Positions 1 to 64,000 of a stretch of DNA of 64,000 nt are shown piece after piece; position 1 is the stretch's first letter; each line of letters starts with the position of its first letter. The translations under genes and the position numbers were made by a program. A model generated the notes under the pieces. The model made no database searches, had not been told where the DNA came from, and saw nothing but the letters and a program-made list of their open reading frames with translations. This DNA comes from an uncultured delta proteobacterium (GTDB taxonomy: Bacteria > Myxococcota_A > Polyangia > Polyangiales > Polyangiaceae), in assembly GCA_963782055.1 (NCBI GenBank), contig CAWAIF010000003.1:2624001-2688000 (forward strand). The letters run 5' to 3'.

Positions 1-2
1 GG

Positions 3-1061
3 TGGGCGTGCCCGCAGACCGTCTTCCTCGAGGGCGTCTACCGCCGCATCGAGCGGCTGGTGGAGGGCGCGCGCGAGGCACGCATCAGGCGGGCGAAGGC
101 GCCGTGGACGTTCGACAAGGTCTGGCGGCGCGGCTCGAAGCACGCGCTCTACCTGCTCGCGTCCTTCGGCATCGCGCACATCGTCCTCAGCTACTTCACC
201 ACGCTCCCGGGCCTGTTGCGGATGATGGAGGGGAAACCGGCCGACCACCCGGAGGCCTTCGCGTGGGCGGTGGCGGTGACCGCGGTGCTCTACGGCAACT
301 TCGCCTTCTTCCGCGAGCAGCTCTGCCTCGCCATCTGCCCGTACGGGCGGTTGCAGTCGGCGCTCATCGACGCCGACTCCATGGTGGTGGGCTACGACGA
401 CAAGCGCGGCGAGCCGCGCGGCAAGGCGACGGCGAAGGCGGCGGGCGCGGCGGTGGGCGACTGCGTCGACTGCAAGCGCTGCGTGGCCGTCTGCCCGACC
501 GGGATCGACATCCGCAACGGCCTGCAGATCGACTGCATCGGCTGCACCGCCTGCATCGACGCCTGCGACGACATCATGGACCGGCTCTCCAGGCCGCGCG
601 GCCTCATCCGCTACACCTCGGCCAACGCGCTCGTGGGCAACCCGACGCGCGTGGTGCGCCCGCGGACCCTCCTGTACACCGGGCTGCTGGTGCTCGGCGC
701 CGCCGTCGCCCTCGTCGTGGGCAGCCACCGCACCAGCTTCGAGGCCAACCTGCTGCGGCTGCCCGGCCCCCCCTACGTCATCGACGAGGGCACCGAGCGC
801 GACAGCTTCGAGATCCACGTCGTCAACAAGACCTCGCGCACCGTCAGCTACACGCTGGCGCCGGAGGCAAACCCGCCGGCAACCTTCGTCACCCCGATGA
901 CGAAGGTGGAGATCGCGCCGATGGGCAACGTGCGGGTGCCCTTCTTCGTGACGCTGCCGCGCGCGAGCTACGAGCACGACTTCGACATCCACGTCCACGT
1001 GCGCGACGAGGCGAGCGGCGAGGAGAAGGTGGTGAGCGCCGAGTTCCTGGGGGCGAAATGA
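3..1061 (+). CDS. ccoG: Cytochrome c oxidase (cbb3) accessory protein CcoG/FixG, 5'-truncated by the window edge
   Basis: Frame reads WACPQTVFLE from nt 3; REQLCLAICPYGRLQS motif; two ferredoxin motifs CVDCKRCVAVCP and CIGCTACIDAC; C-terminal FixG Ig-like region. Confidence 0.93.
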   Translation, partial: WACPQTVFLEGVYRRIERLVEGAREARIRRAKAPWTFDKVWRRGSKHALYLLASFGIAHIVLSYFTTLPGLLRMMEGKPADHPEAFAWAVAVTAVLYGNFAFFREQLCLAICPYGRLQSALIDADSMVVGYDDKRGEPRGKATAKAAGAAVGDCVDCKRCVAVCPTGIDIRNGLQIDCIGCTACIDACDDIMDRLSRPRGLIRYTSANALVGNPTRVVRPRTLLYTGLLVLGAAVALVVGSHRTSFEANLLRLPGPPYVIDEGTERDSFEIHVVNKTSRTVSYTLAPEANPPATFVTPMTKVEIAPMGNVRVPFFVTLPRASYEHDFDIHVHVRDEASGEEKVVSAEFLGAK

Positions 1062-1795
1062 CCGTCGCGCCGGCGCTGGCGGGCCTCGCGCTCGGCGCGC
1101 TCGGCAGCGCGCACTGCGTGGCGATGTGCGGTGGCGTGGCGTCCACCCTGGCGGCGAGGCCGGCGCTTCGAAAGGGGGAGGCGCGCCCGCGCTGGCGGGT
1201 GGTGCTGGCCTTCCAGGCGGGCCGCGTCCTCACGTACGCGGCGCTGGGGGCGCTGGCGGGCGGGGCCCTCGGCGCGGCGATGGACGCGGCGCCGGTGGCG
1301 GCGGCGCGTGGCGCGCTGCGCGTCCTCGCCGGCGTGATGATGCTCGGCATCGGGCTCCACCTCTCCGGAGTGTGGCGGGGCTTCGCGGTCATCGAGCGCA
1401 TCGGCACGCCTGTGTGGCGCAGGCTCGCCCCCGTCGCGCGGCGCCTGTTGCCGGTGCGAGGCGCGGGAGAGGCGCTCGCGCTCGGGGCGCTGTGGGGGTG
1501 GGTGCCGTGCGGGATGGTCTACACCGCGCTGGTGCTCGCGGCGGCGAGCGGGAGCGCGCCGGCCGGGGCCGCGACCATGCTGGCCTTCGGCGTGGGCACC
1601 GTCCCGGCTCTCGCCGGCGTCAGCATGCTCGCGTCGCGCCTCTCGCGCGGGGTGGTCGGCAGGAGGCGCGGGTGGATGCGCCGCGCGGCCGGCGTCGTGG
1701 TGGCCACCTTCGGCGTGATGAGCGTGGTGCTGGCGGTCGTCCCGCCGCGCGCGGCCGCGGCGCAAGCGCCGGCCGGTCTGGTCTGCGGCCGGTGA
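1058..1795 (+). CDS. Sulfite exporter TauE/SafE / DsbD_2-type membrane protein (cbb3 oxidase biogenesis neighbour)
   Basis: ATGA overlap with the ccoG stop; SAHCVAMCGG, GRVLTY, GWVPCGMVY and MLAFGVGTVP motifs; several TM helices. Confidence 0.88.
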   Translation: MTVAPALAGLALGALGSAHCVAMCGGVASTLAARPALRKGEARPRWRVVLAFQAGRVLTYAALGALAGGALGAAMDAAPVAAARGALRVLAGVMMLGIGLHLSGVWRGFAVIERIGTPVWRRLAPVARRLLPVRGAGEALALGALWGWVPCGMVYTALVLAAASGSAPAGAATMLAFGVGTVPALAGVSMLASRLSRGVVGRRRGWMRRAAGVVVATFGVMSVVLAVVPPRAAAAQAPAGLVCGR

Positions 1796-1851
1796 CCCGC
1801 ACGCCTGCGTGATAGGCTCGCGCCTCGCGGTCGTCGTCCGCGAACCAGCCC

Positions 1852-2370
1852 ATGGAGCTCCGCCGCATCGTCGACCTGAAGGTCCTCTCCTCGCCGCGCG
1901 TCGTGGAGCTCACGCCGGATGGCAAGGGCCTGCTCTGCGCCTCGAGCGCGCTGCAGGTCCTCGACCTCCAGGGGAGGGTGAAGAGGACGCTGCGAAGGGC
2001 GGGCGGGTACGGCATGTACCAGGCGTTCGTGACCAAGGGGGGGCGCGCGCTCGGCCAGTCGGCCTCCCTGCTTCGCCGCTGGGTCGTCTTCGTGTGGGAC
2101 CGCGACGGCGGGCTGCGTCGCACCCTGCCGTACCGCGCAAAGATCACCGGGATCGCCGTCTCGCCGGATGCGCGGTGGCTCGTCGCCCACGGGAGCCACA
2201 AGCCCCCCGCGGTGTGGGACCTCGACTCCGGTGCGGCGCTCGGGACGGTGGACGCCTACGCCACGAGCGGCCTGCTCTCCGGCGTGCGTTTCGCGCGTTT
2301 CGCGCGAGACGGCCGCCTGGTCACCCTCGGCAACAACGGCCGGATCTGCGTGTGGGAGATCTCACCGTGA
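1852..2370 (+). CDS. Small WD40/beta-propeller-like repeat protein
   Basis: Repeats ending VWDRD, VWDLD, VWEIS; IAVSPDARWL and FARDGRLVT blade-like segments. Confidence 0.6.
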   Translation: MELRRIVDLKVLSSPRVVELTPDGKGLLCASSALQVLDLQGRVKRTLRRAGGYGMYQAFVTKGGRALGQSASLLRRWVVFVWDRDGGLRRTLPYRAKITGIAVSPDARWLVAHGSHKPPAVWDLDSGAALGTVDAYATSGLLSGVRFARFARDGRLVTLGNNGRICVWEISP

Positions 2371-2421
2371 CGGCGCGCAGGTGAGGGCGTGTGGGCGGCG
2401 GGCTCTCGCCTCCTTCATTTG

Positions 2422-2451
2422 TGGCCAGGGCGGAGCGCCGAGCGCTACAAT
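2422..2451 (+). promoter_or_regulatory. Putative sigma70 promoter of the VWA lipoprotein gene
   Basis: TGGCCA-N18-TACAAT upstream of a GGAGG RBS and the GTG at 2484. Confidence 0.4.
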
Positions 2452-2483
2452 GAGGTGGTGAGATTCTGGCTCTCGGAGGTCCC

Positions 2484-3404
2484 GTGAAAGCACTCGTACC
2501 CTGGGTCGTGGCCGTGGCGGTGGGCCTGGTCGCGTGCGGTAGCAGCGATGACACCGGCGGCAACCCGGACGGTGGGGGCCTGACGGACGGGGGCGGCGAC
2601 TTCGACAGCCCGTTCGGCAACATCGACTCGGGCGGCGGCGACGGGAGCGGCGGCGACGCGGACAGCTGCTACGCGCCGGTCGACATGTACATCATGCAGG
2701 ACCGGTCGGGCAGCATGGGGTCGGACTGCAACATCGGGAGCAAGACCAACTCCAAGTGGTGCCACGCCATCAACGCGCTCTCGGGGTACTTCAACTCGCC
2801 CAGCGCCAAGGACAACGCGGCGGCGCTCCAGTTCTTCCCGCTGACGACGCACAAGTCCTCGATGTGCAGTACGGGCACCAGCTACGACGTCGCGGCGCTG
2901 CCCAAGCCGTCCCCCGCGTACACCACCCTCCCGACGAACGCGTTCGACGCCCTGCTCGACTCCACCAACGACAGCGGCCCCAACACGCCGACGGAGGCCG
3001 CGATCCGCGGCATCACCAAGTTCACCGCCGCCAACCGCCGCGGGGGGCGCGTGACCATCGGCATCCTCATCACCGACGGCAACCCCAACGGGTGCAACGA
3101 GGACCTCAACTTCCTCTCCGGGTTGCTCCAGGCCCACTTCACCGCCACCACCCTCCGCACGTACGTCATCGGGATGACCGGCGCGAACTTCGACAACCTG
3201 GAGACCATCGCGCAGGGCGGCAACGCCCCGCTCCACCCGGACAAGGTGGGCCCGCTCACCGACGCGTGCGGCAACGGCCCCGGCCCGTGCCGTCACTGGA
3301 ACGTCGGCAACGGGGACCCGCAGGCGTTCGTCGCCGCGCTGGCCGCCATCCAGGAATCCGCCAACGGCTGCAAGGACGGCGGCGGCACCATCAACCCGAA
3401 CTGA
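2484..3404 (+). CDS. VWA-domain lipoprotein
   Basis: Lipobox LVAC; MIDAS DRSGSM, TPTEAA and ILITDG motifs; Gly/Asp-rich linker. Confidence 0.85.
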   Translation: MKALVPWVVAVAVGLVACGSSDDTGGNPDGGGLTDGGGDFDSPFGNIDSGGGDGSGGDADSCYAPVDMYIMQDRSGSMGSDCNIGSKTNSKWCHAINALSGYFNSPSAKDNAAALQFFPLTTHKSSMCSTGTSYDVAALPKPSPAYTTLPTNAFDALLDSTNDSGPNTPTEAAIRGITKFTAANRRGGRVTIGILITDGNPNGCNEDLNFLSGLLQAHFTATTLRTYVIGMTGANFDNLETIAQGGNAPLHPDKVGPLTDACGNGPGPCRHWNVGNGDPQAFVAALAAIQESANGCKDGGGTINPN

Positions 3405-3441
3405 CGCGTCTGCCGTCGGGGCCGCGAGGTCGTGCCTCGGA

Positions 3442-4302
3442 TCACTCGTCGCGCCAGAAGCGGGCGATGAGCCGCGCGCGCGAGGGGACCTCCGCCTTGC
3501 GGAGGAGCTGCGTGACGTGCAGCTCGACGGTGTTCTCCGCGCAGCCGAGCGCCTGCGCGATCTCCTTGTTCGCCTGTCCCTGCGCGAGCAGGCGCAGCAC
3601 CTCGATCTGCCTCCGGGAGAGGGACCAGGCGACCGTCATCTCGTCGAGGCGGCTGTCGAGCGGGTCGACGGCGTCGCCGTCGCCGAACAGGGCCATCGCC
3701 GTCACCCGGTTGATGATCTCCAGCGAGGCGCGCCCCGCGCGCCGCACGAGCGTCCGCGACGCCGGGAGTCGAGCCCAGTACACGCCGTAGTCCGAGCCGA
3801 GGTCGGTGCGCAGGACCTTGGTGGGCGGGAGGTCCAGGTGCCGCGTCACGCCGCGGAGCGCCGCGACGCTGAAGCGGATGAAGGCGGGGTTCGGGCGCGC
3901 GCCGGGGCGGATGCGCATCGTGACGCGCATGTCGTTGCCACCGAGGTCCTCGCACTCGCAGTGGATGGCGGGCCACACGATGGGGTCGAGCACCTCCAGG
4001 ACGAACCGGACGAACGGCTTCGGCTCGATGAGCACGCGGCCCAGGGTCCGGAGCTCCGGGATGACCTCGTGGTAGCCGTCCTCGACCAGCTCGTCGATCC
4101 GCTCCATGTCTCCGACCAGCGCGACGAGGTTGTCGCAGATCGTGACGTAGTCGTCCCAGGAGATCCGCTTGCGGCCCTTCAGGTCATCCGGGCCGAAGGG
4201 CAGCCCCTGGAAGAGGCGCTCGTTCGAGAAGCTCGCCCGCTCGAGCATGCGGATGATGGCCCAGACCGTCCGCGTGGAGACCTCGTGCGAGGGGACGACC
4301 AC
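3442..4302 (-). CDS. LuxR-family HTH regulator with an uncharacterised N-terminal domain
   Basis: C-terminal LSRRQIEVLRLLAQGQANKEIAQALGCAENTVELHV; start at GTG 4302 is a best guess. Confidence 0.82.
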   Translation of the reverse strand: MVVPSHEVSTRTVWAIIRMLERASFSNERLFQGLPFGPDDLKGRKRISWDDYVTICDNLVALVGDMERIDELVEDGYHEVIPELRTLGRVLIEPKPFVRFVLEVLDPIVWPAIHCECEDLGGNDMRVTMRIRPGARPNPAFIRFSVAALRGVTRHLDLPPTKVLRTDLGSDYGVYWARLPASRTLVRRAGRASLEIINRVTAMALFGDGDAVDPLDSRLDEMTVAWSLSRRQIEVLRLLAQGQANKEIAQALGCAENTVELHVTQLLRKAEVPSRARLIARFWRDE

Positions 4303-4350
4303 GTCACCGACGATATCCGACGCCTGCGACCTGGTGCTAGCGTGACGCGC

Positions 4351-4854
4351 ATGGACGCTCTCCGTATCGTGGTGGTCACGGTCACCACCTCGCGCACCTC
4401 CCAGACCGACGCCGCCGGGCCCGCGCTCGCCGCTGCGCTGGAGAAGGCGGGGCACTCGGTGACGCGGCCCGCACCCATCGCCGACGCCGTCGCCGCCATC
4501 CGTGACGTGGTGCGCGTCGCCTCGGAGGACGGCTCGGCCGACGTGATGGTGCTGACCGGCGGGACGGGCATCACCCGGGAGGACGTCACGCCGGAGGCGC
4601 TGGAGCCGCTCTTCGTCAAGCGCATCGATGGCTTCGGGGAGGCGTTCCGCCGCTTGTCGTGGGAGCGCGTCGGCCCCCACGCGATGCTGTCGCGCGCGAC
4701 GGCGGGTGTTGTCGGCACGTTGCTCGTGTTCGCCGTGCCGGGGAGCCCAGGCGCGGCGGAGCTCGGCGCGGAGCTGGTGGCGGGCCTCCTCCCGCACGCC
4801 GCGGACCTCGCCGCGGGCCGCCACGGTCACCACCGTCACCAGACGAAGGCGTAG
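4351..4854 (+). CDS. moaB: Molybdenum cofactor biosynthesis protein MoaB/Mog
   Basis: VLTGGTGITREDVTPEA, GFGEAFR, AMLSRATAG and VPGSP motifs. Confidence 0.9.
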   Translation: MDALRIVVVTVTTSRTSQTDAAGPALAAALEKAGHSVTRPAPIADAVAAIRDVVRVASEDGSADVMVLTGGTGITREDVTPEALEPLFVKRIDGFGEAFRRLSWERVGPHAMLSRATAGVVGTLLVFAVPGSPGAAELGAELVAGLLPHAADLAAGRHGHHRHQTKA

Positions 4855-4856
4855 GG

Positions 4857-5105
4857 ATGCGCGTCACGCTCCTGTACTTCGCCGCGGTGCGCGATCTCCT
4901 CGGCACCGATGAGGAAGAGGCGGAGCTGCCCGCCGGGGTGGCCACGGTGCGGGATCTCGCAGGGTGGCTCGAGGCCGCGCGGCCGGCGCTCGCCGGGCGG
5001 ATGGGCGCCGTGCGCCTGGCGCGCAACGAGCGCTTCGCCGACCCGGACGAGGCCCTCGCCGAGGGCGACGTCGTGGCCCTCATCCCGCCCGTGGCGGGCG
5101 GCTGA
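4857..5105 (+). CDS. moaD: Molybdopterin synthase sulfur carrier subunit
   Basis: MRVTLLYFAAVRD start; C-terminal IPPVAGG di-glycine. Confidence 0.92.
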   Translation: MRVTLLYFAAVRDLLGTDEEEAELPAGVATVRDLAGWLEAARPALAGRMGAVRLARNERFADPDEALAEGDVVALIPPVAGG

Positions 5106-5151
5106 CCCGCGCCGAGAGGAGAGAGAGCCCCTCGTCCACCTCGACGGGCAC

Positions 5152-6549
5152 TCAGGGGGGGAGCGCGCGATCGGCGCGACGCGGGCGCATGCGCACGCCG
5201 CGCTTCGGCCGCAGGGTGATCGAGGGGTCGAGCTCGAGCCGGAAGGCGGGCACGAGCTCCAGCCGGTAGCGCTGCACGATCATGGGGAGCGCCACCTGCA
5301 TCTCCATCATCGCGAAGGCGTTGCCGATGCAGGTGCGCGGGCCGCCCCCGAAGGGGAGGTAGGCGTGCTTGGGTCGCGCCTCCTTCGCCTCCCGGGAGAA
5401 GCGGGTCGGGTCGAAGCCCTCCGGGTTGGGCCAGATGCGAGGCAGCCGGTGCAGCAGGAAGGGCGCCACCGCGACGATGGAACCCTTCGCGATGCGGTAG
5501 CCGCCGATGACGTCGTCCTCGAGCAGCTCGCGCTCCATGACCCAGGCGGGCGGGTAGAGGCGCAGCGTCTCCTCGAGGACCTGGGTGGTGTAGGTGAGCC
5601 GGGGCAGGTCGGCGAGGGTCGGGGCGCGCCCGCCGAGGACCTCGCCCACTTCCCGCTCCAGGGTGCGCAGCACCTCGGGGTGGGTGGAGAGCAGGTAGAG
5701 CGCGAAGGTGAGCGCGTTGGCCGTCGTCTCGTGGCCGGCGAGCACCAGGGTGACGAGCTCGTCGCGCAGGAGGCGATCGGGCATGCCCTCGCCGGTCTGC
5801 TCGTCGCGCGCCTCCATGAGCATGCCGAGCAGGTCGTCGTGGCGGCCCTCGCCGGCGCGTCGCTCCTGCATGACGCGCGTGACCACGTCGTCGATCGTGC
5901 GCTTCGCGCGGGCGAAGCGGAGGTTCGCCGGCGTGGGGAACCAGGGCGGCGGGCGCACCGGCTTCTCGACGTAGTCGTTGGCCCACTTGAGCGCGACGGT
6001 GAGGGCCTCCCCGGTGGCCTTGGCGTCGCCGTCCAGCTCCGCCGACAGGAGCGTGCGGCCGACGACGCGGAAGGTGAGTCGCATCATCTCGGCGTGGGCG
6101 TCGAACGGGGTCTGCCCGTCTTGCTCGCGGTCCCAGCGGGCGAGCATGTCGCGCGTGCACTCGGCCATGGTGGAGACGAAGCCGCTCAGCCGCTCCCGGT
6201 GGAAGGCCGGCTGGGCGAGCCGGCGCTGCTTGCGCCACGTCTCGCCCTCCGACGTGAGCAGACCCTCCCCGAGCATCATCTTGAGGCCGCGGTAGTTGCG
6301 GCTCTTGACGTACCTCCTGTGGTTCTGGACCAGGATCTGGCGGGCGGCCTCCGGGTCGGACACCACCACGTAGTGGAGGTGGGCGAAGCGGAAGCGCATG
6401 ATCTCCCCCCACTCCTCCACGCCGGTGGCCATGAGGCCCAGCGGGTCCGCCCAGATGTCCAGCAGCGAGCCGAAGATGGCGCTGCTCCCCCGAGGGCCGG
6501 GCGGGTGCGGGTAAGAGGTGACCGGCGTCGTCTGGGTCGTCATCGCCAT
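5152..6549 (-). CDS. Cytochrome P450
   Basis: AGHETT I-helix, ETLR (ExxR), heme motif PFGGGPRTCIG. Confidence 0.96.
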   Translation of the reverse strand: MAMTTQTTPVTSYPHPPGPRGSSAIFGSLLDIWADPLGLMATGVEEWGEIMRFRFAHLHYVVVSDPEAARQILVQNHRRYVKSRNYRGLKMMLGEGLLTSEGETWRKQRRLAQPAFHRERLSGFVSTMAECTRDMLARWDREQDGQTPFDAHAEMMRLTFRVVGRTLLSAELDGDAKATGEALTVALKWANDYVEKPVRPPPWFPTPANLRFARAKRTIDDVVTRVMQERRAGEGRHDDLLGMLMEARDEQTGEGMPDRLLRDELVTLVLAGHETTANALTFALYLLSTHPEVLRTLEREVGEVLGGRAPTLADLPRLTYTTQVLEETLRLYPPAWVMERELLEDDVIGGYRIAKGSIVAVAPFLLHRLPRIWPNPEGFDPTRFSREAKEARPKHAYLPFGGGPRTCIGNAFAMMEMQVALPMIVQRYRLELVPAFRLELDPSITLRPKRGVRMRPRRADRALPP

Positions 6550-6572
6550 GGGAGCCCCGTTCGGAGTAAGCT

Positions 6573-6626
6573 GAACGTGAGCCTTGCCTCACGTTCTGCC
6601 AGAACGTGAGACATCCCTCATGTTCT
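6573..6626. promoter_or_regulatory. Two palindromic operator sites between the divergent P450 and TetR genes
   Basis: GAACGTGAG-N6-CTCACGTTC (6573-6596, perfect) and AGAACGTGAG-N6-CTCATGTTCT (6601-6626, one mismatch). Confidence 0.8.
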
Positions 6627-6638
6627 GTCAACCCACCC

Positions 6639-7256
6639 ATGACCGCACCTCTACGCAGGACACCCACCCAGGACCGCAGCCGCCAGCGCGTGGCGCGCAT
6701 CCTGGACGTCGCCGCGCACGTCTTCGCGGAGGTGGGCTACGAGGCAGCCACGACCGAGGCCATCGCCGAGCGCGCCGGCGTCTCCATCGGCAGCCTCTAC
6801 CAGTTCTTCCCCAACAAGAAGGCGCTCTTCGAGGCGATCGGCGCGCGCTACCTGGAGCAGGCGCGGCAGCTGTTCGAGGGGCTGGTGACGCCGGACCGGC
6901 TCGCCCGGCCGTGGCAGGAGCTGCTCGACGGCCTGGTGGACGGGTTCTGGGGCTTCCACCGCACGTCACCCGGGTTCCAGGCCGTGTGGAAGGGGTTTCT
7001 CCTCTCGCCGGAGTTCCTCGTCGCCGGCGACGCCCTCAACCGCGAGATCGCCCGGCGGCTGGACGGCGTGCTGGCCCACTTCACCGGCCTGCCGAAGAAG
7101 CAGCGCGAGGTGGTGGCCACCGCGCTGGTGGAGTCGCTCTCCGCGCTGCTCAGCGTGGGCGCGAGGATGCGGGAGCCCAGGGCTTCGATGCTGAAGGAGG
7201 AGAGCAAGGTGCTCCTCAGGCGCTATCTCGAGCCCTACATGCGTCGCGACCGGTGA
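6639..7256 (+). CDS. TetR/AcrR-family transcriptional regulator
   Basis: RRTPTQDRSRQRV...IAERAGVSIGSLYQFFPNKKAL HTH. Confidence 0.93.
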   Translation: MTAPLRRTPTQDRSRQRVARILDVAAHVFAEVGYEAATTEAIAERAGVSIGSLYQFFPNKKALFEAIGARYLEQARQLFEGLVTPDRLARPWQELLDGLVDGFWGFHRTSPGFQAVWKGFLLSPEFLVAGDALNREIARRLDGVLAHFTGLPKKQREVVATALVESLSALLSVGARMREPRASMLKEESKVLLRRYLEPYMRRDR

Positions 7257-7293
7257 CCTTCCCGCCGCGCGGGTGTCGTGCGATCTTCGGGGG

Positions 7294-7851
7294 ATGGCTG
7301 GTTCGATCAAGGGCGGCGTCCTCACCTCGCGCCTCGCCTTCCTGGAGGGTCGCGGCGGCGCCGAGGCCGTACGGCGCGTCCTGACGACGCTCCCCGAGGA
7401 GGATCGCGCGCTCCTTTCCGGCGCCATCGCCGGCGCCGGGTGGTACCCCTTCGACACCGGCTCGAGGCTGGACGCGGCGATCGAGGCGGAGCTGGGCGGC
7501 GGCGACGCCCTCTTTCGCGAGATGGGCAAGCAGTCGGCGCGCGACAACCTGAGCCCGGCGCAGCGCGCCTTCGTCCGCGAGCGCGACCCTTACGCGCTGC
7601 TCAAGGCGGCGGCGTCGATCTATCGCCTCTACTACGACACCGGCCGCCGCACCTTCGAGCGGCGGGGCGTGCGCACGCTCGTCCTTCGCACGCACGACAG
7701 CACGACGTTCTCGCGCGCCGACTGCCTCACGGTCGTGGGCTGGCACGAGCAGGTCATCGCCATGTGCGGCGGCTCCAACGTCCGCGTGACGGAGACGCAG
7801 TGCCGCGCCAAGGGCGACGACGTGTGCGAGTACGTCTGCGAATGGGATTGA
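7294..7851 (+). CDS. Myxobacterial TIGR02265/DUF2378-like protein with V4R-type C-terminus
   Basis: IKGGVL...GWYPFD N-terminus; ETQCRAKGDDVCEYVCEW V4R-like end. Confidence 0.7.
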   Translation: MAGSIKGGVLTSRLAFLEGRGGAEAVRRVLTTLPEEDRALLSGAIAGAGWYPFDTGSRLDAAIEAELGGGDALFREMGKQSARDNLSPAQRAFVRERDPYALLKAAASIYRLYYDTGRRTFERRGVRTLVLRTHDSTTFSRADCLTVVGWHEQVIAMCGGSNVRVTETQCRAKGDDVCEYVCEWD

Positions 7852-7852
7852 G

Positions 7853-10800
7853 CTACTTCGCCCAGGCCTGGGCGATCTCCAGGGTGAGGGCGTTCTCCGG
7901 GACCTGGGTGAGGAACGCCTCGCGGACGGCCGCGCTGGTCATGCGGTCGGCGCGCGCCCGCAGGCGTCGCGCGGCGTCGCCGATCGCCACGCGGCCGGTG
8001 CGCTCCTGACCGTTGGCGAAGAGCGCCTCTGCCCACACGAGGCGCACCAGCGACTCGCCCTCGTCGATGCCGCCCAGCGTGACCAGCAGGTCGTAGGCCT
8101 CGCGGGAGGCGGCGAGGGCGGCGTCCTTGTCGTCGCGCAACAGCTCGATGTGCGCGAGCACCGCGAGCGCGTAGGCGCGGAAGGTGGGGGGGAGGTCCTC
8201 GCGCCGCGCGATGGACCGTGCCTGCGCCGCCGCCTCGTCGTGCATGCCCGCGCGGGCGAGCGCGTGCGCGTGGTAGATGCGCGAGCCGTCCTCCATGCGC
8301 GGCCGCTTCTGCGCGTGGAAGGCCTCGATGGCGTCCTCCTGCAGGGCGCGCGCCTCCTCCGCCCGGCCGAGGTGGGAGAGCGCGAGCCCGAGGTTCTGCT
8401 TGGAGGCAGCCGACACCGAGTCGAGGCCCATGCGATCGCCGATCGCGAGCGTCTCGCGCAGGACGCGCTCCGCCTCCTCGTACATGCCCGCCTCGATGTA
8501 GCCGTAGCCGAGGTTGACGCGGCGCGAGCAGCCGTTGCGGCGGTCCTCGATCTGGTCGAACTGACGGACGCTCTCCAGCGTCCACTCCAGCATCGCCCCG
8601 ACGTCCCCGGCGAAGTGGGCGATCGCCGCGCGCGCCGTCGCCGCCTGGGCCGCGACGATGGGCTCCTGCATGACCTCCGAGCTGCCGTGCGACTCCAGCA
8701 GGGCGAGCATGGACATGGAGGCCGCCGGGTCGCCCGCGTGCGCGAAGGCGACGCACGTCTGCGCCACGGCGATGGCGAGCGCCGCGCCGAACGTCCCGTG
8801 CGCCGCCTTCTCCACGCGTCCGGCCAGCGCGGTCAGCTCCTCGGTGCGGTGCATGCGCCCCCACGCCGCCGCGAGCTGGCCGGCCGCGTTGCACCACGCG
8901 TCGCCGCCCTCCGGGAGCAGGCGAAGCGCCTCCTCGAAGCAGCTCACCGCGCGCGCCGACTCGCCGCGCCACCACGCCACGTTGCCCAGCAGCGTGCGCA
9001 GCAGCCCGAGCTCCTCACCCGCCGCGCCGCACCGGATGCCGAGCTCGGCGCACTCCACCGCCCCGTCCAGGTCGTTGCCGCCCACCGCGCGCATCGCGGC
9101 GCGCAGGTACCAGGGCGCCGCCCGCGAAGGCTGGCCGCTCTGCCCGTAGTGCCCGGCGAGCAGGAGCGGGTCAGTCTCGCCGGCGCGCTCGAGCCACGTC
9201 CCGGCGACGCGGTGGCCGACGGCGCGATCCTGCGCGGTGAGCGTGGCGTACGCGGCCTCCCGGACGAGCGCGTTGCGGAAGATGTACTCGCGCTCGCCGG
9301 GGAAGCGGCCCTCCGACCGGCGGCTGACGATCTCCCGCTCGCAGAGGGTGTCGAGCCACTCGCCGGCGTGCGGCGCGAGGGAGGCGTCGACGAGGGCGGA
9401 GACGCCGCCGCCCCAGAAGACGTCGCCGAAGACGCTCGCGGCGCGCAGGACCTGCCGCGCGTCGCCCTCCAGCGCGTCGAGGCGCGCCTGCACCATCGCC
9501 AGCACCGTCTCGGGCAAGGCGTCCCCGTGGCCGCTGGCGATCGAGCGGATGAGCTCTTCCAGGTAGAAGACGTTGCCGCCGGCCAGCCCGATGATGCGCG
9601 CGACGGTCGGCGCGGTGATGCGGTCGCCCAGGACGTGCCGCACCAGCTTCTCGGCCGCCTTGCGGGAGATCTCTCCCAGGTGGAGGCTGGTGGTGCGACG
9701 GCCGGACCACAGCCTGGGGAAGGCGTCGCGCACCGCGGGGCGTCCGAGCGCCAGCACCATGAGCGGCGAGTCGGCGAGGGAGCGCAACGCGCCGTCGACG
9801 AGGCGGACCGTGGGCAGGTCTCCCCACTGCAGGTCCTCGAGCACCAGCAGCACCGGGTTGGCGGCGCACTCGGCGGCGAGGAAGTCCTCCCACGCGCGCT
9901 GCATCAGGTCGCCCATGAGCACGGCGTCGCGGCGCGCCGCGCGGAGCTGCGCGCTCTCCTCGTCGCCGAAGGGGACGCCCGCGATCTCGCCGAGGAACTC
10001 GCTCAGGCGCGCGACGTCGCCGGGGGCCGCGTGCCGCGCGATGCGCGCGCGGAGCTTCTGCTGGCGCACCGGGAGGGGCTCGCCCTCCAGGACCCGCGCC
10101 GCCTGGCGCAGGACCTGCCGCGCCAGCGCGAAGGGCGAGCCGGCCTGCATGGGGTCGCCCCGGCCGACCCAGACCTCCACCTTGTCCCCCCGCTCCTTCA
10201 CGCGTCGCACGAACTCGTAGCGCAGGCGCGACTTGCCCACGCCCGCGTCGCCGACGACCAGGGTGACGCTCGCCACCTCCTCCTCGCCGCACTCCTCCCA
10301 CGCCGCCATCAACGTCCCGAGCTCCCGCTCGCGCCCCACACACGGCGTGACCATGCCGAGCAGCTTCCGCGTGGCGTCGGCGATCTCCCGCTCCTGGGTG
10401 AGGAACAGGCCGCCCTGATCGTCGCCCCCGAGCTCGAAGCGGGCGTCGAGCAGCCCGGCGGTGGTCTCGTCGGTGCGGATGCCGCAGCGGCCGGCGCCCG
10501 ACGCGCGGCGCGCCGTCTCGGCGTGCAGGAGCGCCGCCGCGCGCTCGATCGCCTCGCCGACGGGGAGCGGACCGGAGACGACGCCGCGCCCGGTCGCGAG
10601 CACGACGGGCGTCTCGCCCATCTCCGTCTGGACGCGCAGCGCGCAGCGTGCGGCGCGCGTGGCCTGGTCGGTCGCGCTGCCGGTGCCCTGCAGCGTCGCC
10701 ACGAGCGTCCCGCTGGCGAGGGTCTCCAGGGTCCCTCCGAACTCCCGCACCACCGGCGAGAGGCGCTCGCGCTCGGTGGCGGCCTTCGACCCGGTCTCCG

Positions 10801-11734
10801 TCGGGGGCTCGGTCTGCGCGACGATCACGCTCACCAGCCGCTGCTCGCCGTGCGTCAGGGTGGGGGGGATGCTGGAGCGTCGCGGCAGCGGCGCGCCGCT
10901 CCGCGGGGCCTCGATGCCCGCGAGCTCCTCGGCCACCGCCTGGCCATCGGCGGGGCGGTCGGCGGGATCCTTGGCGAGCATGCGCGTCACCAGGTCGTCG
11001 AGGGTGTCCGGCACCTCCGGCAACAGGTCGCGCACGCGCGGCGGCGGCTCGAAGAGGACCTTGGCGAGCACGCTCACCAGGTCGTCGCCGTGGAAGGCGT
11101 TCTGCCCCGTGAGGCACTTGAAGAGCAGCGCGCCCAGGGAGAAGACGTCCACCTGCGGGCCGAGCTCGCGCTCGCCGCGAGCCTGCTCCGGCGCGATGTA
11201 GCCCGGCGTCCCGACCAGCATTCCGGTCTTGGTGACCTCCGCCGCGGCGGAGTGCCGCGCGAGCCCGAAGTCGACGAGCATCGCCCGATCCACCTCGCCG
11301 CCGGCCAGCATCACGTTGGTGGGCTTCACGTCGCGGTGCACCAGCTTTCGTGCGTGCGCGGAGCCCAGCGCGGCGGCGATGCGGCCCGCGATGACGAGCG
11401 ACTCGGCGATGCTCAGCTTGCCGCGCCGCAGGCGCCGGGCGAGCGTCTCGCCCTCGATCCACTGCATGGCGAGGAAGGGCTCGCCCGTCGGCAGCACGCC
11501 GTGCGCCACGTAGCGGACGGCCCCGGGGTGGCTGATCTCCGCGAGCGCCGCCGTCTCCCGGGCGAAGCGCTCGGCGTGCTCCCCCGGCGCGTGCAGCACC
11601 TTGAGGGCGACGAGCTCCCCGGTGAGGGTGTCGAGCGCCCGGTGCACCGAGCCCATGCCTCCGGTGCCGACCTTCTCCTCCAGCGCGAAGCGGCCGGCGA
11701 TGAGCGAGCCGTCGTCGTGCGCGGCGTGGGACAT
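7853..11734 (-). CDS. Ser/Thr protein kinase - AAA/STAND ATPase - TPR multidomain protein
   Basis: GTGGMG, HRDVKPTN, DFG, APE; VGRERE, Walker A GDAGVGKS, Walker B VLEDLQW; helical repeat C-terminus. Confidence 0.92.
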   Translation of the reverse strand: MSHAAHDDGSLIAGRFALEEKVGTGGMGSVHRALDTLTGELVALKVLHAPGEHAERFARETAALAEISHPGAVRYVAHGVLPTGEPFLAMQWIEGETLARRLRRGKLSIAESLVIAGRIAAALGSAHARKLVHRDVKPTNVMLAGGEVDRAMLVDFGLARHSAAAEVTKTGMLVGTPGYIAPEQARGERELGPQVDVFSLGALLFKCLTGQNAFHGDDLVSVLAKVLFEPPPRVRDLLPEVPDTLDDLVTRMLAKDPADRPADGQAVAEELAGIEAPRSGAPLPRRSSIPPTLTHGEQRLVSVIVAQTEPPTETGSKAATERERLSPVVREFGGTLETLASGTLVATLQGTGSATDQATRAARCALRVQTEMGETPVVLATGRGVVSGPLPVGEAIERAAALLHAETARRASGAGRCGIRTDETTAGLLDARFELGGDDQGGLFLTQEREIADATRKLLGMVTPCVGRERELGTLMAAWEECGEEEVASVTLVVGDAGVGKSRLRYEFVRRVKERGDKVEVWVGRGDPMQAGSPFALARQVLRQAARVLEGEPLPVRQQKLRARIARHAAPGDVARLSEFLGEIAGVPFGDEESAQLRAARRDAVLMGDLMQRAWEDFLAAECAANPVLLVLEDLQWGDLPTVRLVDGALRSLADSPLMVLALGRPAVRDAFPRLWSGRRTTSLHLGEISRKAAEKLVRHVLGDRITAPTVARIIGLAGGNVFYLEELIRSIASGHGDALPETVLAMVQARLDALEGDARQVLRAASVFGDVFWGGGVSALVDASLAPHAGEWLDTLCEREIVSRRSEGRFPGEREYIFRNALVREAAYATLTAQDRAVGHRVAGTWLERAGETDPLLLAGHYGQSGQPSRAAPWYLRAAMRAVGGNDLDGAVECAELGIRCGAAGEELGLLRTLLGNVAWWRGESARAVSCFEEALRLLPEGGDAWCNAAGQLAAAWGRMHRTEELTALAGRVEKAAHGTFGAALAIAVAQTCVAFAHAGDPAASMSMLALLESHGSSEVMQEPIVAAQAATARAAIAHFAGDVGAMLEWTLESVRQFDQIEDRRNGCSRRVNLGYGYIEAGMYEEAERVLRETLAIGDRMGLDSVSAASKQNLGLALSHLGRAEEARALQEDAIEAFHAQKRPRMEDGSRIYHAHALARAGMHDEAAAQARSIARREDLPPTFRAYALAVLAHIELLRDDKDAALAASREAYDLLVTLGGIDEGESLVRLVWAEALFANGQERTGRVAIGDAARRLRARADRMTSAAVREAFLTQVPENALTLEIAQAWAK

Positions 11735-11858
11735 GCCATCATCAGCATAAGCGCGTGCGCGGCGGAAGGGGGGCAAATCCCGCGCGGCGCGGATGAGGTC
11801 CGGCCGGAGGCCGCCGACGGCCCGAAGGGCAGGTGGCCCCTGAGGTAGAGTGGTCGCC

Positions 11859-12491
11859 ATGATCCGAACCGCCGGTCTGGCTCCTCTCGTCTGCGTGTGT
11901 GCGAGCGCGCTCCTCTCCTGTGGCGGCGGCGCGGCCTCCACGGTCGCCGCTCCACCGACCGCGCCATCCGGTCCGCCGCCGAGCGCGCCCGCCGCGACGT
12001 CCGCGCCCGCCGCGACGTCCGCGTCCACCGCGCAGGACACCTCGCCCGCGCCCATCGGGCACCGTCATCGCAAGGTCGGCAACGGGTGGTTCCTCTCCGG
12101 CGGGGGCAAGGGCTCCTACGAGGCGGTGTTCGAGCCCGGGCCGCCGCCCGACGTGGTGATGCGGCCCACCGGCGATCCCGGCGGCCGCTGGGTGACGCTC
12201 ATGAAGAACGTCGCGGCCGCGCGCTATCGCGGCAAGAAGGTGCGCATCCGCATCGGCATCAAGACCCAGGGCGTCACCGGGCGCGGGGAGATCTGGGCGC
12301 GCGCCGCCGCCCCGGGCAATCCAGAGGACGCGCCGAGCACCACCGCGCCGCTCGACGCGAGCGCGGCGATGAAGACCTACGAGGTGACCATCGACGTGAA
12401 GCCGGGGGCGCGCGTCGTGGAGTACGGCGCGTCGATCGTCGGTCCGGGCAGCCTTTGGGTGGGGGAGGACGCGATCGACGTGGTCCAGTGA
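11859..12491 (+). CDS. Hypothetical lipoprotein with a jelly-roll-like C-terminal domain
   Basis: Lipobox LLSC, Pro/Ala linker, then GWFLSG...TLMKNVAAARYRGKKVRI...GEIWAR...GPGSLWV. Confidence 0.65.
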   Translation: MIRTAGLAPLVCVCASALLSCGGGAASTVAAPPTAPSGPPPSAPAATSAPAATSASTAQDTSPAPIGHRHRKVGNGWFLSGGGKGSYEAVFEPGPPPDVVMRPTGDPGGRWVTLMKNVAAARYRGKKVRIRIGIKTQGVTGRGEIWARAAAPGNPEDAPSTTAPLDASAAMKTYEVTIDVKPGARVVEYGASIVGPGSLWVGEDAIDVVQ

Positions 12492-12521
12492 CCCTCGCGC
12501 GGTCGTGATACTCGTGGACCC

Positions 12522-12974
12522 ATGTCCTTCGTCGCCGAAGCCTGGGCCGACATCGACGTCCCGCCGGAGATGGCGTTCGACGTGCTCCTCGACCACCCCG
12601 GGTGGAAGGATTGGATGCCACCTTCCTTCGCCGTCGCTTCACCGCCGGACGGGCCGCTGCGGGTGGGCGCGCGCTTTCGCGTGCGCATCCTCGGCGCGCC
12701 GGCGGCCAGCACGCTGCGGCTGCTGGTGGCGGATCGCCCGCGCGAGATCGCCTGGTCCGGCGGGATGCGCAGGGTGCTGCACGGCGAGCACCGCTTCCTC
12801 TTCGAGAGCGACGGCGGCGGCGGGACGAAGGTCCACTCCCACGAGAAGTGGAGCGGCGCGCTGGCGCCCCTCGTGCGCCGCCTGGTCAAGCCGATGGCCG
12901 AGCGCGTGGGGAGAGAGCAGCTCGCCGGTCTCGCCGCGGCGTGCCGGGCGAGGCAGCCAGGCTCGGCGCGGTGA
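12522..12974 (+). CDS. SRPBCC/polyketide cyclase family protein
   Basis: IDVPPEMAFDVLLDHPGWKDW, GEHRFLF, HSHEKWSG. Confidence 0.85.
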   Translation: MSFVAEAWADIDVPPEMAFDVLLDHPGWKDWMPPSFAVASPPDGPLRVGARFRVRILGAPAASTLRLLVADRPREIAWSGGMRRVLHGEHRFLFESDGGGGTKVHSHEKWSGALAPLVRRLVKPMAERVGREQLAGLAAACRARQPGSAR

Positions 12975-14005
12975 GGACGCCGACCCTCGCGCTCGGCTGC
13001 GTGTTGCTGGCCGGCGCGCCGGCGCGCGCGCTCGCGGCGGGGGGGAAGGAGCCCACGCGCATCGAGTACCACGCGCCTGACGGCTGTCCCGGCGCGGCCG
13101 ACTTCGAGGCGGGCGTCTTCGGACGAACGGCGCTTGCGCGCCGTGCCGAGCCCGGGGAGCGAGCCCGCACCTTCGTGGTGTCCATTCGCAAGACCGACCG
13201 CTTCGTCGGTACGCTGCGGGTGCGCGAGCTGGACGGCTCCACCTCGCGGCGGCAGGTCGCCACGCGCACTTGCCGCGACACCGCCGAGGCGCTCGAGCTC
13301 TTCACCGCGCTCGCCATCGACCCCAACGCACAAGCGCTTCTGTCCGCTCCGGCGGCGACGACGACCCCCAGCCCCGGATCGCCCCCCGCCGCGCCGGCAC
13401 CGCCCCCCGTCAGGAAGCGGGGCGCCGTCGTGCCTCCGCGCACGCCCCGGTCCGCGCGGCCGCGTCGCACAGGCCCACCATGGAGGCTCCGCGTCGCGGC
13501 AGGGACGGGCGCGGGCGTCGCGGCCGGCATCGCGCCGTCGCCCATGGGGAACGTCCCCCTCTTCGTCGACCTGGACGCCGTTCGTGGCGACGCGGTGTGG
13601 GTCCCGGGCGTGCGGGTGGCGCTCTCCTTTGGCCAGGGCGCCACTCCCGTTGCACCGACCGGCGGCTTCGTGCTGCGGTGGGTCGCCGCCACGGTGCTCC
13701 TCTGCGGGGTCCGCCTCGCGACCGGCGCCTTCGAGGTGCGCGTCTGCGCCGCGGGCGAGGCGGGCTCCCTGCGCGCGGCCAGCTTCGTGGTCGCGCAGCC
13801 GGTGGCGATCGAGCGGCCCTGGCTGGGCCTGGGCGGAGCGCTCCGTGCCGCCGTACGCCTCGCCGGTCGTCTCCGTCTCGGAGCCTCGGCGGCCCTCGTG
13901 GCGCCCCTCTTTCACGACCGGATCTTCCTTTCGCCCGGCCTGCTGGCGTACGAGGTCCCGTCCGTCGGAGGGCGCCTGGACCTGCTCGTCGGGCTGGTCT
14001 TCTGA
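12971..14005 (+). CDS. Exported hypothetical protein, probable outer-membrane partner of the ECF module
   Basis: GTGA overlap; signal peptide; YHAPDGCP...TCRDTAEAL domain; Pro linker; amphipathic beta-strands ending in Phe. Confidence 0.7.
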   Translation: MRTPTLALGCVLLAGAPARALAAGGKEPTRIEYHAPDGCPGAADFEAGVFGRTALARRAEPGERARTFVVSIRKTDRFVGTLRVRELDGSTSRRQVATRTCRDTAEALELFTALAIDPNAQALLSAPAATTTPSPGSPPAAPAPPPVRKRGAVVPPRTPRSARPRRTGPPWRLRVAAGTGAGVAAGIAPSPMGNVPLFVDLDAVRGDAVWVPGVRVALSFGQGATPVAPTGGFVLRWVAATVLLCGVRLATGAFEVRVCAAGEAGSLRAASFVVAQPVAIERPWLGLGGALRAAVRLAGRLRLGASAALVAPLFHDRIFLSPGLLAYEVPSVGGRLDLLVGLVF

Positions 14006-14012
14006 CGCCAGA

Positions 14013-14044
14013 TGATCAGGGCGGCGGGGTGTGGACATTGTTGC
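14013..14044 (+). promoter_or_regulatory. Putative ECF-sigma promoter, copy 1
   Basis: TGATCAGGGCG-N9-GGACATTGTTGC; near-identical to 15737-15768. Confidence 0.7.
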
Positions 14045-14051
14045 AGGGACC

Positions 14052-15668
14052 ATGAACGCCTTCGGAAAGCTCTCGGTCGTGATGCTCGTCGTCGCGACCT
14101 CCTCGGGATGTGGCCGCGACGACAACCTCTTCCAGGGGGACGCCGGCGCCGTTTTGGACGCGGCCCCTGACGCGGCGAGCGAGGCCGGATGCCCGACCGG
14201 TCAGACCTCCTGCAGCGGCACGTGCGAGGACACCAAGACCTCGCCCACGGCCTGCGGCGGCTGCGGGCGCGTGTGCGCGCAGGGCGAGACGTGCTGCGGG
14301 ACGGCGTGCTCCTCGGACCCGGGCTGCGGCCTGCTCGTCGATTCCATCGCCGGCGACAAGGGCTACGTCAACGGCGGCGCCTACGTCACCCTCCACGGGC
14401 AGGGCTTCGCCGCGGGACTGCGCGCGTACGTCGGCGACGGCCGGGCGCCCGTGCGGGTGATCGACGCCAGCACGGCGATGGTGGTCACGCCGCCCGCCAC
14501 CATCGGCACCTACGACGTGCACGTGGTGCTCGGGTCGAGCACGGCCACGCTGCCCCAGGCCTTCACCTACCGCACCGAGGGCTTCGAGAAGCAGTGGACC
14601 GAGGTGAGCATGAGCACGCCTCGCGGCAACTTCCCGGCGATGAGCACGCTGCAGGACGGCCGGGTGCTCATCGTGGGCGGCCTCAGCACGGCCGCGACGT
14701 CCTCGGCCCTGGCCTCCGCCGAGCTCTACGACCCAAAGACGCACGGCTTCGCGCCCACCGCCAACGACATGACCGTGCCGCGCTTCACGACCGCGGCGGT
14801 CACCTTGCTCGATGGCCGCGTGCTGATCGTCGGCACGTGCAACACCTCGACGGGCAACGGCTGCCAGACGCCCGGTGATCGCGCCGTCGCCGACCTGTTC
14901 GACCCCACGACGAACACCTTCACGCAGGCCAAGGGCACGATGGTCGACACGACGCGCGTGTACGTCCGGCCCATCCTTCTGCCCGACGGGCGGGTCATGA
15001 TCACCTCGCGCGGGGAGGCGACGGCGGAGATCTTCGACCCGGCGACCGAGCTGTTCTCCACGCTGCCCATCACCTCCGTCAACACCGAGTTCGGCTATCC
15101 CGTCCGCCTTCGCGATGGCCGCGTGCTGTTCCTGTCGACGGCCACGAGCGAGGTCTACGATCCCGACACCGGCAAGCTCGCCTCGGTGAACGCGCCGCTC
15201 GCGCACGGGGCGTGGGCCGCGCTCACCCTGCCCGACGGCCGCGTCATGTCCCCCGGCGGCGACGACATCGTCAACAACAGCCGGACGCCGAGCGACACGA
15301 TCACGATCGTCGATCCCACCAAGCCGCAGGTGACCACCCTGGCCCAGAAGCTGAGCTCCCCGCGCCTCGTCTTCGCTTCGGCGCTGCTCGGCGACGGGAC
15401 GGTGATGGTCGCCGGCGGCATCGACGCCTCGTACCCCGTCAGCTACTCGTGCCTGGGCAACACCTTCCCCACGACCGACGCGGTCGATACCGTCGACGGC
15501 GCGGGCGGCGTGGTCACGCCGTTCCCCGCGCTGAACAACAAGAACATGGACATCGTCGCCGCGACGCTCCTGGACGGCTCGATCATCGCCGGAGGGGGCG
15601 CGCCGTGTGGCGGCGCGGGCGCGTACCCCTACGTCTATTTCCTCAAGAGCATCCCGCCGCCCAACTGA
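14052..15668 (+). CDS. Lipoprotein with Cys-rich repeat, IPT/TIG domain and Kelch (galactose-oxidase-type) beta-propeller
   Basis: SSGC lipobox; ACGGCGRVC; GGAYVTLHGQGF...AFTY; repeated LxDGRVL and ELYDP blades. Confidence 0.88.
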   Translation: MNAFGKLSVVMLVVATSSGCGRDDNLFQGDAGAVLDAAPDAASEAGCPTGQTSCSGTCEDTKTSPTACGGCGRVCAQGETCCGTACSSDPGCGLLVDSIAGDKGYVNGGAYVTLHGQGFAAGLRAYVGDGRAPVRVIDASTAMVVTPPATIGTYDVHVVLGSSTATLPQAFTYRTEGFEKQWTEVSMSTPRGNFPAMSTLQDGRVLIVGGLSTAATSSALASAELYDPKTHGFAPTANDMTVPRFTTAAVTLLDGRVLIVGTCNTSTGNGCQTPGDRAVADLFDPTTNTFTQAKGTMVDTTRVYVRPILLPDGRVMITSRGEATAEIFDPATELFSTLPITSVNTEFGYPVRLRDGRVLFLSTATSEVYDPDTGKLASVNAPLAHGAWAALTLPDGRVMSPGGDDIVNNSRTPSDTITIVDPTKPQVTTLAQKLSSPRLVFASALLGDGTVMVAGGIDASYPVSYSCLGNTFPTTDAVDTVDGAGGVVTPFPALNNKNMDIVAATLLDGSIIAGGGAPCGGAGAYPYVYFLKSIPPPN

Positions 15669-15736
15669 CCCCACGCCGGGGGCCTTTCAGGGCGCCGGTC
15701 GGGCTCCTGGCGAGGGCAGGGCGTCTGGCGAGGGCG

Positions 15737-15768
15737 TGATCAAGGCGCAGCGCTGCGGACATTGTTGC
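15737..15768 (+). promoter_or_regulatory. Putative ECF-sigma promoter, copy 2 (autoregulatory position)
   Basis: TGATCAAGGCG-N9-GGACATTGTTGC directly upstream of the sigma gene. Confidence 0.7.
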
Positions 15769-15773
15769 TAGAT

Positions 15774-16358
15774 GTGCTGCAGGCCGCCTTCTCACGCTCC
15801 CCCGCCAGTCTGCTCCAGCTCGCGCGTCCCATGCCCGCCAGCGCCCGCCTCGCCGAAATGTTCCGGCAGCACGTCGACTTCGTGGCGCGGTCTCTCCGCC
15901 GTCTGGGCGTCGCGGAGCCCGATCTCGAGGACGCGACGCAGGAGGTCTTCGTCGTGGCGAGTCGCAAGCTATCCACCATCGAGCTCGGCGCCGAGAAGGC
16001 GTTCCTCTTCGGCACGGCGATGCGCCTCGCCTCCAACGCTCGCCGGTCGCGCCGCCGCAGCAGGGAGTCGCTGGGCGTCGACACCGCGGACGAGGCGGAC
16101 GTCGCGCCCGCGGCCGAGGAGCTGCTCGACCGGCGCAGGGCGCGCGAGACGCTCGACGGGCTGCTCTCCGCCCTCGACGACGACGCCCGGGCCGTCTTCG
16201 CGCTGCACGAGATTGAGGGGCTGACCGCCGCGGAGATCGCGACCATCGTCGGCATCCCTCCGGGCACGGTCGCGTCTCGCCTGCGCCGTGCCCGTGTGCA
16301 GTTCGACGAGGGCCTCGCGGCCCTGCAGGCGCGCCTGGCAGGGAGGGTTGGGCCATGA
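15774..16358 (+). CDS. ECF RNA polymerase sigma factor
   Basis: Region 2 DLEDATQEVF; region 4 EIATIVGIPPGTVASRLRRAR; start is GTG 15774 or ATG 15831. Confidence 0.92.
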   Translation: MLQAAFSRSPASLLQLARPMPASARLAEMFRQHVDFVARSLRRLGVAEPDLEDATQEVFVVASRKLSTIELGAEKAFLFGTAMRLASNARRSRRRSRESLGVDTADEADVAPAAEELLDRRRARETLDGLLSALDDDARAVFALHEIEGLTAAEIATIVGIPPGTVASRLRRARVQFDEGLAALQARLAGRVGP

Positions 16359-17065
16359 CCGCGCCGGTCCCCGACAAGGAAGCGCTCCGCCGCGCGCTCA
16401 TGGAGTCCGCGTCCACCGACGGCCTGGATGGCGCAGCGCGCGACCGCGTCGCCCGCTCGCTCGGGTTGACGGTGGGGACATGGGGGACCGCCGGCGCCGC
16501 GGCGCGGGCGGCCGCCCGCGGCCGGGGCTGGTGGAAGGTGCTGCTCGGCACCCTGGGCACCGGGCTGGCGGTGACGGTGTTTTTGCTCGCCTCGCACCGC
16601 GGAGCGCCGGCTGTCGCGCCGCCGGCCCGCCCGGCGCACCCCGCCGCGCCGCCGTCGGCGTCCGCCGCCACCGCCACGACGCCGGACATCCCGACGCTCG
16701 CGGTCACCGACCTGCCTGTCGTGCCGCGGCCGCCCGTCGTCTCGTCGCGGGCGGTCAAGCGGGGGGATGGCGACTCGGTGGCCGAGCAGCTGGCCGCGCT
16801 CGACGCCATCCGGCGCGAGCTCGCCGGGGTGCAGCCGGCCGCCGCGCTGCGCGATCTGGACAGCTTCGACGCGAAGTACGCCGCGAGCCCGTTCGCCGAC
16901 GAGGCGGCCGTCCTGCGCATCGAGGCGCTCGAAGCGTCGGGCGATCGGAGCGCCGCACGGCAGCGCGGTCGAGCGTTCCTCGCCGCGTCTCCGGGGAGCC
17001 CGTACGCCAAGCGGGTGCGCTCGCTGGTCGGTGAGGACACCGCCACGAGTCCGGACGCAGGCTGA
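16355..17065 (+). CDS. Putative anti-sigma factor: single TM, Pro-rich linker, periplasmic TPR-like helices
   Basis: ATGA overlap with the sigma gene; one TM; C-terminal FADEAAVLRIEAL...PGSPYAKRVR. Confidence 0.75.
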   Translation: MTAPVPDKEALRRALMESASTDGLDGAARDRVARSLGLTVGTWGTAGAAARAAARGRGWWKVLLGTLGTGLAVTVFLLASHRGAPAVAPPARPAHPAAPPSASAATATTPDIPTLAVTDLPVVPRPPVVSSRAVKRGDGDSVAEQLAALDAIRRELAGVQPAAALRDLDSFDAKYAASPFADEAAVLRIEALEASGDRSAARQRGRAFLAASPGSPYAKRVRSLVGEDTATSPDAG

Positions 17066-17071
17066 CGAGGG

Positions 17072-17440
17072 TCAGGGCTTGGCGGCGCGGCGGACGCGGC
17101 GAGGCGGCTCGCCCACGAGGGCGGCGGCCGCCGGCGGCGGCGAGAGCGCGTCCTCGTCACGGCCGGTGTTGTGGGAGAGCCACTCGCGCTTCGCCGTGGT
17201 GTAGGCGGTGCGCGTGGCGGAGGCGATCTCCGGCGCGCTGAGCGGCGCCTCACCGCGGCGGGTGCGCGCGAGGTCGAAGTGCGCGACGACCAGCGCGCGC
17301 GCCTCGGGTACGGTGCCGGGCCAGCCGCCGGAGACGGTGCGCCCCTCGCGCCGCATGTCGTCGCACCAGCCCTGTGCCCAGCGCGCGCCCACGGCGCGGG
17401 CGCCCTGATCCAGCCAGGCCTCGCGGTCGAGGATGCTCAC
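17072..17440 (-). CDS. Hypothetical protein coupled to the helicase gene
   Basis: GTGA overlap with the helicase stop; protein-like composition, GGWPGT motif. Confidence 0.6.
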   Translation of the reverse strand: MSILDREAWLDQGARAVGARWAQGWCDDMRREGRTVSGGWPGTVPEARALVVAHFDLARTRRGEAPLSAPEIASATRTAYTTAKREWLSHNTGRDEDALSPPPAAAALVGEPPRRVRRAAKP

Positions 17441-18831
17441 GGCCGCCCTGGCCCGAAGTGCCGGTTCCCGCGATAGCGGCGAGGTCTCTGGCGGCGGGAG
17501 GCTTCGGTCGCCGGGGCCGGCGAGGGCGCGCCAGCCGGGCCGGTGTCGGCCATCGTGCTGGCGGGGGAGACGGCGAGCCGGCAGCGGATCAGCCGCTCGA
17601 TGTCGGAGAGCAGGCGGCGCTCCTCCGGATCGCAGAAGGAGATGGCGCGCCCCGTCGCGCCCGCGCGGCCGGTGCGGCCGATGCGATGCACGTAGCTCTC
17701 CGGCTCGTGAGGGAGCTCGAAGTTGATGACGTGCGAGATGCCCTCGACGTCGATGCCGCGAGAGGCGACGTCGGTCGCCACGAGCACGCGTGTGGTGCCC
17801 TTGCGGAAGGCCTCGAGCGCACGCTCGCGCGCGCCCTGCGACTTGTTGCCGTGGATGGCGGCCGAGCCGATGCCGGCGCGCTCGAGCTGATCGGAGAGGC
17901 GGTTGGCGCCGTGCTTGGTGCGCGTGAAGACGATGGCGCGCACCACGTCTTCTTCCTGGAGCATCTGCTCGAGCAGGGCGCGCTTGCCTGCGCGCGGCAC
18001 GAAGACCACCGACTGCTCGACCGTCGTCGCGGTGGTGACCGCGGGGGTGACCGAGACGCGCGCGGGATCACGGAGCATCCCGCGGGCGAGCTGCTCGATG
18101 GCCGGCGGGATCGTCGCCGAGAAGAGGAGGGTCTGCCGCGCGGCGGGGATGGCCGAGGCGACGCGCCGGACGTCGTGGACGAAGCCCATGTCGAGCATGC
18201 GGTCTGCCTCGTCCAGGACGAAGTGGGTCACGGCGTCGAGGCGCACGAACCCCTGCTGCATGAGATCGAGCAGGCGGCCGGGCGTCGCGATGAGCAGGTC
18301 CGGAGAGCGCCGCAGGGCGATCTCCTGCCGGTGCTGGCTGACTCCGCCGTAGATGACGGCGTGGCCCAGCGGCAGGAAGCGGCCGTACGCCGAGACGCGC
18401 TCGGCGATCTGCGCGGCGAGCTCGCGGGTGGGGGTGAGCACCAGCGTGCGGATGCGCCCGCTGCGCGGCGTGGCCGCGAGGCGCTGCAGGATGGGCATGA
18501 CGAAGGCGGCGGTCTTGCCGGTGCCGGTCTGGGCGCAGGCGAGCACGTCGCGGCCGGCGAGGGCGTGCGGGACGACCTGCGCCTGCACCGGCGTCGGCTC
18601 GGCGTAGCCCTCGGCCACGACGGCGCGGACGATGGCGGGGTGCAGCCCCAGCGCTGTGAAGGGGGACGCCGCGATGGCGGCGAGCTCGCTCTCGCTCGGC
18701 GGCGGGATGGCGGCGGCGGGCGCGGGCGCCTCGAGCGCGTGCTCGGGGCTCGCGGCGTGCCGCGGCCTACTCGCCGGCGCGTTCGGCCGGGCGAAGGGGC
18801 GGCGCGGGCGCCGCGGATACGGATGACTCAT
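17437..18831 (-). CDS. DEAD-box RNA helicase (RhlE-like)
   Basis: Q motif PTPVQ, AQTGTGKT, PTRELA, DEAD, SAT, HRIGRTGRAG. Confidence 0.96.
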   Translation of the reverse strand: MSHPYPRRPRRPFARPNAPASRPRHAASPEHALEAPAPAAAIPPPSESELAAIAASPFTALGLHPAIVRAVVAEGYAEPTPVQAQVVPHALAGRDVLACAQTGTGKTAAFVMPILQRLAATPRSGRIRTLVLTPTRELAAQIAERVSAYGRFLPLGHAVIYGGVSQHRQEIALRRSPDLLIATPGRLLDLMQQGFVRLDAVTHFVLDEADRMLDMGFVHDVRRVASAIPAARQTLLFSATIPPAIEQLARGMLRDPARVSVTPAVTTATTVEQSVVFVPRAGKRALLEQMLQEEDVVRAIVFTRTKHGANRLSDQLERAGIGSAAIHGNKSQGARERALEAFRKGTTRVLVATDVASRGIDVEGISHVINFELPHEPESYVHRIGRTGRAGATGRAISFCDPEERRLLSDIERLIRCRLAVSPASTMADTGPAGAPSPAPATEASRRQRPRRYRGNRHFGPGRP

Positions 18832-18984
18832 GATTGATGGACTTCTTCTCTCCGGGGCACGGTGCGCCGCGCTTCGGGCGCACCACACGTACCCCGTCAC
18901 GCTTCGCCGGCGGCGTGGAGCCGCGCTCATGCAACCGAGCAAGAGCAGCGAGCGAGCTCGCCAGGAAGATGCGTGACCGCGGGC

Positions 18985-19013
18985 ATATAGCGCATCGCGG
19001 CATCGCGCGCAAG
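18985..19013 (-). promoter_or_regulatory. Putative sigma70 promoter of the helicase operon
   Basis: Minus strand CTTGCG-N17-CTATAT, about 150 nt upstream of the ATG. Confidence 0.5.
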
Positions 19014-19024
19014 GAAGGGCGGCG

Positions 19025-19810
19025 CTACTTGATGATGGCCATGGTCTGCTGGTTGACCGCGCAGAGCTCTCCGCGCGGGGTGTAGAGCTCGCGCAGCTCG
19101 ACGAAGTAGCCCTGCTGGGAGCTCAGGAGGCGCGCGCGGTGGTAGAGCGGCTCGCCGAGCGACCAGGCGCGGTCGAACAGGTGCGCGGCGAAGGCGATGG
19201 TGCCGAAGGGACGCGGCGCGGTCACCAGCGGCAGCACGCTGGGGAACCAGCCGTCGATCAGCCCGATGAGGGCGATGGGACGCGGGACGTCGCCCGGCGC
19301 GCGCAGGCGCACCCAGCCCTCGACCGACGCCTCCGGCTCGCCGGCGAAGGGGACGCCGCGGATGACGCGGTACTCCAGGTGCTGCGTGAACACGGGGCCC
19401 ATCGGCAGCGCCGGCGCGGGGGGCACCTCGGCGAAGGGTGGCGGCGACGGAGGCGGTGCTCCCTCGCGGTCCAGGTCGACGGCGCGCGTCTTCCCGAAGG
19501 TGAGCACCGCGTGCGCGACGACCGCGCCGCCTTGCTCGACGCGCGCGGCGACCGTGGTGACGCCGCTGCCCGCGCGGAGCGTCTCGACGTGGACGGTCGC
19601 GTGGCCGACCATCACGGCGCCGGGGAGCTCGGCCGTGATGGTGCGCAGCGGTCGCTCGGCGGCGTCGAGGGTGGCGCCCGCCGCGCGCGCGAGCATCGCG
19701 AGGGTGAGGCCGCCGAAGGCCCCGCGCCCTTGCTGCCAGCCGTCGGGGACGTCCCACACGAGCGCGCTGCCGGGCCCCGGCCTGGTGCGGGTGACCTCGT
19801 CGAACGTCAT
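19025..19810 (-). CDS. Double hot-dog thioesterase family protein
   Basis: WQQGRGAFGGL, LRAGSGVTTV, FTQHLEYR, GLIDGWFP. Confidence 0.88.
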   Translation of the reverse strand: MTFDEVTRTRPGPGSALVWDVPDGWQQGRGAFGGLTLAMLARAAGATLDAAERPLRTITAELPGAVMVGHATVHVETLRAGSGVTTVAARVEQGGAVVAHAVLTFGKTRAVDLDREGAPPPSPPPFAEVPPAPALPMGPVFTQHLEYRVIRGVPFAGEPEASVEGWVRLRAPGDVPRPIALIGLIDGWFPSVLPLVTAPRPFGTIAFAAHLFDRAWSLGEPLYHRARLLSSQQGYFVELRELYTPRGELCAVNQQTMAIIK

Positions 19811-19931
19811 CGATCGAGAGCGATAGAGCCCCGGACGCGCGAAGTCCACTCCGCCGGGTCGCTCAGCCCCGTCCCTGCAACAGCGCTGGACGCCAGCGCC
19901 CGGACGAACCAACCTCCGGCATGGAGGGTTC

Positions 19932-21134
19932 ATGATTCGCCTTGCTTCCCTGGTGCTGGTCGCCGGCACCCTCGCAGCCGTACCGATCGTCGCCGGATGC
20001 AGCGGCGACGACACCGCCGCCACCCCCGACGCCGGACCCGACGCCGGCCGACGCGACGCGACGCCGGAGGCCGCCGCCGACGCCGCGGGGGACGCCGCCG
20101 ACGCCGGTCCGAACCCCTGCTTCCTGCCCGCCGTCGACTACTCCACTGGCAAGAACTCGGCGGCGGTCGCGGTCGCCGACCTGGATGGCGACAAGAAGCT
20201 CGACCTCATCGTCGCGAACGAGGGCGCCGACGATGTGAGCGTCCTGCTGGGCAACGGCGACGGCACCTTCCAGACCGCCAAGGCGTACGCGACCGGCTCC
20301 GGGCCCGCGGGGGTCATCCTCGCGGAGTTCGATGTCGGCGGCGCGATGGACGTCGCCACCGCCGACGGAGACGGCGGCGTGAGCGTCCTTCTGGGCAACG
20401 GCGACGGCACGTTGCAGGGCGCCCAGAGCTTCGGCGCGGGCTCCATGCCCGCCGCCCTGGTGAGCGGCCACTTCGACGGCGACGCGACGCTGGATCTCGC
20501 GGTGGCGAACGGCGCGGGCAGCGACGTGAGCGTGCTCACCGGGAAGGGCGACGGCACGTTCCAGCCCCCTGTGAGCTCGGCCGCCGGCACCAAGCCGCTC
20601 GCCATCGCCACCGCCGACTTCGACGGCGACAAGAAGGCGGACATCGCCGTGGCGAACACCGACGCGATGGTGAGCGTCCTGCTGGGCAACGGGGACGGGA
20701 CCTTCAAGGCCCCCGCCGGGGTCCAGGCGGGCCTCGGGCCGCTCACGCTCGTGGCGGCCGACCTGAACGCCGACGGCCACGCCGATCTCGCCGTGGGAAA
20801 CGGTGGCAGCCAGAACGTGAGCATCCTGCTGGGCAATGGCGACGGCACCTTCCAGCCGGCGGTCAACTACGTCACGGGGACGATGCCGCAGGGGATCATC
20901 GCCGAGGACCTGGACGGCGACGGCAAGGTGGACCTCGTGGTGGCCGGGGGACTGGACACCGTCGGCGTCTTGCTCGGCCACGGCGACGGCACGTTCGGCG
21001 ACGTGGCCTTCGCGCACGCCGGGAGCTTGCCTTCCGAACTGGCCGCCGGGGACTTCGACGGCGACGGCAAGCCGGACCTGGCGATCGCGAGCTACGGCAA
21101 CGGCCGGGTGTCTGTGCTGCTGCAGTGCCCGTGA
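19932..21134 (+). CDS. FG-GAP/VCBS repeat lipoprotein
   Basis: VAGC lipobox; about seven ADxDGDxxxDL...VSVLLGNGDGTF repeats. Confidence 0.92.
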   Translation: MIRLASLVLVAGTLAAVPIVAGCSGDDTAATPDAGPDAGRRDATPEAAADAAGDAADAGPNPCFLPAVDYSTGKNSAAVAVADLDGDKKLDLIVANEGADDVSVLLGNGDGTFQTAKAYATGSGPAGVILAEFDVGGAMDVATADGDGGVSVLLGNGDGTLQGAQSFGAGSMPAALVSGHFDGDATLDLAVANGAGSDVSVLTGKGDGTFQPPVSSAAGTKPLAIATADFDGDKKADIAVANTDAMVSVLLGNGDGTFKAPAGVQAGLGPLTLVAADLNADGHADLAVGNGGSQNVSILLGNGDGTFQPAVNYVTGTMPQGIIAEDLDGDGKVDLVVAGGLDTVGVLLGHGDGTFGDVAFAHAGSLPSELAAGDFDGDGKPDLAIASYGNGRVSVLLQCP

Positions 21135-21800
21135 TCAGGCGGCGCCCGGGTCGCCGGGCGCGAGGCTCGTCGCGCCACGCGCCGCGCCCGCGTCGAAGCG
21201 CACGAAGGCGTCCCCGAGCCGCCGTGCCTCCGCCGCGTCGTGCGTCACGAAGAGCACGACCGCGCTGCGCCTCGCCGCCTCCCGCTTGATCGCGTCGCCC
21301 AGGCGCACGCGCTCGTCCTCGTGAAGCGCGGACAGCGGCTCGTCCAGCAGGAGCACGTCCGGGCGGTGCACCACCGCGCGGGCGATCGCCAGCCGCTGTC
21401 GCTCGCCGCCGGAGAGGCGCGCCGGCCGCCGCCCCGCGAGGTGGGTGAGGCCCAGCTCCCCCAGGACCTCGTGCACGCGCTCGGGCCCGGCGAAGGGCGT
21501 CAGGTGGTCGCGCACCGTGCGATGCGGCCAGAGCGCGGCGTCCTGCGGCGCGTAGCCGAAGCGCCGCGCCTCCGGGCGCACGAAGGTCTGCTGGCCGTCG
21601 TCGAGGAGCGCGCCGCCGAAGCGCACGATGCCCTCGTCCGGGCGCACCAGACCCAGCACGACGCGCAGCAGCAGGGTCTTGCCGCTGGCCGACGGGCCGA
21701 ACAGGACGGTGGTGCCCGGGCCAGCGTCGAAGCGGGCGTCCAGCCGCAGCGCGCCCGCCTGCGCGCGCGCGTCCACGTGGAGCAGGGGGGGAGCGCTCAA
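21135..21800 (-). CDS. modC: Molybdate ABC transporter ATP-binding protein
   Basis: GPSASGKT, LSGGERQR, LLLDEP; TTG start overlapping the modB stop. Confidence 0.85.
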   Translation of the reverse strand: MSAPPLLHVDARAQAGALRLDARFDAGPGTTVLFGPSASGKTLLLRVVLGLVRPDEGIVRFGGALLDDGQQTFVRPEARRFGYAPQDAALWPHRTVRDHLTPFAGPERVHEVLGELGLTHLAGRRPARLSGGERQRLAIARAVVHRPDVLLLDEPLSALHEDERVRLGDAIKREAARRSAVVLFVTHDAAEARRLGDAFVRFDAGAARGATSLAPGDPGAA

Positions 21801-22456
21801 TGCGCGCCCCCCGAGCGGCGGCTCCAGGCGCGGAGCAGCAGCGCGGCGATCGCCGAGAAGCCGCACAGCGCCAGGGCGATGTGGGTGGCGCGCTCGTCGT
21901 CGCCGAGCTGCATGGCGAAGTAGACCTCCAGCGGCGCCGTGCCGGTCACGCCGGGCACGTAGCCGGCGAAGGTGAGGGTGGCCCCGAACTCGCCGAGGGC
22001 GCGCAGCGCGGCGAGCGTCACCGCGACGCCCAGGCCGGGCAGCGCGAGCGGCAGCGTCACCAGGCCGAAGGTGCGCGCCCGCGACAGGCCGTTGGCGCGC
22101 GCCACGTCCTCCAGCGAGCCGTCGACGCGGGAGAACGCGGCCTCCGCGCCCTTGGCCATGAGCGGCAGCGCCACCGCCGCGGCGGCCACGGCGGCGCCGG
22201 TGGTGGTGAAGACGAGGCGGAGCCCGGCGATGCGATCGAGCAGCAATCCGACGGGCCCGTTGCGACCGAGCGAGAGGAGGAGCACGTACCCGGTGACCGA
22301 CGGCGGCAAGACCAGCGGCACCAGCACCAGCACGTCGACGACCGCGCGGACCGGGCCCTTGCCGCGCGCCAGGTACAGCCCGAGCAGTCCGCCGGCGGGC
22401 ACCACCATGAGCAGCGCGAGGGCGACGACGCGCGCGGAGACGAGGAGAGAGTTCAC
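21797..22456 (-). CDS. modB: Molybdate ABC transporter permease
   Basis: PLVLPPSVTGY and RALGEFGAT motifs; GTGA overlap with modA. Confidence 0.92.
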   Translation of the reverse strand: MNSLLVSARVVALALLMVVPAGGLLGLYLARGKGPVRAVVDVLVLVPLVLPPSVTGYVLLLSLGRNGPVGLLLDRIAGLRLVFTTTGAAVAAAAVALPLMAKGAEAAFSRVDGSLEDVARANGLSRARTFGLVTLPLALPGLGVAVTLAALRALGEFGATLTFAGYVPGVTGTAPLEVYFAMQLGDDERATHIALALCGFSAIAALLLRAWSRRSGGAH

Positions 22457-23187
22457 GGCGCGAGGAATCCGTGGTCGAGCATCGCCTCGCGCCCCTCCGC
22501 GCCGCAAAGGTACGCGGCGAGCTCCTTCGCGTCGCGCGCCGCGCCGCGCGCGACGTAGAGCGGGTAGGCGATGTGCGGCATCGCGGCCACTGGCGGCGGG
22601 CCGACCAGGACGACGCCCGGGCGCGTCTTCACGTCGGTGGCGTAGACGACGCCGACGTCCGCCTCTCCGCGCGCCACCAGGTCGAGGACCTGCCGCACGT
22701 TGGCGCCGCGCACCAGCTTCGGCCTCAGGGCGTCGAGCTCGCCCAGCCTGCGGAGCGCCTCCTCGGCGTAGACGCCGGCCGGCACCTGCGGCGTCAGCCC
22801 GATCGCCACGCGCGTGACCGCCGTATCCGTCGCCAGGTGCTCCCACGTCACTCCGGCGAGCGCATCGTCGGGCCGGCGGATCAGCACGACCGTGTTGGTC
22901 ACCATCGTGCACTCGGTGTCGGCCTTGCCGTCCAGCGCGTCCTCGGTGCCCGCGCTCGCCAGCAGGTCCACCGGCGCCCCGCGCGCCATGCGCGTCGCGA
23001 GCTCTCCGCTGGCGCCGTACGTGGTGACGACGTGGACCTCCGGGTGCTCCTTGGCGTAGCGCGTCGCCGCCTCGTCCACCGACTCCTTCAGGCTGATCGC
23101 CGCCGCCAGGTCCACCTCGCGCGGGGCCGGCCGGCCCTTGCACCCGCACGCCAGCGCGGCGAGCGCGAGCGCGACGTGCGCCCTCAT
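22453..23187 (-). CDS. modA: Molybdate ABC transporter substrate-binding lipoprotein
   Basis: AAISL, YGASGEL, VPAGVYA, NVRQVL, VVYATD. Confidence 0.92.
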   Translation of the reverse strand: MRAHVALALAALACGCKGRPAPREVDLAAAISLKESVDEAATRYAKEHPEVHVVTTYGASGELATRMARGAPVDLLASAGTEDALDGKADTECTMVTNTVVLIRRPDDALAGVTWEHLATDTAVTRVAIGLTPQVPAGVYAEEALRRLGELDALRPKLVRGANVRQVLDLVARGEADVGVVYATDVKTRPGVVLVGPPPVAAMPHIAYPLYVARGAARDAKELAAYLCGAEGREAMLDHGFLAP

Positions 23188-23630
23188 GGCGTGTCTTCCG
23201 GGTGATCGCCGCAGCGCGCGTCCTGCCAGCCGACCCAGTACGCGCCGTCGGGCCCGTGCTCGCGCTTCCAGATGGGGACGCGATGCTTGATGCCGTCAAT
23301 CAGCGCGCGGCACGCGGCGAAGGCCTCCGCACGGTGCGGGGCGCTCGCCGCGCACACCACCGCGACGTCGCCCACCGCGAGCGATCCCACGCGGTGCAGC
23401 GCGGCGACGCGCACGCCGGGCATGGCCGCCTCGATCTCCTCCGCGACGCGCCGCATCTCGGCCAGCGCCATGCTGCCGTAAGCCTGGTACTCGAGGCGCG
23501 CCACCGGGCGCCCGTCGTTGTGGTCACGGACCACGCCGAGGAAGACGTCCACGCCGCCCGCCTCGGGTCGCGCGACCGCCGCCGTCGCCCCGGCGACGTC
23601 CAGCGGGCCCTCGCGCAGGTCGATCAGCAT
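23184..23630 (-). CDS. moaE: Molybdopterin synthase catalytic subunit
   Basis: FLGVVRDHN, LEYQAY, HRVGSL, HRAEAF, VPIWKRE. Confidence 0.94.
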   Translation of the reverse strand: MLIDLREGPLDVAGATAAVARPEAGGVDVFLGVVRDHNDGRPVARLEYQAYGSMALAEMRRVAEEIEAAMPGVRVAALHRVGSLAVGDVAVVCAASAPHRAEAFAACRALIDGIKHRVPIWKREHGPDGAYWVGWQDARCGDHPEDTP

Positions 23631-23642
23631 GGGCGGGTTCTA

Positions 23643-24797
23643 TCACGGCTCCAGCGCGTCCTCTGCGCCGGCCGGCGCCACCAGGCTGTCGGCCAGGAAG
23701 AGGAGGCCGGTGAAGTCCTCGATCGCGCCCTCGAGCTGGGGCGTGGCCACCGCGTCCCCGCCGCGGGCGCGCAGCTCGGCCAGGAGCTTGCGGTCGCGGT
23801 CGGCGAGCTTGCGCTCCTCGTTGGCGATGGCGATCAGCTTGGCGAGGGCGCTCCGCTGCACCGGCGTCGCGTGGAGCCCGAGGTCGATGCTCTCCGGCGC
23901 GCGCAGGCCGCGTGTGTACGCCCAGCTCCGGTTGAGGATGTGGCCGGCGAAGGGCAGGCGCATGTCGACGAGCTTCTCGTGGAGGAAGGCCCCCTCGATC
24001 ATCGCGGAGGGGTCCGGGCTGGTGACGACGAGGAAGGCGGACGCGTCGGACATGAGGAGTTGCCGCACCGCCTCGGAGTGCGCGCGCATCGAGGAGAACA
24101 TGCCGGAGAAGGCGCCGAGGAAGCCCTGGATCTCCTCGAAGAAGCCCTCCCCGAAGACGCGGCCGAAGATGCCGGTCACCAGCCCGCGCGCGCGGTTCCA
24201 GAACATACCGCCGCCGCCGCCACCGTGGGGCAGGAAGACGCCGATGATCTTGTCGTCGAGGAAGAGCGCGAGCTTGCGCGGCGCCTCCAGGAACTCGAGC
24301 GCGTTGCGCGAGGGCGGCGTGTCCAGCACCACCAGGTCGTACTCGCCGCTCTCGACGAAGGTGTAGAGCGCCTCGGCCGCGGTGTACTCCTGCATGCCGG
24401 CGACGAGGCCGGAGAGCGCGCGGTAGATGCGGTTCTCCAGGATGGCGTTGGCGCGCTCCTCGCTCTCGGCGAGGCGCCGCACCATGGACTCGAAGACGAC
24501 GCGCGGGTCGAGCATCCAGGCGGCGAGCTTGCCGGTGGCGCCCGCCTCGTGCAGGCGGGGGTCGGTGACGGGCGCCGGGGCGCGACCGCTCTCCGGGATG
24601 CCCATCGCCTCGGCGAGGCGGCGCGCGGGATCGATGGTGAGCACGAGCACCCGCCGCCCGAGCGTCGCCGCCGCGATGCCCAGGGCTGCCGCCGTCGTGG
24701 TCTTGCCCACGCCGCCTGCGCCGCAGCACACCACCACGCGCTTCTCGCGCAGCAGCGCGGCGAGGTACGGCGGGGCGTTGGGGCGGCGGTCGCTCAC
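23643..24797 (-). CDS. ArsA/Get3-family ATPase, subunit lacking the signature Lys
   Basis: CCGAGGVGKTT, TIDPARRLA, GMQEY, DTPP. Confidence 0.9.
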   Translation of the reverse strand: MSDRRPNAPPYLAALLREKRVVVCCGAGGVGKTTTAAALGIAAATLGRRVLVLTIDPARRLAEAMGIPESGRAPAPVTDPRLHEAGATGKLAAWMLDPRVVFESMVRRLAESEERANAILENRIYRALSGLVAGMQEYTAAEALYTFVESGEYDLVVLDTPPSRNALEFLEAPRKLALFLDDKIIGVFLPHGGGGGGMFWNRARGLVTGIFGRVFGEGFFEEIQGFLGAFSGMFSSMRAHSEAVRQLLMSDASAFLVVTSPDPSAMIEGAFLHEKLVDMRLPFAGHILNRSWAYTRGLRAPESIDLGLHATPVQRSALAKLIAIANEERKLADRDRKLLAELRARGGDAVATPQLEGAIEDFTGLLFLADSLVAPAGAEDALEP

Positions 24798-25705
24798 GCC
24801 GGACCTCCCAGCAGGGCGGCGGCGACCTCTCTCGAGACGTCACCGCGCTCCCCCATCTCGGGCACGGTGCGTACGTCCAGGCCGTGCTCGTCGCGCAGGC
24901 GGACGACGGCGTGGCGGGCGTGGTCGATGCGAGGCAGCCGGCGCGCACCCAGCATGCGCACCTTGTCCTGCACCAGCGCGTCGATCGCCGCGCGCTCGTC
25001 GACGGTGAAGGGGTCGTGCGGGACGCGGTTGAGGACGATCTGCGAGAACGGAATGCGGTGGGTGTGGATGTGCAACACCAGCTCGATGGCCTCGCTCACC
25101 GGCAGGATCTCCGGGAGCGTCACGACCACGCTCGTCGTCTTCGCAGGGTCCCGCAGGAGCTTCAGTCCCTCCTGCACGGCGTCGTGGATGGGGCCGGAGT
25201 GGATGACGTCGACGATCGCGTCGGGGATCTGCGCGAGCCCCAGCGCGTGGCCGGTCGCCGGGAGGTCGACCACCATCACCTCGTGCTCGACCTCCCCGTC
25301 GCTGCGCGTACGGCGGAGCAGGTCCAGCATGCGATAGAGGATCCCCATCTCGGCGAGGGTCGGGGCGGCGAGGAGGAAGCGGCGCACCGCGGCCGCCTTC
25401 ATCGCGGCGTCGGCGAGCATGCGCATGGGGAGCGTGTCGCGGAGGAAGCTGAGGTGTCCCGCGTGGGGCGTGAGCATCACGCCCTGGAGGTTGGGCGCCA
25501 GGCTCTGCGGCTCCTCCGCGAAGAGGGTGGTGCCCAGGGCGCGCGCGAGCGGCGAGGTGGACTGGGGCTCGAAGCTCACCTCCGCGGCGAGCACCCGCTT
25601 CCCCGCCTCGGCCGCGGCGCGCGCCAGCCCCGCCGCGACCGTGGTCTTGCCCACGCCGCCCTTGCCGGTGACCAGGATCGCTCGGCGGGTGAAGAGATGG
25701 TGCAC
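24794..25705 (-). CDS. ArsA/Get3-family ATPase, partner subunit
   Basis: VTGKGGVGKTT, DLPATGH, VTLPEILPVSE; start GTG 25705 approximate. Confidence 0.88.
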   Translation of the reverse strand: MHHLFTRRAILVTGKGGVGKTTVAAGLARAAAEAGKRVLAAEVSFEPQSTSPLARALGTTLFAEEPQSLAPNLQGVMLTPHAGHLSFLRDTLPMRMLADAAMKAAAVRRFLLAAPTLAEMGILYRMLDLLRRTRSDGEVEHEVMVVDLPATGHALGLAQIPDAIVDVIHSGPIHDAVQEGLKLLRDPAKTTSVVVTLPEILPVSEAIELVLHIHTHRIPFSQIVLNRVPHDPFTVDERAAIDALVQDKVRMLGARRLPRIDHARHAVVRLRDEHGLDVRTVPEMGERGDVSREVAAALLGGPA

Positions 25706-25764
25706 GGGGTGTGAAGGGTCACCATACCATCCCGCCTCGAGCTTTCCGAACGTGCGGGCCCGCT

Positions 25765-26361
25765 TCACTTCGAGGTGCCGCCGCCGGCGTATGCGCGGTC
25801 GAGCGCGGCCTGGTGCCGCTCCCTGTGCGCTTGCGCTCGGCGCGCGCGATCCCTGCCCTTGAGGACCCAGAAGCCATACTCGGTGAGCCTGTCGAGCGTC
25901 GCCTCGTCGCCGAAGCCGAGCCGGATGCGCATGCAGAGCGCCTCGATGTGCCGGCGTGCGCTGGCGCACCGCCGCGGATCGGGCCAGCGACGCTCCCCCG
26001 GCGCAAGCGCGCCGTCGAGCGCCAACCCGACGTGCCCCACCAGCACCAGCCCGTAGTACGCCCTCCGCACCCGCCGGCGCCCCTCCGGCGTGAGCGCCAC
26101 GATGCAGTCGCGCCCGTCCCGCCGCCGCGTCACGAGCCCCAGCTGCTCCAGCGACCGCATCATCCGGCTGATCGTCGACCGCGCGACGCCCAGCGCCCGC
26201 CGGAGCTGACTCTGCAGATGGATGCTCCGCGTCCCCAGCTTGTAGAGCGCATCGAGCAGATCGAACCGCGCCGCCGTGAGCCCCATCGCAGCCAGCGCCC
26301 GCCGCGTGAGCCGGAGCGTCGCGTAGTAAGCCCGCTTGATCGTGAAGAACACAGGGTCCAT
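25765..26361 (-). CDS. MarR-family winged-helix regulator
   Basis: GLTAARFDLL...QSQLRRALGVARSTISRMMRSLEQLGLVTR...VALTPEG. Confidence 0.88.
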   Translation of the reverse strand: MDPVFFTIKRAYYATLRLTRRALAAMGLTAARFDLLDALYKLGTRSIHLQSQLRRALGVARSTISRMMRSLEQLGLVTRRRDGRDCIVALTPEGRRRVRRAYYGLVLVGHVGLALDGALAPGERRWPDPRRCASARRHIEALCMRIRLGFGDEATLDRLTEYGFWVLKGRDRARRAQAHRERHQAALDRAYAGGGTSK

Positions 26362-26373
26362 CCCCCCTCCCAC

Positions 26374-26389
26374 AGCACCCCCCGTGCCA
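26374..26389 (-). promoter_or_regulatory. Putative sigma54 (-24/-12) promoter of the MarR gene
   Basis: Minus strand TGGCACGGGGGGTGCT with the correct GG-N10-GC spacing. Confidence 0.5.
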
Positions 26390-26496
26390 CCCCCCCCTCT
26401 CCGCAGATTCCCGCTGAAACGTCGAACGGCGAGCGTGCTTGCAATTCGACGCTGGGTGTCCCGGGACAGGAGGAGGGGACGGGGGGGACAGGCGGC

Positions 26497-26656
26497 GCGG
26501 GGGCGTGAGCCGGGGTCGGAGGGACAAAGCGGGGGCGTGAGCCGGGGTCGGAGGGACGGGGCGGGGGCGTGAGCCGGGGTCGGAGGGACAAGGCGGGGGC
26601 GTGAGCCGGGGTCGGAGGGACGGGGCGGGGGCGTGAGCCGGGGTCGGAGGGACGGA
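26497..26656. repeat. Intergenic tandem repeat, 5 x 32 bp
   Basis: Invariant GCGGGGGCGTGAGCCGGGGTCGGAGGGAC followed by 3 variable nt (AAA, GGG, AAG, GGG, GGA). Confidence 0.95.
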
Positions 26657-26665
26657 GCGCGTGGG

Positions 26666-27154
26666 TCAGCGGGCGGGCCGCTGGTAGTGCCCGGACTTGC
26701 CGCCCGACTTCTCCAGAAGCGAGACCTCGAAGGTGATCGCGCGGTCCACCGCCTTGAGCATGTCGTAGACGGTGAGGGCCGCGGCGGAGGCGGCGACCAT
26801 GGCCTCCATCTCGACGCCCGTGCGGTCGCGCGCCTCGGCGGTCGCCGTGACACGCAGCACGCCCGCCTTCCACGCGAAGTCGACGGTGACCCTGGTGAGC
26901 GCGAGGGTGTGACAGAGCGGGATCCAGTCCGGCGTTCGCTTCGCCGCCTGGATCCCCGCGATGCGCGCGGTCGCCAGCACGTCCCCCTTCGCGACGGAGC
27001 CCCCGCGGATCTGCGCGGCGGCCTCGCGCGTCATCCGCACCTCCGCCCGCGCGACCGCGACGCGGTGCGTGATCGCCTTGTCCCCCACGTCCACCATGCG
27101 CGCCTCCCCGCGAGAGGAGACGTGGCTCAGGGTCTTCTTGCGGGCGGCCGTCAC
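26666..27154 (-). CDS. moaC: Cyclic pyranopterin monophosphate synthase
   Basis: ARMVDV, KGDVL, IPLCH, TGVEMEA, YDMLKAVD, KSGGKSG. Confidence 0.95.
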   Translation of the reverse strand: MTAARKKTLSHVSSRGEARMVDVGDKAITHRVAVARAEVRMTREAAAQIRGGSVAKGDVLATARIAGIQAAKRTPDWIPLCHTLALTRVTVDFAWKAGVLRVTATAEARDRTGVEMEAMVAASAAALTVYDMLKAVDRAITFEVSLLEKSGGKSGHYQRPAR

Positions 27155-28353
27155 AGCCCCAGCTCCGTGAAGGGGATGACGTCCACCACCGCGCCCGAGG
27201 GAAGCGACGCCGCGTCGGCGGGGAGGAGCGCGAAGGCGTCGGCGCGCGCGATCCCCAGCGCCGAGCCGCTCGCCTGGTGCGGCGATAGTTTCGCCTGCCA
27301 ATCATCTCCCTCGCGCACCAGGGTGGCGCGCGCGAACTCCAGCCGTCCCGGGGTGCGCGTCACGCCGTCTGCCAGGCGCGCGCGCAGGACCGAGGGCAGG
27401 GGACGCGCGTCGCCCTGCAGCGCGCGCAGGACCGGTACGCCGAAGAGGGAGAAGGTGACCATGGCGGAGGCCGGGTTGCCCGGGAGCCCGAGGGTCACCG
27501 TCTCGCCGCGGGTGCCCACGGCCAGCGGCTTGCCCGGCTTGATGGCCACGCGCCAGAAGTCCAGCGTCACTCCGTTCGCCTCCAGCGCGGGGCGGACGTG
27601 ATCGTGCACGCCGACGCTGACGCCGCCAATGGTGACCAGGACGTCGCAACCCTCGAGCGCGCTCGCCACCGCCTCGCGCGTCGTGTCCGCGTCGTCCTTC
27701 GCGGGGCGGCGTACCTCCACGATGGCGCCCGCGCGACGGGCGATGGCGGCGATGGCGATGGTGTTGGACTCCGGGATGGTGCCGGGCTCGCCGGGCCCGC
27801 CCGGATCGCGCAGCTCGCTCCCGGTCGCGAGCACGGTGACCCGCGGCGCGCCGCCGACCAGCGCGCTCGTCGCGTCCAGGCTGGCGAGCACGCTGAGAGC
27901 GCCTGGACCCAGGCGCGTGCCCCTCCGCAGCGCCACGTCACCCTTGCGCAGGTCGTCGCCGGCGTGACGAACGCACGCCCTCGGGTGAGCGGCGGCGACG
28001 AAGGTCACGTCCTCGCCGTCGCGCGTCGCCTCCTCCTGCGGGATCACCGTGTCGGCGCCGGCGGGCACCGGGGCGCCCGTGAAGATGCGCATCGCCGTGC
28101 CTTCACGCAGCGGCGGCGGCACCTCCCCGGTGCGGCTCTCCCCCACGACGGGCATCGCCTTGCCGCCGACGACCTCCGCGGCGCGCACCGCGTAGCCGTC
28201 CATCGTGCTCGCGTCGAAGGCCGGCACGTTCGCGGGCGCCACGGCGTCCTCGGCGAGCACGCGCCAGGCGGCGTCGGCCAGCGCCACGCGCTCGGACTGC
28301 AGCGGGCGCGCGAGGGCGAGCAGCCGCGCGCGCGCTTCGTCGAAGGGCAGCAT
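27151..28353 (-). CDS. moeA: Molybdopterin molybdotransferase
   Basis: STMDGYA, IFTGAPVPAGADTV, TGSEL, GGVSVG, IKPGKP, LPGNP. Confidence 0.95.
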   Translation of the reverse strand: MLPFDEARARLLALARPLQSERVALADAAWRVLAEDAVAPANVPAFDASTMDGYAVRAAEVVGGKAMPVVGESRTGEVPPPLREGTAMRIFTGAPVPAGADTVIPQEEATRDGEDVTFVAAAHPRACVRHAGDDLRKGDVALRRGTRLGPGALSVLASLDATSALVGGAPRVTVLATGSELRDPGGPGEPGTIPESNTIAIAAIARRAGAIVEVRRPAKDDADTTREAVASALEGCDVLVTIGGVSVGVHDHVRPALEANGVTLDFWRVAIKPGKPLAVGTRGETVTLGLPGNPASAMVTFSLFGVPVLRALQGDARPLPSVLRARLADGVTRTPGRLEFARATLVREGDDWQAKLSPHQASGSALGIARADAFALLPADAASLPSGAVVDVIPFTELGL

Positions 28354-28401
28354 GGCCGTTACGGTAGCCGACGGCGCGCCCGGATCCTATGCTCGGCGCG
28401 C

Positions 28402-29262
28402 ATGGTGTCCATCGCGACATGGCGGCAGCGGGGGACGACGGTGGACACGCCCGACGGGCGCGTCTTCGCGATCGAGGCGGGGCAGGGCGACGCCACGCCC
28501 GTGCTCCTGCTCCACGGCTTCCCCACCTCCAGCTGGGACTTCGCGTCGGTCTTCAATCGCCTCGCCACCGGCCGGCGGGTGGTCGCCTTCGACTTCATCG
28601 GCTTTGGTCTCTCGGAGAAGCCGGAGGCCTTCGGCTACTCGCTGTTCGAGCAGGCCGACGTGGCCACCCTCGTCGCGCGCGCGACGAAGCTCCGGCGCGT
28701 GCACCTGGTCGCGCACGACATGGGCACGAGCGTCGCCACCGAGCTGCTCGCCCGCCGCGAGCGCGGCCTGCTCCCCTTCGAGATGGCCAGCCTCACCCTG
28801 ATGAACGGCAGCGTGCACATCGAGATGGCCAGCCTCACCGTCGGCCAGCGGCTGCTCAAGTCGCCGCTGGGTGATCTGTTCGCGCGCCTCAACAGTCGCG
28901 TCACCTTCAAGGTGCAGATCAAGCGCGTCTTCGCCAAGCCCCCGCCCGAGGCCGACCTGGATACCATGTGGGACCTGCTCTCCAGGGAGGACGGCGCCCT
29001 GCGGCTCCCGCAGATCATCGGCTACACGGCCGAGCGCGCACGGTTCGCCCGGCGGTGGGTGGGCGCCCTGGAGCGGCTGGACATGCCCGCGCTCGTCGCC
29101 TGGGGCGAGCAGGACCCGGTGGCGGTGCTGGAGATCGGCCGGGCGCTTGCCAGGGAGATCCCGGGGGCGACGCTGCTGACCTGGCCCGAGCTGGGCCACT
29201 ACCCGCAGGTCGAGGACCCGGGAAAGGTGGCCACGGCCCTGGAGGCCTTCCTCCCGCGCTGA
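28402..29262 (+). CDS. Alpha/beta hydrolase (epoxide hydrolase/MEST-like)
   Basis: LHGFPTSSWD, AHDMG nucleophile elbow, GHYPQVE. Confidence 0.9.
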   Translation: MVSIATWRQRGTTVDTPDGRVFAIEAGQGDATPVLLLHGFPTSSWDFASVFNRLATGRRVVAFDFIGFGLSEKPEAFGYSLFEQADVATLVARATKLRRVHLVAHDMGTSVATELLARRERGLLPFEMASLTLMNGSVHIEMASLTVGQRLLKSPLGDLFARLNSRVTFKVQIKRVFAKPPPEADLDTMWDLLSREDGALRLPQIIGYTAERARFARRWVGALERLDMPALVAWGEQDPVAVLEIGRALAREIPGATLLTWPELGHYPQVEDPGKVATALEAFLPR

Positions 29263-29361
29263 GGTCGTAAAGGTACGTGAAGACGGGCCGGCAGGGCCTC
29301 GAGGCGTTTGCCGACGCTCTCGCCCCGAACTATCCTCCGCCACTGAGGCCGGCACCCACCC

Positions 29362-30726
29362 ATGTCCGTCTACAAAGCACTGGGTGTGTCGCTCCCGGCC
29401 GAGAGCCGCCGGCACCACCTCGACCTGCACCCGTGGGATCGCGTCCACCGTGCGGCCATCCTGGGCGGGCTCGGGTGCGTCGTGTACTTCACCATGCGCT
29501 GGCGCGTCTTCCAGCCGCTGCTCGCCTCCGCCGAGCAGCACCACTGGCTGCGCTTCCTGGTGCACCCGAGCCTCTTGTGGGTGGCGATGGGCACGGTGAT
29601 GCTCGCCTTCCGCACCCTGCTCTGGTTCCGCTACCGCACCCCCGCATCCGCCGACTTCGCCTCGGCGCCCGCGCTGACGGTGATCATCCCCGCGTACAAC
29701 GAGGGGCCGATGGTCGCCGCCTCCATCGACTCGGTGGCCTCCGCCGACTACCCGCGTGACCGGCTGGAGATCTTCGTCGTCGACGACGGCAGCCGCGACG
29801 ACACCTGGGTGCACATCCAGGCCGCCGCCGCGCGCCATCCCGGTGTGGTGACCGCGCTGCGCTTCCCCGACAATCGCGGCAAGCGCGCGGCGCTGGAGGC
29901 GGGGTTCCGCAAGGCGCGCGGCGAGGTGGTGGTCACCATCGACTCCGACAGCGTCATCGAGCCCGGCACCCTGCTGGCGATGGCGGGCCCCTTCCGCGAC
30001 CCGCGCGTCGGCGCCGTCGCGGGGAAGGTGACCGTCCTCAACCGCGACGACGGCTTCATCCCGCGCATGCTCAAGGTCCGCTACGCGCTCTCCTTCGACT
30101 TTCTGCGCGCGGTGCAGTCCACCTACGGCACCGTCTACTGCTGCCCGGGCGCGCTCGCCGGCTACCGCGCCAGCGTGGTTCGCGAGGTCCTGGACGCGTG
30201 GATGGCCCAGCGCTTCCTGGGTGTCGGCTGCACCTACGGCGAGGACCGGTCGATGACCAACTTCATCCTCGCCGAGGGCTTCGACACCCTCTACCAGCGC
30301 GCCGCCGTCGTCCACACGGTGGTCCCGACGACGTACACGCGCCTCTGCAAGATGCTCCTGCGCTGGGACCGGAGCTACGTGCGCGAGGAGCTGCGCTTCG
30401 CGCGCAGCGTCCTCTGGAGGCGCCGCGGCCGCTCGCGCGTCATCGCCACGGCCGACGTCTTCATCTCCAACATGCGCTTCCCGGTGGCCATCGCCAGCCT
30501 CGCCACCCTCGTCGCCATGGTCGCCTGGCACCCCGCCGTGCTGGTGCGGCTGCTCTTCGTCATCGGCGCGATGGCCTGCTTCAACATGCTCTACTACCTG
30601 CGCAGCGAGCGCTCCTGGGACTTCGTCTACGGGATCCTCTTCTCCTATCTCTCGGCCTTCGGCCTGTTCTGGATCTTCCCCTACGCGGTGGTGACCGCCC
30701 GGGCGCGGGGCTGGTTGACGCGGTGA
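29362..30726 (+). CDS. Processive GT2 membrane glycosyltransferase, hyaluronan synthase/NodC-like
   Basis: IPAYNE, DDGS, GKRAAL, DSDS, CCPGALAGYR, GEDRSMTN, LLRWDRSY; N- and C-terminal TM helices. Confidence 0.88.
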   Translation: MSVYKALGVSLPAESRRHHLDLHPWDRVHRAAILGGLGCVVYFTMRWRVFQPLLASAEQHHWLRFLVHPSLLWVAMGTVMLAFRTLLWFRYRTPASADFASAPALTVIIPAYNEGPMVAASIDSVASADYPRDRLEIFVVDDGSRDDTWVHIQAAAARHPGVVTALRFPDNRGKRAALEAGFRKARGEVVVTIDSDSVIEPGTLLAMAGPFRDPRVGAVAGKVTVLNRDDGFIPRMLKVRYALSFDFLRAVQSTYGTVYCCPGALAGYRASVVREVLDAWMAQRFLGVGCTYGEDRSMTNFILAEGFDTLYQRAAVVHTVVPTTYTRLCKMLLRWDRSYVREELRFARSVLWRRRGRSRVIATADVFISNMRFPVAIASLATLVAMVAWHPAVLVRLLFVIGAMACFNMLYYLRSERSWDFVYGILFSYLSAFGLFWIFPYAVVTARARGWLTR

Positions 30727-30756
30727 GCGGGGGCGCCCCCGGCCAAGGCGGGCCAG

Positions 30757-30784
30757 CCGTGACCGAACCGTGACCGAACCGTGA
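30757..30784. repeat. 11-bp direct repeat x2.5 upstream of the desaturase gene
   Basis: CCGTGACCGAA-CCGTGACCGAA-CCGTGA. Confidence 0.75.
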
Positions 30785-30823
30785 TGCCCGGGTGGTGGGC
30801 CGGGAGGCACACTCCTCATCCCC

Positions 30824-31588
30824 GTGATCATCCTCGTCTTCTTCGTCGCCCACTGGCAGCTCTCGGTGTTCTTCCAGAGCTTTTTCCTGCACCGCTACGG
30901 CGCGCACAAGCAGTTCACGATGAGCCCCCGCTGGGAGCGCGCGTTCCACCTGCTCACCTACCTGGTGCAGGGGCCGAGCTTCCTCTCGGCGCGCGCCTAC
31001 GCGATCCTGCACCGGATGCATCACGCCTTCAGCGACACGCCGAAGGACCCCCACTCGCCGGAGAACTACTCCAACGCGATGACGATGATGCTGGCGACGA
31101 AGAAGTCGTACGACGACTTCGCCTACCGCCGCGCCGAGCCGGAGGCCCGCTTCGACGGCGGCGTGCCCGACTGGCCGCTGCTCGACCGCGTGAGCCAGTC
31201 GTGGGTGGCGCGCATCGCGTGGGGCGCCCTGTACACTCTCTTCTACGTGCGCTTCGCCACGCATCCCTGGATGTTCGCGCTGCTGCCCTTCCATTTCCTG
31301 ATGGGCCCGGTGCACGGCGCCATCGTCAACTGGTGCGGACACCGCTACGGCTACCGCAACTTCGAGCTGCGCGACGTCTCGCGCAACACCCTGGTGTTCG
31401 ACTTCCTGACGGCGGGCGAGCTCTTCCAGAACAACCACCACAAGTTTGCGATGAGCCCCAACTTCGCCGCGCGCTGGTTCGAGCTCGACCCGACCTACCA
31501 GGTGATGCGTCTGTTGAACCTGGTCGGCATCATCGACATGAGCGGCGCGCAGACGATCTCGTACCGCGAGGAGCTGCAGAGGTCCTGA
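30824..31588 (+). CDS. Membrane fatty acid (acyl-CoA, delta-9 type) desaturase
   Basis: His boxes HRYGAH, HRMHH, QNNHH; DPHSP. Confidence 0.92.
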   Translation: MIILVFFVAHWQLSVFFQSFFLHRYGAHKQFTMSPRWERAFHLLTYLVQGPSFLSARAYAILHRMHHAFSDTPKDPHSPENYSNAMTMMLATKKSYDDFAYRRAEPEARFDGGVPDWPLLDRVSQSWVARIAWGALYTLFYVRFATHPWMFALLPFHFLMGPVHGAIVNWCGHRYGYRNFELRDVSRNTLVFDFLTAGELFQNNHHKFAMSPNFAARWFELDPTYQVMRLLNLVGIIDMSGAQTISYREELQRS

Positions 31589-31613
31589 GCCTTCGGCGGG
31601 GCGCTCGCCGCGA

Positions 31614-32579
31614 TCATCGACCGCCGCCGTCGGCGCCCGCGTCCCGGCTGCGCTGCAGCGCCGCGCAGGCCTTCTCGGCCCGGGCGGAGGTGGCGTCATC
31701 CGGACGGAGCTCGCGCGCGCGCAGGTACAGGAGCGCGGTCGCGGCGGGCAGGTCGACCACCGCGTCGCGCTCATCGACCAGGTTCGAACCCTGCACCGAG
31801 ACCTCGAGCACCAGCGCCAGCCCGTTCCTCGACCAGTCCGCGTCGGCCGGGTAGAGGTACCGGTCCTTCGAGGTGAACCGGCCGATGGGGAGGATGGCGG
31901 GCGTCGTGCGATCGCGCAGGTAGTACGTGATCGCCGAGCCCGTGGGGGCGAGCGACCAGTCGACGAAGGCGCCAGGTACCGGCCACGGCGAGCTCTTGTT
32001 CAGGGAGAAGCCGAGCTTCTCGGCCTTCGCCCGCACCGCGGGCTTCTCCAGGATGGGTACGCCGTCCGCGTCCTGCGGAGGCGTCCTCGCCACCACGTGT
32101 CCGTTCGCCGTGCGCAGGAAGGTGCACGCGTTGCGACAGCGCAGGAGCGTCGAGCCGTCGTCGGATACCGCCACCGCCACCACGCTCTGCGCCGTGTGCA
32201 TGCCCGCCCAGGCGCCGGTCGTGTCGTCGCAGCCGTCGGCCGGGAAGGGCTTCGCGGGTGGCGGCGTGCCGTCGATCCACGCCGGGCACGTCGCGTAACC
32301 CGATCGGTCCGCCGGGCCGACGGTCGAGGGGCGCGACCACGCGGGCGATGGACGGAAGCGGGGCGCGATGGCGGCGCGGCACGCATCGATCCAGGCTGGC
32401 GTCGGGCTCGCCGTGCCCGCGTCCGCCTCCACGCGCGCCAGGGCCGCCGCGTCGCTCCCGCCAGGCGTCGGCGGCGCGGTCGCGGCCGCCTCCGGTGCGC
32501 TCGCGCGCGCCTGCGGGTGCGTGTGGTCGCACGCCGCCAGCACGGTCGGGATCATGGCGAGGAGGATGGGGCGCGTCAT
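31614..32579 (-). CDS. Hypothetical lipoprotein
   Basis: LAAC lipobox, Pro/Ala linker, globular Cys-containing remainder. Confidence 0.65.
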   Translation of the reverse strand: MTRPILLAMIPTVLAACDHTHPQARASAPEAAATAPPTPGGSDAAALARVEADAGTASPTPAWIDACRAAIAPRFRPSPAWSRPSTVGPADRSGYATCPAWIDGTPPPAKPFPADGCDDTTGAWAGMHTAQSVVAVAVSDDGSTLLRCRNACTFLRTANGHVVARTPPQDADGVPILEKPAVRAKAEKLGFSLNKSSPWPVPGAFVDWSLAPTGSAITYYLRDRTTPAILPIGRFTSKDRYLYPADADWSRNGLALVLEVSVQGSNLVDERDAVVDLPAATALLYLRARELRPDDATSARAEKACAALQRSRDAGADGGGR

Positions 32580-32629
32580 CTCGTCCAGAACGCTCCGGCC
32601 AGGCTACAGGATTCCGCCGCCAAGGGCTG

Positions 32630-33478
32630 CGCTGGCAGGTCGTGTAGTACTGGATCTCCGGGGTGAAGCGCCGGCCGCTCGGGTCGCTCGGGCAGACGTG
32701 CACGTGGTAGCGGCCGGCCGCGAGCACCGTGCCGTCCTTGTCCTTCACGTCGCCGACGTGGCCGCCCTGCGCGTGGAGCGCGCCCGCCGGCGCGCTCCCG
32801 TCCAGCTCGGTGCAGCCGAGCACCGGCGTCCCGTCGCACATGATGCCGAACAGCTCCGGCTGCCCGTCGCCGAGGGTCGACGACGTGTCCAGCCCCGCGG
32901 CGACGAGCACCTCCATCGGCCCAGGCGACGCCGAGTGGTAGTGATAGATGCCGTTGTTGGTGGGGTGCGCGTCGTAGTCGTCGAAGGTGTACTTCTCCAG
33001 CTCGATGTCGTCCCATCGGAAACTCCTCCGGCCGCGTGCCCACCATGCCGTCCACCATCGAGCCGTCGATGGTGAGGTTGCGCGAGACCGGCGCGAGCGG
33101 GATGGTGACGCTGATCTTCTGCTCGGTGAGCGTGTTGGGGTTGGCGTGGTACTGCGCCCCGCGGCTCGTGTCGAAGGATGCGTGGTTCGGATCGCTCGCG
33201 GGGTAGTAGCTGGACTTGTGAGGAGGCAGGTCCTTCGTCGCGATGGTCACCGACGTGCCGTCGGTGGTGACCGTCACGCACCGGAAGTAACGCTTGAAGA
33301 GCTCCGGCGCGTCGGGGGAGACGCTGGTCTCGCAGCTGGTCAGCGTGAGCCCGGCCGCGGCCGCGTCGCCGCCCGCGTCGGAGGCGCCGCCGCCGTCGTC
33401 GCCGGGGGTGGACCCGGTGGTCGATCCCACGCACGCGGACGGGGCGAGGATCACCGGTGCAAGGCCCCGGCGCCCCAC
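32630..33478 (-). pseudogene. YHYH-domain lipoprotein gene broken by a frameshift near 33012
   Basis: N-half (LPPHKSSYY, NPNTLTEQ...IP, EFPMG) and C-half (FDDYDAHP...IYHYH, DGTPVLG, YHVH) lie in different frames; both ends approximate. Confidence 0.75.
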
Positions 33479-33625
33479 GTCGTGTGGAGCAAGTCGGCTG
33501 GAGGTCTGTACGACTGCCGGGTCCTCGGGGCGGACGGCGTGGAGTGGAAGGGGCGGTCTCCTTTCCCGATCGCCGCGCACTGAGTTGCGGCGATCACTCG
33601 CCCGGAGCGCGATGGCCACCGTGCG

Positions 33626-35617
33626 TCAACGCGCGGGCCCGAGCGGCGCCTCCCAGCTCGGGATGGGGACGCCGTGCGTGAGCTTCTCCCGCCACTCCCG
33701 GTCGGTGTAGCGCTGGTAGCCCGCCGTCGTGATCTCGGCGTAGGTGGAGACGAAGCCGTAGTAGGTGTGCGCGTGCGCGCCGCCGTCGTGGGCGATGGTG
33801 ACCGCCATCATCCGGGGCCTGGCCGTCGCGACGTGCAGCACCTTCCCCACCGGGTTGCCCTCCTCGTCGGTGGGCTGCGTGTGCACGTCGGCGATGACCG
33901 GCTCGAACGCGAGGGCGCTGCGCTTGTCGTAGTAGAGGTCGGCGTACCAGCCGCCGGGATCCAGGATGACGGTGCAGACGGCGTTGCGTCCGGTCACCGA
34001 GACCATGTGGTTGAAGAACTCGCCGTCCTCCCTGGTGAGCGGCTCGTTGTTGCGCTCGCGCTCGGCGATGCGGGCGAGGTGAGCGCCCACGTCGGCCACG
34101 TGGCCGAAGTACGCCGCGAGCGACTTCTTCGTCGCGGGGCGGATGGGCAGCGAGCCGGCGAGGGCGGCGCCCCGCTTGCCGAGCGCGGCGTACGCGGTCC
34201 AGAAGGCGGGGTAGGGGTCGACGTAGCCGTCGGGGTAGTCGCATCCGGCCTCGCCGGTGACCGACTGCTTCGCGTAGAGCAGGTTGTCGTGGCGGAGCTC
34301 CGCCCACGAGGCGAGCTGTGTGTTGAGCATCCGCCGCGCCCACACGTCCGAGCGGAACGGCGCAGGGAGGGAGGCGTCGCGCACGGGGTCGGGGCTGAGC
34401 TCGCGGAGGGCGAAGAGCCAGCCGTGGTAGAGGCTCCCCGTGGCGAGCGTCGCGCGCTCGGCGTCCACGCGCGCGTCTCCCGCGGCGAGCGCGGCCGTGT
34501 ACTCGGCGCCGTACCTGTGCTTCTCCGGGGCGAGCAGCGCGTCGGCGGCGGGGTTGCGGAAGACCACCTGCCCCACGTCCAGCGGGCTGGGCATCATGCG
34601 CTTGGTCTTGAGCACGCCGTAGCTCAGATCGCCGAGCGTCTCCGCGTCCGCGACGTAGCGCTGCCCCAGCATGACGTAGGCGACGTCGGTCCGCTCCGGC
34701 GGCGCGAGCTGGGTGTGCACGCGCTGGGTCGCCGCGGAGAGGAACGCGCCGACAACCTGCGTGTCGGTGGCGGTCTTCGCGTCGATCCCGGCGGTGGCCT
34801 TCTCGTAGCCCGCCTCCCCCATGGAGTCCGCCGGGCCGACGAGGACGCCGAGGGTCGTGTCCAGCACGCGCCACGCGTCGTGTGCGGCGGACGACCGCGC
34901 GAAGAGGTCGCGCAGCAGCTCGGTCGCGGCGAGGGCGCGCCGGGAGACCTTCCACGTCCCGTCCTCGCCGCGCGTCGCGATGCGGATCTCCGCGCGCGAG
35001 ACGAAGGACATGGCGCGGAAGTACTGCTGCAGCGCCCGCGAGGTGTAGTGCCCCCGCGGCTTGAGCATGGAGTAGTCGAAGTGCACCTGCTCGCCGGCGA
35101 GCGGGAGCGCCCCCTCGCCCTTGGCGGCGGTCGCGAGGTCCACGACCGCGCCGACGTCCTTGGCCGAGGCGCCGGCGAGGGGCGGAGCCGCCTTGCCGTC
35201 CAGCAGGGAGAGCGCCACCGCGAGGTAGGCGTCGACGTCGGCGCGCGCGGTCGGGTCGGCGGACGCGGCCGGCAGGCCATCCCGCAGGCCGGTGAGCATC
35301 TGCCGGAACTTCCCGATCAGCGCCTCGGTCTCCAGGTTCATCAGGATGGTGTCGTACGAGTGGTGCCACGCGTAGAGCATCGCGTCGGCGGTGACGTAGA
35401 CGCGCTTGTGACTCCGGAAGACGCTGTCGTAGCCGAGGTGGAAGCTCCCGGCTTGCGTGTCGGACAGCACCACCGACTGCCGCGCCAGCACCCCCTGCTC
35501 CGCGCCGGTGACGGAGACCGAGGGCGCCGCCCGTGCGGACACCGCGTCGAGGCGGGAGGCACCGCACGCGCCGAGGAGAAGCGTGGCGGCACCGAGGAGG
35601 GCGAGGCGGCGGCTCAT
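33626..35617 (-). CDS. DUF3160-family lipoprotein
   Basis: LGAC lipobox; YVTADAMLYAWH, KPRGHYT, LNTQLASWAELRHDNLLYAKQS, IADVHT. Confidence 0.88.
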   Translation of the reverse strand: MSRRLALLGAATLLLGACGASRLDAVSARAAPSVSVTGAEQGVLARQSVVLSDTQAGSFHLGYDSVFRSHKRVYVTADAMLYAWHHSYDTILMNLETEALIGKFRQMLTGLRDGLPAASADPTARADVDAYLAVALSLLDGKAAPPLAGASAKDVGAVVDLATAAKGEGALPLAGEQVHFDYSMLKPRGHYTSRALQQYFRAMSFVSRAEIRIATRGEDGTWKVSRRALAATELLRDLFARSSAAHDAWRVLDTTLGVLVGPADSMGEAGYEKATAGIDAKTATDTQVVGAFLSAATQRVHTQLAPPERTDVAYVMLGQRYVADAETLGDLSYGVLKTKRMMPSPLDVGQVVFRNPAADALLAPEKHRYGAEYTAALAAGDARVDAERATLATGSLYHGWLFALRELSPDPVRDASLPAPFRSDVWARRMLNTQLASWAELRHDNLLYAKQSVTGEAGCDYPDGYVDPYPAFWTAYAALGKRGAALAGSLPIRPATKKSLAAYFGHVADVGAHLARIAERERNNEPLTREDGEFFNHMVSVTGRNAVCTVILDPGGWYADLYYDKRSALAFEPVIADVHTQPTDEEGNPVGKVLHVATARPRMMAVTIAHDGGAHAHTYYGFVSTYAEITTAGYQRYTDREWREKLTHGVPIPSWEAPLGPAR

Positions 35618-36313
35618 GGCGCCGCCGAAGCGAAAGTCGTGCCGGCCGGAAGGACAGGGAAAAGCCGCCGCGGGGTGCCACGCCGTGAGCGGCGGTTCAC
35701 ACGCGCGCGCGTCCGGGTTCACGGCGGGCGCGGTTCACTCGCACTCCACCGAACCGCCGAAGGCGAGCCCCGCCGGATTCCGGCGTAGGTGCAGTTGCCG
35801 GCACGCTGGCCCGTGAATCGTGCTGGACCAACATCGGCCGATGATCCCCATGGCTCCGACGACATGGCCGTTCACCTTCACCTCGGCGGCGTCATCGGGG
35901 AGACCCTTCCGACGCGTATACTTGCCAGTTGGCTCCTGACGCCAGAGATGCCCCGCAGTCGTCTGTCCGTGGATGCCGCTCGGTGCCGCCGTCTCGTGAA
36001 CGCGAGGGAGGGAGACGAGAGCGCGGGCATTTCTCCTCCGCGTGGCAGAACCCTGCGTACGGTGGTCCGCAGGATTTTTGCCATGCGTCGGGTCCCGCGT
36101 CCAACGCGAGTCATCAGCCGACCTGCCACGCCAGACGCCGGTCGCCCGTGCGGGCTGGGTGCACCCTGGCGCACCCGGCTCGTCCGGTCGCGCCCTGCCG
36201 CTGAGCTGCCGACCCGAGGGCGGGCCCGGCCTGTTTCCGGGCCACTTCGCGCCAAACTGCCCGCTGGCTCGGCTGGCCCACTCGGCGTAAGCTGCGCCCC
36301 CGCGAGGTGTGGC

Positions 36314-37741
36314 TTGGCGCACGCAAAGAAGACTCTCATATTCATTCCGACGTACAACGAGCGGCACAACGTCGAGCCGATGTGCGAGCAGCTCTTCGCG
36401 CTCGGGCTCGACGCCGATGTCGTCTTCATGGACGATTCGTCGCCGGACGGGACGGGCGAGATCCTCGAAGGCCTCGCGGGTCGCCACGACCGACTGTCAG
36501 TCATCCACCGTCCGGCCAAGAGTGGCATCGGCAGCGCGCACGTCGCGGGCATCGCGTACGCGTATGACCACGGTTACCAGCGGCTGGTCACGCTGGACGC
36601 AGACTTCACCCACTCGCCCGAAGCCATCCCCACCTTCCTGGCGCGCGCGGAGGAGTCGGACGCCGTCGTCGGGTCGCGGTATCTCCTCCCCAACAGCCTG
36701 CCGGACTGGACGCGCTTCCGCAAGTCGCTCACCACGCTGGGCCACGCGATGACGAAGAACGTTCTCGGTATCCCGCACGACGCGACGGGCGCGTTCCGCG
36801 TGTACAACCTGGAGACGATTCCACGTTCACTCTTCGATCTGGTGCGGTCGCAGGGCTACGCGTTCTTCTTCGAGAGCCTGTTCGTCCTCCACAACAACGG
36901 CTTCTCCATCGCGGAGGTGCCGCTCGCCTTGCCCGCGCGCACGTACGGCAGCTCCAAGATGAGTGGCGTCGAAGTGGCGCGGAGCATGAAGACGCTGGCC
37001 TCGCTCTGGCTGACGAAGCTGACGGCGCCGTCGCGGTTCCGGCTCGGCCGCGCTCCCGACATCGACTCCGAGCTCGTCGACGTCCAGAACTGGAACGAGT
37101 ACTGGGACAAGAAGGAACGCGCGACGACCGCGACCTACGACGTCATTGCGACCGTCTACCGCAACACCATCATCAAGCGACGCCTGGAGGAGACGATTGA
37201 GCGGGAGTTCACCCAGGGCTCCCGGCTGCTTCACGCGGGGTGTGGCAGCGGACAGGTCGACGTCGCGCTGCACGACCATGCGAACATCATCGCGGTCGAC
37301 ATCTCGGAGTCGGCTCTCCGCACGTACCTGCGCGAGAACCCGCAAGCGCACGTGCGCCACGCGAGCATCTTCGAGCTGCCGTTCGAGGAGAGCAGCTTCG
37401 ACGGGGCCTACAACCTCGGCGTCGTCGAGCACTTCACGCACGAGGAGCTCGCTCGCGCGTTCGGCGAGATCCGGCGGGTGCTCAAGCCCGGCGGCAAGGT
37501 GGTCGTCTTCTGGCCTCACGCGCAGGCGACGAGCGTCAAGGTGCTCGGCCTCGCGCACTGGATCCTCAACGACGTGCTCGACAAGGACGTCCGGCTGCAC
37601 CCGCCCGAGCCGTCGCTCGTGCACTCCCAGCGGGAGGCGTCGAAGCTGCTCGCCGCGGGTGGCCTGGAGCTCGTGTCGTACGACTTCGGGCCGAAGGACT
37701 TCTTCGTGCAGGCGGTCGTCGTGGCGCGGCGTCCGGACTGA
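36314..37741 (+). CDS. Polyprenol-phosphate glycosyltransferase (GT2, DPM1-like) fused to a class I SAM methyltransferase
   Basis: IPTYNE, DDSSPDGT, LDADFTH, GSRY, TGAFRVY, GSSKM; then LHAGCGSG, GVVEH, RVLKPGG; start TTG 36314 approximate. Confidence 0.88.
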   Translation: MAHAKKTLIFIPTYNERHNVEPMCEQLFALGLDADVVFMDDSSPDGTGEILEGLAGRHDRLSVIHRPAKSGIGSAHVAGIAYAYDHGYQRLVTLDADFTHSPEAIPTFLARAEESDAVVGSRYLLPNSLPDWTRFRKSLTTLGHAMTKNVLGIPHDATGAFRVYNLETIPRSLFDLVRSQGYAFFFESLFVLHNNGFSIAEVPLALPARTYGSSKMSGVEVARSMKTLASLWLTKLTAPSRFRLGRAPDIDSELVDVQNWNEYWDKKERATTATYDVIATVYRNTIIKRRLEETIEREFTQGSRLLHAGCGSGQVDVALHDHANIIAVDISESALRTYLRENPQAHVRHASIFELPFEESSFDGAYNLGVVEHFTHEELARAFGEIRRVLKPGGKVVVFWPHAQATSVKVLGLAHWILNDVLDKDVRLHPPEPSLVHSQREASKLLAAGGLELVSYDFGPKDFFVQAVVVARRPD

Positions 37742-39319
37742 TCAATCCGGACGCAGATAGATGCGCGGCTTCACCTCGCGGTAGTGGAACTCCTTGAGAA
37801 AGGGATCCCAGAGCGCGGCTCGGAACCGCCGCTTGCGCCCGTCGCCGGATGGGCTCGAGTCCAGAATGATCAACTTCGGCCGGCTGCGGAGCAGCTCGGC
37901 TCGAACGCCGCTGAGCTTCTGCTCGTCCGTCGCGCCGCTGTAGAAGCCGAGTACTTCGTCGTCCGTCGTCGACTCGCGCATGCCATTGATCCGGTCGACT
38001 TGCATGTACAAGCTCGGCCCTCCCGTGGTGACGATGTAGTCGCGTGGCGTGGTGTACCGCCTCACCGCCTCGAACACGCCGGGGATGGGCTCGTGCGCGT
38101 CGAAGTACTGCGTCTTCCGGGTGCCGTACGCGTCCCGCTCCTTGTCGAAGCGAACCCAGTCGTGCAGGAGTACGCCGCCGAGCATCGCCATGCAGACGAA
38201 CACGCGCGCCGCGCGGCTCATCGCGCGAAAGTGCGGCGTGAAGCAGTCGAGGCCCACGACGAGCGCGAAGAACAGGCCGCTCATCGTCATCGTGTAGTAG
38301 TGGCGCCACTGGCAATTGCTCGCGGTCACCGCCCACAGCGCCGCAGCCAGACCGATGAGCACCGTGACGAACAGCAGGCGGGAGCGCTTGAAGATGAAGA
38401 CGACGGAGGCCGCAGCGAACGGCGCCAGAAAGCCCAGGTTCGTCGAGTTCGCGAAGGACTCGCGCGCCTTTCGCCACTGCATGTGGAGGTCGTTCAGGGG
38501 CACCGTGGGGTGAAAGCGTCCGAGCACGACGCAATACGACTCCTTCGTGTCGCGGTAAAAGTGGAAGTATCGGTGCAATACGTCGAGGTACGCGCCCATG
38601 GCGCCGCTCGGGACCATGTAGATGCAGAGCAGGGCGACCACGACGAGTCCGCCGCCGATCGTCCGCGACGCGTAGCGGCGCGCGCGCGCGCCGAGCGTCC
38701 CAGGCTCGTCGCCCAGCAAGAAGAGGCTGATCCACGACATCCCCACGCAGGGCAAGAAGGGCTCCTTGGAGAGGATCGAGCAGGCGAAGAACGCACCGCC
38801 GAGGTACTGGAGCTGCCTGTAGAAGCGGGTGCGAGCAAGGAGACACGCGATGGCGAAGAGGTAGTACGTGAGCCCGATCGACTCCGTGTCCGACAGCGCC
38901 ACGTCGTGAAAACTCGGGTTCACCCAGATCTGGATGAAGGCGAGCGTGAGGGCGAGCGCGAGCCACCGGTCGATTCGACGCGACAGCATCGCCAGCTGCA
39001 GCGCGAGGAGCGAACCGAGCGGAAAGTACGCGAAGAACTTCCGGTATTCGAAGTGCTGAAAGCCGTAGAGCTTCAAGGCCAGCGCGTGCGTGATGAAGAT
39101 CATCGGCGGCTTGAACTCGAGGAAGTCGCGGTAGGGCGCGAAGCCCTTGGTGATCATCCAGCCGCACCAGACGAAGTAGCTCTCGTCGTATTCCAGCCCG
39201 TTGTGCAGGAACTGATCGTTGAAGATCGCGAAGAAGTACGCGGTGGCGCGCAGGGTGAGCAGGGTCAGAAAGATGGCGAGCAAGCGGCGCTGCCACGCAG
39301 CCAGGCGCGGGCGAGTCAC
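37742..39319 (-). CDS. GT-C fold (ArnT/PMT-like) membrane glycosyltransferase
   Basis: First TM followed by YDESYF and APYRDFLEFKPP; many TM helices; soluble C-terminal domain. Confidence 0.75.
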   Translation of the reverse strand: MTRPRLAAWQRRLLAIFLTLLTLRATAYFFAIFNDQFLHNGLEYDESYFVWCGWMITKGFAPYRDFLEFKPPMIFITHALALKLYGFQHFEYRKFFAYFPLGSLLALQLAMLSRRIDRWLALALTLAFIQIWVNPSFHDVALSDTESIGLTYYLFAIACLLARTRFYRQLQYLGGAFFACSILSKEPFLPCVGMSWISLFLLGDEPGTLGARARRYASRTIGGGLVVVALLCIYMVPSGAMGAYLDVLHRYFHFYRDTKESYCVVLGRFHPTVPLNDLHMQWRKARESFANSTNLGFLAPFAAASVVFIFKRSRLLFVTVLIGLAAALWAVTASNCQWRHYYTMTMSGLFFALVVGLDCFTPHFRAMSRAARVFVCMAMLGGVLLHDWVRFDKERDAYGTRKTQYFDAHEPIPGVFEAVRRYTTPRDYIVTTGGPSLYMQVDRINGMRESTTDDEVLGFYSGATDEQKLSGVRAELLRSRPKLIILDSSPSGDGRKRRFRAALWDPFLKEFHYREVKPRIYLRPD

Positions 39320-40302
39320 GGAAACACCTCGATCTCGCTGAGCGCGAGATAGTGGGTCGCGCGGACGCGGACGTACCGCGTGGTGCGCCGGTCGCACGGG
39401 ACACGGCAGGGAGGATCGATCCACCAGCTCCCGAAGTGCTTCTCGCAGCGACCGACCTCCCAGAACGTCTTGCCGTCCCACGAGAAGTCGACGGCGTAGG
39501 GCAGGCCGTCGTCGAACCCGCCGTCGTCACGGTTGTAAAGTCGCACTTCGCGAATGTCGTACTGGCGTCCAAGGTCGATGAGCGCCCAGGGCGTCGAGTC
39601 CCACCTCGTGTAGACGACGTCGGGCTTCGGCGAACCCGGCGGCGTGTCCGCGGACCGGACGCCGTCGACCAGCATCGACGGCGGCGCGCTCTGATCGGCG
39701 ATGCTGCTCATCCTGACGGGCTTGCCGCGCGCGAGGTTCTTTCGCGCAAACATGCGACTGCCGGCGGCGAACAGGCCGCAGGCGATGAGCGCTCCGACGA
39801 GCGCGATCCTGAGCCACCGCGAACGTACCACGCGCGCAGGAGTGCGACCGTCGAGGTGCGCGCGAAGCGCACGGGCGACATCCTCGAGGGCGCGCGCCGA
39901 CTCGACCAGCTCCGCGCCCGGCACCGTCTGCAGAGCGAGCGGTTCCCCGATCGCCAGCAATCGAAGGGCGGCGCTGCAGGTCGCAGCGGGGACGGCAATC
40001 TCCTCGCAGACGCGACGCAGCTCCTCCGCGGGAGGCTCTGCGCCGCGCCCCGGAGCGGCCGCCTCGAGCAGCAGCAAGGTGGTGTCACGCAACACGGTGG
40101 ACATGACCAGCGCGACCTCGGGCTCGGAGACGTCCCCGAGGAGATCGAGTCGCTCGTCCGCGAGCTGCAGGCGTTCCTCGACGCGACGCGCGTACTCGGG
40201 ATCGAGCTCGCGCGCTCGCGCTCGCCTCTCTGCATCCCTCTGGAAGAGCCACTCGGTCGCGACGACCTTCACGCGCTGCCACAGGTTCACGTCACGTCTC
40301 AC
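39316..40302 (-). CDS. Single-pass membrane protein with a C-terminal discoidin (F5/8 type C)-like domain
   Basis: NLARGKPVRMSS, PWALIDLG, VRLYNR, RYVRV, LALSEIEVF; start 40302 or 40290. Confidence 0.8.
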   Translation of the reverse strand: MRRDVNLWQRVKVVATEWLFQRDAERRARARELDPEYARRVEERLQLADERLDLLGDVSEPEVALVMSTVLRDTTLLLLEAAAPGRGAEPPAEELRRVCEEIAVPAATCSAALRLLAIGEPLALQTVPGAELVESARALEDVARALRAHLDGRTPARVVRSRWLRIALVGALIACGLFAAGSRMFARKNLARGKPVRMSSIADQSAPPSMLVDGVRSADTPPGSPKPDVVYTRWDSTPWALIDLGRQYDIREVRLYNRDDGGFDDGLPYAVDFSWDGKTFWEVGRCEKHFGSWWIDPPCRVPCDRRTTRYVRVRATHYLALSEIEVFP

Positions 40303-41182
40303 CGAGCATGAGCGTTGCTACCATCTTTTCGAACGTCAATGTCGGCGCCCAACCCGTCCGCGCGCGTAGCTTCGTGGCGTCACCCACGAGCGGCAGGGAC
40401 TTCGTCTTGACGAGGCTCGGATCCTCGACGACCCGCGCGCGCCAGTCGAGACCCACGCACGCGAAGGCATTGGCGACGAAGTCCTGCACGGTGTGGGGGG
40501 TTCCGGTGGCGACAATGTAATCGTCGGGAACTGGCTCTGCAAGAATGCGAACCATCGCGGCGACGTAGTCCGGCGCCCAGCCCCAGTCGACGACGGCCGA
40601 CAGGTCGCCGACCGTGAGCGTGAACTCGGGATCGTGCGCCGCCCGCTTCGCGCCGCGAACGATGCGCTGCGAGACGAACTGGGGGCCGCGGAGCCGCGAC
40701 TCGTGGTTGTAGAGGATACCCACGGAAACGTGCAGGCCGCGGTCGCGGTAGAGCGCGGCCACGTGCGCGCCGGCGAGCTTGGTGATCCCGTACGGGCTGC
40801 GAGGCTCGAACGGGGTCGTCTCGGACTGCGGCGTCTCCGACGGGCGGCCGAACATGTGGGACGAGCCGGCGTAGAACGCGCGGCAAGCGGGTGCGTGCTG
40901 GCGAAGCGCGTCGAGCACGTTCACCCACGAGGTCACGTGCGTGTCCGTGCACGCGCGCAGCTCGATCGCGTCGTCGGGTGCGCCCTCCGCCGAGTGGTGG
41001 TGGGCCGCGAGGTAGTAGAGCTCGTCCGGTGCGACGCGGTCGACCCACGAAGCCGCCGCGGCGGGGTCCCCGAGATCGACGTCGCCGACGTCCACGCCGA
41101 CGACCTCGGTATCCGCCGGGAGGTGCTCGACCAAGAGGCGCCCATCCTGGCCGGCGCAGCCGATCACGGCCGCGCGCTTCAT
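40292..41182 (-). CDS. GDP-mannose dehydratase-like SDR (possible GDP-4-keto-sugar reductase)
   Basis: GCAGQDG, GSSHMFG, SPYGITK, ILYNHES, DWGWAPDYV. Confidence 0.82.
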   Translation of the reverse strand: MKRAAVIGCAGQDGRLLVEHLPADTEVVGVDVGDVDLGDPAAAASWVDRVAPDELYYLAAHHHSAEGAPDDAIELRACTDTHVTSWVNVLDALRQHAPACRAFYAGSSHMFGRPSETPQSETTPFEPRSPYGITKLAGAHVAALYRDRGLHVSVGILYNHESRLRGPQFVSQRIVRGAKRAAHDPEFTLTVGDLSAVVDWGWAPDYVAAMVRILAEPVPDDYIVATGTPHTVQDFVANAFACVGLDWRARVVEDPSLVKTKSLPLVGDATKLRARTGWAPTLTFEKMVATLMLGET

Positions 41183-42420
41183 GCCGGGACGATCTCGAGA
41201 CGGGGCAAGGGGAAGATCATCTTACCGCCTCGCTCGAGGAAGCTCGCGTGGGCGCGGAGCAGGGTGCTGCGGAAGTGCCAGGGGAGCACCAGGAGATAGT
41301 CGGGCTCGCGCGCGAGCGCGTCAGCCTCGGAGACGATCGGGATGTTGGTGCCGGGTGTCACGCGGCCGAACTTCTCCGGGTTCACCTCGGCGATGCACGC
41401 GAGGTCGCGCACGCCGACGCCGCAGTACTGCAGCAAGACGTTGCCCTTCGTCGAGGCACCGAGGCCGAGCACTCGCTTGCCCTCGTCACGGAGGCGGCCC
41501 AGGAGCGCGCGGACGTCGTCCCGATGGCGTATGACGGCGGCGGCGAAGCTCTCGTACGGGGCGAGGGTGCCCAGCGCTCGCCTCGTCTCCTCGGCGGCGA
41601 GCTCGGCGACCCGAGGGGACGCCGGTGCGCCGCGGCCCTTTCGCGCCGTGATGGCGAACGAGCCGCCGTTGACGTCGTTGAGCTCGACATCGACGATGCG
41701 AAAACCGACACGCTCGGCCATCCACTGGATCTGCGCGAGCGCGTAGTACTCGAGGTGCTCGTGACAGATCGTGTCGTACGACAGCGCGTCCATCATGGAC
41801 GGGAGGTAACTCTGCTCGAAGTGCCAGATGCCGTCGTCGGCGAGCGCGTCGAACACCTGGCGCATGAAGTCCAGTGGCCGCTCGAGGTCGTAGAACATCG
41901 CGATCGACGTGATGATCTTCGCGCGCGCCCCGCCGCTCGCCTCGAGGAAGCGCGCCGACGAGAAGAAGTCGGCCACGACCGTCACGTGCTGCGGGTAATA
42001 CTCGAGGAACTTCGCCGCGGTAGGGTCGATCCCGATGAGCTTCGCGGTGGTCGGATAAGACGAGAGCGTCGTGCCGTCGTTGCTTCCGATGTCGAGCACC
42101 ACCTCGCCCGGCGCGAGGGACGCCAGCGCGACGAGCTTCGCGACCTTGGCGCGCAGGTGGTCGACCATCGAGCGATTGAGGCCCGAGCGGTATCCGTAGT
42201 TCGCCCCGTACATGAGCGACGGCTCGCAGGTGTCTCGGAGCTGAACCAGGCCACAGGCGTTTTGGCCTGCGCACTTCACCAGATCGAGCGGCGCGATCTC
42301 GACGTCGGGGGCCTGTGGGGTGGGGAAGACGCCGGTGAGCGCCTGCTGCCCCAGGTCGAGCACGGTGACGAGGTCAGCCCCGCCGCAGATGCGGCATTCG
42401 GTGATCGTGCGATGGCTCAT
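41179..42420 (-). CDS. NDP-hexose C-methyltransferase (Zn-binding N-terminus, TcaB9-like)
   Basis: CRICG...C...[32 protein letters not shown]. Confidence 0.88.
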
Positions 42421-43409
42421 GCGGGGCGCTGGCGGGAGAGGGCATCCATGTCGGCGTCGACCATGAGCCTCGCGAGCTCCTCGAACCTCACCGTCGGTTT
42501 CCACCCGAAGGCCGCGTGGGCCTTGCGGGCGTCGCCGAGGAGCAGGTCGACCTCGGTCGGCCGGAAGTAGCTCGGGTCGATCACGACGTGCTTCTTGTAG
42601 TCCAGGCCGGCGTGCGCGAACGCGACCTCGCAGAACTCGCGGACGGTGTGGGTCTCGCCGGTGGCGATGACGTAGTCGTCCGCCTTGTCGCACTGCAACA
42701 TCTGCCACATCGCGACGACGTAGTCCTTCGCGTAGCCCCAGTCGCGCTTTGCGTCGAGGTTGCCCAGCGCGATCTCCTTCTGCAGCCCCAGCTTGATCGC
42801 GGCGATCCCCCGCGTGATCTTGCGCGTGACGAAGCTCTCGCCCCGGCGCGGAGACTCGTGGTTGAAGAGAATGCCGTTACAGACGAACATCCCGTACGCT
42901 TCTCGGTAGTTCACGGCGATCGTGTGCGCATAGACCTTCGCCGCCGCGTAAGGCGACCGCGGGTGGAAGGGCGTCGTCTCCGACTGGGGCGATACTGCGG
43001 CGGAGCCGAACATCTCCGACGAGCCTGCCTGATAGAAGCGCGTCACCAGGTCCGTCTCGCGGATACCCTCGAGCAGACGCAGCGCGCCCAGCCCGGCCGT
43101 CTCGGCGGTGTACTCGGGGATCTCGAAGCTCACCTTGACGTGGCTCTGCGCGCCGAGGTTGTAGATCTCGTCGGGCCTGACCGCCCGGAGCGTCCGGTTG
43201 ACCGAGGACGCGTCGGTGAGATCGCCGTAGTGCAGGTGGCGGCGCTGGGAGGAACCGCCGGCGTTGAAGATGTGATCGATGCGGCTTCGGTTCAACGAGC
43301 TCGAGCGACGTACGAGGCCGTGGACTTCGTAGCCCTTTTCGAGGAGCAGCTCGGCGAGGTATGAGCCGTCTTGACCGGTGATGCCGGTGATCAGCGCGCG
43401 CTTCGACAT
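42417..43409 (-). CDS. gmd: GDP-mannose 4,6-dehydratase
   Basis: [47 protein letters not shown]. Confidence 0.96.
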
Positions 43410-43552
43410 GACTTGGGTGCCAGGAGCCCGTGGCTCGCGGGGATTCCAGACGACGTCGCGCGAGAGGTGAGGCGCGCCCCGGCGCGCACGTCCATCTCGG
43501 TGTCGGTCGTCGGCTCGAAGGACATGTCGCCCCAGCTCCTGAAGGTCGCCAT
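43391..43552 (-). other. Small ORF (53 aa) with a strong RBS; possible gene remnant or leader ORF of the gmd operon
   Basis: CAGGAGGG-ccaccg-ATG; reads [14 protein letters not shown]...; stop lies just inside gmd. Confidence 0.3.
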
Positions 43553-43698
43553 CGGTGGCCCTCCTGAGAATCCGCTCCTTCTAGCACGTTTCTCGGTCGC
43601 GCGAGTACCACGGCGATGACCGTCACGAGGCCCCCTCGGTCGTCGACCTGCAGAGCCGCGCCGACGGCGAGTGAGGTCGGCGGGGTCGCGGTGGAAGG

Positions 43699-44283
43699 TC
43701 AGCGCGGGTCGCGCCACATGAGCCACACCGGCGGCGCGTCCTCGGCCATGCGAAACTCCTCGGTCAGGGCGAAGCCGTGGCGCTCGTAGAGGCGCGCGTT
43801 CGTCTCGGTCGAGGCCTCCAGGTAAGCGGCTGCGCCGTCGGCGTCGCAGCAATCCAGCACGCCGCGGAGCAGCGCCGAGCCGATGCCGCGACCTTGCTTC
43901 TCGGGATCCACGCCTATCGCGAAGAGGTACCAGTGCGCCCGGGAGGGGTGCCTCTCCTGGACGCGCTGCCCGGCGCGCGCCCGGGCGAGCGCGCGCGTCG
44001 CCCCGACGGCGCCGAGCAGCGCCGGACCCATCGCGAGCATGCGCATCGCGCCGGTGTTCCACTTGCCCGGCGGCGTCCAGAGCGCGACGCCGTCCTCGCC
44101 GGCGAGCCACGCCTCGCGGTGCGGAAGGACCGCGTGCCGGAAGAAGGTGCCGAACGCCTGCCCCAGGCGGTCGTGGCGGAGCATGTAGTTGGCGACCGGG
44201 TCGCGATCGAAGGCGCGGGCGAGCACGCGCACGACCGTGGCGTGGTCATGCGCCTCGGCGCGTCGGAGGGGAGGGGGCGTCAT
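43699..44283 (-). CDS. GNAT N-acetyltransferase
   Basis: HWYLFAIGVDPEKQGRGIGSALL, YLEAS, NARLYERHGF. Confidence 0.92.
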   Translation of the reverse strand: MTPPPLRRAEAHDHATVVRVLARAFDRDPVANYMLRHDRLGQAFGTFFRHAVLPHREAWLAGEDGVALWTPPGKWNTGAMRMLAMGPALLGAVGATRALARARAGQRVQERHPSRAHWYLFAIGVDPEKQGRGIGSALLRGVLDCCDADGAAAYLEASTETNARLYERHGFALTEEFRMAEDAPPVWLMWRDPR

Positions 44284-44306
44284 GCGGTCATCCTGGGTCA
44301 CGGAGG

Positions 44307-45203
44307 TCACAGCTCCTCGACGGTGAAGGCGATCACCTCGCCGATGTTCCTGGTCCCCGCGACCAGGGCGCACAGCCGGTCCACGCCGAGCGCGTTGCCG
44401 CCGCTCGGGGGCATGCGCCCCACCGCCGCCAGCAGCTTCTCGTCCACCGGATACACCGGCAGGCCGCGCTCCTTCCGCGCCGCCTGGTCGCGCTCGAAGC
44501 GCGCGCGCTGCTCCACCGCGTCGGTCAGCTCGCCGAAGCCGTTGCACAGCTCGAGACCCGCGACGTACAGCTCGAAGCGCTCGGCCACGCGTGGGTCGTC
44601 CGGTTTGTTGCGCGCGAGCGACGCCATCGGCGCCGGGTACTCCGTCAAAAACACCGCGTGCGGCAGCGCGGTGAGCGCCGGCTCCACCTTCTCCACCAGC
44701 AGCCGGAAGAAGCGGTCCTCGTCGCGCTCCGCCATCGCGAGCGTCTCCTCGGCGCTCACCCCGGCGAAGCGCTCGAACGCCTCGCGGACGGTCAGCCGCG
44801 CGAAGGGCGGCCGCGCGTCCACCTCGACGCCCTCGATCACGAACCGCCCGCCCGAGACCGCGGCGACGAGCTGCTCGGTGTCGCGCATCACGTCCGCTAC
44901 CCCCGCGTTCCCGCGATACCACTCCAGCATGGTGAACTCGGGGTTGTGCTGCGCGCCGAGCTCGCCGCGCCGGAAGCACCGGCACACCTGGTAGATGCGC
45001 TCGTGCCCGCCCGCGAGCAGCCGCTTCATCTGGTACTCGGGCGAGGTGATGAGCCACCCGTCCCCGGCGGCGAAGGCGTCCAGGTGCAGGTCCATCCCCG
45101 GCGAGGGCACGATCGCCGGCGTCTCGACCTCCAGAAAGCCGCGCGCCTCGAAGAAGCGACGGATGGCGCGCAGCACGCCGGCGCGCAGCGCGAGCTGCTT
45201 CAT
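44307..45203 (-). CDS. epmA: EF-P lysine aminoacylase (GenX/PoxA)
   Basis: LITSPEYQMKRLL, HNPEFTMLEWYR, ERFELY, ELCNGFGELTD; LysRS catalytic domain without an anticodon-binding domain. Confidence 0.93.
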   Translation of the reverse strand: MKQLALRAGVLRAIRRFFEARGFLEVETPAIVPSPGMDLHLDAFAAGDGWLITSPEYQMKRLLAGGHERIYQVCRCFRRGELGAQHNPEFTMLEWYRGNAGVADVMRDTEQLVAAVSGGRFVIEGVEVDARPPFARLTVREAFERFAGVSAEETLAMAERDEDRFFRLLVEKVEPALTALPHAVFLTEYPAPMASLARNKPDDPRVAERFELYVAGLELCNGFGELTDAVEQRARFERDQAARKERGLPVYPVDEKLLAAVGRMPPSGGNALGVDRLCALVAGTRNIGEVIAFTVEEL

Positions 45204-45901
45204 CGCGGGGAGAGGCCGCCGAGCAGCAGGTCGGCGACCTGGCCCGCCGCGCGCGAGAGGCCGCCCTTCTCGGCCTTGCCGAGCGCCCAGGTGAGCGCGA
45301 TGCCGTCCAGCGCCCCGAACAGGACGCGCGCCACCAGGTGCGGCGACGCGTCCTTCCGGAACTCCCCGGCGGCCTGCCCCGCCTCCACGACCTTCGCGAT
45401 GACGTCCAGGTACGACTGGAACTTGGGCGCCGCGTACTCCTTCAGCAGCTGCGTCGACTGCCGCAGGATCACCGTCATCACCTCCGCGAGCTCGCGCTCG
45501 CCCTCCAGCAGGCCGAGCTGCAGCTCGACGACGCGCCGCAGGCGTGCGCGGGCGTCGGGCAGCTTGGGCAGCTCCTCGCGCGTGTAGGAGAGCAGGCGCT
45601 CCACCCGGTCCTCGAAGAGGGAGACGAGGAGGTCCTCCTTCGATGCAAAGTACAAGTAGATCGTGCCGTCGGCGACGCCGGCCGCGCGCGCCACGTCGGA
45701 CACGCGGGTCGCGTAGAAGCCGTTCTTGGCGAACACCTTCACGGCCGCGCCCAGGATGCGCTCGCGCTTGTCGCCGCGGGCCGCCGGGGCGCGCGCGGGC
45801 CCCCCGCGATCGGTCGGCGCCGGCCGGGCCGAGCGGCCACTCCGCGGCGCAGAAGCGCGGGATTTCCGCCTCGGTTTCGGACTGAGTGAGGATTCACTCA
45901 T
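45200..45901 (-). CDS. TetR-family regulator (fatty-acid metabolism FadR/YsiA-like)
   Basis: VSDVARAAGVADGTIYLYFASKEDLLVSLFE. Confidence 0.9.
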   Translation of the reverse strand: MSESSLSPKPRRKSRASAPRSGRSARPAPTDRGGPARAPAARGDKRERILGAAVKVFAKNGFYATRVSDVARAAGVADGTIYLYFASKEDLLVSLFEDRVERLLSYTREELPKLPDARARLRRVVELQLGLLEGERELAEVMTVILRQSTQLLKEYAAPKFQSYLDVIAKVVEAGQAAGEFRKDASPHLVARVLFGALDGIALTWALGKAEKGGLSRAAGQVADLLLGGLSPR

Positions 45902-45952
45902 TACGGCAGCCAGTAGCAAAGGGTGCCGGGGGAGACAAGGGGCGCCCCCGGG

Positions 45953-48900
45953 TCAGCGCAGGCGCGCGACCTTCCCCGCCGCCCCCCACCGCGCGTACGC
46001 CTCCCGCGCGGCGTCTCGCTCCGACCGCTTCGCGGCCCCGGCCGGGTGACACTCCGCGGCGAGCTCGTGCGCCAGCGCGATGTCGCTGATCCAGTCGGCC
46101 TCGCCCGCCAGCGTCACCGCCTCCGCGAAGTGCGCCAGCGCGCCCTCCCGGTCGCCCTCGATGCGGCGGAGCGCGCCCCGGACCAGACTCACGCGGTGCG
46201 CGAAGTTCACCGGCGCGTGGGCCGAGAGGTCGCGCAGCGCCTTCAGGCTCGCCTCCAGCCTGGGCCGCAGGGCCTGGCGCTCCGCCTCGCTCAGCTCGTC
46301 CCAGGCGCCGCTCGCGGCGAGCACCGCGAACTGGTGCATGATCGGCACGTGCCAGACCGAGGGCGCGGCGTCGAGGTAGTCGCGCGCGGTCTCGAAGCAC
46401 GCGGAGGCCTCCCGCGCGCGGCCGAAGTGATACCGCGCCAGGCCCATCACCACACGCAGCACGTAGATGCCGCTGCGCGAGCCCTCCTGCTCCGCCTGCG
46501 CCAGCAGGCTCGCCTCGTCGAAGCCGGCGTCGTCGAGGCGCGACGGGTCGGCCATCTGCCCGGTGAGGCACCGCAGCAGCTGCTCGAAGGGCGCGTGGAC
46601 GTGCAAGGCGTTGACCTGCCCGAGCGCGCGCATCTGCTCGCCGAGCTGCGTCGCCTCGGCGAGGAGCGGTGCGAGCGGGCGTCCGGCGTACATCGCGTTG
46701 TGGACGTAGCCGTGCGCCGCGTACGAGGCGTACTCCAGGTCCCCCGTGCGACGGCCGATGTCGAACACCTCCCGGAGCGGCGCGAGGATCGTGTGCAGCG
46801 GGACCATCCACGGGCACACCAGGTTGTAGACCACGTGGCGCGTGGCGGCCTCCAGGCTGCGATCCTCCCAGCGGTCGACGAGCTTGACGGCGAGCTGACC
46901 CCACTCGTGGCTGACCGGGTACATCCCCAGGGTGTTGAGCACGATCCCCAGCAGCGCGATGGCGTACGGGGTCGCCGGGGCCAGCCCGCGCTCCACCGAG
47001 GTGGTCACCAGGTTGGCCGCGAGGACGGGCAGCAGCATCGGCCTGCCGAAGTAGGCGGCGGGGCTGACGCGCACCTGCACGCGCATCGCGGCGACGACCT
47101 GGGGGTCGTCGACGTCGGGCATCGCGGCGAGGCCGGCGGGGCCCACTCGCGTCAGGCTCTTTAGCGCGGCGGTGAAGGCGGCACCGACCTCCGCCTCGCC
47201 CGGGTCCTTCGGCAGTCGCACGCCGAGCAGCTCCAGCACCTCGCTCGCCGTGTTCACCGCCGACGCGTAGTCGTGGCGGCCGATGAAGGCGTCGATCTCC
47301 ACCTCCCACGCCACGAGCTGGTCCATCACCGTGCGGCCGTGCGCCTTGACCTCGGCGATGTGCGGCGCGAGCGCGTCCCACTCCGCGCAGAGGTACGCCG
47401 TCTCCGCCGCGCCTGCGTGGAGGCCGAGGGCCAGGGCGTACTCGTCGCGCCACGCGTTCTGCGGGTCGGGCAAGAGCGCGATGCCCCGCTCGAAGCACGT
47501 GAAGGCGAGCGGGAACGCCGCCCCCCCCCGCGCGGCTCCGCCGGCCTGCAGGTGGAGCTTCGCCGCCGCGAGGCGCTCCGCCGGGTCGGTGATCAGGGAG
47601 GCGGCCGCGCCCAGGTGGCGGACCGTGTCGAACACCCAGGCGCCCGCCGGCTCGCCGTCCGATGCGGCGTGGCGCGCGGTGAGCGCACGCGCGAGGGCGA
47701 GGTGATGCGCGCGGCGCGCGCCCGTGTCCAGCGACGCGAGGACCGACTCGCGGATGCGGTCGTGGTAGGTGGCGACGCGATCGTCGGCGCCCGGACCCGT
47801 CGAGCCCAGCAAGGACGCGCTCCGCAGGGAGAGCAGCGCGGGGAGCGCCTCGGGATCCAGGCCCGCGGCGGCGAAGGCGACCGACTGGGCCACCGGGCTG
47901 TCGGCGACGGCCACGACCTCCAGCAGCGCGCGCTGATCGCGGGGCAGCGCCCGCAGGCGCGTGGCGATCGCGCCCTCGAGCGACATCTCGGCGCTCCGGG
48001 GCGTGTCGTGCGTCGCGAACCGGGCGAGCTCCTCGATGAAGAAGGGGACGCCCGCGGCCTCCTCGGCGAGGTCGCGCACGCGCGAGGGGCTCGCCGCCTC
48101 CCCGAGCGCCGCCAGCGTGGCGCGCGCCAGCGCCTCGGCGTCTTCGTGCGGGAGCGCCAGCGCGGGGAGGTCGACGAGCGCGCCGTGCGCGTCCAGCTCA
48201 CGCGCGAACGCCAGGTAGCCCGCCAGCGCGTCGTTGCGCAGCGCCTCCTCCGGCCGGAAGCTCGCCACGAGCAGGAGCGGCATCTCGCGCGGCTCCCGCA
48301 CCAGCGACTCCAGCAGTCCCGCGCTGTCTGCGTCCGCCCACTGCAGATCGTCGATCGCCAGCACGATGCTTCGACGCCGCACGCGGGCGAGCGACTCCAG
48401 CAGCTCGCGCAGCGCCGTCCACGCGCGCCGCCGCAGCTTCATCGCGTCGCGCGCGGGGGCGTGGGCCGCGCGCGCGGCGATCGCCGGGACGACCGAGAGG
48501 GCAGGGAAGACGTTCATCAGCTCGCCGGTCCACGCCGGGAGCAGCGCGTCCACGTCCAGCCGCGCGGCGCCCTCGCTGCGCTGCGCCTCCAGCAGCCTCT
48601 CGGCGAGCTGATCGACGATGCCGTCGAAGGCCTTGTACGGCACGCTCTCGCGCTCGTAGCACCGGCCGGAGAAGACCTCCGCCTGGTGCATGTCGCGTAC
48701 GCCACCGACGAAGCTCCGCACCACCGCCGACTTCCCGATGCCCGACGCGCCGCGCACGTGCGCCACCGTCAGGCGTCCCTCCCGCGTCCGCTCGAAGGCG
48801 CGCGCCAGCGTCGCGAGCTCCTGAGTGCGGCCGACGAAGACCGACCGCGGCGCGCGGCCCGTCGCGCCCAGCCCGCCGCCCGCGCCCTTGGTCAGGATCG

Positions 48901-49882
48901 CGAGCACCTCCCGCCCTTCGGGACGGAGCTCCGGCTCCGGGCGGAGCAGCCACGCGCAGAGCTCGCTCAGGTCCGCCGGGAGGCCGGGCAGCAGCAGGCG
49001 CGGCGCCGGGGGCGTCTGCAGCGTCTTCTGGATGTACAGCTCCACGTGGCTCGAGGCGCCGGCGAAGGGCAGTCGTCCGGTCAGGATCTCGTAGAGCATC
49101 ACCCCGAGCGCGTACCAGTCGGAGGCCGGGCCCACCTCGCCGCCGGTCATCTGCTCGGGGGACATGTACGTCGGGGTGCCGCTGAGCGCCGACGAGCGCG
49201 TCTCTTCCCCGACGCGCCGCGCCAGCCCGAAGTCCACCACCACCACGTCGCCCTCGCCACGCACCAGCACGTTGCTCGGCTTGACGTCGCCGTGCCAGAG
49301 GCCCGCGTCATGGAGGGCGAGCACACCCCGGGCGAGCGCGCCGAACGCCTCGCGCACCGTCTCGATGGGTCGCGTCGGCGGTGCGACGCTGCCAGAGTCG
49401 AGGAGGTGCGGCGGCGTGGCCTCGTCGAGCGCCGGGTCGTGCTCGCGCATCGTCGGCATCTCGTGCCGCAGCGTGAGCCGTATGCCGCGCACATCCAGAT
49501 CCTGCCCGCGCGCCCACCGCCGGAAGTCGATCCCCTCGATCCGTTCCATGGCGAAGAACCACAGGCCGTCCTCGCAGCCCAGCTCGTAGACCGGGGCGAG
49601 GTTGGGGTGCGACAGGTCCGCGACCGTCCGGAACTCGCGCTTCAGCCGCACGCCGGCCGCCGCGTCGGCCACCAGGATCGTCTTGAGGGCGACCCGCGCG
49701 TCGCGCTCCCGGTCGATGGCGTCGTGGACGGTCCCCATCCCGCCCCCGCCAAGGCGCCCCACCACCTCGTAGCGTCCGAGCGTGACCGGGTGCTCCGGGG
49801 TGGCCGCGAGGAGCTTCGCGAGGAGCGCCTCGGCGGCGATGCTGCTCGCGTCGTCGTCGCCTTGCTCTGCGGCGGTCGCCAT
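45953..49882 (-). CDS. Ser/Thr protein kinase - AAA/STAND ATPase - helical repeat protein
   Basis: GGGGMG, HGDVKPSN, DFG; FVGR, GASGIGKS, IDDLQWAD, GVPFF, HDRIRE. Confidence 0.92.
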   Translation of the reverse strand: MATAAEQGDDDASSIAAEALLAKLLAATPEHPVTLGRYEVVGRLGGGGMGTVHDAIDRERDARVALKTILVADAAAGVRLKREFRTVADLSHPNLAPVYELGCEDGLWFFAMERIEGIDFRRWARGQDLDVRGIRLTLRHEMPTMREHDPALDEATPPHLLDSGSVAPPTRPIETVREAFGALARGVLALHDAGLWHGDVKPSNVLVRGEGDVVVVDFGLARRVGEETRSSALSGTPTYMSPEQMTGGEVGPASDWYALGVMLYEILTGRLPFAGASSHVELYIQKTLQTPPAPRLLLPGLPADLSELCAWLLRPEPELRPEGREVLAILTKGAGGGLGATGRAPRSVFVGRTQELATLARAFERTREGRLTVAHVRGASGIGKSAVVRSFVGGVRDMHQAEVFSGRCYERESVPYKAFDGIVDQLAERLLEAQRSEGAARLDVDALLPAWTGELMNVFPALSVVPAIAARAAHAPARDAMKLRRRAWTALRELLESLARVRRRSIVLAIDDLQWADADSAGLLESLVREPREMPLLLVASFRPEEALRNDALAGYLAFARELDAHGALVDLPALALPHEDAEALARATLAALGEAASPSRVRDLAEEAAGVPFFIEELARFATHDTPRSAEMSLEGAIATRLRALPRDQRALLEVVAVADSPVAQSVAFAAAGLDPEALPALLSLRSASLLGSTGPGADDRVATYHDRIRESVLASLDTGARRAHHLALARALTARHAASDGEPAGAWVFDTVRHLGAAASLITDPAERLAAAKLHLQAGGAARGGAAFPLAFTCFERGIALLPDPQNAWRDEYALALGLHAGAAETAYLCAEWDALAPHIAEVKAHGRTVMDQLVAWEVEIDAFIGRHDYASAVNTASEVLELLGVRLPKDPGEAEVGAAFTAALKSLTRVGPAGLAAMPDVDDPQVVAAMRVQVRVSPAAYFGRPMLLPVLAANLVTTSVERGLAPATPYAIALLGIVLNTLGMYPVSHEWGQLAVKLVDRWEDRSLEAATRHVVYNLVCPWMVPLHTILAPLREVFDIGRRTGDLEYASYAAHGYVHNAMYAGRPLAPLLAEATQLGEQMRALGQVNALHVHAPFEQLLRCLTGQMADPSRLDDAGFDEASLLAQAEQEGSRSGIYVLRVVMGLARYHFGRAREASACFETARDYLDAAPSVWHVPIMHQFAVLAASGAWDELSEAERQALRPRLEASLKALRDLSAHAPVNFAHRVSLVRGALRRIEGDREGALAHFAEAVTLAGEADWISDIALAHELAAECHPAGAAKRSERDAAREAYARWGAAGKVARLR

Positions 49883-50026
49883 TCCTCTCCCGGCCTCGGA
49901 CCTTCCCTGAAGAGACCCATTGTCGCACGGCGAGGGCGCGCGGTGGGGCGCGTCGTCGGGGGCCTGGAGAGCCGGTGTCGTACGGCGCCCCCGCGGGGGT
50001 CGGGCCTCTGGTACGCTTCCCGGGCC

Positions 50027-50443
50027 ATGCCGCGCGCGATCGCCGTCCTCCCGCTCTTCGCCGCGCTCCTCGCGGGGCCCGCGGCCCAGGCTCGACCGAC
50101 GCCGCCGCCGGATCACAAGCCTGCCGTCATCCCGCCGGCCAAGCGCCAGGAGGCGGCGATCGCCGCGCGCGTCCGCACCGTCCTGCAGGCCTTCCGCGGC
50201 AAGCCGGATGACGCCAGCACCTGGGCTCAGGCGCGGGCCGCCGTCGGCAACACCCTCTTGGAGCTGTGGCGCTCCGGCGTGCTCAAGGGCAACAAGGCCA
50301 GCCTGGCGTACACCGTCGCGTGCGGGGGAGGCGCGACGATGACGCAGAACGACATCAACCTGAAGCGCCTGGTCGTGGTCTACGGCGTGGCGCTGCAGAA
50401 GCCGGCGGAGTTCTCGTACACCGTGGTGAGCCTGGTCCTGTAG
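50027..50443 (+). CDS. Exported protein consisting of a contractile tail-sheath C-terminal domain
   Basis: Sec-type signal MPRAIAVLPLFAALLAGPAAQA; then KPDDASTWAQAR...LWRSGVLKG...AYTVACG...TMTQNDI...VYGVALQKPAEF, matching the sheath pattern EPND..W...LWRxG...T.T..DI...G.A..KPAEF. Confidence 0.82.
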   Translation: MPRAIAVLPLFAALLAGPAAQARPTPPPDHKPAVIPPAKRQEAAIAARVRTVLQAFRGKPDDASTWAQARAAVGNTLLELWRSGVLKGNKASLAYTVACGGGATMTQNDINLKRLVVVYGVALQKPAEFSYTVVSLVL

Positions 50444-50452
50444 GGAGGGGCC

Positions 50453-50722
50453 CTACCTCGCCAGCATGAACATCCGCTCGGCGAAGACCGCGACCTGATG
50501 ACCCATCCACGGTCCGGCCACCACCAGCGCCACGACCACCGCCAGGATGCGGGGCAGGTGCGAGATCGTCGGGTCCTGGATCTGCGAGGCCGCCTGGAAC
50601 GCCGCCACCACCAGCCCGACCAGCGCCGCCACGCCGACGGCGGGCAGGGACACCGCGAGCGAGAGGATGAGCGCCTCCTGCCCGTGCTGCACCAGCGCGG
50701 CCGCGTGCGGGGCCATCGTCAC
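50453..50722 (-). CDS. fliQ: Type III export apparatus small subunit FliQ/SctS
   Basis: VGLVVAAFQAASQIQDPTISHLPRIL...GPWM; two hydrophobic segments; start GTG 50722 or ATG 50716. Confidence 0.88.
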   Translation of the reverse strand: MTMAPHAAALVQHGQEALILSLAVSLPAVGVAALVGLVVAAFQAASQIQDPTISHLPRILAVVVALVVAGPWMGHQVAVFAERMFMLAR

Positions 50723-51159
50723 TCCGAGGCCGCGTCGGACGCCGCGTCGCCACCGCCGGCGTCGCTCGCCGCGTCGCCCGTCGTCGCGTCGCCGCTGCCG
50801 GCGTCGGAGGCCGCGTCCCCGCCGCCGCTGTCGCTCGATGTCGCGTCGGGCACGCCGGTGTCGGGCAAGCTGGCGTCGCTGCCGGGGGAGAGCGGGTTGA
50901 GCTTGCAGATGTCGGTCGTCGCCTGCGAGCGGTCCGGCGGGCAGCAGATGTCGGCGCTGCTGTTGTTGACGCCCGCCTCGGTCACGATGGTGATCTGACC
51001 GCCGGGCGTGCAGATGAGGCCGTTGTCGCAGTCGTCGTTGTTGTTGTTGGTCTCGCAGCGCTCGCCCTCTCCGTGGGTGGCGCACGACGCCGTCGGCACG
51101 ATGACCACGAAGCCGACGGCGGCGATCGCAAGGAAAAATAGGCGCGAGGGCTTCCGCAT
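50719..51159 (-). CDS. Cys-rich lipoprotein with a low-complexity DA-rich tail
   Basis: TASC lipobox-like site; GEGERC...DDCDNGLIC...ICCP. Confidence 0.75.
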   Translation of the reverse strand: MRKPSRLFFLAIAAVGFVVIVPTASCATHGEGERCETNNNNDDCDNGLICTPGGQITIVTEAGVNNSSADICCPPDRSQATTDICKLNPLSPGSDASLPDTGVPDATSSDSGGGDAASDAGSGDATTGDAASDAGGGDAASDAASE

Positions 51160-51279
51160 CGGCGGCAAAGCTCCCACGAAGCGCCGCGCGTGGCTAGGGG
51201 GAAAGTTGCCGGCCCCGGCTGGATCTCGCCGGCGCGTGCCGCTACAGTGCCGCCCCCGTCCACAAGAGGAGTCCCGACG

Positions 51280-52044
51280 ATGAAGCTCTCGGATCTGAAG
51301 ATCGTGGTCACCGGCGCGGCCGGTGGCATGGGCCGTCACTTCGCGCTGCGCCTCGCCGAGGCTGGCGCCCACGTCGCCATCGGCGACGTCAACGAGGCCG
51401 GGCTGACCGAGACCGCCGGCATGGCCAAGGGCCCCGGCAAGGTGCACGCCCGCAAGCTGAACGTCGCCGACGAGGCGGAGGTGGGCGCGTTCGTCGCGTG
51501 GGCGCACGAGGCCATGGGCGGCCTCAACGGCCTCATCAACAACGCCGGCATCCTGCGCGACGGCCTGCTCGTGAAGAAGGACCGCGAGACCGGCCAGATC
51601 AAGCGACTCACCAAGGAGCAGTGGGACGCGGTCATCGCCGTCAACCTCACCGGCGCCGTGCTCATGGTGCGCGAGGTGGTCGCCAAGATGGTGGAGACGG
51701 GGCAGAAGCCGGGCGTCGTCGTCAACATGTCCAGCGTCGCGCGGCATGGCAACCGGGGCCAGTCCAACTACACCGCGGCGAAGGCCGCCCTCGCCGCCGA
51801 CACCGTGACGTGGTGCCGGGAGTTCGCGCCCTTCGGCATCCGCGTCGGCGCGGTCGCGCCCGGCATGGTGGAGACGCCCATGACGCAGGGGATGAACCAG
51901 AAGGCGCGCGACGCGCTGGTCACCGCCATCCCGGTCGGTCGCATCGGCTTGCCGGAGGACCTCTGGCTGGCCGTGCGCTTCGTCCTGGAGTGCGACTACT
52001 TCAACGGCCGCACGATCGACGTCGACGGCGGCCTGAGCATGTGA
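51280..52044 (+). CDS. Short-chain dehydrogenase/reductase (FabG-like)
   Basis: TGAAGGMG, NNAGILRD, NYTAAK, VDGG. Confidence 0.93.
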   Translation: MKLSDLKIVVTGAAGGMGRHFALRLAEAGAHVAIGDVNEAGLTETAGMAKGPGKVHARKLNVADEAEVGAFVAWAHEAMGGLNGLINNAGILRDGLLVKKDRETGQIKRLTKEQWDAVIAVNLTGAVLMVREVVAKMVETGQKPGVVVNMSSVARHGNRGQSNYTAAKAALAADTVTWCREFAPFGIRVGAVAPGMVETPMTQGMNQKARDALVTAIPVGRIGLPEDLWLAVRFVLECDYFNGRTIDVDGGLSM

Positions 52045-52055
52045 CGCCTCACCAG

Positions 52056-53183
52056 CTACTTGGGGGCCTTCATGACGAAGCCGTCGTTCAGGTTGCTGCT
52101 GTTGCCGTAGTCCGTCCAGTAGACGAAGGCGCTGTCGACAGCGACGAACTTGGGGACGTTCTGCTTGGTCGCGAAGTCGGTGGGCGTGCACTGGGCGAGT
52201 GAGCACTTGCGCACGATGCCGTCGGAGAGCTGGAAGTTGCCGCTGGCGACCCAGTACAGGTCGGTGGTGTCGGAGGTGATGCCGAAGGGATAGTGCTCCT
52301 GCAGCGCGACGGGGGACGTGCCGGCGTCGAAACCGGAGGTCTCCACGTAGGAGACCTTCCCCGGGTCGGCGAGGTTGGTCCAGTACAGCTTGCTCCCGGC
52401 CAGCGTCAGCCCGTAGGCGGGGGCCGGCGCGCCGGGCGCGGTGACGGTGACCGGTGTCCCGCCGCCGACGGGCACGCGCACGACCTCTCCGGTGTCGAGC
52501 GCGACGTAGACGTTGCCGCCCGTGACGACGAGGCCCTCGGCGTCGTCGGAGAAATCCGCCAGGTGCTGCGGCGTGCCGCTCGAGGCCGTCTTGTCGATCC
52601 GGTACAGATCGCCGGGGCCGTACTCGGTGAAGTAGACGTAGTTGCCGTCGACCGCGACGTAGTTGGGGGTCCCGGTGCCGTAGCCGCAGAGGGCGGTGGG
52701 CGCGTTCTGGCAGCCAGCCTTGTCGCAGCGGAAGATGGTGTCGACGGAGTTCCAGTAGAGGTAGGTGCCGTCCTGGGTGATGGAGCGCGGCCCGTAGCCC
52801 GCGGAGTTGTTGCCGTCGGCCATGGGGATGGCGCCGGAGCCGTCGACCTTGCTCGCGCGCATGACGCGGCTGGTGAGCGACTCGGTCCAGTAGACGTAGG
52901 TGTCGTCGACGATGATGTCCCACGGGCGGATGCCGGAGGCCAGCACGACGGGACCGCCGCCGCCGTCGCCGCCGTCCGACGCGGTGGCGTCGTCGCCGGT
53001 GTCGGGTGTGGCATCGCCGGTCGAGCCGGAGTCGCCCGCGTCGCCGCCGTCGGTCTGCGAGGTGGAGCCGTCGCCGCCGATGGTGTCGTCGACGGTGGGC
53101 TCCTGCAGGCCGAGGAGGCCGGAGCAGGCGAACAGGCCAGCCGAACCGGCGAGGGCGGCGAGGAGGAAGAGGGAGCGGCGCAT
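52056..53183 (-). CDS. Beta-propeller (YWT-repeat) lipoprotein
   Basis: LFAC lipobox; repeated IxVDxxYVYWT blades. Confidence 0.85.
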   Translation of the reverse strand: MRRSLFLLAALAGSAGLFACSGLLGLQEPTVDDTIGGDGSTSQTDGGDAGDSGSTGDATPDTGDDATASDGGDGGGGPVVLASGIRPWDIIVDDTYVYWTESLTSRVMRASKVDGSGAIPMADGNNSAGYGPRSITQDGTYLYWNSVDTIFRCDKAGCQNAPTALCGYGTGTPNYVAVDGNYVYFTEYGPGDLYRIDKTASSGTPQHLADFSDDAEGLVVTGGNVYVALDTGEVVRVPVGGGTPVTVTAPGAPAPAYGLTLAGSKLYWTNLADPGKVSYVETSGFDAGTSPVALQEHYPFGITSDTTDLYWVASGNFQLSDGIVRKCSLAQCTPTDFATKQNVPKFVAVDSAFVYWTDYGNSSNLNDGFVMKAPK

Positions 53184-54151
53184 CAGAAGGCACCTCCGAG
53201 GGTCACGCCGAGCGGGCCGCCCGCCGAGCCGGGCCGGACGTTCAGCGAGGCGGCCTCTCTGGTGTGGGCCTTCGGCGCGAGGAAGAAGACCACCGCGCCG
53301 CCGGCGACGAGCGCGGCGCCGGCGATGATGGCGACCGTCGAGATGGTGCCGGCCGTCATCGCGTCGTCCACCAGGGCCTTGCCCGCGGTGTTGCAGCGCG
53401 AGAAGTCGGGCAGGCAGAGGCTCGGGTCGCTCGCCTGGTTCTTCTTGTCGATGGCCACCGCGCCGAAGACGCCGCCGACGACCAGGCCCACCAGGCCCGC
53501 GCCGGCGATGGCCGCGCCCGCGATGCGCTGCCCGGTGCCGCTGCTTCCCCTCGCGGCGCCGCCCGGGCTCGCCTGCTCACCCGGGACCTCGGCCAGCGCG
53601 GGGATGGTGACCGACTCCTTCGCGCCGCCCGCGGTGACGTTGACGTCGGTGTGGAAGCTCTCGCGGCCCGGGGCGCCCGCGTCGATGACGTGCCGCCCCG
53701 GATCGACCGGGATGGCGACGTTGTAGCTGCCGGCCTCCAGCACCGCGCCATCGCGCTTGATCTGCAGACCATCCACCGGATCCTTCACCACGACGGTGAG
53801 CCGGCTGAGGGTGGGCTCGAGCTCCTTGGCCTTCGCCCGCGCCTTCTCCGCCCAGTCGGGGTGGCGATCCTGCGAGGCGGTGGCCGCGTCGGTGTAGGTC
53901 ACCCACGCGCTCGCCGTCTGGCCGTTGTGCTCGTAGCACGCGGCGAGGTTGAGGAGGGTGCCCGCGCCGGGGTCCAGCTTCTGGCTGCTCTCCAGCTTGG
54001 GACAGGCGGCGGCGAAGTCGCCCTTGTCCATGAGCTGGCGGCCCTCCTCGAAGAGCGTCTGCGCGGCCGCCTTGTTGTCGGCGCCGCCGGCGTGGGCGAG
54101 GGCGGGAGCCAGGAGCAAGGCGCAAGCGAGTGCGAGGTGGCGAGCTCTCAT
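53183..54151 (-). CDS. Exported TPR + PEGA-like protein
   Basis: Signal peptide; AAAQTLFEEGR...GTLLNLAACYE TPR; VDPGRHVI; hydrophobic hairpin; ends GVTLGGAF. Confidence 0.85.
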   Translation of the reverse strand: MRARHLALACALLLAPALAHAGGADNKAAAQTLFEEGRQLMDKGDFAAACPKLESSQKLDPGAGTLLNLAACYEHNGQTASAWVTYTDAATASQDRHPDWAEKARAKAKELEPTLSRLTVVVKDPVDGLQIKRDGAVLEAGSYNVAIPVDPGRHVIDAGAPGRESFHTDVNVTAGGAKESVTIPALAEVPGEQASPGGAARGSSGTGQRIAGAAIAGAGLVGLVVGGVFGAVAIDKKNQASDPSLCLPDFSRCNTAGKALVDDAMTAGTISTVAIIAGAALVAGGAVVFFLAPKAHTREAASLNVRPGSAGGPLGVTLGGAF

Positions 54152-54195
54152 CGGAGGCAGGAGGATACAAGAAGCGGCCGGGCCGCGCCCCGACT

Positions 54196-55722
54196 TCAGT
54201 TGCGCGTGCTGGGCAGCAGATCGCCGCCGCCCGTCGCGGTCGTCGTGGCGGAGGGGACCGGCGCAGTCCTCGCGCCGGCGTCGGGTTTCGCGGCCACGCG
54301 GGGCTTGGCGCCGGCGGTCTCGTGATGGGGGGGGTGGTGTAGCCCGAGCTCCGGCGGGGGCGGGTGATCCGGCCCGTTCACCAGCGGCGGCGTATCGGGA
54401 TCCCGCGTGCTCGGCGTGGGCACGACGAGCGGCGGGGGCGCAGGGGTCGTCGCCGGCGGCGCCGGGACGGTGGACTGCGTCGGTGCGGGGGGAGGGGGGG
54501 CCGTGGGGCTCCCGGTCGCCGTTTTCCCGTGGAAGGCGAAGAAGCCACCGGCCGCGGCGCCCATGGCGACCAGCACCCCGGCCACGAAGGGCCACGCGGC
54601 GCGGCGGCGTGTCGACGGAGCCGCCTCGGCGACCTGCGTCTTGTCCCACGCGACGTCGGTGCTGTTGCCCGCCACGCGCAGCGACGGGCGGTCCGGCGGG
54701 GGAGGGACGTCGCTCAGGATGGTCTTCTCGTTGCCGGTGATCTTGCCGGGGTCCGTGGCGCCGCCTGTCGTGCTCAGCCGCGGGCCGCTGCCGGTCGTCG
54801 CGAGCACCGCGCCGGACACGCTCGCCGCGGCGACCGCCGAGGCGAAGGGGACGAGGGCGTCCACCAGATCGGCCACGGTGGCGAAGCGATCCTCGCGCGA
54901 CTTCTCGAGGCACTTGAGGATCACCGCCTCCAGCGCGCGCGGCAGGTCCGGCCGCAGCTGGGAGGGTGGGCGCGGGGCGTCGGCGATCACCATCGCGGTG
55001 AGCTGCGTGACCGACTCGGCGGGGAAGGGGACGCGGCCGGTGAGGAGCTCGTAGAGGATGGCCCCGAGGGCCCAGATGTCGGTGCGCGCGTCCACGTCGC
55101 GCGCGGAGCGGAGCTGCTCGGGCGACATGTAGTTGGGCGAGCCCATCACCTGCGTGGTGCTGGTGAGGGACATGTCCCCCGCCTCGTCCATCATCTTGGA
55201 GATGCCGAAGTCCAGCACCTTCACGACCTGCTTGCCCCCGAGCTTCTCGGTGAGAAACAGGTTCTTCGGCTTGAGGTCGCGGTGGACGATGCCGAGGGAG
55301 TGCGCCTCGGCGACCGCCTCGCACGCCTGCATCACGAAGTCGACGGCGAGCTGAACGGGCAGCGGGCCCTGGCGCTCGAGGTGGTGATCGAGGTCGTTGC
55401 CCTCCAGGAACTCCATGACCATGTACGGCGCGCCGTCGTCCAGCTTGCCTACGTCGGTCACCTTGGCCACGTGGTCGCTCTTGAGGCGGACCGCCGCGCG
55501 GGCCTCTCGCTCGAAGCGGGCCACGTGCTCGGGGTGGGCCGTCGCCGGCCGGAACATGAACTTCAGCGCGACGAGCTGGCCGAGCTGCAGGTGCGTGGCC
55601 GCGACCACCACGCCCATGCCGCCCACGCCGAGCACGCGCTCCACGCGGAACTTGCCGCCGAGCACCTCGCCCGGCTGGACGGGATCCTGACTGTCCGGGG
55701 TGGCCTCGTCACCAGAGCGCAT
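54196..55722 (-). CDS. Membrane-anchored Ser/Thr protein kinase
   Basis: GVGGMG, HRDLKPKN, DFG, YMSPE; TM helix; Pro-rich extracytoplasmic tail. Confidence 0.94.
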   Translation of the reverse strand: MRSGDEATPDSQDPVQPGEVLGGKFRVERVLGVGGMGVVVAATHLQLGQLVALKFMFRPATAHPEHVARFEREARAAVRLKSDHVAKVTDVGKLDDGAPYMVMEFLEGNDLDHHLERQGPLPVQLAVDFVMQACEAVAEAHSLGIVHRDLKPKNLFLTEKLGGKQVVKVLDFGISKMMDEAGDMSLTSTTQVMGSPNYMSPEQLRSARDVDARTDIWALGAILYELLTGRVPFPAESVTQLTAMVIADAPRPPSQLRPDLPRALEAVILKCLEKSREDRFATVADLVDALVPFASAVAAASVSGAVLATTGSGPRLSTTGGATDPGKITGNEKTILSDVPPPPDRPSLRVAGNSTDVAWDKTQVAEAAPSTRRRAAWPFVAGVLVAMGAAAGGFFAFHGKTATGSPTAPPPPAPTQSTVPAPPATTPAPPPLVVPTPSTRDPDTPPLVNGPDHPPPPELGLHHPPHHETAGAKPRVAAKPDAGARTAPVPSATTTATGGGDLLPSTRN

Positions 55723-55810
55723 GGTTGCCGCCGCAGAACATTAGCAGAGCCTCGCCCATTGGACGAACGCCGGCCCGCAACAATCCAATCCTCGTCCCTG
55801 GCCGATCCGC

Positions 55811-56137
55811 TCAGGCGGCGGAGACGCCGGCGGCCCGCAGCTCCTTGGCCAGCTCGCCGGACTGGTGCATCTCGGTGACGATGTCGCACCCGCCCAGGAA
55901 CTTCCCCTTCACGTAGAGCTGGGGGATCGTCGGCCAGTTGGAGAACTCCTTGATTCCCTGGCGGATCTCCGGGTCGGAGAGGACGTTCACCGTCTCGAAG
56001 GGGACGCCCTCCCGCTTGAGCACCTCCACCACCGCGTTGGAGAAGCCGCACTGCGGAAAGCTCTTGGTGCCCTTCATGAAGAGGACCACGTCGCTCTTCT
56101 GGACGAGCTCCTGGATGCGCTGCTTGACGTCGCTCAT
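55811..56137 (-). CDS. grxD: Monothiol glutaredoxin Grx4
   Basis: [21 protein letters not shown]. Confidence 0.95.
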
Positions 56138-56144
56138 GATGTCC

Positions 56145-56378
56145 TCAACCTTCCTTGGCGCGCGTGGTGAGCGCGAGGGCGTGGATGTCCTTCTGCATGT
56201 GGGGCCCCAGGGCGCCGTAGACGAGCTGGTGCTGCTCGATGCGGCTCTTGCCGCGAAACTGCGGCGCCACCACCGTGGCCTGGAAGTGATCGGCCGTGCC
56301 GGTGAGGTCCTGCACGTCGACCTCCGCCCCGGGCAGCGCCTGGAGCAGGATCTCGCGGATGCGGCGGGTCTCCATCAT
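56145..56378 (-). CDS. BolA/IbaG family protein
   Basis: [21 protein letters not shown]; adjacent to grxD. Confidence 0.92.
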
Positions 56379-56385
56379 GGAAGGG

Positions 56386-56416
56386 AATGTATTGAGGCGC
56401 GACGCCGCGCTGTCAA
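56386..56416 (-). promoter_or_regulatory. Putative sigma70 promoter of bolA-grxD
   Basis: Minus strand TTGACA-N19-TACATT, 7 nt before the ATG; the spacer is long. Confidence 0.45.
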
Positions 56417-57327
56417 GCCGCGCGCATGAGGCGCAGGAGCAGGGCCTTCTGGACGTGCAGGCGGTTCTCGGCCTGATCCCAGACGCGTGAGCGGGCGCCC
56501 TCGAAGGTCTCCTCGTCGATCTCCTCGCCGCGGTGGGCGGGCAGGCAGTGCAGCACGATGGCGTCCCGGGCGGCGGCGGCGAGCAGGGCTGTCGTCACCG
56601 TCCAGCCCTCGAAGGCGAGCTTGCGCCTGGCGACCTCTTCCTCCTGACCCATGCTCGTCCAGACGTCGGTGTTGACGACGTGCGCGCCCTTGACCGCGTC
56701 GAGCGCGCGCGTGGTGAAGCTCGCGTACCCCGCCTTCTCCGCGCGCTCCTTCTCCTGCCTCGGGGGGAAGTAGCCCTCCGGCGACGCCAAGGCGAGGTGG
56801 AAGCCGAAGAGCTCGGCCGCCTCGAGGAAGGAGCGCGCCATGTTGCTCGAGCCGTCCCCGACCCAGGCGACGCGCATGCCCTTGATGGATCGCCCGAGCT
56901 GCTCCTCGATGGTGAAGACGTCGCAGAGGACCTGCACGGGGTGGCCATCATCGGTGAGGGCGTTGAGGACCGGGACGCTGGCGTACTGCGCCATCTCTTC
57001 GAGGCGCGCGGTGGCGCTGGTGCGGAAGACGATGGCGTCGCAGTAGCGGGAGAGCACGCGTGCGGTGTCCTTCATCGGCTCGCCGCGGGCGAGCTGGCTG
57101 CCCTGCGTGGTGAGCACCACCGGGTGGCCGCCGAGCTGCGCGACGCCCACCTCGAAGGAGACGCGGGTGCGCGTGGAGGCCTTCTCCATCACGATCGCGA
57201 CGGCGCGGCCGGCGAGGGCGTGGAGGCGCATGCCGCGCGGCTCCGCCTTGAGCGCCCCGGCGAGGGCGAGGGTCTCGCGCGCGACGTCGTGGGAGAGATC
57301 GGAGAGGCGGAGGAAGTCGCGGTTCAT
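56413..57327 (-). CDS. argF: Ornithine carbamoyltransferase
   Basis: STRTRVSF, HPVQ, DVWTSMG, HCLP, QAENR. Confidence 0.95.
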   Translation of the reverse strand: MNRDFLRLSDLSHDVARETLALAGALKAEPRGMRLHALAGRAVAIVMEKASTRTRVSFEVGVAQLGGHPVVLTTQGSQLARGEPMKDTARVLSRYCDAIVFRTSATARLEEMAQYASVPVLNALTDDGHPVQVLCDVFTIEEQLGRSIKGMRVAWVGDGSSNMARSFLEAAELFGFHLALASPEGYFPPRQEKERAEKAGYASFTTRALDAVKGAHVVNTDVWTSMGQEEEVARRKLAFEGWTVTTALLAAAARDAIVLHCLPAHRGEEIDEETFEGARSRVWDQAENRLHVQKALLLRLMRAA

Positions 57328-57351
57328 GGCGGGAGTCTTATCATGCCCCTG

Positions 57352-57801
57352 CTACTGGCACTTCACCGTGCCCTGGCACGCCGCGTAGGCCGTCTTGCAG
57401 CCGGGCGTGCCCAGACACGTCTGTAGCGCGGACGACTCTGCCTGGCAGTGCGCCAGGACGCAGCTCGTGTCGGAGGACGCGCACGGCGCGGGGCCGGCCT
57501 CGGTCGCGGTCGTCGCGTCGGTGATGCACTGGGTGTACGCCGGGTACTCGACGGGGCAGCAGCTCGTCGCGGCGTCGTCGATGCATGTGGTGCACGCGGG
57601 CGTGTAGCAGGCGGTCTCGCAACCGGAGTCGCCGTTGCACGCGCACATGCAGTCGTGAACCGTCTCGCCGCACTTCCCGTAGTCGGGCGTCGCCGCGTCG
57701 CCTCCGTCATCGGTCGCCGCGTCGCTCGTCCCGGCGTCGATGCCGGACGCCGACGTGCCGCCGCACGCGGCGAGGAGGCAGAGGATCCCGAGGGCGCGCA
57801 T
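57352..57801 (-). CDS. Small Cys-rich lipoprotein
   Basis: LAAC lipobox; CxxxC-type spacing over the C-terminal ~105 aa. Confidence 0.75.
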   Translation of the reverse strand: MRALGILCLLAACGGTSASGIDAGTSDAATDDGGDAATPDYGKCGETVHDCMCACNGDSGCETACYTPACTTCIDDAATSCCPVEYPAYTQCITDATTATEAGPAPCASSDTSCVLAHCQAESSALQTCLGTPGCKTAYAACQGTVKCQ

Positions 57802-57990
57802 CCCTCGAGGCTAGCGGATTCTCGTCTCCTGCGGGGATCCTCCCCTCGATTTCGACCCGACGCGACGGGCGCGATGTGGGCCTTGTTCGCGGGCCATGGT
57901 TTGGTGAGTATCTCCGCCATGTCGAGCGTGCTCGCGGTCGTGTCCAAGGCGGTGTTCGAGGAGTCTCGAACGAGAATCGGAGGGATCCAC

Positions 57991-58346
57991 GTGACTGGCC
58001 GGTGTGTACTGGTGTTCCTCGCCCTCCTGGGGCCGCGGCCTGCGACGAGCTGGCGAATCGGAACCCGTGCGCGGGTGAGTGTCGGGCACGGGGGGCGTGC
58101 ACGAAGCGGGTCGAGGGCGGCGCGACGTACTGCGACACCACGTCCAACGAGGCCTGCCTCCGATCGGACGGTTGCCGGGAGAACGGCGACTGCTCCCTCA
58201 ACTCGGACCTCGGCCGCTGCGAACCGGCGAGCGTGGAGGATTGTCGGCGCTCGGTGGAGTGCAAGACACCCAAGCGGTGCTCGCTGAAGGAGGCCCACGG
58301 CAATGACATGCTGGGGGTCCACCTGCCGGCGTCGTGCGTCGAGTAG
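57991..58346 (+). pseudogene. Cys-rich lipoprotein gene with a 1-nt frameshift in a G run (58029-58032)
   Basis: GGAGG RBS + GTG gives MTGRCVLVFLALLG; one extra G joins it to AAACDELANRNPCAGEC... and restores a lipobox. Confidence 0.65.
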
Positions 58347-58360
58347 CGCGACGCGGCGAC

Positions 58361-58762
58361 TCAGGAGAAGTCGGTGGCCGGGAGCCCGACGCCGGGGCCG
58401 AAGACGGCGATGTTTTGACGCCCGTTGGGGTCCACGCGCAGCTCCAGCGTGGCGCCCGGGAGGACGAGAGGGCGCAGGTTGGCGGGGATGAAGAGCGAGC
58501 ACGAGCACTCGTAAGGAGGCTTGCCGGGGATCTCCACGTCGATCGACACGGTCCGCACCTCGTAGTAGCCGCGCGTCGCGTCGCCTCGCGCGCTCCGCTG
58601 CGATCCCACCTTGAGCAGGATCCCCCGGGCGGGAACGCCGTTCTGGAGGAGGGCGTAGCAATCCTGGGGCCCCGACAGCCACGACGACGCGCCCGGCGCG
58701 CGGGGCTTGCGGAAGAGGAAGTACAGGACGATCGCCGCGAGGGCGGCCAGGACGAGCTTCAT
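58361..58762 (-). CDS. Hypothetical membrane-anchored protein, last gene of the YbjQ operon
   Basis: N-terminal TM; LLQNGVPARGIL...VEIPGKPPY...PGATLELRVDP beta-rich domain. Confidence 0.75.
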   Translation of the reverse strand: MKLVLAALAAIVLYFLFRKPRAPGASSWLSGPQDCYALLQNGVPARGILLKVGSQRSARGDATRGYYEVRTVSIDVEIPGKPPYECSCSLFIPANLRPLVLPGATLELRVDPNGRQNIAVFGPGVGLPATDFS

Positions 58763-58764
58763 CT

Positions 58765-60222
58765 TCAGTCTCCTCCGGCCGCCTCAGCGGCCTCGGCGGC
58801 GACCTCCTGGGCGAACGTCGTCTGCTCGTCCAGCTCGGTCGCGAGCTCCTCGGCCTCCTCGGCCGCGATCTTGATGTCGTCCATGGCCTCCTCGCCCACG
58901 CTCTGCGCGTCGCGTCTCCGCCCGACCGGGAGCATCGACAGCACGAGAGGCGGCATGTCTTTCTCTCTTCCCTGCGGACCGGCGACGCGCCGGACGCCGG
59001 TCCCGAACCAGCTCACCTCGACGTCCAGATCGTTCAGCTCGCAGCCGGCGAACCCGCAGGAGACCTCGTGGATGTTCACCGTGAGGTCGCTCCCGATGAC
59101 GTACTCGGCAGAGGCGGCGTGCGCCTGCCGGAGGAGCTTGTCGGCGGCGATGGTGCGGGCTTGCTCGATGGCGTGCTTGGCCTGGGGGATCACCATCGGC
59201 GTGAGCCCGGCGTACTCGAAGGTGCACGCGAGCTGGACTGTCCCCGAGCCCTCGACCACGCAGTCGTAGTGGGTGACCTTGCCGCCGGCCACGACCTCGA
59301 TCCGGAAGGGCGTGCGGTTGTGGCCGCCCCGGACCGAGTACTGCTTCACGTTGACCCGGTAGTGGCCGCGCGGAGCCGACCCGTGCGCCCAGTACACGTT
59401 CTCGATGGGCGTGCTGCTGCCTCCGCTCACGTTCATGTCGACGTCCAGCTCGCCTCCGCACTGCGACTTCTTGTGCGAGAAGGAGATCTCCTCGCCGGAG
59501 GGAGGGACCACGTGCAGGTCGAGATCGTTGGTGTTGTTCCACAGGAGCGAGATGCGGAGCTCGCCGGTCGCGCCGCCCTCTCGCTGCAGGCGCTGGCTGA
59601 ACTCGGGATCAAGGTCGGTCGGGTTGAGGACGTGCCAGACGTGATAGCGGCAGAACTCGAACAGAAAGCCGCACGGCTGGAAGCCGTCCTGGTGCAGCGC
59701 CCAGACGTCCTGACCGGACAGATCGGTGAGGATGGGCTTGCCCGGCGGGTGGGCCATCCACGGCGCCTTGACCGCGGTGCCGATGACGGTGAACTCCAGC
59801 ACCTCGCCGCCGTTGTCGCCTCCCTTGCCCCGCGAGCCCATGGTGATCATGCGGTCGCGGATGTGCACGCCCACGACCGCGTCCGCCTCGACCAGCGCCG
59901 CCTCCTGCTGGAGGCGATCGAGCGCGAGGTGCCGCGAGCGACGGTGCGCGTCGCTGATGGCGGTGACCTCCTTCGTCTCGCCCCTGTAGCTGGAGATCTC
60001 GCCGACGTGGAACACGCTGCTCCCCATCACCTGGGCGATCGGCTCGCAGCCCGCGCCGCGCGCGAGAAGAAACTCGCTGACCGAGAGATCGCTCGTGAAG
60101 AGGCGGCGGTGCGCGCCTCTCTCCTCCGCCAGTCGCTCCTCGGCGCGCAGCGGGATGCCGCCCGCGGCGACCCGCTGGAGGCTCTTCTTGACTTCGATGG
60201 GCGGGCGCGTGCGGGAGCTCAT
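58765..60222 (-). CDS. Tandem YbjQ (UPF0145) domain protein with an inserted YfaP/DUF2135-like domain
   Basis: FTSDLSVSEF, ADAVVGV, IGTAV, DLSGQD; insert ISLLWNNTNDLDLHV...GELDVD...PIENVYW. Confidence 0.82.
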   Translation of the reverse strand: MSSRTRPPIEVKKSLQRVAAGGIPLRAEERLAEERGAHRRLFTSDLSVSEFLLARGAGCEPIAQVMGSSVFHVGEISSYRGETKEVTAISDAHRRSRHLALDRLQQEAALVEADAVVGVHIRDRMITMGSRGKGGDNGGEVLEFTVIGTAVKAPWMAHPPGKPILTDLSGQDVWALHQDGFQPCGFLFEFCRYHVWHVLNPTDLDPEFSQRLQREGGATGELRISLLWNNTNDLDLHVVPPSGEEISFSHKKSQCGGELDVDMNVSGGSSTPIENVYWAHGSAPRGHYRVNVKQYSVRGGHNRTPFRIEVVAGGKVTHYDCVVEGSGTVQLACTFEYAGLTPMVIPQAKHAIEQARTIAADKLLRQAHAASAEYVIGSDLTVNIHEVSCGFAGCELNDLDVEVSWFGTGVRRVAGPQGREKDMPPLVLSMLPVGRRRDAQSVGEEAMDDIKIAAEEAEELATELDEQTTFAQEVAAEAAEAAGGD

Positions 60223-60244
60223 GGGATCTCGAATCCTCGAAGGG

Positions 60245-61054
60245 TTAGCGGTCCAGAGGGACGACGAGGCGGGGCTTGGGCATCATCATCCCGCGGCGCG
60301 GATCGTCGGGGGCGAGGGGCGCGATGGCCGTGCCGAGCGCGGTGAACTCGACGATCGGCGGGCCCGCGGGCCCCTGCTCGCCGTAGGTGGCCTCGCGCAC
60401 GGTCATGCCGACGATCCCCTCGGGGGCGTCCGGGCTGCCCTCCGGCCACGCCTTGAACAGATCGTGCTGCAGCCGGTCCATGGCGAGCTCGCGCGCGTCG
60501 AAGAAGGCCTGCGTGTAAGGCGTGATCTCGGTGTCCTGGCCGCGGAAGGCCCGCAGGGCGCGCGGGTCGAGGCCGTAGACGCAGTTGCCCATCGCCACGG
60601 TCACCGGCCGGTAGCCGGCCGCGAGCAGGGTCGCGAAGTCGGCGGCGCTGAGGTCGCTGTCGAAGGGGGAGCCGTCGCTGCGATGCAGCGCGGGGGCGGT
60701 CTTGATCGCCTCGGGGCAGTGATCGCGATCGAAGAGGACGGCGGTGCCCAGCACCGTGCACTCGACCACCTGGCGCCCGCCCCGCCAGAGGTGGTGCGAC
60801 ACCTCCATGCGGACCTGGACCACCCCGTCGGCGTGGAGCGCGTGGGCCTGCTCGCGAAGGTCGGCGATGGCGAGGTGCCGGGCTTCGCGCATGGCATAGC
60901 TGAGCTGCTGGATCTCGCCGGTCGAGACGACCCAGTCGTAGGGGGTGCCGGCGCTGAAGACCGCCGAGCCGATGACCAGGCCGCAGGGGTGGAACCCGAC
61001 GCGCGCCAGGGTGACGAACTCGGTGGCCGAGAGGTCGCTGAGGGCGGGGGTCAT
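60245..61054 (-). CDS. Tandem YbjQ (UPF0145) domain protein
   Basis: SDLSATEF, ADGVV, LGTAV; second repeat SDLSAADF, GNCVY, ARELAM, LGTAI. Confidence 0.85.
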   Translation of the reverse strand: MTPALSDLSATEFVTLARVGFHPCGLVIGSAVFSAGTPYDWVVSTGEIQQLSYAMREARHLAIADLREQAHALHADGVVQVRMEVSHHLWRGGRQVVECTVLGTAVLFDRDHCPEAIKTAPALHRSDGSPFDSDLSAADFATLLAAGYRPVTVAMGNCVYGLDPRALRAFRGQDTEITPYTQAFFDARELAMDRLQHDLFKAWPEGSPDAPEGIVGMTVREATYGEQGPAGPPIVEFTALGTAIAPLAPDDPRRGMMMPKPRLVVPLDR

Positions 61055-62160
61055 TCTTCGCCTCCGGCCGCGGGCGCGGGCGCGTCGTTCGCCGAGAGGA
61101 TGAGCGTCGGCGTGTCGAGCTCGGGTGGCGCGCCGGTGGGGATGACGGCGGTGCCCACCACGAAGAGCTCGAGGACCTCGCCCACCTTCAGCGCGGCGTT
61201 GCCGACGTTCCAGGGATTGGTCTGCCAGGAGTGCTGGTGCTCCGACACGGTGACCCCGACGATGCCCTTGGCCCCGAGCGCCTCCGCCTCGTCCTGCAGT
61301 CGCTCGATCGCGAGCTCGCGGGCGTCGTAGAGCGCGTGGGTGTAGTCGGAGAGCTCGCGGCTGTTGGAGTCCTGCACTCGGTTCAGGGTCCGGGCCGGGA
61401 TGTAATAGACGCAGTTGCCCATCACCAGTCCGACGGGGCGGTATCCGGAGCGGATGAGCAGCCAGAAGTCCTGGCCGGAGAGGTCCGACTGGAACGGCTT
61501 GCCCGCGGCGTTGCGGTAGGGCTCGCCGCCTCGGTGGCGCACCGCGGTGCCGATGGCGATGAACTCGGCGCAGCTCGGGCCGAGCGTGTAGCCCGGCTGG
61601 CTGGTCTGCGACCACGGAGGCGGCGGGACCAGCGCCCATCCGGACCGCCGGCACCACGCGTCCCACTGCGTCGTGGCCAGCTCGGCCCAGGCGGAGAACC
61701 AGCCGGCGGGCGGCACCGACGCCGGCCGGATGAAGCCCGCCTCCTTCGACCAGCGCGACCAGACGCGATACTGCTCCCACTGGATCCGCCGCGGGTCCAT
61801 CGAGAGCTTCATGGTGAGCCGCATGCCGATGACGCCGTCGGCGCCGAGGGCGTCGGCCTCCTCCTCCATGCGGTTCATCGCGAGCTCGCGCGCGTCGTAG
61901 AGGGCCTTGGTGGTGTTGACGAGCTCGCAGCCGGGCTCGTGGGCGTCGACGCCGGGCAACGCGCGGCCCACCTGGAAGATGGAGGAGCCCATCACCAGCC
62001 CGACCGGATCGAAGCCCGCCTCGCGAACCAGGACGAACTCGTTGACCGACAGATCGCTCGTGAAGAGCTTGCGCGCGCGCATGCTCGCGATCCGCTCGCG
62101 CGCGTGGACGGGGAGATCCTGCGCGATCGGCGGCGGCGGAGCGTCGTTCACGGGTGCCAC
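61051..62160 (-). CDS. Tandem YbjQ (UPF0145) domain protein with a Trp-rich insertion
   Basis: FTSDLSVNEF, ARELAM, GADGVIG, IGTAV; SDLSGQDF, GAKGIVGV, VGTAV. Confidence 0.85.
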   Translation of the reverse strand: MAPVNDAPPPPIAQDLPVHARERIASMRARKLFTSDLSVNEFVLVREAGFDPVGLVMGSSIFQVGRALPGVDAHEPGCELVNTTKALYDARELAMNRMEEEADALGADGVIGMRLTMKLSMDPRRIQWEQYRVWSRWSKEAGFIRPASVPPAGWFSAWAELATTQWDAWCRRSGWALVPPPPWSQTSQPGYTLGPSCAEFIAIGTAVRHRGGEPYRNAAGKPFQSDLSGQDFWLLIRSGYRPVGLVMGNCVYYIPARTLNRVQDSNSRELSDYTHALYDARELAIERLQDEAEALGAKGIVGVTVSEHQHSWQTNPWNVGNAALKVGEVLELFVVGTAVIPTGAPPELDTPTLILSANDAPAPAAGGEE

Positions 62161-62161
62161 C

Positions 62162-62977
62162 TCAATCGCCCACGGTGAGCATGAGGTCCGGCTTGGCGAT
62201 GTGGTGATCCTCGCGAATGGGCACCACCGCGGTGCCCACCGCGCTGAACTCGATCACGCCCGGGCCCCAGGAGTGGTTGTTCTCGTCGACCACCACGCCG
62301 ACGATCCCGGCGGCGTCGAGCGCCTCGCCCTCGACCTGCATGCGCTCCATGGCGAGCTCCCGGGCGTCGTAGAGCGCCTGGGTCGGGCCGGTCAGCTCCT
62401 TGTTGTCGTCGGAGCTCCCCGACTGCGACTGGCCCACGTTGTAGACGCAGTTGCCCATGACGAGGCCGAGGGGGCGATAGCCCGCGTTGAGCAAGGTCCA
62501 GAAATCCTGGCCGGAGAGATCACTCGTGAAGGGGCGGTTTTCTGCACCACGAAAGCCGCCGTCCAGGCTCTTGACCGCCGTGCCGATCGCGAGAAACTCG
62601 ATGACGTTGTTGCTCCACGTGTGGAGGTTGAAGTCCAGCCGGACCGCCACCACACCGTCGGCGCCGAGGGCGTCGGCTTCCTCCTCCAGGCGGGTCATCG
62701 CCAGCTCCCGCGCGCTGTACATGGCCTGCGTGAGGGTGGCGAGCTCCTCGTTGACCGTGGTGCGGATCGCCTGCGCCCCGATCTGGTAGATGCTGCTGCC
62801 CATCACCAGGCCGAGCGGCTGGAAGCGCGCCTCCTTGACCAGGAGAAACTCGTTGACCGAGAGATCACTGGTGAAGAAGTGACGCTTGCGCATGCCCGCG
62901 AGCCGGTCGCGCGCGTGCTCGGGAAGATCGTCGAGCTTGAGCCGCTGGTGGGCCTGAGGTTCGTTCGCGTTCGCCAT
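62162..62977 (-). CDS. Tandem YbjQ (UPF0145) domain protein, first gene of the operon
   Basis: FTSDLSVNEF, ARELAM, GADGVVAV, IGTAV; FTSDLSGQDF, AAGIVGV, VGTAV. Confidence 0.87.
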   Translation of the reverse strand: MANANEPQAHQRLKLDDLPEHARDRLAGMRKRHFFTSDLSVNEFLLVKEARFQPLGLVMGSSIYQIGAQAIRTTVNEELATLTQAMYSARELAMTRLEEEADALGADGVVAVRLDFNLHTWSNNVIEFLAIGTAVKSLDGGFRGAENRPFTSDLSGQDFWTLLNAGYRPLGLVMGNCVYNVGQSQSGSSDDNKELTGPTQALYDARELAMERMQVEGEALDAAGIVGVVVDENNHSWGPGVIEFSAVGTAVVPIREDHHIAKPDLMLTVGD

Positions 62978-63090
62978 GGTCCCTCGATCTTGGTGACTGT
63001 GACGGAGAGCATAGGGGAAATTCCTGTGCCCTCTGCCGGGGAAAGTTGCCACGGACGCGAGCCGCGGGGATTGACGTATCCTGGTGGGCC

Positions 63091-63369
63091 ATGGGGCTCT
63101 CGGTGGTCGGGCTGGGCGGGGAGAAGTATCGGGTGACGGTGGAGGAGCGCGGGTCGTCCACGGTGCACGAGGTGACCGTCACGCCCGCCGACGTGGCGCG
63201 TTACGCGCCGGGCGCGACGGCGGAGTCGTTGCTCGAGCGCTCCTTCGAGTTCTTGCTGGAGCGCGAGCCGAAGGAGTCCATCCTGCGGCGCTTCGCGCTG
63301 CCGGTGATCGCGCAGTACTTCCCGGAGTACCCGGGGGAGATCTGCGAGCGGGTGGCCGCGCCGCGGTAG
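63091..63369 (+). CDS. Small conserved-looking hypothetical protein
   Basis: YRVTV...HEVTV...SFEFLLEREPKESIL...YFPEY; GC3-rich codons. Confidence 0.75.
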   Translation: MGLSVVGLGGEKYRVTVEERGSSTVHEVTVTPADVARYAPGATAESLLERSFEFLLEREPKESILRRFALPVIAQYFPEYPGEICERVAAPR

Positions 63370-63424
63370 GCACTTGGGAGGAGCGCCGCGCCCCCGACGC
63401 GGCGGGCGCAGGAGACGGCTGCGC

Positions 63425-64000
63425 TCAGAGCGGCTCCTGCTCGAGCGTCCTGGCGATGGCGTCGAGGGTGGGCACCGAGGCGGCGCGGGCCGCGAGCGAC
63501 TGCACCTTCTCGGTGAGCGCGGCGACCTGACGCGCGACCGACCTCGGCCCCGTGCCGCCCTCGCTCTCCTTGGCGGCGATGGCGCGGGCAGGATCGAGGA
63601 CGCCGAGCGCGGCGGCGTCGAGCGTGGGGTGGACCTGCTTCGCCACGTCCGCGCCCAGCGCGGCGAGATCGACGCCCGCCTCGCCCGCGCGTCGCACCAG
63701 CTCGCCCACCGCCTTGTACGCCTCGCGGAAGGCGACACCGCGTCGCACCAGCTCCTCGGCGAGGTCCGTCGCCTGCGTGAAGCCGGGCGCGAGGGCCGCG
63801 CGGCCGCGCTCGCCATCGAAGGTCACGTGGGGGAGGGCGAGGGTGACGGCGCCCACGGCACCGCGCGCGCGCGTCGCCGCGGCGAGGAGCGGGCCGCGGT
63901 CCTCCTGCTGATCGCGGTTGTAGCCGCTCGCCAGGCCCTTCACGAGGGCGAGCATCGCCGCGACGTCGCCCACCGCCACGCCGGCCTTGCCGCGCACCAG
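63425..64000 (-). CDS. argH: Argininosuccinate lyase, 3' part (continues beyond the window)
   Basis: LVRGKAG, KGLASGYNRDQQED, ATDLAEELVRRGVAFREAY, GGTGP. Confidence 0.92.
   Translation of the reverse strand: MVRGKAGVAVGDVAAMLALVKGLASGYNRDQQEDRGPLLAAATRARGAVGAVTLALPHVTFDGERGRAALAPGFTQATDLAEELVRRGVAFREAYKAVGELVRRAGEAGVDLAALGADVAKQVHPTLDAAALGVLDPARAIAAKESEGGTGPRSVARQVAALTEKVQSLAARAASVPTLDAIARTLEQEPL

Follow-up and report, generated by a model that had tools for sequence, protein, structure and literature searches.

Sheath proteins are building blocks of the cytoplasm or of the virion. According to PMC8894135 and PMC12546770, contact with the tube is made by the attachment helix of sheath domain I, and handshakes weave the subunits together; for the R-pyocin, PMC6088184 describes a positive patch on the attachment helix that pairs with a complementary patch on the tube. 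PMC8894135 and PMC12546770 also describe the gp25, TssE, Pvc9 and Alg9 initiators (GPW_gp25; 5iw9, 2ia7) as free-standing mimics of the sheath handshake domain; at ~130 aa these are close in size to the protein reported here. Our literature search found no paper on a protein consisting of a signal peptide and a sheath C-terminal domain only. Two candidate precedents were set aside: the Treponema 'major outer sheath' proteins are unrelated despite the wording 'sheath C-terminal domain', and a Salmonella CIS paper concerns a membrane-bound amidase and not an exported sheath. A leader joined to a lone innermost sheath domain is a rare and undescribed design.

The protein, P0001, is the 138-aa translation product of an ORF at 50027..50443 (stop codon included) on the plus strand of the window, that is, of the whole 64,000-nucleotide stretch of DNA analysed. 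Codon-position GC of this ORF (0.71/0.52/0.95) matches the coding signature of the host genome, and its closest homologue, P0003, has the same length. We consider it established, or very nearly so, that the ORF is a real, functional chromosomal gene. It is separated from the start of a divergently oriented kinase gene (ATG at 49882, minus strand) by a 144-bp intergenic region (49883..50026) devoid of coding periodicity; GC by codon position gave no coding pattern over 49890-50026, and consensus searches of 49883..50026 detected neither a sigma-70 consensus nor an intrinsic terminator.

Residues 1-22 of P0001 (50027..50092) form a predicted Sec-type signal peptide, with a positive n-region (R3), a hydrophobic core and A-Q-A at positions -3 to -1 (A20 and A22). 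The best 10-residue window of the core starts at residue 5, has a mean Kyte-Doolittle value of 2.67 and carries no charge. The SPase I pattern of a positive n-region, an uncharged core of 7-15 residues and small residues at -3/-1 is present according to our own crude hydropathy heuristic, which gave all leader calls on P0001 and its relatives. The leader contains neither a twin-arginine motif nor a lipobox Cys; its AF2 pLDDT is low (54-63), and the same leader type, including PAAQA, is conserved in P0003. Cleavage would probably occur after A-Q-A at residue 22, leaving a mature protein of ~116 aa that is basic (net charge +8, pI ~10). This mature form would open with a Pro-rich linker (residues 23-36; 50093..50134) that is unstructured in the AF2 model and ends in V-I-P-P, a motif aligned and conserved in P0003 and P0004.

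The remainder of the protein, residues 37-138 (50135..50440), is a sheath C-terminal (domain I) module of eCIS type; real sheaths hold both their tube-attachment helix and their beta-strand 'handshake' elements in this module. In phmmer searches of the PDB, residues 37-130 matched Afp3 (6rao_D, E 1.9e-15, covering 348-441 of 451) and Pvc2 (6j0b_A, E 4.8e-13, covering 252-344 of 355), and all 15 distinct PDB sequences matched at E<=10 were sheaths. The PHROGs tail sheath family also matched P0001 (E 2.5e-10), and matches to the domain at E<=1e-3 in the sequence library numbered 2783. The Phage_sheath_1C (PF17482) match proposed in the original prediction was borne out in part: the model aligns with residues 45-132 (model positions 18-99 of 104, E 0.0026), but its score of 18.2 bits falls short of the gathering score of 26.9 bits. 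P0003 itself has a precomputed PF17482 match. The AF2 model is confident over residues 37-138 (pLDDT ~98) and comprises helices 37-56 and 63-82, strands 95-99 and 114-121, and a terminal strand 130-137 whose position matches that of the C-terminal handshake arm. Foldseek returned 23 matches at E<=1e-3, and the matches listed, which include Afp, PVC, AlgoCIS and Anabaena CIS sheaths, were all CIS or phage sheaths with a probability of 1.00, confirming the anticipated structural match. All residues invariant across sheaths are kept (W66, G84, G88, T104-M105-T106, D109, P126, E128, F129), as are the motifs PxDxxxW, LWRxG, AYxVxC, TMTQNDI and GVAxxKPAEF on which the prediction had been based, and the C-terminal tail beyond the aligned core is as long as in Afp3 and Pvc2. 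Only 36 residues precede the C-domain, all of them leader and linker, with neither PF04984 nor an N-terminal handshake arm. Translation, leader heuristic, PDB matches and fold thus agree with the original description of a Sec-type leader, a Pro linker and a sheath C-domain of ~100 aa, and P0001 is very probably a sheath-C domain that carries an export signal.

The existence of other proteins with this architecture, also anticipated, was confirmed by about 20 metagenomic sequences in addition to P0003. In all, our heuristic detected an N-terminal hydrophobic leader in 21 short sheath-C proteins from metagenomes, to which one N-terminally cut sequence can be added; within this set, P0103 is Tat-like and P0044 lipoprotein-like. 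P0003 is 61-63% identical to P0001 and the others 28-40%. A first group (P0003, P0004, P0014, P0021, P0146 and P0108) has lengths of 135-140 aa, except P0108 at 169, and in the five aligned members G-K-P-D/N replaces the usual V-F-E-P-N and a Leu stands at the C-terminus. A second group is looser (P0058, P0079, P0087, P0103, P0105, P0106, P0187 and others). Source annotations of these relatives are solely 'phage tail sheath protein FI' or 'hypothetical', and every homologue cluster is tiny, with 1-9 members. The ENA/Logan contigs measure 11.4 kb (P0014), 7 kb (P0233), ~7 kb (P0146/P0237), 5.7 kb (P0103), 6.2 kb (P0187) and 53 kb (P0153).

Leader-bearing rows clustered on trees, requiring 8 changes against 21.3 in shuffles (0/500), and 9 against 19.6. 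A group of seven including P0001, chosen after inspection of the tree, was compatible with a single clade (p-AU 0.988). Since a single exclusive clade of all 22 leader-bearing rows was marginally rejected (p-AU 0.037), leader-bearing forms may have had more than one origin. They share a change of charge: the median net charge of the domain is +3 in leader-bearing rows (19/22 positive) versus -1 in 124 full-length sheaths (Mann-Whitney p 4e-10, with rows that are not independent), and -1.5 in short forms without leader. In addition, the Glu found at column 46 in 105/124 and at column 59 in 108/124 full-length sheaths is mostly replaced in leader-bearing rows.

No contractile machine was found in the genome of the host, a soil-type bacterium. 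Genome-wide family searches of this 97% complete genome gave no match to the sheath N-domain (PF04984), VipB, gp25 (PF04965), Baseplate_J, Phage_GPD or Hcp, and Pfam searches of the 48 window ORFs, as noted originally, turned up no gene for a tube, a baseplate or a further sheath. Because the host lacks a contractile machine to join, we take it as established or nearly so, on sequence grounds, that the sheath-C module is a domesticated part with a presumed new role outside the cytoplasm. Sheath genes occur in 194/401 genomes of the phylum, and among the 150 matches listed from these 401 genomes P0001 alone covers the leader region; its distribution is sporadic.

The gene belongs to a ~5.2-kb block (45200..50443) which, by tblastn against five congener loci, was found in this genome only. 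As originally noted, it is oriented opposite to both neighbours. Upstream and divergent lies the gene of a 1309-aa protein with Ser/Thr kinase and AAA_16 (STAND-like) Pfam domains (45956..49882, minus strand), followed by the third gene of the block, a TetR-family regulator by Pfam (45200..45916, minus strand); downstream and convergent lies a FliQ-like gene (50456-50722). In five sister species, tblastn with window proteins placed the GNAT-domain gene (43699-45054 in the window) directly after FliQ. The sheath-C gene was found in none of the six congeners searched (0/6), the C-terminal 749 aa of the kinase had no orthologue in the six, and the best congener matches of the TetR regulator reached just 29-32% identity. 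No convincing flanking repeats were found as mobile-element borders of the block. P0001 matched 0 families of PADLOC-DB 2.0. The kinase matched PD-T4-6, mad6 and MkoA, but these matches were not taken as evidence of a defence system because they are confined to its generic kinase domain. This kind of kinase abounds in such genomes, and the window holds a second TetR and kinase pair; the neighbours of P0001 therefore say little.

What might an exported sheath core do? The best explanation as a whole, which we put forward tentatively, is a functional exported sheath-C gene with a role against contractile devices. More specifically, P0001 could possibly act in the envelope by binding the tube or the handshake elements of incoming devices, a reading drawn from its sequence features. 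After export by Sec and cleavage behind residue 22, linker and domain I module would be periplasmic or extracellular. Binding would fall to the attachment-helix and handshake surfaces, which have been retained and are now positively charged; they could grip beta-barrels of the tube type, or handshake strands that lie exposed, in myophage tails, tailocins, eCIS or T6SS tubes. Bound P0001 would interfere with the arriving device, and the gene would be a sporadic conflict or defence gene. Several points weigh against such a binder. The sheath of an attacker never enters the target cell, so the periplasm would meet the tube only; a lone domain is without the avidity that a polymer has; PADLOC gave no match; the N-terminal handshake arm is missing; and the two near-invariant Glu are lost, which could equally mean that the canonical sheath contacts were abandoned.

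This last point leads to the alternative that P0001 is an envelope protein unrelated to contractile devices, its compact two-helix/three-strand module having been reused as a basic domain that binds anionic polymers of the envelope or matrix or some other partner; descent from a sheath would then be a matter of history only. The charge has moved strongly and repeatedly to the positive side, the two Glu of working sheaths are lost, the N-terminal arm is absent and the host genome yielded no CIS, all of which fit such a role. Retention of the residues invariant in all sheaths and of a C-terminal arm of the length found in Afp3 and Pvc2 argues against it, and we regard it as unlikely, if a serious contender.

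The anti-contractile reading can be extended to a class: exported sheath-core domains, P0001 and its ~20 metagenomic relatives, might form a widespread, overlooked class of envelope devices directed at contractile tails, which we consider rather doubtful. Equally doubtful is its fuller form, in which a periplasmic module would grip the incoming tube of a myophage, tailocin, eCIS or T6SS and block delivery, as superinfection exclusion or defence made from a component of the attacker itself, and in which an exported tube-like protein of the same host would be a second example.

That protein, P0239 (G000:C3:5168763-5169641), has a leader-like N-terminus and passes the Pfam cut-off for Phage_T4_gp19 (32.3 versus 28.2 bits). 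It raises the alternative that P0001 is its partner in a joint, non-contractile tube/sheath-like assembly of the envelope. In at least six genomes belonging to the class, leaderless relatives of P0239 of ~300 aa directly adjoin a sheath gene, the genes of both P0239 and P0001 were not found in the congeners searched, and sheath domain I is the part that touches the tube (PMC8894135). However, the sole gp19-type match in the host genome lies 2.5 Mb from P0001; the three tube-like loci have no neighbours in common; and two other genomes (G353 and G426) have leader-bearing tube-like genes yet no sheath-C match. Since both mature proteins are basic (P0001 +8, P0239 +4), their charges are not complementary. 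A partnership is improbable.

Self-assembly was considered still less credible. Here, P0001 would be an exported oligomer or fibre in which each subunit lends its C-terminal strand to the sheet of its neighbour, like a sheath handshake with a single arm. Strand 130-137 is kept, with a tail of the length seen in Afp3 and Pvc2, and small proteins such as gp25-like proteins and caps are established mimics of the handshake (PMC12546770, PMC8894135). A sheath-like mesh is nevertheless impossible because the N-terminal arm is missing, and in the monomer model (pLDDT ~98) the strand is predicted to complete its own sheet. Pfam searches of the window ORFs also found neither an usher nor a sortase nor any other assembly gene near P0001. 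A three-copy prediction of residues 23-138 with alignment A2 scored 0.00 (mark, 0.42), and such a score counts neither way.

It is very improbable that P0001 is a decaying, functionless sheath remnant whose hydrophobic N-terminus arose by chance. Decay would be consistent with a gene confined to a single species within the genus, with the sub-threshold Pfam score and with the many short sheath-C ORFs without leader, some of them on long contigs. However, P0003 preserves leader, linker, domain and exact length despite 61-63% identity, the codon usage of P0001 is native and the fold is predicted with high confidence (~98). The derived features are common to leader-bearing forms and missing from leaderless short forms (+3 versus -1.5). 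As the charge shift and Glu loss are derived in the leader-bearing group, domestication is favoured over decay, and P0001 probably represents neo-functionalization. The suggestion of 'domestication rather than decay' made at the outset therefore gains support from a recurrent design, equal length in P0003, native codons, a confident fold and shared derived features.

A P0021-based search of genome and metagenome contigs returned no related locus; pair alignment A4 had no match in metagenome contigs, and its sole match in genome contigs was a full-length 465-aa sheath from a Rhodohalobacter MAG. In viral searches with the bacterial-type queries A4, P0021, P0058, P0103 and P0087, none of the inspected loci encoded a short form with a leader (L068, with 24 residues matched, was excluded); L069 and L070 are full-length sheaths within sheath-tube clusters, and one viral set of 53 loci comprised 50 ORFs of >=236 aa and 3 short fragments at contig edges.

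Finally, translation might start at an upstream GTG (49943), preceded at 6 nt by GAGGG, to give the 166-aa form of the public gene call (P0002) with the hydrophobic segment buried 28 residues inside a non-exported cytoplasmic protein; this is most doubtful, as the 84 nt that it adds upstream of 50027 have non-coding-like codon-position GC (0.75/0.75/0.89, against 0.71/0.52/0.95), and P0003 and four Bacteroidota-like relatives open with the leader directly at the Met equivalent to the 50027 start.

A sheath module cut down to its tube-contacting core, apparently routed through Sec and encoded in a genome without CIS, points to a second life outside the contractile machine. If P0001 does bind tubes or handshake strands, it would represent a novel mode of defence against contractile phages, tailocins, eCIS or T6SS, and a ready-made reagent to block or label contractile devices. 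If it binds something else, it would show that a structural fold of phages has been exapted for use in the bacterial envelope. The reversed charge and the two lost Glu are concrete, testable handles, and the parallel of the exported tube-like P0239 suggests a phenomenon broader than a single gene.

Among known systems, P0001 most resembles the sheaths of the Serratia AFP (Afp2, Afp3 and Afp4; 6rao/6rbn) and the Photorhabdus PVC (Pvc2, Pvc3 and Pvc4; 6j0b/6j0n, 9qgl). Residues 37-130 align with the last ~95 residues before their C-terminal arm (E 1.9e-15 to 4e-06), and the fold is the same (Foldseek probability 1.00 over 92-94 columns, 28-38% identity). Unlike these sheaths, P0001 lacks the 250-350 N-terminal residues that hold the PF04984 domain and N-terminal arm, bears a putative Sec leader, is basic and not acidic, has lost two near-invariant Glu, and has neither tube/baseplate context nor a CIS detected in its genome. 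Working sheath subunits (T4 gp18, Afp2-4, Pvc2-4, TssBC) combine an N-domain and tube and baseplate neighbours with the absence of a signal peptide, and P0001 departs from them in each respect. Resemblance to gp25-type initiators is weak in fold (Foldseek E 0.099 to 0.21), and the Pfam search of P0001 gave no GPW_gp25 (PF04965) match at E<=10. Those initiators are part of the baseplate, are cytoplasmic and have their genes within CIS clusters, whereas the sequence of P0001 is far closer to true sheath C-termini.

The gene under study occupies 50027-50443 on the plus strand and encodes P0001, a protein of 138 aa. Translation and a GC content by codon position of 0.71/0.52/0.95, the same pattern as in clearly coding neighbours of this ~72% GC genome (G000), bore out the original prediction of a 138-aa ORF at this place. 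Coding periodicity by the same measure was absent from 49890-50026. The public call of the same gene, P0002 (166 aa), starts at an upstream GTG and adds 84 nt, or 28 codons (49943-50026), whose codon-position GC of 0.75/0.75/0.89 argues that the extension is non-coding. P0003, the closest homologue, is also 138 aa long and begins at a Met equivalent to that of P0001. From the GC pattern and the equivalent Met, we took the ATG at 50027 as the start; a cytoplasmic 166-aa form initiated upstream is highly improbable. The public start conceals the signal peptide. The N-terminus of P0001 carries Arg at position 3, a hydrophobic core without charge and A-Q-A at residues 20-22, in agreement, by our own crude hydrophobicity heuristic, with the Sec-type signal ending in AQA predicted earlier. 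Neither a twin-arginine motif nor a lipobox Cys was present in this N-terminus.

A phmmer search of all PDB chains (E≤10) returned 15 distinct sequences, 15/15 of them contractile sheaths. The best match was Afp3 (E 1.9e-15; residues 37-130 of P0001 against 348-441 of 451); Pvc2 was matched over 252-344 of 355 (E 4.8e-13), and further matches were to PVC, AlgoCIS, Anabaena, Streptomyces and haloarchaeal sheaths of contractile injection systems (CIS). A PHROGs tail-sheath family also matched (E 2.5e-10). The Pfam sheath-C model, PF17482, hit the right region, but at 18.2 bits it fell below the 26.9-bit cut-off. An AlphaFold2 model built from a 150-row alignment (mean pLDDT 89.8; ~98 over residues 37-138) comprised two long helices, short helices, and strands at 95-99, 114-121 and 130-137. 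Foldseek with this model gave 23 PDB matches at E≤1e-3, and those listed were all sheaths, with probability 1.00 over 92-94 columns; gp25-like initiators showed a weak resemblance (E 0.1-0.2). Together, the PDB, PHROGs and Foldseek results upheld the claim of a sheath C-terminal domain. P0001 keeps the residues invariant across all sheaths and lacks their N-terminal 250-350 residues, the N-terminal arm included. Past the aligned core it has 8 residues versus 10-11 in Afp3 and Pvc2, and the C-terminal arm is therefore kept.

Upstream, beyond a 144-bp spacer, lies a divergent gene (45956-49882, minus strand) whose 1309-aa product joins a Ser/Thr kinase to an AAA_16 STAND-like module; downstream, 9 bp past the stop, lies a convergent FliQ/SctS-family gene (50456-50722, minus strand, 89 aa; PF01313, E 2.9e-23). 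The sheath-C gene is oriented opposite to both neighbours, as had been noted. The FliQ-like gene stands alone beside a dehydrogenase, with ~70% identity in 7/7 genomes of the genus; FliP and FlhA homologues are far from it on the chromosome, so the export-apparatus genes are dispersed. Immediately upstream of it (50722-51085, minus strand) is a gene whose small product combines a leader and a Cys-rich core with a repetitive Asp/Ala/Ser-rich tail (DNA repeats at 50733-50843); this protein had no Pfam match and, at E 1e-5, went undetected in the loci of five sister species. A short-chain dehydrogenase gene lies past these two. A secreted protein of 375 aa that no Pfam family matched (52059-53183, minus strand) is single-copy in the window; three sister species have two tandem copies (L017, L019 and L020; adjacent tblastn matches). 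The remainder of the window consists of ordinary chromosomal genes (P450, sugar-nucleotide enzymes, molybdopterin synthesis, glycosyltransferases, kinases), with no phage or CIS gene among them, confirming that tube, baseplate and other sheath genes are absent from it.

In five sister species the gene order kinase-TPR-propeller-SDR-FliQ is preserved, and a GNAT-domain gene (43699-45054 in the window) directly follows FliQ. Since these species run FliQ straight into GNAT, the block at 45200-50443, which holds a TetR gene, the kinase and the sheath-C gene, is species-specific. The best matches of its TetR in the genus are merely 29-32% identical, the C-terminal 749 aa of the kinase have no orthologue in the genus, and P0001 was found in 0/6 congeners and a leader-bearing form in 0/60 relatives. 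Composition is native, and no flanking repeats were found around the block. A second TetR gene (6606-7253, plus strand) adjoins a second kinase gene (7856-12055, minus strand; 1400-aa Ser/Thr kinase with AAA_16 and TPR), so such pairing is common here and tells little about function.

Searches of G000, which is 97% complete, returned no match for the sheath N-domain PF04984, a second PF17482, VipB/TssC, gp25, Baseplate_J, Phage_GPD or Hcp. By these profile searches, we found no contractile machine in the genome for P0001 to join.

A search for other short sheath-C proteins with leaders had been suggested by the original prediction, and they exist. A word-based search limited to similar lengths gave P0003 as its sole match (138 aa, 63% identical, from a contig of 1.5 kb), and an exhaustive profile-free search gave 2783 proteins at E≤1e-3, mainly full-length sheaths. 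Among those fetched, 21 proteins of ≤200 aa, P0003 being the nearest, have an uncharged hydrophobic segment before the domain by our heuristic; P0005, whose N-terminus is cut, was added by eye to give 22 leader-bearing rows, which include the Tat-like P0103 and the lipoprotein-like P0044. The heuristic also picked out the membrane protein P0171 and six short fragments in which the hydrophobic window falls within the domain; these were left out. The homologue clusters are tiny (1-9 members) and metagenomic, one coming from a Labilithrix MAG, and their source names are "phage tail sheath protein FI" or "hypothetical". P0001, P0003, P0004, P0014 and P0021 align end to end over 135-138 aa; in these five G-K-P-D/N replaces the V-F-E-P-N of sheaths, and each of them ends in Leu.

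On a FastTree phylogeny of 220 domain rows the leader label required 8 changes versus 21.3 when shuffled (0/500). An IQ-TREE phylogeny of 79 rows (all 22 leader-bearing rows, one in three of the full-length rows and 15 selected short ones) required 9 versus 19.6; it placed 36/42 full-length rows in one group (support 90), and P0001 together with six more leader-bearing rows in a group of 10 (SH-aLRT 80). A constraint uniting those seven, named after the tree was seen, was not rejected (p-AU 0.988). Uniting all 22 was marginally rejected (p-AU 0.037), so the leader plus sheath-C design may have had more than one origin, on 100 columns of poor resolution.

A sheath-C match was present in 194/401 genomes of the phylum. 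The scan listed 150 matches, with a further 242 weaker; among the 150, all outside G000 begin no earlier than model position 39, nearly all fall within open frames of ~380 aa or longer, a few are truncated by contig ends, and the leader region is covered only by G000. Leaderless short sheath-C proteins on contigs of 10 to 489 kb (P0153, P0160, P0200, P0209, P0214 and P0190, the last a 318-aa fusion to a HAD hydrolase on a 457-kb contig) may belong to another class of detached sheath domain. On a Rhodohalobacter MAG contig, the gene for a full-length sheath of 465 aa (L021, 2712-4109) may be an orphan: its 12-kb locus has no obvious tube gene by the sheath, and the neighbours resemble a peptidase and a TPR protein (ORF list only).

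Charge was compared over one common stretch of ~100 aligned residues. Its median net value is +3 in the 22 leader-bearing rows (mean 3.2, pI 9.2; 19/22 positive), versus -1 (pI 5.4) in 124 full-length rows and -1.5 in 48 short leaderless rows, which as a group are acidic like full-length sheaths. The contrast (Mann-Whitney p 4e-10, descriptive only as the rows are related) is present within each of two tree groups. Position 46 (P0001 numbering) is Glu in 105/124 full-length rows and Gln, Lys, Glu or other in leader rows; position 59, the E of V-F-E-P-N, is Glu in 108/124, with 9 Lys and 4 Glu among the leader rows; position 85 is Ala in 98/124, with Lys or Arg in 11/22 leader rows; and position 118 is Glu in 54/124 and hydrophobic in leader rows. 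Mature P0001 has a net charge of +8 and a pI of 10.2.

Decay, leaving P0001 as a chance remnant, is very unlikely, because the gene has a native coding signature and a very confident fold, P0003, 61-63% identical to P0001, has leader, linker, domain and length in common with it, and the design recurs across very different organisms with a shared derived charge pattern. The earlier reading of domestication rather than decay is thus supported.

G000 also encodes P0239, a 292-aa protein with a leader-like N-terminus and a gp19-type domain (G000:C3:5168763-5169641, plus strand; L051 1312-2190), 2.5 Mb from the sheath-C gene; against the Pfam family of gp19-type tail tubes it scores 32.3 bits, above the cut-off of 28.2. 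Leaderless relatives of ~300 aa directly adjoin sheath genes in at least 6 genomes of the class. A second CIS part is thus found in predicted exported form, and both parts co-occur in G000. P0239 occurs in 1/41 genomes among close relatives, G000 itself counted, and in 11/401 of the phylum. Solitary leader-bearing forms occur in two other genomes, G353 (L071, G353:C13) and G426 (L076, G426:C62), whose loci have no neighbouring gene in common, either between themselves or with that of G000. Neither G353 nor G426 gave a sheath-C match, so the two types are not obligate partners, and the tube-like proteins show no comparable charge shift. That P0001 partners P0239 is unlikely.

According to two papers, sheath domain I bears the attachment helix that touches the tube, and beta-strand "handshakes", mimicked by gp25-like and cap proteins, interweave sheath subunits (PMC8894135; PMC12546770); a third describes pairing of a positive patch on the R-pyocin attachment helix with a complementary tube patch (PMC6088184). 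A strand-donating oligomer of P0001 is quite unlikely. We tentatively propose that the putatively exported P0001 would bind contractile devices that come from outside, at their tube-type barrels or handshake strands, and might thereby act in conflict. This proposal rests on retention of the tube-contacting domain and C-terminal arm, on extra positive charge that suits the electrostatic nature of sheath-tube contacts, and on a sporadic, species-specific distribution in a phylum where sheath-bearing neighbours are common. Against it, two Glu conserved in working sheaths are lost and the old contacts may have been abandoned, a defence-library search with P0001 gave no match, and a lone domain offers little avidity. 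An unrelated envelope-binding role is a slightly less probable alternative to the conflict proposal.

By sequence and predicted fold, P0001 is a sheath domain I. Working sheath subunits have an N-terminal domain, an N-terminal arm, a CIS context and a cytoplasmic location; P0001 shows none of the four and is ruled out as such a subunit. It is likewise ruled out as a gp25/TssE initiator, with no match to PF04965. A full-text literature search found no paper describing a signal peptide fused to the sheath C-terminal domain alone. New to us is a bacterial, Sec-type, eCIS-derived form of this design, in a genome that has no CIS and also encodes a tube-like protein predicted to be exported.
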